Below are positions 1 through 33,537 of a stretch of DNA of 33,537 nucleotides, in pieces (position 1 is the first letter of the stretch; every line of letters starts with the position of its first letter). The translations under genes and the position numbers were made by a program. Source of the stretch: a virus (lineage: Duplodnaviria > Heunggongvirae > Uroviricota > Caudoviricetes); the IMG/VR virus record IMGVR_UViG_2734482570_000003. One strand, given 5' to 3'. The notes under the pieces were generated by a model, which searched no databases, had not been told where the DNA came from, and worked only from the letters and a program-made list of their open reading frames with translations.

Positions 1-536
1 CAGCACAGCAGCACATCGCCCGGCTGCGCCGCTGACAACGGCACCTGATACAGCCCTGTGGCCTCCAGATTATCAAGATAGAGATTCTGGCCGTTACGCC
101 ACCAGTCATCCTCACGATAAAAGTCCGGCATCTCAATCCCCGCCAGATGGTAAGCGTCCCGGAACAGCGTGTAACAGTCCGTCACCCCGTGCTCAAAGCG
201 CCGCCCGGTGAGATGCGGCACACAGCGGAACTTATGAATCGCCCCCCGGCAGACCAGCCACCACGGCAAATCACTCTGCACCTGCAGCCGCCGGTCGGCC
301 TCACTCAGCCAGGGCAGACCACCGGGATGACTGTGGACCAGCGCCACAATCTCACCCTGCATTTCTGCCTGCAGCCAGTCCTCCGGCGACATCCGGAAAT
401 AATCCTCCGGCTCACCGGAGATATTCACGCAGGGAAAATATCTTTCCCCCTCCGGCGTTCTCACCACGAAGCCGCACGACTCCGCTGGCGCACATCGCCG
501 GGCGTGCGCCAGAATCGCTGATTCTGTCTCTGTCAT
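1..536 (-). CDS. K: Tail assembly protein K (lambda gpK-like), 3-prime end truncated by window edge
   Basis: ATG (plus-strand cat) at 534-536 lies 5 nt after the L stop; open in that frame to the window edge; position in conserved L-K order. Not in ORF track because it is incomplete. Confidence 0.75.
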   Translation of the reverse strand, partial: MTETESAILAHARRCAPAESCGFVVRTPEGERYFPCVNISGEPEDYFRMSPEDWLQAEMQGEIVALVHSHPGGLPWLSEADRRLQVQSDLPWWLVCRGAIHKFRCVPHLTGRRFEHGVTDCYTLFRDAYHLAGIEMPDFYREDDWWRNGQNLYLDNLEATGLYQVPLSAAQPGDVLLC

Positions 537-540
537 GGGA

Positions 541-1239
541 TTACTGCGAAAGTTTGTTAATGGAAAGGAAGCCGCCAAAGTTGCCGACGTTATTGCGGAA
601 CTTACAGCCACTCAGGCATTTGCTGCATTTATCCTTCGTGATATCGGACGTCGGCTGGTCATATTCATCCGCGACCGCCGGACCGCTATAACCGCACTCA
701 TCACCGCGATAGGTCCAGGTGCAGGTGTTGGCCAGCATGATGCGCCCCGGAAAAACAGCACCATCCGTTTCCGTCGGCGTGGACAACACAAAGGAGGCAC
801 TGACCGCGCTCAGTTCGCTGCACTGCTCGACGCGCCAGCGGCTGATCACCTCCTGCTCCGGATCGGCATCACTGTTTCCGTTGACGAAATTCACCGCATC
901 CAGAAAACGGGCGTAAACCTTACGCCTGACCACCGTTCCGCCGACCAGACTCTGCAGATCTTCCACCATCCCGGTGACCATACCGTACAGGTTAGAAACC
1001 GTCAGCGTGGGGCGCGTACTGGTGCCTTTGCCATTCAGTTCAAAACCGCTCCCCTGAATGGGATACGCCTGATACTGTCGCCCCTGCCAGGTGACCGGCT
1101 CACCTTTTTCGTTCTGCTCATTACAGAAAAAATAACGTTCTCCACCGACCTCTGTCAGATCGATTTCCCAGAGCACCACGCTGGCCGACTGCTCCGCACG
1201 GGTGCATTCATTCAGTGTTTCCTGTTGGATATCCTGCAT
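541..1239 (-). CDS. L: Minor tail protein L
   Basis: 232-aa ORF; translation matches lambda gpL as remembered; overlaps M stop. Confidence 0.9.
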   Translation of the reverse strand: MQDIQQETLNECTRAEQSASVVLWEIDLTEVGGERYFFCNEQNEKGEPVTWQGRQYQAYPIQGSGFELNGKGTSTRPTLTVSNLYGMVTGMVEDLQSLVGGTVVRRKVYARFLDAVNFVNGNSDADPEQEVISRWRVEQCSELSAVSASFVLSTPTETDGAVFPGRIMLANTCTWTYRGDECGYSGPAVADEYDQPTSDITKDKCSKCLSGCKFRNNVGNFGGFLSINKLSQ

Positions 1240-1568
1240 CAGTTCACCACCTGTTCAAACTCTGCGCTGAACTCAACACGCAGCATACTGACCCGCGACG
1301 ACCATTTTGCGCAGGTCACCTTTATCTGCCGCCACTCATAAGGCGGCGTCCACAGAAAGGCTTTCCAGCCCCCGTGCTCAGCCAGAAACGACTCCAGCGC
1401 TGTGGCCTCCCAACGGGGAACAGAAAGCGTCACGCTGTACGTTTTCAGGTCAGCGTTCAGCCCGGCAGGCGCTCGCTGGGAATAGCCATCACCAAAGCGC
1501 ACCTTTCTTACGGAAGGGGCCGAAGCCACATCCATACCGGGTTTCACTTTCCAGCGGAAGGTTTTCAT
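1239..1568 (-). CDS. M: Minor tail protein M
   Basis: 109-aa ORF in conserved H-M-L order; ATGA-type overlap with H. Confidence 0.9.
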   Translation of the reverse strand: MKTFRWKVKPGMDVASAPSVRKVRFGDGYSQRAPAGLNADLKTYSVTLSVPRWEATALESFLAEHGGWKAFLWTPPYEWRQIKVTCAKWSSRVSMLRVEFSAEFEQVVN

Positions 1569-4126
1569 CGTCCACCTCCGGAGAACAGACCACCATCGCG
1601 CATCTGCCCGGTCACAACATCCATTGCCGCCTTACGGGCTACGTCATAAACAGCCTTCAGTGCCTGTGGCCCTATCTGACCGTTCGTGCCGTCGTTGTTA
1701 ATCACCACATGGTTATTCTGCTCAAACGTCCCGGACGCCTGCGACCGGCTGTCTGCCATGCTGCCCGGTGTACCGACATAACCGCCGGTGGCATAGCCGC
1801 GCATCAGCCGGTAGAGATTCCCCACGCCAATCCGGCTGGTTGCCTCCTTCGTGAAGACAAACTCACCACGGTGAACAATCCCCGCTGGCTCATATTTGCC
1901 GCCGGTTCCCGTAAATCCCCCGGTCGCAAAATGGAATTTCGCCGCAGCGGCCTGAATGGCTGTACCACCTGACGCTGATGCGCCACCACTGGCAGCACCG
2001 CCAATGGCGCTGCCGATACTCCCGACAATCCCCACCATTGCCTGCTTAAGCAGAATTTCTGTCATCATGGACAGCACGGAACGGGTGAAGCTGCGCCAGT
2101 TCTGTTCACTGCCGGTCAGCATCGCCGCCATATTCTGTGCAATACCATCAAAGGTCTGCGTGGCAGCACTTTTAACCTGCGACATACTGTCCGTGGCGCT
2201 CTCTTCCCACTCACTCCAGCCGGACTTCAGGCCTGCCATCCAGCTCCCGCGAAGCTGGTCTTCAGCCGCCCAGGTCTTTTTCTGCTCTGACATGACGTTA
2301 TTCAGCGCCAGCGGATTATCGCCATACTGTTCCTTCAGACGCTGTTCCGTGGCTTCCCGCGCTGCCTGCCGGTCAGTCAGCCCCCGGCTTTTCGCATCAA
2401 TGGCGGCCCGTTTTGCCCGTTGCTGCTGTGCGAATTTATCCGCCTGCTGCGCCAGCGCATTCAGGTGCTCCTGATACGTGACCTTATCGCCAAGTGCAGC
2501 CAGCTGGCGCTTGTACTCCAGCGTCTCGTCTTTATGCGCCAGCAGGGATTTCTCCTGTGCAGACAGCTGGCGACGTTGCGCCGCCTCCTCCAGTACCGCG
2601 AACTGATTCTCCGCCTTCCACAAATCCCGGCGCTGCTGGCTGATTTTCTCATTCGCTCCGGCATGCTTCTCCAGCGTCCGGAGTTCTGCCTGAAGCGTCA
2701 GCAGGGCAGCATGAGCACTGTCTTCCTGACGATCGCCCGCAGACACCTTCACGCCGGACTGCTTCGGCTTTTTCAGCGTCGCTTCATAATCCTTTTTCGC
2801 TGCCGCCATCAGCGTGTTGTAATCTGCCTGCAGGATTTTCCCGTCTTTCAGTGCCTTATTCAGTTCTTCCTGACGGGCGGTATATTTCTCCAGCGGCGTT
2901 TGCAGGCGTTCGTAAGCCTTCTGCGCCTCTTCGGTATATTTCAGCCGTGACGCTTCGGTATCGCTCTGCTGCTGCGCATTTTTGTCCTGTTGACTCTGCT
3001 GCTCAGCCTTCTTTCGGGCGGCTTCAAGCGCAAGACGGGCCTTTTCACGATCATCCCAGTAACGCGCCCGCGCTTCATCGTTAACAAAATAATCATCCTT
3101 GCGCAGATTCCAGATGTCGTCTGCTTTCTTAAACGCAGCCTCTGCCTTAATCAGCATCTCCTGAGCGGTATCAGGACGACCAATATCCAGCACCGCATCC
3201 CACATGGATTTGAATGCCCGTGCTGTCCTGTCTGCCCAGGTCTCCAGCGTGCCCATGTTCTCTTTCAGGCGGCGGGTCTGGTCATCAAACCCTTTCGTTG
3301 CGGCCTCGTTCGCCGCCTGCAATGCCCCGGCTTCATCGCCGGAACGCTGCAACTGAGCAACATACGCAATCTGCTCCGCCGTCACGTTATGGAACTGGCG
3401 TGCCATCGCCGTCAGCCCCGACGTCGGGTCTGTGGTCAGCTTCCCGAAGGCTTCAGCGACCTTGTCCACCTCCACGCCGGATGCAGAGGAGAAACGCGCC
3501 ACACTCTGGCTGATGGACGCAATCTGAGCCTCACCGCTTACCCCCGCCTTAACCAGTGCGCTGAGTGACTCGCTGGTCTGGTTAAACGTCAGCCCTGCCG
3601 CCTGCCCGGCTCTGGACAGGACCAGCATGCGATCTGCCGTCAGTCCCGCCTGATTGCCGGAAAGGACCAGCGTTTTGTTGAAATCGGACAGGGTTGAGTT
3701 GCCCTGATACCAGGCATACGCCAGCGCACCGGTCGCCACCGCCAGCGAGGTGGCCCCCACCATCGGCAGGGTGATCGCACCGGCAAGCCCCCTGAACATG
3801 GGGATCATCCCGCCGAAGGAGTCCTTAACCTGCCCCCCCTGTTGCAGCAGGATCAGCCACGGACTTTGCCCGCCTGCAAGCTGCGTGGCCACGTCGGTGA
3901 ACTGTGCAGGCAGCATACGCATGGCGGCTTTATACTGCCCGACGGAAATCCCCGCTTTCTGTGCAGCCAGCGCCTGTCGGCTCAGCGACTGTTCAACGAC
4001 TGCCGCTGTTTTTTTCGCATCACTTTCCGTACCGGAAAAATGACGCCTGACTCTGGCCATCTGCTCGTCAAATCTGGCCGCATCCAGACTCAAATCAACG
4101 ACCAGATCGCCTACCGGTTCAGCCAT
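1565..4126 (-). CDS. H: Tail tape measure protein H
   Basis: 853 aa, Ala/Gln-rich coiled-coil middle, Gly-rich C-terminus; same length as lambda gpH. Confidence 0.95.
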   Translation of the reverse strand: MAEPVGDLVVDLSLDAARFDEQMARVRRHFSGTESDAKKTAAVVEQSLSRQALAAQKAGISVGQYKAAMRMLPAQFTDVATQLAGGQSPWLILLQQGGQVKDSFGGMIPMFRGLAGAITLPMVGATSLAVATGALAYAWYQGNSTLSDFNKTLVLSGNQAGLTADRMLVLSRAGQAAGLTFNQTSESLSALVKAGVSGEAQIASISQSVARFSSASGVEVDKVAEAFGKLTTDPTSGLTAMARQFHNVTAEQIAYVAQLQRSGDEAGALQAANEAATKGFDDQTRRLKENMGTLETWADRTARAFKSMWDAVLDIGRPDTAQEMLIKAEAAFKKADDIWNLRKDDYFVNDEARARYWDDREKARLALEAARKKAEQQSQQDKNAQQQSDTEASRLKYTEEAQKAYERLQTPLEKYTARQEELNKALKDGKILQADYNTLMAAAKKDYEATLKKPKQSGVKVSAGDRQEDSAHAALLTLQAELRTLEKHAGANEKISQQRRDLWKAENQFAVLEEAAQRRQLSAQEKSLLAHKDETLEYKRQLAALGDKVTYQEHLNALAQQADKFAQQQRAKRAAIDAKSRGLTDRQAAREATEQRLKEQYGDNPLALNNVMSEQKKTWAAEDQLRGSWMAGLKSGWSEWEESATDSMSQVKSAATQTFDGIAQNMAAMLTGSEQNWRSFTRSVLSMMTEILLKQAMVGIVGSIGSAIGGAASGGASASGGTAIQAAAAKFHFATGGFTGTGGKYEPAGIVHRGEFVFTKEATSRIGVGNLYRLMRGYATGGYVGTPGSMADSRSQASGTFEQNNHVVINNDGTNGQIGPQALKAVYDVARKAAMDVVTGQMRDGGLFSGGGR

Positions 4127-4553
4127 ACCGGACTCCTCCTGCGATCCCTTCTGATACTGTCATCAGCATTACGTCATCCTCCGTCATTTCAGCCACATCC
4201 GGGGAAGCGGAGATAACTTCATTCCCGTCCGGACCAAAGCGGACGCCTCCGGCAAGCCCTGCCGCTTTCTGCATCAGCACATCATCTTCAGGCTCTTCGT
4301 CAGCCTCGCGCCGGTTCAGCAGACTGAAATCCAGCGGATGCATATCCGGATCGCTGAAAAACAGGCTGAGTACGGTGTACGTCAGCCCGGAAAAGTGCAT
4401 ATCCAGCAGAACATCATGAAAATAATGGGTACTGTAAAAGCGGTGCCAGTCGGCGTACTCCGTGGATGACATCCCGGCAAGCATGGCGCGCCAGTCGGGT
4501 CGCCCCATCTCTCGCGCCAGTTTCAGGGCAAAACTCAGCTCACCGTCGAACAC
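4119..4553 (-). CDS. T: T segment of tail assembly chaperone GT (expressed as G-T fusion by -1 frameshift)
   Basis: ORF in -1 frame relative to G, beginning right after the slippery heptamer; lambda G/GT arrangement. Confidence 0.85.
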   Translation of the reverse strand: MFDGELSFALKLAREMGRPDWRAMLAGMSSTEYADWHRFYSTHYFHDVLLDMHFSGLTYTVLSLFFSDPDMHPLDFSLLNRREADEEPEDDVLMQKAAGLAGGVRFGPDGNEVISASPDVAEMTEDDVMLMTVSEGIAGGVRYG

Positions 4554-4957
4554 TTTCCCGCAGAAACAGGCTCTGCAGGCCCGGCGTCCTCTGTCTGTTC
4601 AGGGGCATCATTCACCACAAACTCATACATTCCGGACAGCCGGTACACCACGTTTTCAGCATGAGAAATTGCCTCCGCGGGCCAGGTGGTAAGCACTTCC
4701 TGCTCAATCTGTTTAACGGCTTCATTCATGGACGGCATCTGCGTCTTCTTCGGATGGTTATGCCACAGGGACATCGCCACCACAAAAGCACCGGTTCTGA
4801 TAATGTCTGCCAAAGCAACCTGTTGGTTGCTGTCGGAGTCCGCCTGTTCTGCCTGCCGTTTCATCAGAAAAAGATGCTCAATACGCTGCAGGGCTGACAG
4901 TTCAGAAATCGTGACGGTCACGCCGTTATGTTCAAATGATTCGGTTTTCAGGAACAT
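4535..4957 (-). CDS. G: Tail assembly chaperone G
   Basis: 140-aa ORF between V and T; ends shortly after the slippery site. Confidence 0.9.
   Translation of the reverse strand: MFLKTESFEHNGVTVTISELSALQRIEHLFLMKRQAEQADSDSNQQVALADIIRTGAFVVAMSLWHNHPKKTQMPSMNEAVKQIEQEVLTTWPAEAISHAENVVYRLSGMYEFVVNDAPEQTEDAGPAEPVSAGKCSTVS
4553..4559 (-). other. Programmed -1 ribosomal frameshift slippery site GGGAAAG (G to GT)
   Basis: Plus-strand ctttccc is GGGAAAG on the coding strand, at the G/T overlap where G ends ...AGKCSTVS. Confidence 0.75.
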
Positions 4958-4972
4958 CGCTGACTCTCCGGA

Positions 4973-5713
4973 TTAGCTGTCGGTGACGTTGATTTCTGCA
5001 ACCGCAGCAAACTCACCATTACCGGATACAACCGGAATGTTGACCTTGCCTGCAGCAACACCTTTCACGGTGATGGTCATACCACTGACCGACACGGTGG
5101 CTTTTGTTTTATCCGCAGACACCGCACGGAAGCTCTTGTCGGTTGCGCCCTCCGGCTGGAATGCCACGGTCAGCGTCGTGCTCTGCCCTTTCACCACCGA
5201 GGTGCTGGCAGGCGTCACGGTCATACCGGTTGCCGCTGTTACCGTGCTGCGATCTTCTGCCATCGACGGACGTCCCACGTTGGTGACTTTCACCGTGCGG
5301 GTGATCACTTCCTTCGCTGTCACCGCCTTACCGATGCTGCTGACCCAGCCGCGGAACACATCGACCGTGCCGTTCGGGAAGCGGATTTTATAGGCACGGG
5401 TATCACCTTCATTAAACCACGCCAGCAGCGCCTGCTGCCCCTGCTCTCCGGGCATCCACGCCAGCGTGAAGCTGGTATCTCCGGCAGATTTCTGCCCCTG
5501 CCCGGTCGCGCTCCAGTCTGCATCTTCATCATCGAGATAGCTGTCGTCATAGGACTCAGCGGTCAGTTCGCCGGGCGTCAGGTCTTTAACTTTAGCCAGA
5601 CGCGACCAGTCAACGTCTGAAAGCGGGTTCGCATAAGGGTCACCGTTCCCCTTATAAACCCACAGGGTGGTTCCGGCACCTTTCACCGGTGCCAGAGGAT
5701 TTGGTGTTGGCAT
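4973..5713 (-). CDS. V: Major tail protein V (with C-terminal Ig-like domain)
   Basis: Track ORF 4973..5743; probable true start is the internal Met ([22 protein letters not shown]...), giving about 246 aa as in lambda gpV. Confidence 0.9.
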
Positions 5714-5720
5714 ATCGTCC

Positions 5721-6116
5721 TCACATTTCATAGGTAATGACATAAGTCAGATCGGCTGAACTCCACAGGCCCGCATCATCGTCGCGCCGGTAGTCATAGC
5801 CACTGGCCACCATACTGGTGATCAAATCTGACAGTGCCGGGATATCGCTCATCACCGGATAAATCCGGGACTCCATCCACGCATCCAGCTCTGAATCCGG
5901 CACCTGAGCAGGCAGGAAAACTTCAATATGCAGCTCCGCCTGCCAGGTATCGCTGTCCAGCTCTTCGCCCGTGTATTCAGCGCCGGTGAGATAAACGGCA
6001 ACTGCCGGAAAATCCGCCTCATCAAAAACAGCGGGGCGACCATCAAAAAACGTCGCCCCGGTGTCATGCTTCTCCAGTGCATCCAGTACGGCTGCACGGA
6101 GTTCAGTATGTTTCAT
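5721..6116 (-). CDS. U: Tail terminator protein U
   Basis: 131 aa; conserved position between Z and V. Confidence 0.9.
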
Positions 6117-6691
6117 CGCTTTATTACCATCCTCAGTTGATGCTGCAGCGCATAGCCCAGCTCTTTCGGAAGACGTTCACGCCGTATCTGCTCAATATTC
6201 TGTTTAAACGCCGTGGTCAGCGGCACCGCCATCGGGATTTTCACCACATCAATGGGGTAACGGTTTTTCCCGGCCACACGCTGCATGACATGCCACCGGC
6301 CATTTTTCAGTTGCTGAATAAACGCGCCGGGAATACGACGGTTTCCCACCACAAGCACGCTGCCGCCACCTTTCAGGGATGAACGCTGCCCCTTTTTACG
6401 ACGCCTGCGGCGGGACAGGACAACCCGCGCATTCCCCAGCTTGATTACGGGCAAATCCCCCCGGTTAACCCTGATTCTGGCCTGCGGATTTTTGACCGTG
6501 GCCCTTTTCAGCCTGGCCCTTTCCTTTACCAGTTTCCGGCGTACCTTTGTCTCACGGGCAACCTGTGCCGCCGACTGCGATATCGCGGATGAAGCAACGC
6601 GGTTAATGGCCATTGCTGACGCACCAGGCACCGCCGTTTTGCTGATACGGCTGAGGTTTTCAACGGCCTGCTCAAGACCTTTTATGGCCAT
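6113..6691 (-). CDS. Z: Tail completion protein Z
   Basis: 192 aa; basic Arg-rich middle; conserved order. Confidence 0.9.
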   Translation of the reverse strand: MAIKGLEQAVENLSRISKTAVPGASAMAINRVASSAISQSAAQVARETKVRRKLVKERARLKRATVKNPQARIRVNRGDLPVIKLGNARVVLSRRRRRKKGQRSSLKGGGSVLVVGNRRIPGAFIQQLKNGRWHVMQRVAGKNRYPIDVVKIPMAVPLTTAFKQNIEQIRRERLPKELGYALQHQLRMVIKR

Positions 6692-6702
6692 ACATCCCCC
6701 TT

Positions 6703-7056
6703 TCAGCGACGACGGTTAACGGCAGGCGGCACGCCACGCCCAAGCCAGAGATGACAGCTTCCGCCATCATCCGGCGAAATCCGGTCTATCCAGAAGTTTT
6801 CCTCACCGATGGTCAGCGTGTCTCCACGCCGCAGCTGCCGCACATCATCAGTCCGGACAAACAGGGACGGGCTGGAGCCTTCAACGCGCACGCCCTGTCC
6901 GGCATAGCTGATATTTTCAGGGTCATCAAAAACACCACGTATCACAGCACCGGACTGCTCACCGGATGTCATGGTGGCTGACGTTCCCATGTACCCGCGT
7001 ATCGTTTCATCGGCGCGGGCAATGGCAGCATCGAACAGGTTATCGAAATCAGCCAC
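6703..7056 (-). CDS. FII: Head-tail joining protein FII
   Basis: 117 aa; conserved order. Confidence 0.9.
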   Translation of the reverse strand: MADFDNLFDAAIARADETIRGYMGTSATMTSGEQSGAVIRGVFDDPENISYAGQGVRVEGSSPSLFVRTDDVRQLRRGDTLTIGEENFWIDRISPDDGGSCHLWLGRGVPPAVNRRR

Positions 7057-7067
7057 AGCGCCTCCCG

Positions 7068-7463
7068 TTATTGCATTCTGGCCAGGCCGCGCTCTGTCAT
7101 TTCGGCTGCCACACCGGCAGAGACACGAAACGCCGTTCCCGGCAGCACAAATGCCACAGGTTCATCCCGCGTGGCGTGAAGTGCATCGGTATGCAGCGTC
7201 ACCAGTGCCACAACCGTGACCAGAGCAGCCGTATCAGTCACGGTATCCGTCTGTGCTGATACCACCTCATTTTCATGTCCGGTCAGCGCATTTTCCGGGC
7301 TGACAGACGAGTCCTGACCGGCTGCGTCATCCGTGTCATCAAGCTCCTCTTCCAGCTCTGCCACACGGAGCGCCAGTTCTTCTTTCGTCCCCGTCAGGCT
7401 GACATCACGGTTCAGTTGCTCACCCAGCGACCGGAGACGGGCAATCAGTTCATCTTTCGTCAT
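7068..7463 (-). CDS. FI: DNA packaging protein FI
   Basis: Track ORF 7068..7502; likely start at internal MTKDELIARLRSLGEQL; central segment looks divergent from lambda FI. Confidence 0.8.
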   Translation of the reverse strand: MTKDELIARLRSLGEQLNRDVSLTGTKEELALRVAELEEELDDTDDAAGQDSSVSPENALTGHENEVVSAQTDTVTDTAALVTVVALVTLHTDALHATRDEPVAFVLPGTAFRVSAGVAAEMTERGLARMQ

Positions 7464-7504
7464 GGACTCCTCCACAGAGAAACAATGGCCCCGAAGGGCC
7501 ATGA

Positions 7505-8530
7505 TTACGCCAGTTGTACGGACACGAACGCATCAGGGTCAGCCAGCAGCATCAGCGGTGCTGACTGAATCATGGTGAACTCACGCGCCGGATCGCCAGT
7601 GGTCACCCAGTTTTTCGGGTAGCGGGCAGAGGCGTTAATACCTTCGCGCTGTGCGTCCGCATCCTGAATGCATCCATAGGTGCGCAGACCGCGTGCCTGA
7701 GTGTTCCCCAGCACCATCGTGTTGTCCGGCAGGAAGTTCTTTTTGACGTCGTTTTCCACGTACTGTCCGGAATACACGACGATCGCCGTATCGCCATACA
7801 TCCCCTTATAGGACACCGCTTCGCCCAGGTCTTTTACCGCTGTCTCCAGCTCGGAATTAGAGCCGCGACGGGTATCCAGCTTCTCCTTGACGGCTTTGAA
7901 GGAACGGAACAGCGCCCAGCCTTTCGGATCAAACACGATGATATTCACCACGCCGCTGGCGTTCAGTGCGTAGGCTTCGATATCGTCGGTCGGGTCATAC
8001 GTGGACTTGTCACGCTTGCTCCACTCCGTGCCGCCGGACTGTGTGATGTTATTCGCCGCACTGCGGCCCATATCCACCTCAACCGGATCGAAGGCTTCAC
8101 CGGTCATGGTGTATTTGCCCTTAAGCACGGCAGAAACGGCCTGCATCTCTTCGACCTGAGCAATGGCCAGCTCTTCGTCTCGCATGTTCTGCATGATGAT
8201 GCGACGGCGGCGGTAAGCCGGGTCTGCCAGATTCTGTGGATCTTCATCCGGCAGGCGACGCAGGGTCATCTGCGGATTCACCTCATGCTTCGGCTTGACA
8301 TATCCCGGCGTAAATTCGGAGGTGGAGCCGCCACGGGAGCGGATAACCTCACCGGAAACAATCGGCGAAACGTACAGCGCCATGTTTACCAGTCCCGGAA
8401 TTTGTGAGAGATAGACTTTCTCCGTGGTGAAGGGATAGCTCTCACGGAAAAAGAGACGCAGAAACAGCGGATCAAACTTAAATTTCTTCTCATTTGCCGC
8501 CAGCAGCTGGGCGGTTGTGTACATCGACAT
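7505..8530 (-). CDS. E: Major capsid protein E
   Basis: Track ORF 7505..8557; true start at MSMYTTAQLLAAN gives 341 aa as in lambda gpE. Confidence 0.95.
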   Translation of the reverse strand: MSMYTTAQLLAANEKKFKFDPLFLRLFFRESYPFTTEKVYLSQIPGLVNMALYVSPIVSGEVIRSRGGSTSEFTPGYVKPKHEVNPQMTLRRLPDEDPQNLADPAYRRRRIIMQNMRDEELAIAQVEEMQAVSAVLKGKYTMTGEAFDPVEVDMGRSAANNITQSGGTEWSKRDKSTYDPTDDIEAYALNASGVVNIIVFDPKGWALFRSFKAVKEKLDTRRGSNSELETAVKDLGEAVSYKGMYGDTAIVVYSGQYVENDVKKNFLPDNTMVLGNTQARGLRTYGCIQDADAQREGINASARYPKNWVTTGDPAREFTMIQSAPLMLLADPDAFVSVQLA

Positions 8531-8543
8531 AAAAAAATCCCGT

Positions 8544-8565
8544 AAAAAAAGCCGCACAGGCGGCC
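8544..8565 (-). terminator. Stem-loop plus T-run between D and E (attenuator/terminator-like)
   Basis: On the minus strand GCCGC-CTGT-GCGGC followed by seven T residues; same position as the lambda D-E intergenic hairpin. Confidence 0.5.
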
Positions 8566-8585
8566 TTTAGTGATGAAGGGTAAGG

Positions 8586-8918
8586 TTAAACGATGCTGAT
8601 TGCCGTTCCGGCAAACGCAGTCCGTTTTTTCGTCTCGTCGCTGGCAGCCTCCGGCCAGAGCACATCCTCATAACGGAACGTGCCGGACTTGTAGAACGTC
8701 AGCGTGGTGCTGGTCTGGTCAGCAGCAACCGCCAGAATGCCAACGGCAGCACCGTCGGTGGTGCCATCCCACACAACCAGCTTACGGGTGGCGGTGTCCA
8801 GCATCAGCGGGGTCATTGCAGGCGTTTTCGCACTCAATCCGCCGGGCGCGGTTGCCGTATGTGCCGGGTCACTGTTGCCCAGCGGCTGGTAATGGGTAAA
8901 GGTTTCTTTGCTCGTCAT
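8586..8918 (-). CDS. D: Head decoration protein D
   Basis: Track ORF 8586..8924; start at [12 protein letters not shown] gives 110 aa. Confidence 0.9.
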
Positions 8919-8927
8919 AAACATCCC

Positions 8928-10227
8928 TTACACTGGTGTGTTCAGCAAATCGTTAACGGCATCAGATGCCGGGTTACCTGCAGCCAGCGGTGCCGGTGCC
9001 CCCTGCATCAGACGATCCAGCGCAGTGTCACTGCGCGCCTGTGCACTCTGTGGTGCAGCTGCCAGAATGCGGCGGGCCGTTTCCACGGTCATACCGGGGG
9101 TTTCTGCCAGCACGCGGGCCTGTTCTTCGCGTCCGTGAGCCTCCTCACAGTTGAGGATCCCCATAATGCGACTGTTTTCTGCCGCAACCGCTGCGGTGAT
9201 CTGCGCGTTCACGTCCGGTTGCGCCGCGCTGGCGTTTTCGCCCTCCGTCGCTGGCACCACGTCAGTAACGTCAGCCTGCGAAGCAGTGGCTGAAACAGTT
9301 GTTGATTGAGTCTCTTTGGTCATTCGCCCTCCTGAGAGACGGGATTTACGTGCATCCAGTGCATCACGCATGACGGTGATCGCATCGGTACTGTTAACAA
9401 GTTCATCAGCCAGTCCGGCATCAATGGCCTCCTGACCGCTGTACACTGCAGCCTCGGTATCCAGCACAGCCTGCACGGACAGGCCGGTATATGCCGACAC
9501 CTTCTGTGCAAACATCCGGCGGGTTGCATCCATCCGGGACTGCAGTGTTTCCCGGACATCATCCGGTAGATGGCTGTAGGGGTTGCCATCCACCTTATGG
9601 CTGCCGCTGTAAATCAGCGTGATTTCCACGCCCTGTTTCTCCAGCGCAGCACCGTAATTACTGTGAGCCATCATGACGCCGATGGAGCCTGTCCGGGCGG
9701 TCTGCGTGACCAGACGCCGGGAGGCGGCGCTGGCAAGCAACTGACCTGCACTGCAGTTCATGTCGTTGGCCAGCGCCCATACCGGCTTTATGTCACGCAC
9801 ACGGGCGATGATGTCAGCGCAGTCAAATGCCCCTGCCACCATTCCGCCGGGCGTGTCCATATCGAGCAGAATGCCGTCCACCATCGGGTCGCTGGCAGCC
9901 TGTTGCAGACGGGCGATAATGCCGTTGTAACCGGTCATCCCCGAATACGGCTGCAGCGCCCGTGTCCGGCTGACCAGCGTGCCGGAAACCGGCAGCACGG
10001 CGATGCCGTTCATGACCTGATAACTGCGGGCCTGTCGTGGTCCGTCATCATCAACGGATAACGCCAGCGTCGCGGGTGCCTCTCCGGCAGTCAGGCTGTC
10101 GCCGGATACCGCATCCGTCAGGCGGCTGATCCCAAGCTGGCCTGCAAGCGCACAAAAGAAAACCCGCGCATAGGCGGGTTCAAGCATCAGCGGCTCATTA
10201 AAGGCCATACTGGCAATATGCGGGAGA

Positions 10228-10247
<20 letters not shown>
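8928..10247 (-). CDS. C: Head maturation protease/scaffold C with nested in-frame Nu3
   Basis: Track ORF 8928..10361 has an N-terminal extension; GTG start at VTAELRNLPHIASMAF gives 439 aa; overlaps the end of B as in lambda. Confidence 0.85.
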
Positions 10248-13928
<3,681 letters not shown>

Positions 13929-13954
<26 letters not shown>

Positions 13955-14474
13955 TCAGCAACCCCGGTATCAGTTCATCCAGCGCGGCTGCTTTGTTCAT
14001 GGCTTTGATGATATCCCGTTTCAGGAAATCAATATGCCGGTTATCCAGCTCAGGAAAACGTCGCTGCACCGACAGAGGAATACCGTCGAGAATACTGGAT
14101 ATTTCCCTTGCTATACGCGACAGCACGAAAGTACAGAATGCGGTTTCCACCACTTCAGCCGATTCTTTGGCATTTTTCAGTTCCTGCGCCGTCGCCTGAG
14201 CACGAGTCAGGCGATGGCGCTCAAATTCAAGTGTTCCTGGGTGAAGATCTGCCTCGCTGGCCAGCCGCAGTTCTTCAACCTCCCGGCGCAGCTTTTCGTT
14301 CTCAATTTCAGCATCCCTTTCGGCATACCATTTTATGACGGCGGCAGAGTCATAAAGCACCTCATTACCCTTGCCACCGCCTCGCAGAACGGGCATTCCC
14401 TGCTCTTGCCAGTTCTGAATGGTACGGATACTCGCACCGAAAATATCAGCCAGCTGCTTTTTGTTGACTTCCAT
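13929..14474 (-). CDS. Nu1: Terminase small subunit Nu1
   Basis: 181 aa; N-terminal winged-helix segment MEVNKKQLADIFGASIRTIQNWQEQGMP; first gene after cos. Confidence 0.95.
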
Positions 14475-14519
14475 TGTTCATTCCACGGACAAAAACAGAG
14501 AAAGGAAACGACAGAGGCC

Positions 14520-14700
14520 AAAAAGCCCGTTTTCAGCATCTGTCGTTTCCTTTCTTTTCAGGGGGTGTTTTAAATAAAAACATGAAGTTACGGCGAAGAA
14601 GAACGGAAACGCCTTAAACCGGAAAATTTTCATAAATAGCGAAAACCCGCGCGCCTTCCGCCCCGTAACAGGCCGGATCGCCGGAAAGGACCCGCAAAGA
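14520..14700. other. cos region (cosB, cosN, cosQ) internal to the window; cosN about 14652-14663
   Basis: Reverse complement of 14581-14700 aligns with the remembered lambda cos flanks; the 12-nt cohesive-end position reads GGGCGGAAGGCG. Confidence 0.75.
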
Positions 14701-14915
14701 TGAGAATAATTATCACTTGCATTAATATCCGGCTTCTTCCACCCTCGCACAGGACTGGCGAGCATGAGGGACAAACCCGCGAATCATTAGCGCGGTAAAA
14801 ACCCGGTGTGCATCGTTTTTGATTATTTCCGCACACTCGCGCAGAGGAGTTCCCCGTCGGGCTACGGTCATGGTTAATGCGGAAATACGGCGACGATGCA
14901 GCGCGGTATTTAATG

Positions 14916-14931
14916 TGCGACCACGGTCGCA
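14916..14931. repeat. sopC-like centromere palindrome TGCGACC-AC-GGTCGCA (copy 1 of 4)
   Basis: Perfect 7-bp inverted arms around a 2-bp centre; one change per arm from the F-plasmid SopB site TGGGACC-AC-GGTCCCA. Confidence 0.6.
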
Positions 14932-14951
14932 AACGAGAAACAAAGAGATTT

Positions 14952-15263
14952 TTATGCTACAGAGGAACAAGCTGGCGGGTAATTCAGCGTAGTGAATACC
15001 GGCATCTCCATCTTGTATGCGTAATGATACTCAGCAGTTGCTCCAGCAGACGCTTTCCAGCCAGGAAGCATCAAAATAGCATCAGCACAACGAAGCATTG
15101 CAAAGCAAATATCCATGTATTCACGTTGTGTCAGACCATTAGGCAAAGTGGCTGGATTCAAGACAGAGTGACCATGTCGTGACAAACGATCTGCCTCTTT
15201 ATTAAAGGCGTCACGATTAAAGTTCTCATATCCCGTCATTGGCCCGGCAATATAAATTTTCAT
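14952..15263 (-). CDS. DUF4406-like protein (nucleoside 2-deoxyribosyltransferase-like fold)
   Basis: 103 aa with N-terminal MKIYIAGPMTG motif typical of that family; sits between lysis genes and cos. Confidence 0.5.
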   Translation of the reverse strand: MKIYIAGPMTGYENFNRDAFNKEADRLSRHGHSVLNPATLPNGLTQREYMDICFAMLRCADAILMLPGWKASAGATAEYHYAYKMEMPVFTTLNYPPACSSVA

Positions 15264-15304
15264 TCACTATCCAACAAATTGAGCTCGTTTTTGATACAGA
15301 GGTA

Positions 15305-15754
15305 TTAATTCAGGCATTGCGTCTTGATGTATTCCTGCAAGTAGTTAACCTGCGCAGTTATCCTGTCGATCCCACTTCGGAGACGGTAATAATTGAGTTC
15401 AGCATCTGCTGTAAGTCTTGGGCTTTCTCCATTGCCCATGCCGCTGGCTCCGGTCGTTGACTTTGCACAGGTGGCGGCGACTTGCAGGCGCTTACGCCCA
15501 GCAGAAACATCAGCACGGAGGCTTTCGATAGTCGCGTTAGCATCAGCAAGCTCCTTTGTATATCTGGCATCGAGTTCCGCTACGTCACGTTGACGCTTCT
15601 GCATATCAGCGATTGTGGATGTGGCTTTATCGCGCTGCTCTTTGTAGGCGATGGCGTTATCACGGTAATGATTAACAGCCCACGACAGGCAGACGATGAT
15701 GCAAATAACCAGAGCGGAGATAATCGCGGTTACCCTGCTCATTGTTGACCCCAC
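15305..15754 (-). CDS. Rz: Spanin inner-membrane subunit Rz (i-spanin)
   Basis: N-terminal TM helix [20 protein letters not shown] then coiled-coil; probable start at MSRV (about 15742); directly after the endolysin gene. Confidence 0.85.
15358..15540 (-). CDS. Rz1: Spanin outer-membrane lipoprotein Rz1 (o-spanin), embedded in Rz in another frame
   Basis: Embedded ORF with lipobox LLGVSAC followed by Pro-rich [13 protein letters not shown]; start codon uncertain. Confidence 0.6.
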
Positions 15755-16239
15755 AAACAGACTTCACGCTCAATCTCACGACGAGTCATCAGGCCTTTCC
15801 ATTGCTTACCGCCAGCAGATATCCAGCGACGTAGCTGATCACATGCGCCTTTGATATCGCCCTGGTTTATTTTGCGAAGAAGCGTCGATGTTCTGAAATT
15901 ACCAGCACCCACGTTGTAAACGAACGAGTAAAGAGCGCCGCGCGTTGTTTCCGGTATATCGACTTTGATGTACGGGTTAATTTGTCTGGCGACAGTGGCA
16001 AGGTCTTTATTCAGGAGAGCTTTGCATTCTGCTTCGGTATACGTTTTACCTAGCATGATGTCTTTTCCAGTGTGTCCATAACATACAGTCCATACGCCAA
16101 CAATATCTTTGTATGGTATGTAACTGACACCTTCCAGACCATCGTTACCACTTGGGCCAGTGATGAGCATAGACGCTATGGCAATAGCCCCGCCACCAAT
16201 AGCAGCTGTGACAGCTTTGCGTAATGATGACTGCATCAT
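15739..16239 (-). CDS. R: SAR endolysin (phage lysozyme, phage 21 R-type)
   Basis: 166 aa; N-terminal Gly/Ala-rich signal-anchor-release segment [21 protein letters not shown]; lysozyme-like core. Confidence 0.85.
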
Positions 16240-16508
16240 ATTTCCTTCGGTGCTCTCTTCCCCAGCTCTCCAATAACCATCGCTGTAGCAGAAAGATTAT
16301 TGGTATTAGTTTTATCCAATATGTCCTGCAATATCTTCGTGCGCTTCATCTGCTCGCGTTTATTGAGCCGGTATGTAAGCACACCGAGGATAATGCTGAA
16401 CGCGACACCGATAATGAAGCCCCAATCCTGCAATGACAGGCTGGCAAAGAACGCAGCAAGACCAGCGCTACCATAAGATGCACTGCTGTATCGTTCATCC
16501 ATCTTCAT
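16236..16508 (-). CDS. S: Putative holin (pinholin-like, two TM segments)
   Basis: 90 aa with two hydrophobic segments ([13 protein letters not shown] and [18 protein letters not shown]); overlaps the endolysin start; position. Confidence 0.6.
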
Positions 16509-16603
16509 ATCTCTTACCTCGCAATAGTTGCTGAGGTTTCGGCTTGGAAACTATATGGCGAAAATAACCCCTACCAAAAACGGCAGGGGAATATATTCTC
16601 CAG

Positions 16604-17725
16604 TTACTCAAATAACTTTTTCACTTCATCAACTGTCTGAAGATAACGTTCGCCCTCAATCTCAATACCTATTGCCTGACGTCCTAACTTCAGCGCAGCT
16701 TTAATAGTTGAGCCTGATCCCATAAAGAAATCGGCAACGATATCTCCGGGGCGTGAACTACTCTTTATAATATGTTCCATCATCGCTGCAGGTTTTTCAC
16801 ATGGGTGCTTGCCAGGATAATATTGCACAGGAGGAAACTCCCATACATCGGTATAAGGTACATCAGCAGTAACATGAAATGGACGGCGTAAATTTTCATA
16901 CTGAGCCTTCAAATCATCATACTGCTTCTTTACTTCCTCATAATGCAATTTCAGATCGCTATAACGCTTTTCATGTTCTGAATAATCAAAATTAAAAGGA
17001 TATGGACACGGGACACCGAGTGAATCTGCCTTCCTGCGAAATAATTCGCATAGTTTATTAAAATCAATTAATGATGGAAGCCGCCACTGCGAATAAGAAA
17101 ACCAGTGTGAACACATCTGCTTTCCTGTCGCTGAATTAATGTCTGCGGCTGATATATCTAACTGACGGCGAGCCAGCGAAAAAGCATCAATTAGTGGAGA
17201 AAAAATATTTTTTCTTAAATCTGCACATTTTGAAGCATAACCTGACTGACCTTTAGCATAACCTGACGCGCCGTAATGCTCTGCAAATAATATTCTTTCA
17301 GTAGCAGGAAAATAAGCCCTTAAACTTTCTTTATGACAACCGCGCCACATACCACTGGGTTTAGCCCAAATGATATGGTTCAGAACATTGAAACGGTCGC
17401 GAGTTAATAATTCAATTTTTGACGCAAGGCGAGAGCCGGTAAACATATACAGGCTGCCATTAGGGGCCAATATCCGCCAAAATTCTGCCAAAAATTCGTC
17501 AATCCACCCCAAAAAGTCAGCATCGCTATCCCACTGGTTATCCCATGCGTTAGCCTTTACGCCGAAGTATGGTGGGTCTGTTGCAATCAAATTGACCGAG
17601 TTATCAGGGATGGTTTTGATAAATTGCAGAGAATCTGCGCAAACGAGTTGTGCGCCATGAATATTAGTGGTTTTGAACATAGCTATTATTTTTTTGCCTG
17701 GGTAAGCTAACCCGGCGATGCGCAT
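16604..17725 (-). CDS. DNA methyltransferase, beta-class amino-MTase (N6-adenine or N4-cytosine), orphan
   Basis: DPPY motif IV near the N-terminus (LIATDPPYFG) and motif I near the C-terminus (DFFMGSGST); no adjacent restriction endonuclease candidate. Alternative start at 17680. Confidence 0.85.
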   Translation of the reverse strand: MRIAGLAYPGKKIIAMFKTTNIHGAQLVCADSLQFIKTIPDNSVNLIATDPPYFGVKANAWDNQWDSDADFLGWIDEFLAEFWRILAPNGSLYMFTGSRLASKIELLTRDRFNVLNHIIWAKPSGMWRGCHKESLRAYFPATERILFAEHYGASGYAKGQSGYASKCADLRKNIFSPLIDAFSLARRQLDISAADINSATGKQMCSHWFSYSQWRLPSLIDFNKLCELFRRKADSLGVPCPYPFNFDYSEHEKRYSDLKLHYEEVKKQYDDLKAQYENLRRPFHVTADVPYTDVWEFPPVQYYPGKHPCEKPAAMMEHIIKSSSRPGDIVADFFMGSGSTIKAALKLGRQAIGIEIEGERYLQTVDEVKKLFE

Positions 17726-17814
17726 CGCGGGTGGGCTTTAGGTTCAGCCTATAGCTCTGGCATGGGTTGACCGCAGGACAAGCTGCAACTTGTCCTGCGC
17801 CCACTTTTCAGGCA

Positions 17815-17837
17815 CAAAAAAACCGCCATAAAGGCGG
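17815..17837 (-). terminator. Rho-independent terminator upstream of the methyltransferase gene
   Basis: Minus strand CCGCC-TTTAT-GGCGG followed by T7-8 (plus-strand A-run 17815-17822). Confidence 0.6.
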
Positions 17838-17925
17838 CTTGTTGGCTGTTGGGTACAAAAAACCCAACTTAACAAAACAATAACTAAAAACCGTCATTTT
17901 GCCAAGCTTTTTCGTTTTTGTGCTG

Positions 17926-17941
17926 TGCGACCGTGGTCGCA
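17926..17941. repeat. sopC-like centromere palindrome TGCGACC-GT-GGTCGCA (copy 2; extends to 22-bp CTGTGCGACCGTGGTCGCACAG)
   Basis: Perfect palindrome; exact reverse-orientation match to copies 1 and 3. Confidence 0.6.
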
Positions 17942-17947
17942 CAGCTT

Positions 17948-18175
17948 TTAGAAAGTTGCCTGCTTATATTCATCGGTCAAAGAATATCGACCAGATCCGC
18001 TACGCTTTGCAACCCCAAAACAGATCATCTGTTCGATGATAAATTCAACGGCAGCTTGACTCAAAAAACAGGCTTCGCTTAACTCTTTCAGGGAAATGCG
18101 TGGGTATCCACGCATAACACATTCCACACTCAGGGCCGCTTCAGTCATATTTCCACGAATTTCATTAATATTCAT
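17948..18175 (-). CDS. Small winged-helix DNA-binding protein (hypothetical)
   Basis: 75 aa; helix-turn-wing pattern ...ISLKELSEACFLSQAAVEFIIEQMICFGVAKRSGSGRYSLT. Confidence 0.5.
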   Translation of the reverse strand: MNINEIRGNMTEAALSVECVMRGYPRISLKELSEACFLSQAAVEFIIEQMICFGVAKRSGSGRYSLTDEYKQATF

Positions 18176-18188
18176 AACGCCTCTCTAA

Positions 18189-18410
18189 TCAATCTTGAAA
18201 CTGGAAATCAACATCAGCCATAAAGCGGTTCAACTCAGCCAGTTTTGGCCCCATAGTCCCAACTAAGCGACCAGCCAGTCGGTCTGTTAGGTTGGTACTG
18301 TTGAAACCATATTCCTTTTCGAAACGTTCAACCTTCTGCCACAACTCATACAGTTCGTTAGCTATCTCCGCAACGTCGTCGCGCATTTTTTCGTTACCTT
18401 GATAATTCAT
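18189..18410 (-). CDS. Hypothetical acidic helical protein
   Basis: Track ORF 18189..18428; GGAGG sits inside the ORF before the second ATG, so the likely start is MNYQGNEK. Confidence 0.45.
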   Translation of the reverse strand: MNYQGNEKMRDDVAEIANELYELWQKVERFEKEYGFNSTNLTDRLAGRLVGTMGPKLAELNRFMADVDFQFQD

Positions 18411-18575
18411 AATATCCTCCAAATTCATATAGTTAGTGGGTTATTACCCCTCAATGACACGAACTGTAACTCTGCCAAACGAACACATCCAGTGTTATTT
18501 TTCGCTTTTTAGTGAAATTTTTGATTTGCGTTGTTTTCTTGTTTTGGTGTATTTTATGGATATGGAGGCTATAAT

Positions 18576-18887
18576 ATGTTTAACGTGATAACCCACCCTG
18601 CAGCACTGGATGAACTGCTTGAACTACCAGATGATTTGCGAGGTCGCATGACCAGATTAATTGAGCGACTGGAGAAAGAAGGCAACAAACTGAAGATGCC
18701 CCATAGCCGTGTAATAGGTGGAGGGCTTTTTGAACTACGAGTAGGGGATAAAAACATCGCAAGAACGCTGTACGCCTACGCGACTGGTAACGAAATTTAT
18801 CTATTGCATGCATTTGTAAAAAAGACACAGAAAACACCGGTGAAGGCTATCGAAATCGCCAGAACTCGCCTGAAGGAGATGAACTGA
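18576..18887 (+). CDS. Type II toxin, RelE/ParE superfamily (HigB / Gp49-like)
   Basis: Track ORF 18531..18887; GGAGG 8 nt before the ATG at 18576; Gp49/HigB-like sequence pattern; toxin precedes antitoxin. Confidence 0.7.
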   Translation: MFNVITHPAALDELLELPDDLRGRMTRLIERLEKEGNKLKMPHSRVIGGGLFELRVGDKNIARTLYAYATGNEIYLLHAFVKKTQKTPVKAIEIARTRLKEMN

Positions 18888-19174
18888 TGAAAGCGAAAGG
18901 CATCCCGTTTAACGAAGTAAAAGAAAAACTCCTCAACACTCCAGAAGCCGTCAAAGGATATGAAGAGGCCGACAAAGAGCTGGAGATGGTCGAAATGTTA
19001 TACGAAATGAGGGAAAGAGCAGGTTTAACGAAATCAGCTCTGGCTGAACGAATGGGGTTGCGACCGTCAGCCATCAGCCGCCTGGAAAGCAATCCTTTAG
19101 GGGCAAGTATGAAAACTTTGGCTAAATATGCTCATGCCTGCGGCGCAACCATCGATATTCGCGCTGTTTATTAA
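18887..19174 (+). CDS. HTH XRE-family antitoxin (HigA-like)
   Basis: 95 aa; HTH segment LTKSALAERMGLRPSAISRLE; start overlaps the toxin stop (TGATG). Confidence 0.7.
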   Translation: MKAKGIPFNEVKEKLLNTPEAVKGYEEADKELEMVEMLYEMRERAGLTKSALAERMGLRPSAISRLESNPLGASMKTLAKYAHACGATIDIRAVY

Positions 19175-19216
19175 TTAGACTCTTTTACTACCCCGTCCAG
19201 AAGGGCGGGGTGTGCA

Positions 19217-19420
19217 TCAATGATGTGAACGCTCAACAGCGATAGTTTGCTGACAATGCTGGGCAATCTCTCGCGACATGTTGATGAGTCGTGAAACCTC
19301 ACCAATATGTAGGCTGGCTTCTGGAGAAGCCAGGGTGACGCTAACCAGATCCAGAACGGCGTCAATATCTCTTAAATTTGAATCGAGTTGTTCAAGAGTT
19401 GATACGGCTGCTTCAGACAT
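19217..19420 (-). CDS. Hypothetical protein
   Basis: 67-aa ORF convergent with the toxin-antitoxin pair; no recognisable motif. Confidence 0.3.
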   Translation of the reverse strand: MSEAAVSTLEQLDSNLRDIDAVLDLVSVTLASPEASLHIGEVSRLINMSREIAQHCQQTIAVERSHH

Positions 19421-19502
19421 TAAATCTCATACCATTTAACTAAAAAAGGTTATTTATACTGTATAAAATTACAGGGTAAAACTCAAACTTTACGGTCAAT
19501 TT

Positions 19503-19745
19503 TCAATGAATTAACTGCGTAAACTGCTGTGTGACCCGATACTTATGCTCTCTCCCTATGCCACGATCAACTTTCTCAAGAAGTCCAGTACGGACAGCAG
19601 AATCAAGCATCCTTTTAACAATTCTGCTATTTAACCCAACATCAAAAGAAAGCATCGAAGCGAAAACAAAACCATCACCACCATCAGAAAAGCTCTTTTC
19701 GCTCCGTTTTCGTATCATTTCAAAAAGCAATGCCTTTTTATCCAT
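19503..19745 (-). CDS. Small winged-helix DNA-binding protein (hypothetical)
   Basis: 80 aa; GGAGG RBS; wing-like RGIGREHKYRVT. Confidence 0.5.
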   Translation of the reverse strand: MDKKALLFEMIRKRSEKSFSDGGDGFVFASMLSFDVGLNSRIVKRMLDSAVRTGLLEKVDRGIGREHKYRVTQQFTQLIH

Positions 19746-19752
19746 TTATCCC

Positions 19753-19766
19753 TCCGTGACCAGTCA
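19753..19766. repeat. Palindrome family B CGTGAC-CA-GTCACG (copy 1 of 3)
   Basis: Perfect 6-bp inverted arms with a 2-bp centre, immediately upstream of the RBS of the 19503..19745 gene. Confidence 0.5.
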
Positions 19767-20090
19767 CGCTTTGAGCGCAAGTTTCAGCCTCGTGGTTGTA
19801 AGGTGGCATGACCCTTCGCCATCAAAAATGCATTCTGAAACAGGCATTTTTTGACCACATCGCGGGCAAGTAGTAGATAGCTGCTTCTGCAGCTCCTTAT
19901 AGTTTTTCCTGATCAGCAAACCAATGACTTCGTTCTCCGAATATGGAACTCGCCCTGGTCTACGCAATACACAAATTTCCCCCAACATACGTAACTCGTC
20001 AGGTTCTAGAATCCAGTCCCGTCTTGATGTGCCTTCCTTCTTCAACCGTTCCCTGCGTCTCCTTTGCCGTTCTGCCGGTGTCAGCGCCAT
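19764..20090 (-). CDS. Hypothetical protein with Arg-rich N-terminus and Cys cluster (zinc-ribbon-like)
   Basis: 108 aa; CPRCGQKMPVSECIFDGEGSCH. Confidence 0.45.
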   Translation of the reverse strand: MALTPAERQRRRRERLKKEGTSRRDWILEPDELRMLGEICVLRRPGRVPYSENEVIGLLIRKNYKELQKQLSTTCPRCGQKMPVSECIFDGEGSCHLTTTRLKLALKA

Positions 20091-20105
20091 AAATCCTCCT
20101 GAAAA

Positions 20106-20636
20106 TTACTTAACCCAATTAACTACACCGCCAGCGGCCACAACCGCCCTTTCACAGTCACGCTCATATCTCAAAGGTTGAAATACACCATCAATAAAAT
20201 ATTTATCTCCACCAAACGCTGCAGGAAGTGAAACAGAAAACTGAATATGACCATCCGGAGTTACCGGAGAGTTGCCAGCCAGTCTACGCAACACAGCCTT
20301 AACGGCCTCAATACGGTCATCATCAACTTTTTCTACAATATTGGAATTTAAATACTTCGAAGCCTTGCTATGCCAATCGCTGGTTTTAGGGTCTTGTCCA
20401 TCCATCAAACGCCAAGCTTCAGCGATTAACTCATAGCCAGTGACAGTGGCTTCCTGCGCATCACCAATAAGTCGTGTAATCTCTCTTTCAAGCCGACCGC
20501 CTAGCTCTGTTTTAGTGCAATGTTCTGACCAATCGCCAGCCTCAAGCAGCGCGAGAATGCTTAAAATATCGTCCAATAGAACGGTAGTATTATCGACTTC
20601 CTTCTGAAACTCACCGGCTACTGATTTATGCATCAT
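20106..20636 (-). CDS. Hypothetical protein sharing an AGNxPVTPDG segment with the 20847..21596 protein
   Basis: 176 aa; no other recognisable motif. Confidence 0.5.
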   Translation of the reverse strand: MMHKSVAGEFQKEVDNTTVLLDDILSILALLEAGDWSEHCTKTELGGRLEREITRLIGDAQEATVTGYELIAEAWRLMDGQDPKTSDWHSKASKYLNSNIVEKVDDDRIEAVKAVLRRLAGNSPVTPDGHIQFSVSLPAAFGGDKYFIDGVFQPLRYERDCERAVVAAGGVVNWVK

Positions 20637-20935
20637 TCGTCATCCTCATCTGAGTCATCCTCATCACAGGATGAGAGTAGTGGGTTAGTCATTCGCCCTA
20701 CTTGAGTGGCGTAGCCACGCCGACAGAGATTGCGCAGCACACTGTATATTTCGAACATCTCGGTTCGTTCATCACCAACATCAAGCTCAGATGCTATAGC
20801 GTGGCATTCAGTCGCGAGAGCCGATATTTTCTGAAATAACTCTGCTTTATTCACTCTTCGACTCCTGCGGCGGTTCTGGTAGTGGCATCCAGTGAGTTGC
20901 TTGCTCAATACCATTACCCGGCTTAATCGTTGCAT
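20633..20935 (-). CDS. Hypothetical protein with acidic C-terminal tail
   Basis: 100 aa ending CDEDDSDEDDE; start uncertain. Confidence 0.35.
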   Translation of the reverse strand: MQRLSRVMVLSKQLTGCHYQNRRRSRRVNKAELFQKISALATECHAIASELDVGDERTEMFEIYSVLRNLCRRGYATQVGRMTNPLLSSCDEDDSDEDDE

Positions 20936-21596
20936 CTCCGCGCCGAAAGGTGCTTCCGGTATAGCGTGCGGAGCATATTAGCGGTTCAACCAGAGAGCTA
21001 TCGAAATTCACCGAAATAAGCACGTTCTGGCCCTTTTCAGGCATTCGCTCACTACAGCTTATCCAACCATCCGGAGTTACCGGATAGTTGCCAGCCTCAT
21101 ACGCGACCCTTATCCAGTGCATAAGCATTTCAGTACTTACACATCCACAATCAACATCAATTTTGTCATGCTGCTGTTCCAGCCATTGCTCAAAAGTTAA
21201 CTTGTAAGTTTGGCTTACAGGTTTGGCTTCCAGTTCTGCTATGTGATTTTTGGCTGATTCCAACTCAATCGACAATTTTTCCAACTGCTCTTTATGATTT
21301 TTATATTCCTGATATGCGTGCCAAGACTGACCTTTGCGCACACTATCAGTGATATCAGTAATCTGTTCTGGTGTTAGCGTGGTCAGTGGCTGTGATGGGA
21401 AAATAAGCACTTTCCCGGAATCCCAATCAAAACCAGCGTGAATTGACTGAACCTCAACTGAAGGTGTTGAACCAATGCTGCCAGGCGAATGAACAACGAT
21501 TGTTACATCCATATCGCGACGATGGCTGTGGTTGTTGGACAAAATACGATTCAACAAAATACGATTCACCAACTCAGAAAATTTAGAAAATTTCAT
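20847..21596 (-). CDS. Hypothetical phage protein with DUF551-like C-terminal domain
   Basis: 249 aa; coiled-coil middle; C-terminal ...ATHWMPLPEPP resembles DUF551 as remembered. Confidence 0.5.
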   Translation of the reverse strand: MKFSKFSELVNRILLNRILSNNHSHRRDMDVTIVVHSPGSIGSTPSVEVQSIHAGFDWDSGKVLIFPSQPLTTLTPEQITDITDSVRKGQSWHAYQEYKNHKEQLEKLSIELESAKNHIAELEAKPVSQTYKLTFEQWLEQQHDKIDVDCGCVSTEMLMHWIRVAYEAGNYPVTPDGWISCSERMPEKGQNVLISVNFDSSLVEPLICSARYTGSTFRRGDATIKPGNGIEQATHWMPLPEPPQESKSE

Positions 21597-21961
21597 GCTG
21601 ATTCACCTTTCTCTGCTCTCTCCTGTCGGAACATCACTATCATCAGGTCGCCTTTTGTCGCTATCTTGGCTGTTGTGCCTGGCTCAATGCGGCTAAGTTC
21701 AAATGCGTCATAGAACGCCTCCAACGCTTTCTGGCGTTTTTCCTGTTTGCGGCGCTTTCCCCACTGCTTTAGAAAAACAGAGGCCGCCCACTTCCCCGCA
21801 CTGAACATGATGTAAAACCAACCGAGAAGTGCCAGACCGGTATTTAGGGCCGTATCGATCGTTATCGTGGTGTCGATATTCACTACGCCACCTCCTGAAA
21901 ATTTCCCTGATAAAACGCCAACACACGCTGCATAACTTCGCTCTTCCGACAATCGTGACAA
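21593..21961 (-). CDS. Hypothetical protein, possible single TM segment
   Basis: 122-aa ORF overlapping both neighbours; hydrophobic LALLGWFYIMFSAGKWAASVF; true start unclear. Confidence 0.3.
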   Translation of the reverse strand: MSRLSEERSYAACVGVLSGKFSGGGVVNIDTTITIDTALNTGLALLGWFYIMFSAGKWAASVFLKQWGKRRKQEKRQKALEAFYDAFELSRIEPGTTAKIATKGDLMIVMFRQERAEKGESA

Positions 21962-22302
21962 ATCATGTTCAAGCGCCTGTCGTAACGACGTATTTCTCCG
22001 TCAGGTAATGACCAGATAAGGTCTGGATCAACCACTACCGATTTCTTCGGCTTTACTCTTGATAGTTTTTTACGGGCGTTTTGCCAGTCCTTGCGTGCTT
22101 GTGCAGACAGAAATATCCCGGAGCCAGAGATATACAAATCACCGCTGGCAGCAAGCTCTCTTGATAAACGACTAACAGCACACCGGCTAATACCAGTTTC
22201 ATCCGCAAGTTGCCTAACCGTTCCTCGTCCATTCAGGCGCACGAGTTCCACAATTTGTTTATTCAGTTCTTCCCTCTGTTCTGGTGTAAAAGCCTTTGCC
22301 AT
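21883..22302 (-). CDS. Putative winged-helix DNA-binding protein
   Basis: 139 aa; HTH-like RQLADETGISRCAVSRLSREL; C-terminal CHDC. Confidence 0.45.
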   Translation of the reverse strand: MAKAFTPEQREELNKQIVELVRLNGRGTVRQLADETGISRCAVSRLSRELAASGDLYISGSGIFLSAQARKDWQNARKKLSRVKPKKSVVVDPDLIWSLPDGEIRRYDRRLNMICHDCRKSEVMQRVLAFYQGNFQEVA

Positions 22303-22901
22303 TACGATTCTCCTTGCCCTTTTACAAGACGGGAGAAAATTGCGGATACATATTTAGCCTGATGAATAGCATCAGCCAGGGCATTGTGTCGTTCGCCATC
22401 AAATGGCATATCTTTTTTAGGATTAAAACCAATAAACTGACCAAGATTAACGATTGTTCGAACATCCTGATCATTAAAATATTCCCACGGACAGGCTAAG
22501 CCAACGCGCTCATAAGCACCGCGTAAAATTACATTATCGAACGTTGCTCCATTTCCCCATACTTTCAATTTTTTTAAATTACATGCATGGCAAGTAATAA
22601 AGTGTGATAATTCAAAAAGTGCATCCTTAATATCAAGGGCATCATTAGTACAAATAGCGGCTCTGGCTTACTTGCTCTGTTTCAACCACCATAAAATGGT
22701 ATCACCATCGGCGATACCACCATTCAACATCGAGCTTCTGAGATTCACTGGCACATAAAAAGTAGGACCTAATTCCTCACTTTCTGGAGAAAAAAACACT
22801 GCCCCGATAGAAACAATTGGAGCACATGTGTTAGTACCCATTGTTTCAAGGTCAATCATTACATCAGACCGTTTCCTGTCGTAAATAATCTGATTAGTCA
22901 C
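22302..22901 (-). pseudogene. DEDDh-type 3-prime-5-prime exonuclease interrupted by a single in-frame TAA
   Basis: ORFs 22668..22901 and 22302..22568 are in the same frame; the 33 codons between them are open; Exo I-like motif (MIDLETMGT) is in the first part and Exo III-like motif (HNALADAIHQAKY) in the second. Confidence 0.6.
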
Positions 22902-22924
22902 GAATAATTCTCCTCAACGTTTAT

Positions 22925-23152
22925 CTATACCCAAATTTTCTGTTGATATGTTCTGGATGGTTTTGGCGTTCTTTCTGATTCAGGTAAATGAACATAAACG
23001 CAATATCCATCACCTAAAAAATCAGAACGAACAACCAGAACTTTCTTACCACGCCGCCGATAAGTATCTGAAAGACGCTCTGCTTCATCATGCGTCATCG
23101 GCCCCTGCTTAAATGGCGTTATTTTCATTTTCTTGTGCGACCACGGTCGCAC
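22925..23152 (-). CDS. Hypothetical small protein
   Basis: 75-aa ORF; start uncertain. Confidence 0.3.
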   Translation of the reverse strand: MRPWSHKKMKITPFKQGPMTHDEAERLSDTYRRRGKKVLVVRSDFLGDGYCVYVHLPESERTPKPSRTYQQKIWV

Positions 23153-23429
23153 CCTCTCTGATTTCCAAGTAACGCTTAATCCAAAGATTTTCTATATGCT
23201 TATTACCTGGCTGATTTGATAAATACCAATCGGCAATTACAGACTGCTTATTACTATCTGGTCGTGTCCTGTAACCACAAGTTGGACACCAGATAACATA
23301 TTCATTTCTTACCCCCGAATACCTTAATTCTGGCTTCGACGGTTTCCTGAACATAACTTGTTTACAAAGACAGAATGGCACTTCCTGCCCGATGGCGTTT
23401 GATGATTTCACTGCGCTTCTCCGCCGCAT
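23109..23429 (-). CDS. Hypothetical protein with CxC...CxxC motif
   Basis: 106 aa; FCLCKQ ... WCPTCGY. Confidence 0.4.
   Translation of the reverse strand: MRRRSAVKSSNAIGQEVPFCLCKQVMFRKPSKPELRYSGVRNEYVIWCPTCGYRTRPDSNKQSVIADWYLSNQPGNKHIENLWIKRYLEIREGATVVAQENENNAI
23136..23151. repeat. sopC-like centromere palindrome TGCGACC-AC-GGTCGCA (copy 3)
   Basis: Identical 16-mer to copy 1; lies in the 3-prime end of the 23109..23429 ORF. Confidence 0.6.
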
Positions 23430-24072
23430 TTAATAATGCAGTTCGATTTAAGCTCAGACATCGCGACTTAATTAAAAGCCAGCGTTCTTTATAATCTTGT
23501 CTCCAGCTATCAATAGATATATTCAGTAGAAAACTCAGATGCCTGTCCTGTTCTCTCTCATCAACTGCCTCAGCACACGTAAGTTCTGATTTAACCTGTT
23601 GTGCCGCGTAATAAATCAATTTCCGCATGGCTTTTTTCGTGGAGGCCTTCATTTTTTTAAAGCCGCCCCCCGAATGAGCAACCAGAAAATCAAGCCATAA
23701 CCACTGACAAACAATCACATCATTGTTGTAATCAGGCTTGCATCCGTAGCAATAATAAAGCCAGGCTGATTCCTCGTTATTCAACTGACCAATAGCCCTG
23801 CGCCAGCTGGCGCTCTGAAAATCAATATCAGTGAGCAACATTGATGATTGTTTAAATGTTTTCCCCTGGTGGAATCTAACCGGCTCAGCAGGAACGGACA
23901 CTTCGTATGAGTTATCATCCCCCACACTGATTGACCGGACTGGTTTATTGTTAAACCGTCCTGATCTACCGAGACGCATCTGCTCAAGCTGGACCTCCAG
24001 AATGCCACGCTGGCGATAATGAACATCAGCCAATGCCGTAGAGACGCAGCTGCGTATATACTCAAGCTCCAC
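23362..24072 (-). CDS. Possible late-gene antiterminator Q-like protein (assignment by position only)
   Basis: 236-aa ORF immediately downstream of cro, where N15-type immunity regions carry Q; no motif verified. Confidence 0.35.
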   Translation of the reverse strand: MELEYIRSCVSTALADVHYRQRGILEVQLEQMRLGRSGRFNNKPVRSISVGDDNSYEVSVPAEPVRFHQGKTFKQSSMLLTDIDFQSASWRRAIGQLNNEESAWLYYCYGCKPDYNNDVIVCQWLWLDFLVAHSGGGFKKMKASTKKAMRKLIYYAAQQVKSELTCAEAVDEREQDRHLSFLLNISIDSWRQDYKERWLLIKSRCLSLNRTALLNAAEKRSEIIKRHRAGSAILSL

Positions 24073-24283
24073 GCTTACGACTCTCCTTAATCGACTGCTT
24101 TACCCGCCGAGTTGTAAAGTCACTCTTCAGCTTATAAGCAGTACGAACTTCAATATCGCTTTGCCGCAATGAAGGAATCTCTCCAGCGGTTAACCATTGG
24201 TAAACAGCTCCGGGTGTTACACCTACCCCTGCCGCTGCTTTTTCTACACTGCCAAAATGGCGAATAAGTTCTTCTGGTTTCAT
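24062..24283 (-). CDS. cro: Cro-like HTH regulator
   Basis: Track ORF 24062..24310; probable start MKPEEL; HTH AAAGVGVTPGAVYQWL; divergent from the repressor gene. Confidence 0.7.
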   Translation of the reverse strand: MKPEELIRHFGSVEKAAAGVGVTPGAVYQWLTAGEIPSLRQSDIEVRTAYKLKSDFTTRRVKQSIKESRKRGA

Positions 24284-24310
24284 GTTGTTATTATAAACAA
24301 TAAACAACAA

Positions 24311-24352
24311 TTAAAGCCAGCTATAATAAATAAATTTTATAGCCAGCTATAA
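24311..24352. promoter_or_regulatory. Two operator-like 16-bp palindromes in the cro / cB divergent control region
   Basis: TTATAGC-CA-GCTATAA (perfect) at 24337-24352 and TTAAAGC-CA-GCTATAA (one mismatch) at 24311-24326, centres 26 bp apart; AT-rich -10-like hexamers overlap. Confidence 0.65.
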
Positions 24353-24374
24353 GAAGATCATTTATGATTACAGT

Positions 24375-24971
24375 ATGAAAACACGAGGCGAACGACTGAA
24401 AGCACGCCGTTTAGAGATGAAGCTGACGTTGCGAGAAGTTGCTGAGGCTGTCGATATCTCTATAGCAGGCGTCCAAAACTTAGAACGTGGCGACGTAATG
24501 CCGTCACTGGAGATAGGTATTGCCCTGGCTAAGTGCTTACGCAAGCCAGTGCATTGGGTGCTATATGGGACAGAATATGACCCTGATCGCATTCCTGTTA
24601 TTGGCACAACTGAAAGTGGGCCGGATGAAGAGTGGAAGCCGGGACAGGTTCCAAATACTGAGCGATTCCTGCCATTCATCAGCCAGCGCAATACTGTGTA
24701 TGCGTTAACTATCAGCAATCTTACGCAGGGAAACTATCAGCCAGGCGATTTTCTCCTGGTCGATTCTGCGCTGGAACTGGTCCCCGGCGAGGATGTTCTG
24801 GTTCGTGATACTGCAGGAAATATCACTATCCAGCGCCTGGCCCGTTTTGATGATGAAAATTACTATCTGGATGGAACAAACTCACAACGCGCCATCTTCA
24901 GGAAAAGCGATCTTGAATTTGTTCACCAAATAGTCGGAACGATCAAATCATTCATGGTTGAGGGTAGATGA
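24375..24971 (+). CDS. cB: Prophage repressor (CI/CB-like; N-terminal HTH, C-terminal LexA/S24-like domain)
   Basis: 198 aa; HTH LTLREVAEAVDISIAGVQNLERG; C-terminal GDFLLVDSALELVPGEDVLV resembles an S24 fold; divergent from cro with operators between. Confidence 0.8.
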   Translation: MKTRGERLKARRLEMKLTLREVAEAVDISIAGVQNLERGDVMPSLEIGIALAKCLRKPVHWVLYGTEYDPDRIPVIGTTESGPDEEWKPGQVPNTERFLPFISQRNTVYALTISNLTQGNYQPGDFLLVDSALELVPGEDVLVRDTAGNITIQRLARFDDENYYLDGTNSQRAIFRKSDLEFVHQIVGTIKSFMVEGR

Positions 24972-25073
24972 CTTAATACGGGGTTTATTGTTTGCTGTAA
25001 ATCTGGTTTAATGCAGGGCATATGTTCTGTGGGTTGACTCAGGTTACAGCAGCAGAAAAAAGACGAAAAAAAA

Positions 25074-25100
25074 CCCGAGTCGGCAAACTCGGGTCCTTTT
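25074..25100 (+). terminator. Rho-independent terminator after the repressor gene
   Basis: CCCGAGT-CGGCAA-ACTCGGG followed by TCCTTTT; preceded by an A-run. Confidence 0.65.
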
Positions 25101-25216
25101 CAGGAAGCAGCCACAGTAACGCGACGGATTCCGTCAATTCAAGATGCGTTTATTGTGGCTGCTCCTGCGGATTTTTTCAACCCGAAAAAACATAATTCGC
25201 ATGGAATGGCTAAAAA

Positions 25217-28200
25217 ATGACATTAAACGATTTCTATGCGGATCGCTTTGGCAGCGATCCGTTCTCGCTAATTGAAGCAGCACGGGATGAACTAACCGAG
25301 CTGGCACAGATGGCTGGTATCAACTGGCCTGCCTGTTCCGACAACATCCAACTCAACCCTCGCGGGGGGGTTGAGCGTTACTCTTCATACAATAAAACAT
25401 CTCCAGAAGCTCTCGAAAAGAGCCTGAAAGGACGCGTAGAAATTTACTCCAGGCTGGAACACAGCAAAGGGATTGATTACCCGTTCATTAACTTCGTCCA
25501 TAAAGGCAGCGATGCTGGCTCATGGAGCGGTTTCTCCTTCCTGTTTTCTGAATATCGCCGTGAGCAACAACGGAATAATGCGACCGTGGTCGCACAACCG
25601 GAAGAAGAACGGGAAAGAATAGAACGTCAGGCCGAAGCACGTCGTCGCCGTGAAGAACAAAAACGAATTAATGACCTGAAAAACAACCAAATGGACCATG
25701 AACGTTTGCTGGGATGGCTGGCATTCCACAGCGCGTGGGAACATGCTCCGGCTGAAGACGGCTCATGGCCATATGCGATTAAAAAAGGTATTCGTGACGT
25801 TTTTAGTTCATGTGATGTGCGTCGCGTGACCAGTCACGACAGTGCGAAATGGAGCCGGGGGCCAACCACATATATGGCTATCCCTCTGGCTCACCTGGAC
25901 AGTCGTTATGATGGTCGTATTGTGGGTTGGCAGCGAATCGACAAACAAGGTGGGAAATACCAGACCAGCGCAGTAACCAGCGGCGATTTCGTCGGTGCCT
26001 GCTTTGTTATCGGTGAGCTGAAAGGGGCGCAAAACATCGCTGTTACAGAAGGTTTTGCTACTGGTGCATCCATCTGGCTTGCCACGAAAAAAGATAAACG
26101 CTTTGACGCTGTGGTTGTCGCTGTATCCGCTAACAACATGGTTCATGTTGTGGAACAACTGGTAAACATGTACCCGGCGGCAAAAATCACCTGCGCACTG
26201 GATAATGACCGGAAATCTGCCACAGAAGGAAAAGGGAATACCGGCCTGCGGACTGGCTATGAAATCTTATCGAAATTCAACGATGTCCGCTGCGTCTATC
26301 CAACTTTTGAAGACGATCCGCAAATGGAGTGCAGTGACTTCAACGACCTGCACAAACTACGTGGACTTCGTGAAACAGCACGTCAACTATTTGCAACAGC
26401 AAACCGCCTGAAAACCGGTACTGATTTGCTATCTCTGACGCTCAACCGCCTGAAGACAATTAAGCGGGATAACCGTCGTACTTTTGCCAAAGAGCTGCTG
26501 AGAGCGGTGGATATTGGCATGCTAACCTGTCCGGTTCCTAACAGTCCGTCAGATTTATTTAACATGTTCTGCATCGTTCTGCGTGAAATGGGACTGGAAA
26601 ATATCTATCGTGCTACGGTAAAAGACCACATTGCCCGTCGCCTGAATAAAAAGTGCCGTATTGCCCAGGCTCCGCGCTCTTTCAGCGAACGCATAACTGA
26701 TCCCAATAAACGACCTCAACATATCACCTATAAGCGTTTTGAAACTTCGGTAATGACCGATGATGTCCTGAAGTACGTGCAATCACTACAGGGGATAGTC
26801 ATCGTCCGTGCTGGTATGGGTTCCGGCAAATCTACTGGATTGTTACGACCGTTAATGCATAGCTCAGAACGTGGTATCTCTGTTGCTCACCGTGTCTCCC
26901 TTATTGGTGGCCTGTGGGAAATGATGACAGAAGGAAAAGGTGTAAAAGCCGATATCCTGCACTATCAGGATCCTGGCTATCAGGAAATGGCTCCATACGC
27001 CAGTAAACTGACCATCTGCATAAACTCGATTGTTAAAAACTGCTGGCAACCGTTGATGCGCCAGCACGACTATTTTGGCTTTGACGAGGCCACACAAGGG
27101 CTACGTGCCGTTCTTTCCGGTCGGGCTATGGAAAACCCGGTGGCTGTATTCAATACGCTAATTGACGCGCTGGCCAGAACGGAACAACACCCAATCATGG
27201 TGGATGCTGATGCGAACGATCTGCTGGTTGACCTGGCTGAACTAGCTATGAAACGCCGTGAAGAACTAGGTTTACCGGCATGGCTGCAGATCCACGTAAT
27301 TGAATTACCTGTTGATGTTCGCAACCGCGAAACAGGTGAGCCAATCCGGGTTTTTTATACAGAAAAAGATCGCATCATGACCGAGGTGGTGAAAGCTGTA
27401 TCGGATGGCGAAAAAATCATGTTGGCCACCGACAGCTCCACCTTTGCAGAAGATGTGACAGCCACCCTGAGAATGCATTTTCCTGGTAAGAAATTTCTGT
27501 GTGTAAACCAGAAAAACAAACCAGAGCCAGAAGTTGAAGCATTTACCAATCAACCGAAAAAGATGGTCAAAAAATACGACGGCCTGATTTATAGCCCGTC
27601 TATTTCATCCGGCGTGTCGATTGAGCAAAAACATTTTGACCGTCATTTCGGCATGTTCTGTGGTGAAGTTGTACCCAGCGACGCAGTGCAAATGCTACGC
27701 CGCGACCGTACAGCAAAAGAATTTATTATCGGCTTTGATAAAGCTCGTGCAAAACGTGAAACTGACCCGCAAAAAATAGAACGAGCATTCGCCCAGGCAT
27801 TGCTTGCTACTGCAGGTATGAACGGTGAACTGACGGATGTCGTTTTCGATGGCGACCGTATATCAATGGGGGTGGCCAATACCGACTTTACCAGGATGAA
27901 AATTAAAGCAGCCGCAATTGAAGCGTCTGCACGTAACGACTACGCCAGCAACATGATCTGCATCATGCACAGCGACGGTTATAAGATATCGCCGCTGGCC
28001 ACCGATTATGCTGCAAATGATATCGGTAAAGATCTGCGTAAAGAAGCGCGGGATATTGTGTGGGAACAGACACTGGATCTGCATCTCAATACAGAAACTC
28101 CACAAGAATCAGAGCGTGAAGAACTGCTAAAAAAACGCGCGCTAACGCTTGAAGAACAGGCAAAACTTGTCCGCTGGGATATTGAGAACGAACTGAAACT

Positions 28201-29212
28201 ACCGGTTGAAGAAGGCACGCTGAAATTCTATTTCGATGGTGCTCGAGACAAAGTTCGCCGCTATGAAACAATGCTTTTAGATGAGGTAACAGCTCGTCGT
28301 TACGACCGGGAAGAAGCAGCCATCAATTTTACCTACGCATACCGTCAGGCGGGACAGTGGCAATATTTTGTAGTGACCGCAATGACTCGCGAGCAGGCTG
28401 ATGATGTCTTTAAAACTAAATTCCCTGGAATAATCGACTACAAGGTAAAAGCTACTCCTACTGTTGAAGTCGGGGCGCGCGGTTTCTATGCGCTTAAATC
28501 AGCAACTCTCCGGCAGTACTTTATCGACTGCGGTATCAACCCTGAGACTATGACCGGCGAGGCGACTCAGGAGCGTCTCAAATTTGCTCGAGATAACCTC
28601 ATGACAGCCGAACGCCGTGACCTGTTGAATAACGTTCTGCACATTGGTGGTTTTATGACGCCAAAAGGGAAGCCTAAAGTGCCGGAAGCGTTGTTTAAAA
28701 ACATTTGCGACTCTCTTGGCCTTAAAACAGGTAAACGTCGCGGCAGAGACGGCGATAAGCGTCCAACCTTGCGTTTTGTTGAGCCTGAATCAGCGGCATT
28801 TATGCTGGATATTCTTGCTCAGCGTCAGAAAGATGGCCTAACCCTGAAAACGCGTAAAGCCGAGAAGACCGCCATCGAAATGGATCGCGATTTGGATCTC
28901 AATATATATATGGATGATAAAACGCGATCCACAAACGAGCAGGTTCAAAACGCCCCTCATTCAGTAATTTCTGAGGCTTTGGCCGTGTTGCCAGTGGCTG
29001 TACCTGAGTCCTGGGCGATGAGTGCGCTTTCCAGTGAGGAGTTGGCCACCATGTCATCATGGTCATCAGCCAGCATAGCTATGACGTTTGCATCCCTGTA
29101 CCTCACAGAGTTCATGGATCACCTTTCCAGCAATGAGCTGCGGCGGTTACGTGAATACATTACGGGGAATAGCTCATGCAGCTACGAAGAGCAGGGCGCT
29201 TTCTATGGGTAA
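25217..29212 (+). CDS. repA: Replication protein RepA (N-terminal TOPRIM primase domain plus P-loop helicase domain)
   Basis: 1331 aa; TOPRIM-like motifs (AVTEGFATGAS, ALDNDRKS); Walker A AGMGSGKST and Walker B-like FGFDEA; adjacent to cB as in N15-type phages. Confidence 0.85.
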   Translation: MTLNDFYADRFGSDPFSLIEAARDELTELAQMAGINWPACSDNIQLNPRGGVERYSSYNKTSPEALEKSLKGRVEIYSRLEHSKGIDYPFINFVHKGSDAGSWSGFSFLFSEYRREQQRNNATVVAQPEEERERIERQAEARRRREEQKRINDLKNNQMDHERLLGWLAFHSAWEHAPAEDGSWPYAIKKGIRDVFSSCDVRRVTSHDSAKWSRGPTTYMAIPLAHLDSRYDGRIVGWQRIDKQGGKYQTSAVTSGDFVGACFVIGELKGAQNIAVTEGFATGASIWLATKKDKRFDAVVVAVSANNMVHVVEQLVNMYPAAKITCALDNDRKSATEGKGNTGLRTGYEILSKFNDVRCVYPTFEDDPQMECSDFNDLHKLRGLRETARQLFATANRLKTGTDLLSLTLNRLKTIKRDNRRTFAKELLRAVDIGMLTCPVPNSPSDLFNMFCIVLREMGLENIYRATVKDHIARRLNKKCRIAQAPRSFSERITDPNKRPQHITYKRFETSVMTDDVLKYVQSLQGIVIVRAGMGSGKSTGLLRPLMHSSERGISVAHRVSLIGGLWEMMTEGKGVKADILHYQDPGYQEMAPYASKLTICINSIVKNCWQPLMRQHDYFGFDEATQGLRAVLSGRAMENPVAVFNTLIDALARTEQHPIMVDADANDLLVDLAELAMKRREELGLPAWLQIHVIELPVDVRNRETGEPIRVFYTEKDRIMTEVVKAVSDGEKIMLATDSSTFAEDVTATLRMHFPGKKFLCVNQKNKPEPEVEAFTNQPKKMVKKYDGLIYSPSISSGVSIEQKHFDRHFGMFCGEVVPSDAVQMLRRDRTAKEFIIGFDKARAKRETDPQKIERAFAQALLATAGMNGELTDVVFDGDRISMGVANTDFTRMKIKAAAIEASARNDYASNMICIMHSDGYKISPLATDYAANDIGKDLRKEARDIVWEQTLDLHLNTETPQESEREELLKKRALTLEEQAKLVRWDIENELKLPVEEGTLKFYFDGARDKVRRYETMLLDEVTARRYDREEAAINFTYAYRQAGQWQYFVVTAMTREQADDVFKTKFPGIIDYKVKATPTVEVGARGFYALKSATLRQYFIDCGINPETMTGEATQERLKFARDNLMTAERRDLLNNVLHIGGFMTPKGKPKVPEALFKNICDSLGLKTGKRRGRDGDKRPTLRFVEPESAAFMLDILAQRQKDGLTLKTRKAEKTAIEMDRDLDLNIYMDDKTRSTNEQVQNAPHSVISEALAVLPVAVPESWAMSALSSEELATMSSWSSASIAMTFASLYLTEFMDHLSSNELRRLREYITGNSSCSYEEQGAFYG
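25579..25594. repeat. sopC-like centromere palindrome TGCGACC-GT-GGTCGCA (copy 4, inside repA, encodes ATVVA)
   Basis: Perfect palindrome within the repA coding sequence. Confidence 0.6.
25825..25838. repeat. Palindrome family B CGTGAC-CA-GTCACG (copy 2, inside repA)
   Basis: Exact 14-mer match to the 19753 copy. Confidence 0.5.
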
Positions 29213-29396
29213 TGATTGGATATTATCTTTGTGTCTCTTGCTTTGTGTGTTCCATCTATGGTTTTGGTTCATAGACCGAAAGTCTCACAAGGAAAACATG
29301 AAGGCCAGGAAGGCGATGTTTCGTGGTGAACAATTTGCGCAGACTTATCGTATGTGGAAACGTTTCTATCGTGAATTTTCGGTGAACAGGGAGTAA
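29203..29396 (+). CDS. Possible small membrane protein overlapping the repA stop
   Basis: ATG inside the final repA codons; about 63 aa with one TM helix (WILSLCLLLCVFHLWFWFI) and a basic tail; part of track ORF 29088..29396. Confidence 0.3.
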
Positions 29397-29400
29397 AAAT

Positions 29401-29727
29401 ATGTCTACTACTGCATTTTTGGACAAACTTGATTACCGTCAGCTGCAGTTCTGCCGGGATGAATGCGAACGACGCATTAGGGCTATCCAGGAGGAAGAAA
29501 AAAAGGTCGCCTGGGCTGTAACAGATCGTGGCCTTATCTTTGGCTGGTTCCGTACGGAGGATTATCTGAAAGCAGTGGAATTATTGGCGCGTAAGGCTGC
29601 TGAGCGTTGGGAACTAGCCGACAAGGAAAACCCGGAGACGAAGTATGAACTGAATCTCTACATCGAGGGCAACCGTCTACCATTGTCAGAGTATAACGCT
29701 TTGTTTGCTGATGGTGAGTGGGGTTAA
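29401..29727 (+). CDS. Hypothetical protein
   Basis: 108 aa; GGGAG RBS about 9 nt upstream. Confidence 0.55.
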   Translation: MSTTAFLDKLDYRQLQFCRDECERRIRAIQEEEKKVAWAVTDRGLIFGWFRTEDYLKAVELLARKAAERWELADKENPETKYELNLYIEGNRLPLSEYNALFADGEWG

Positions 29728-29729
29728 AA

Positions 29730-30125
29730 ATGGCTGTTCAATCATACAAATACGAATCCCCTTTGGATAAGGGATACATTCGTATCAAGTTAAGTCGTTC
29801 TCAGCATAAGGCTATTTTTAAGGTAAGGAAAATTCGCATATTGGATGCGTATGCGTATTACTACAACGGTGAAAATGTTGTTGTTGAACACTTTCTTGCA
29901 CGATGGTTTGTAGCTCTGATTTTTGTCCCTCTCCTGTTAATTGGTACTTTTGTGGATGGTTTTCCTAGTACATGGCGGGAGATAAAGAAAGGCCTATTCC
30001 CGCATAAGTACGGCAGATTTTCGCAAGATAGCTGGCGAGTTATACCTGGTAAACATTCTGTAGATGAGCAACCGATTGTTGATTCCTGGTTGAATCGTAT
30101 GGCTGATGCTAAAAAAGTTGATTGA
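29730..30125 (+). CDS. Hypothetical membrane protein (one TM helix)
   Basis: Track ORF 29718..30125; start MAVQSYKYE; TM WFVALIFVPLLLIGTFV. Confidence 0.5.
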   Translation: MAVQSYKYESPLDKGYIRIKLSRSQHKAIFKVRKIRILDAYAYYYNGENVVVEHFLARWFVALIFVPLLLIGTFVDGFPSTWREIKKGLFPHKYGRFSQDSWRVIPGKHSVDEQPIVDSWLNRMADAKKVD

Positions 30126-30152
30126 ATTGTGATGACTGTTACAGGAGATAAA

Positions 30153-30440
30153 GTGAAGAGTTTTATTTTTGTTTTATGTTTTGCCTTTTCTGCTGCAGTT
30201 TATGCCCAGGAAGATAGCATTTCTGTTATTAACTCATCAGCGGAGCTTGCATGTAAAAATAATCCCGATGCTGCATCAAAAGAGTCATGCAAAGAGCTGC
30301 TCCTTTCGACGGCTGCTTTTGCTTCTGAAAATGCAAAATTTTATTCAGCCTTTTGTCGCGGCTATGTTAAGGACGAAGATAAAGAAAAATGTGATGATGC
30401 CGGTAAGTTAGTTAGGTATTTCCAATCTCTTAATCAGTAA
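30153..30440 (+). CDS. Small secreted Cys-containing protein (signal peptide)
   Basis: AGGAG RBS then GTG start; signal peptide MKSFIFVLCFAFSAAVYA / QEDS; four Cys in the mature part. Confidence 0.55.
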   Translation: MKSFIFVLCFAFSAAVYAQEDSISVINSSAELACKNNPDAASKESCKELLLSTAAFASENAKFYSAFCRGYVKDEDKEKCDDAGKLVRYFQSLNQ

Positions 30441-30501
30441 TGGCCTTTGATTAACGATCAACTTCTGATCACTCGTTCAAGCAAACTATAAAAACACCTG
30501 T

Positions 30502-30521
30502 CCCCGTGACTGGTCACGGGG
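30502..30521. repeat. Palindrome family B, extended copy CCCCGTGAC-TG-GTCACGGGG (copy 3)
   Basis: Perfect 9-bp arms; core CGTGAC-TG-GTCACG is the reverse orientation of the other two copies; just upstream of the putative small-RNA promoter. Confidence 0.5.
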
Positions 30522-30542
30522 TAAAATGTCTTTGCAAATTAT

Positions 30543-30572
30543 TGACGTGTGCGTCGTTTTGACGGTAAAGTT
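30543..30572 (+). promoter_or_regulatory. Putative sigma70-type promoter (TTGACG - 18 bp - TAAAGT) for the leader or small RNA
   Basis: Hexamers read by eye; spacing approximate. Confidence 0.3.
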
Positions 30573-30574
30573 TA

Positions 30575-30653
30575 CTCCGCTACGGTAAATCCCGTAGCCG
30601 GGCGTAGGAACCCGAGTAAATGAAGCGCACAACACGCGCCAGCGTGTTTTTTT
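30575..30653 (+). ncRNA. Candidate small regulatory RNA / leader transcript (c4-type antisense RNA analogue)
   Basis: Non-coding stretch with hairpin GCTACGG-TAAATC-CCGTAGC and intrinsic terminator ACACGC-GCCA-GCGTGT plus T6 (30632-30653); GCGTAGGAAC at 30602 recurs at 30768 in the downstream leader. Confidence 0.3.
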
Positions 30654-30816
30654 GTGTGTAAAATCTGCGTACACCAAATTTATGGTGGCTCAGATGGGGC
30701 AGCTTTTAGCTGGCCGGTTTCTTCGTTTACCGGTATTCCTACCCCCGTCTGGGCTACCGCCATATAGAGCGTAGGAACTCTGGTGGTAGCACGACCAATT
30801 AAACGGAGTGCATACC

Positions 30817-30981
30817 ATGTTCAAATTCAAATTTGCGGCAATCGTTCGCACAGACAAAAAGTCACACATCCATCATCTTTCCACCATCGCGTCATCTGAA
30901 CGGGAAGCTCGTCGCCAGTTCGCCAGCCGGTTTGTCCTGGTATTGTCTGCCCGTATTCCGGTGCGCGAGGTGGCTGCATGA
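30817..30981 (+). CDS. Small protein, first gene of the putative antirepressor-type operon
   Basis: 54-aa ORF, below the track threshold; GGAG RBS about 9 nt upstream; stop overlaps the next start (ATGA). Confidence 0.45.
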   Translation: MFKFKFAAIVRTDKKSHIHHLSTIASSEREARRQFASRFVLVLSARIPVREVAA

Positions 30982-31211
30982 ATCAGGTAAAAATGAACAC
31001 TGTTGGCCTGCTGGAATCGTTGGATGAACGTCTGGCTCAGGTCTATGCGCTCGTATCATCAGCCCATCGGACAATCTCCAGTTGTGAGGCGTCGATTTAT
31101 CTCTCAGAAGCAGGGAAACTCCTTCAAATTGCGTGTGAGCTAACACACGAAGCACAGGGTTATTCAGCATCGCTCTCGTCGCAATTGCTGCACGATAAGG
31201 AGGCTGAATGA
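30978..31211 (+). CDS. Hypothetical protein, second gene of the operon
   Basis: 77 aa; translationally coupled on both sides by ATGA overlaps. Confidence 0.5.
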   Translation: MNQVKMNTVGLLESLDERLAQVYALVSSAHRTISSCEASIYLSEAGKLLQIACELTHEAQGYSASLSSQLLHDKEAE

Positions 31212-31372
31212 GCGCGTTAGCAGTATTTTCCTTTCAGGAAGAGCATCAGGTTCGTGTAGTGATGATTAACGGCGAACCGTGGTTTGTTGCATCTGATGTG
31301 TGTATGGCGGCGGGTATTGATTCTACGGCCATCAGAAAGTTGGATGAGGACGAAAAGGGGCAGGCGAGGTAG
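31208..31372 (+). pseudogene. Truncated antirepressor (Bro-N / AntA N-terminal domain only)
   Basis: 54-aa ORF MSALAVFSFQEEHQVRVVMINGEPWFVASDVCMAAGI... carries the Bro-N signature (GEPWFVA-DVC) but stops after about 54 codons, where full antirepressors run about 180-250 aa. Confidence 0.5.
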
Positions 31373-31384
31373 ACCACACAACAA

Positions 31385-31407
31385 GGCACCGATAATTCGG
31401 TGCCTTT
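31385..31407. terminator. Hairpin between the convergent ant-type operon and telN (possible bidirectional terminator)
   Basis: GGCACCG-ATAATT-CGGTGCC followed by TTT on the plus strand; T-rich on the other side. Confidence 0.45.
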
Positions 31408-31417
31408 ACCGTATGCT

Positions 31418-33325
31418 TTATCCGAAATATGTCAGCCATGCTAACTGCATTGCTGATATAGGGCTGTTTGCACTGCCGGACCAAGCATAATTCTGGCCAT
31501 TATAATGAAACTCAACAACGTATGAGCCATCACCAATATTTCTCACAGGCTTAAATACCGGCTTAGATACAGGTGAAGAAGGCGCGGGCGGTTGCTGTTC
31601 TTCTACGCTCTCTTCCTCTTCCTCTTCCTCTTCCTCTTCCTCTATCTCAATTTCGTCGTCATCCAGATCGTCATCCTCTGATAATTCATCCGTCTGTTCA
31701 GGTATTGCTTCCAGCTCTTCTTCGTCAGGCATAACGATTTCTGGAGAATCTATTTTCAGCTGCCATTGTCCATTTTCGCCAACAAATTGCCCCAGAGCAT
31801 CAGCAGCAAACTCCAGGTATCGACTAATCATTGTAGGGCTAAATTTGAATGCTCTTAGAGTGCTGTTCGTGATTTTTATAGAGGGGTCCTGCTCTACCAG
31901 CTGCTTAACTGTGTTATGCAGACGAACTCCGGCATCTCCTCTGGCGAATCCTGGCATTTCGTCATCAAGCTGCTGCAATGCTTCCAGCCTGGTATTTTCG
32001 TTTCCAGTATTTGGCCTCCATGTCTTTGAGAAGTTGGCCAGCTTGAATTGCTTATAGTGTAATTGAGTGTTTTCATCGTCATGGCCTAAAATTTCCATAA
32101 AGAAAACATCCTCATCTACGTTTTTCCAACGAGGATCTACGCGGAAAAACATTTCATACGCAATACGGGCATAAATAGCACGACTATCTTTATAAACACG
32201 GCGGTCATCTTTGAAAAATGATTTAACCCACGGGTTAAAAGCCTTTGCTAATATGGCATTAATCCGTCCGTTTTCAGAGCGTGTGTCGTTATCTCCATAA
32301 CCTTTAACGACATCATCAAAATCAGATGCTGCTGGGCATGAGCGAAGTACATTTATTAAATAAACAAATGTTTTTGCTTCGCATAATGTATATATTTTTC
32401 TGGTTATATCATCAGAAGTTCTTTTTTTTGCTTGGCCTAAAAAATCAACGGTATACTTACCAGAAACAGTAAATGTACCTTGATACATAATCTCAATCAT
32501 TCGTCTTCCTGACAATGCAGCAAGTGCAAATGCCAAAGGAGCCATACCTGAACGAGTGTTTAGATTATTTAATGTAGCAGGGCTATTTATAATATCGTAA
32601 ATAGCTTGCATATATTTAGGGTAATCAATGACCACCACGTTACGTTTCTTATTGTGCAGAACGTCTGCCCATCGTTGCTGGATAGATGCGCGTTCGGCAG
32701 GGCTTAGTTGAAGATGATAGAGAATCTCATGGTTAACTTTTAGCTGATTCAACTCCTCAAGTAAGGCAGATCCTTGCTGTAGTAATTTATATAAATAATC
32801 GCGCTTATCTTTCCAGTTATCGCTAGTTAAATCAGAAATGGCGAATTGCCACTCTTTATATTTATTTGATAATTTTAATAACTTATTATGACTTTTGTTA
32901 TCACCAATTCTGATATTAGATAAATCTTCTGATAAAGGGAGAATTAATTTTAATTTTGCCTGTAAAGCTGACATTCTCTGGCGAATATCGGCAGCAGGTA
33001 GAGAAAGCCATGATAATAGCTCCTCATTATATAAAGGATACTTTTCAGATAGGCGATGTATATTTTTTTCAAAGCTATGATGAAGTTTATCATCAAACCG
33101 TTTTCTGGCCCTGCTCATATAGGCATTGAATGTGTTGGCTGTAATTCTTTTTTCTAATCCTTTCCCCCTAAACTTTCGCTTGTCATTAAATAATGCATTT
33201 TTAAATTTTAATGCAACAGCTTTTATTTTTTTTGTTTTTTCCCCTTGAGGACGGTCAGAGTTATCTATTGACTCAACATCGCTAACAAGTGAGTTTATTA
33301 ATTCACCGATTTTTACTTTGCTCAT
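31418..33325 (-). CDS. telN: Protelomerase (telomere resolvase) TelN
   Basis: 635 aa, close to the 631 aa of N15 TelN; long acidic linker; adjacent to the telomere palindrome. Confidence 0.85.
   Translation of the reverse strand: MSKVKIGELINSLVSDVESIDNSDRPQGEKTKKIKAVALKFKNALFNDKRKFRGKGLEKRITANTFNAYMSRARKRFDDKLHHSFEKNIHRLSEKYPLYNEELLSWLSLPAADIRQRMSALQAKLKLILPLSEDLSNIRIGDNKSHNKLLKLSNKYKEWQFAISDLTSDNWKDKRDYLYKLLQQGSALLEELNQLKVNHEILYHLQLSPAERASIQQRWADVLHNKKRNVVVIDYPKYMQAIYDIINSPATLNNLNTRSGMAPLAFALAALSGRRMIEIMYQGTFTVSGKYTVDFLGQAKKRTSDDITRKIYTLCEAKTFVYLINVLRSCPAASDFDDVVKGYGDNDTRSENGRINAILAKAFNPWVKSFFKDDRRVYKDSRAIYARIAYEMFFRVDPRWKNVDEDVFFMEILGHDDENTQLHYKQFKLANFSKTWRPNTGNENTRLEALQQLDDEMPGFARGDAGVRLHNTVKQLVEQDPSIKITNSTLRAFKFSPTMISRYLEFAADALGQFVGENGQWQLKIDSPEIVMPDEEELEAIPEQTDELSEDDDLDDDEIEIEEEEEEEEEEESVEEQQPPAPSSPVSKPVFKPVRNIGDGSYVVEFHYNGQNYAWSGSANSPISAMQLAWLTYFG
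31609..31640 (-). repeat. Hexanucleotide (CTCTTC)n coding repeat giving a poly-Glu tract in TelN
   Basis: Plus strand ctcttcctcttcctcttcctcttcc; encodes EEEEEEEEEEEE. Confidence 0.8.
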
Positions 33326-33415
33326 CTTTCCTCTCCTGATTATCCGCTCGGATTATCGTAACACAATTTGAGAATAAGATAACTAATAACGCGTTAACTT
33401 AGTCACAAACTAACA

Positions 33416-33458
33416 GAACACAATAACGGATAATAAACAAAAACACAATATCGGAACG
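33416..33458. repeat. Direct repeats AACACAATA(A/T)CGGA (two copies) between telN and the telomere site
   Basis: gaacacaataacgga (33416-33430) and aacacaatatcggaa (33441-33455). Confidence 0.4.
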
Positions 33459-33495
33459 CTAAAATTTGTTCCTTGACTTTGTTCTAAAGATCAGC

Positions 33496-33537
33496 ACATA
33501 ATTCCCCATTATACGCGCGTATAATGGGGAATTATGT
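33496..33537. other. Telomere resolution site (telRL/telO-type palindrome), truncated by the window end
   Basis: Perfect 42-bp palindrome ACATAATTCCCCATTATACGCG|CGCGTATAATGGGGAATTATGT, dyad centre between 33516 and 33517, running to the last base of the window. Confidence 0.8.

Follow-up and report, generated by a model that had tools for sequence, protein, structure and literature searches.

Results

A telomere-resolution site at the end of the window

The stretch of DNA analysed here, referred to throughout as the window, is 33,537 nucleotides long and ends in a telomere-resolution site, a perfect palindrome of 42 bp (21+21 nt; 33496..33537) that was recognized from its complementarity, from DNA folding and from the presence of the same palindrome in at least 20 related contigs. 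Its left arm (ACATAATTCCCCATTATACGC, 33496-33516) and its mirror half (GCGTATAATGGGGAATTATGT, 33517-33537) are 100% complementary with no spacer, such that the dyad centre, i.e. the hairpin tip, falls between 33516 and 33517 and the final base of the second arm is the last base of the window. By direct calculation, a perfect inverted repeat of 21 nt with zero spacer has a chance of about 4^-21 per position, and in DNA folding the single strand forms a hairpin of 19 pairs (-17.7 kcal/mol, z = -7.9). The centre of the palindrome is a 22-bp telO core (33506..33527), CCATTATACGCGCGTATAATGG, identical to the centre of N15 telRL. This core occurs once in the window, as an exact match, and in none of 100 shuffles, even when three mismatches were allowed; the same scan revealed no second tel site within the window.

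The neighboring gene is telN (31418..33325, minus strand), which encodes a protelomerase (telomere resolvase) of 635 aa. Transcription is directed away from the telomere, with the palindrome being found 170 bp upstream of the gene. All four Pfam domains found in the product (TelK_N, TelK_muzzle, ResT-TelK_cat and TelK_stirrup) scored over their cut-offs, with E-values of 1e-25 to 1e-50. The product matches the TelK crystal structure (PDB 2V6E) with an E-value of 2e-295 and shares 77% identity with N15 TelN, including a conserved tyrosine context, TQLHYKQFKL. A preliminary description of this DNA held that the sequence runs 21 nt past the dyad centre with perfect symmetry and that the palindrome is the telomere of a linear plasmid-prophage, with its tip at that centre. 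Both statements hold, given the full complementarity of the two arms, the adjoining telN and the N15 telO core.

Between telN and the palindrome lies an A+T-rich spacer (33326..33495), the telL flank, which contains short repeats of the GAACA/TGTTC type and presumably the telN promoter. The only promoter-like match in this spacer was not above shuffle expectation, and the palindrome was accordingly rejected as a promoter element. The palindrome was also flagged as terminator-like on the minus strand, but this candidate was dropped, as any palindrome that contains G+C and has T's after it would qualify. The last bases of the spacer, gATCAGC (33489-33495), are those over which the symmetry would extend if a fold-back continued. 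Of these, ATCAGC (33490..33495, plus strand), at positions 22-27 from the tip, is the outer arm specific to telL and marks the point where telL and telR diverge, the telR of the same lineage reading AACGAA instead. Many short GAACA(C/T)/TGTTC repeats are seen in the A+T-rich flanks of both telomeres (33400-33495 in the window and 4590-4760 in the telR flank of the related contig L003), and N15 presents similar motifs beside telRL. These may be accessory binding repeats, for TelN or related to partition.

Identity of the element

What defines N15-like phage-plasmids was found here in three parts, namely a protelomerase of the TelN/TelK family with a tyrosine-recombinase-like catalytic domain, a palindromic tel site with the telO core beside telN, and a RepA-type protein together with cos, lambdoid head and tail genes and a prophage map permuted relative to cos. 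The RepA-type replication protein is encoded by an open reading frame at 25217..29212 (plus strand, 1331 aa), which is annotated as 'plasmid replication protein, CyRepA1 family' in a relative that is 99.99% identical. Over 33.5 kb, the window is 99.7-99.99% identical to the linear E. coli plasmid pCAVP367-48 (47.6 kb), the annotation of which lists a protelomerase, a CyRepA1 replication protein, cI/cro/Q, lysis genes, terminase, and head and tail genes; through the relative's annotation, terminase, portal, capsid and tail genes can be placed in the window. Close relatives in GenBank are the phages PhiR46_1 and YDC107_1. As plasmids, relatives appear in 18 complete E. coli genomes and in 32 PLSDB records, while the exact TelN protein of the window is found in 643 blocks of the contig collection.

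Because of the four TelK/ResT domains, the telO core identical to that of N15 and the identity to pCAVP367-48, the element is, as judged by sequence, an N15-like (Ravinvirus-type) linear plasmid-prophage of about 47 kb that is common in E. coli and already known. Fold-back contigs of both telL and telR from the same lineage lend indirect support to covalently closed hairpin ends on this molecule.

Map order, cos and the left end

The N15 cosR+cosL junction aligns over positions 14720-14623 of the window, which places the equivalent of the 12-nt cohesive end, GGGCGGAAGGCG, at about 14652..14663 on the minus strand. Here, the window reads ...cctgttacg gggcggaaggcg cgcgggttttcgctat..., as compared with ...CCTGTTACG GGGCGGCGTCCG CGCAGATTCTCGCTAT... 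in N15. As cos is contiguous inside the window and tel lies at its end, the order is that of the prophage or of a circular form, and not that of the virion. The window thus covers 33.5 kb from the telL end, over the joined cos and into the tail genes.

A repeat scan and alignment to relatives showed that, on the left, the contig breaks off within lambdoid tail genes (1..1500, minus strand), namely L, K (C40 peptidase) and I, with base 1 of the window corresponding to position 35250 of L030, inside tail gene K. Copies of these genes that are 95-99% identical were found in 4384 of 5426 E. coli genomes (81%), at a median of three places per genome. Since the tail genes recur in most E. coli chromosomes, the left break was probably induced by this repeat, and an end in such a repeat fits short-read assembly of cellular DNA rather than of purified virions. 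About 12.4 kb that are present in near-identical relatives are absent from the window, comprising I, J, lom, stf, tfa, sopB, sopA and telR; sopAB, expected next to telR, were not found in the window.

Beside cos, pCAVP367-48 contains about 1.6 kb more than does the window, with two hypothetical ORFs. The extra segment is flanked by a direct repeat of 171 bp (L030 18562-18732 and 20346-20516) that is single-copy in the window (14734-14904). An indel in this part of the right arm, or a scar left by recombination, accounts for the difference.

The telL and telR arms

Related contigs that contain or end in the palindrome were collected by exact-pattern scans of the viral_contigs, metagenome_contigs and genome_contigs collections (the last of which gave 0 matches), and the arm was classified on each side. 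In the lineage of the window (the CCCC variant), the telL arm reads ...ctaaagATCAGC-ACATAATTCCCCATTATACGC and the telR arm ...gaacatAACGAA-ACATAATTCCCCATTATACGC. Counted from the tip, the first 21 nt, and no more, are common to both arms, which diverge at position 22. Arms of the telR type were found in nine contigs (L004, L014, L015, L016, L019, L020, L022, L024 and L025), of which L015, L022 and L025 end on the telR side. In the four contigs that run from sopA through tel into telN (L004, L014, L016 and L020), perfect symmetry spans exactly 21 nt per arm. The telR fold-back contigs L019 and L024 present the telR arm, ...AACGAA-ACATAATTCCCC..., independently of any junction.

Beyond +21 (positions are counted from the dyad centre), fold-backs continue into gctgat (L005-L008, L011 and L012), while telRL-type junctions continue into ttcgtt (L004, L014 and MARGA_3). 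The last base of the window is thus the last one common to a fold-back, where the next base is g, and to telRL, where it is t. An initial assumption that the shared arm is 27 nt long, taken from PhiR46_1 (in which case +21 would equal k-1-27, with k=49), was dropped, as contigs of the window's own lineage share 21 nt.

The outer block at positions 22-27 of telR reads AACGAA in L004, L014, L015, L016, L019, L022 and L024 and AGCGAA in L021. ATCAGC occupies this block on both arms in N15 and in the PhiR46_1 lineage but only on the telL side in the window lineage; because the block is replaced in telR alone, natural telRL is asymmetric beyond +/-21. At a telL|telR junction around position 7668 of L037 (IMGVR_UViG_2700989363_000008), the arms (telL ...AATACCCC..., telR ...AATTTCCC...) already differ at position 13, leaving 12 nt of perfect symmetry, which shows that, from one lineage to the next, the two kinds of arm evolve or recombine independently of each other. 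A single right-arm mismatch, gcgtaAaatgg for gcgtataatgg, was seen around position 4020 of the 'circular' record L031 (NZ_JAUDQL020000005.1, MARGA_3), where the consensus was perhaps called wrongly at the hairpin.

How sibling assemblies end

Sibling assemblies end short of the centre (-51, -22 and -7), exactly at it (PEC011) or past it (+6, +11, +19, +19, +27, +29, +32, +34 and +51). Those ending at +27, +29, +32, +34 and +51 continue past the palindrome as telL or telR fold-back sequence, as do L011 and L012. Fold-backs reach from 0.37 to more than 9.8 kb, the long ones being L002 and L005-L008, and include a short-read MEGAHIT contig (L008) and the GenBank phage record YDC107_1. Read-through into sopA was found in L004, L014, L016, L020, MARGA_3 and 19KM1803. 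Four contigs from at least three assemblies, namely the window, L013, L015 and L023, end at exactly +21. L013 (telL side) and L015 (telR side) belong to one genome and both finish with the full 42-bp palindrome, which is the pattern left when two contigs meet at one node of an assembly graph. The sister lineage with the TTTCCC variant and a 27-nt shared arm, for which an end at +27 would be expected, offered only two contig ends, of which the first lies at +29 and the second folds back over 654 nt. The expectation, stated in the preliminary description, that a contig should stop at the dyad centre was therefore not upheld, as siblings almost never do so, with ends from -22 to +51, fold-backs of kilobases and read-through into sopA.

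Several deposited records deserve mention in their own right. JAERMT010000136.1 (46,787 bp, the two ends of which are L021 and L026) holds the whole prophage from telL to telR, with an overshoot of +27 at telR and of +6 at telL, a difference for which no single k accounts. The 'complete genome' of Escherichia phage YDC107_1 (L002, CP025712.1) folds back through the telL hairpin (5662-11775), with the protelomerase, BRO and gp31 genes recurring mirrored past the dyad centre. Perfect mirroring is limited to 368 nt, and long-read indels have probably broken up the second protelomerase copy, which appears as three CDSs. The E. coli PEC011 plasmid pPEC011-4 (L033, NZ_JBRAXZ010000005.1; 35,995 bp), labelled circular, ends at the dyad centre and carries a 'tail assembly protein' CDS annotated over the point where the record begins. 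It resembles a partial prophage, of about the same segment as the window, that was artefactually circularised. Some of the sop-tel-telN 'junction' contigs, furthermore, could be graph joins at small k rather than copies of physical telRL molecules.

Simulation of assembly across the telomere

A de Bruijn walk was started from the telL flank for each physical form of the DNA, with k ranging from 21 to 127. When only hairpin reads were supplied, the walk stopped at (k-1)/2 past the centre, yielding +21 only at k=43, and +27, +29, +34 and +51 at k=55, 59, 69 and 103, respectively. The values +27 and +29 correspond to k values that metaSPAdes (55) and MEGAHIT (59) use by default. With telRL reads only and k of 43 or more, the walk passed straight through the palindrome. 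With hairpin and telRL reads together, it halted at a G/T out-branch lying precisely at +21, whichever k between 43 and 127 was used. At k of 41 or less, the palindrome was ambiguous for any form and the node-based walk gave +20 or less; graph reasoning suggests that, at such k, +21 would also be the end point for any assembler printing the palindromic edge in full, whatever the DNA form. According to this model, +21 is an end point of the graph that is reached most generally when both types of junction are present in the reads.

Discussion

In the N15-type cycle, virion DNA circularises via cos, after which TelN cuts telRL and seals the hairpins (PMC10612081). Replication of N15 yields telLL and telRR junctions that are resolved by TelN (PMC12624138), and fold-back reads can thus come from denatured hairpins or from unresolved telLL, while telRL reads can come from infecting, lytic or virion DNA. 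With this in mind, we consider it likely that the end of the window is an ordinary branch of the assembly graph, at the limit of the arm shared by telL and telR of an N15-like tel site. The adjacent protelomerase would cut the tel site and reseal it as the telL hairpin, and the 21 nt past the centre would be the mirror half of the palindrome common to telL and telR and not extra biology. Position 33537 would then be the last unambiguous base in the graph, from which a g leads into the fold-back (a denatured hairpin or a replicated telLL junction) and a t leads to the telR/sop side (telRL of a circular or virion form). Most likely, the DNA came from a lysogen or a community that contributed both fold-back and telRL-type reads, and the assembler halted at the branch. 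If so, a partner contig, ...CATAACGAA+PP', with sopA and sopB and the same terminal 42 bp, should be found in the same assembly. We infer that 33537 is a real contig end, because this base of the palindrome is also the last one in three other public contigs, and we likewise infer the assembler and its k and the presence of both forms. The stop at +21, if anything, hints that both forms of the DNA were present.

The preliminary description took the 21 nt as deciding which physical form had been sequenced, this being either an unprocessed telRL or read-through of the hairpin by the assembler. As telL and telR share exactly these 21 nt, both forms predict the same bases and the 21 nt cannot separate them. 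What survives of that view is that the source must be a telRL-type junction or a hairpin, whereas the strict choice between the two does not, since the exact +21 is best reproduced with both junction types and telLL provides a third source (PMC12624138).

A stop of this kind could also arise if the linear hairpin prophage (or telLL) alone had been sequenced and the assembler had rounded the telL tip, stopping (k-1)/2 past the centre, where the next k-mer is the reverse complement of one already used. The simulation reproduces such a stop and siblings at +27, +29, +32, +34 and +51, as well as the long fold-backs L002 and L005-L008, do run on as fold-back, but we regard this reading as unlikely, as k would have to be exactly 43 and the agreement of 21 with the length of the shared arm would have to be a coincidence that occurred in four contigs from at least three assemblies. 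To our knowledge, 43 is not the default final k of common assemblers. The converse reading, in which only telRL (of circular, replicative or virion DNA) was sequenced and the contig broke in or at the palindrome, with k being shorter and the four-way self-reverse-complement ambiguity therefore arising, appears quite improbable. While simulated walks at k of 41 or less likewise cannot cross the palindrome, they yield +20 or less, such that +21 would require the whole palindromic edge to be printed; a final k below 43 is, as far as we know, unusual in current assemblies. Contigs that run from sop through tel into telN and 'circular' RefSeq records of the phage do exist, yet the left end of the window, lying in a repeat of chromosomal lambdoid genes, speaks for cellular DNA, in which the prophage is the prevailing form.

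That 33537 is no contig end at all, the window having been cut from a longer fold-back or telRL record, is very hard to credit. Many records do run on past this point, but chance would rarely place a cut precisely on the palindrome's final base, three public contigs share this end, the window does not have a round length, and its other end falls in a repeat typical of contig breaks. A stronger version of the graph-branch explanation can also be considered, according to which hairpin (or telLL) and telRL forms coexisted at comparable abundance in one sample; as a separate point, the telR arm without ATCAGC would be a natural experiment suggesting that TelN needs no more than +/-21 bp of symmetry in vivo. 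We hold this version to be possible but doubtful; if true, such coexistence would imply that lytic or circular replication was going on to a substantial extent among the lysogens.

Among the closest known systems, N15 (Escherichia phage, Ravinvirus) shares the identical 22-bp core beside telN and a similar TelN, as well as lambdoid morphogenesis genes, cos, RepA, sopAB (in relatives of the window) and a prophage map permuted relative to cos. The N15 record lists telRL as a repeat_region at 24775-24830, with the cut site at 24802/3 equalling the dyad centre (...cccattatacgc|gcgtataatgg...). Its 56-bp telRL, however, is perfectly symmetric for only 11 nt per arm, with mismatches at 12 and 14 and symmetry again outward, whereas in the window lineage the two arms match perfectly over 21 nt each and ATCAGC, further out, is present on the telL side only. 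Away from conserved blocks, N15 is about 74-78% identical to the window at the nucleotide level.

PhiR46_1 (PV340565.1), YDC107_1 (CP025712.1) and pCAVP367-48 belong to the same phage group as the window, with 96-100% nucleotide identity. Unlike that of the window, the palindrome in PhiR46_1 and YDC107_1 is of the TTTCCC type, and in PhiR46_1 telL and telR share 27 nt per arm. The three records also differ in how they end, as PhiR46_1 has telL and telR annotated at the record ends and extends 11 nt past each centre, YDC107_1 contains a fold-back of several kb and pCAVP367-48 stops 51 nt short of the centre. In PY54 and phiKO2, palindromic telRL sites are likewise processed by enzymes of the TelN/TelK family, and the protein of the window matches TelK (2V6E); these phages differ in host and in palindrome length. 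Their telRL palindromes are 42 bp (PY54) and 50 bp (phiKO2) long.

In Borrelia, wrap-around at hairpins, or 'terminal inverse duplication', is a recognised signature of assembly in which the sequence past the tip mirrors the sequence before it and is trimmed at the inversion point (bioRxiv 10.1101/2025.07.18.665644). The window shares this mirroring, but the Borrelia case concerns long reads and kilobases, whereas here there are 21 nt, in what is seemingly a short-read contig, with a length set by the telomere sequence that is shared. The same preprint reports no Illumina coverage across hairpin turn-arounds (bioRxiv 10.1101/2025.07.18.665644). If this were valid here, fold-back k-mers would come from telLL and not from hairpins; short-read fold-back contigs show that turn-around reads do exist for this phage. 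A survey of telomere phages (PMC12042878) contains nothing on the assembly of ends.

The chief value of these results is practical and lies in how the contig ends of hairpin-ended phage-plasmids in public assemblies are to be read. The overshoot past the centre is set by the k of the assembler and by the length shared by telL and telR, and not by biology, and several 'complete' or 'circular' records deposited for this phage, namely CP025712.1, CP088810.1 and that of the PEC011 plasmid, are either fold-backs or, as it seems, circles made artefactually. A contig that ends with the full shared palindrome can, moreover, serve as a flag for a telomere, and allows the telL and telR contigs of one element to be paired. 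Both the element and the class of artefact are known, and the new biology amounts, at most, to a minor point, the asymmetry between the telL and telR arms in this lineage.
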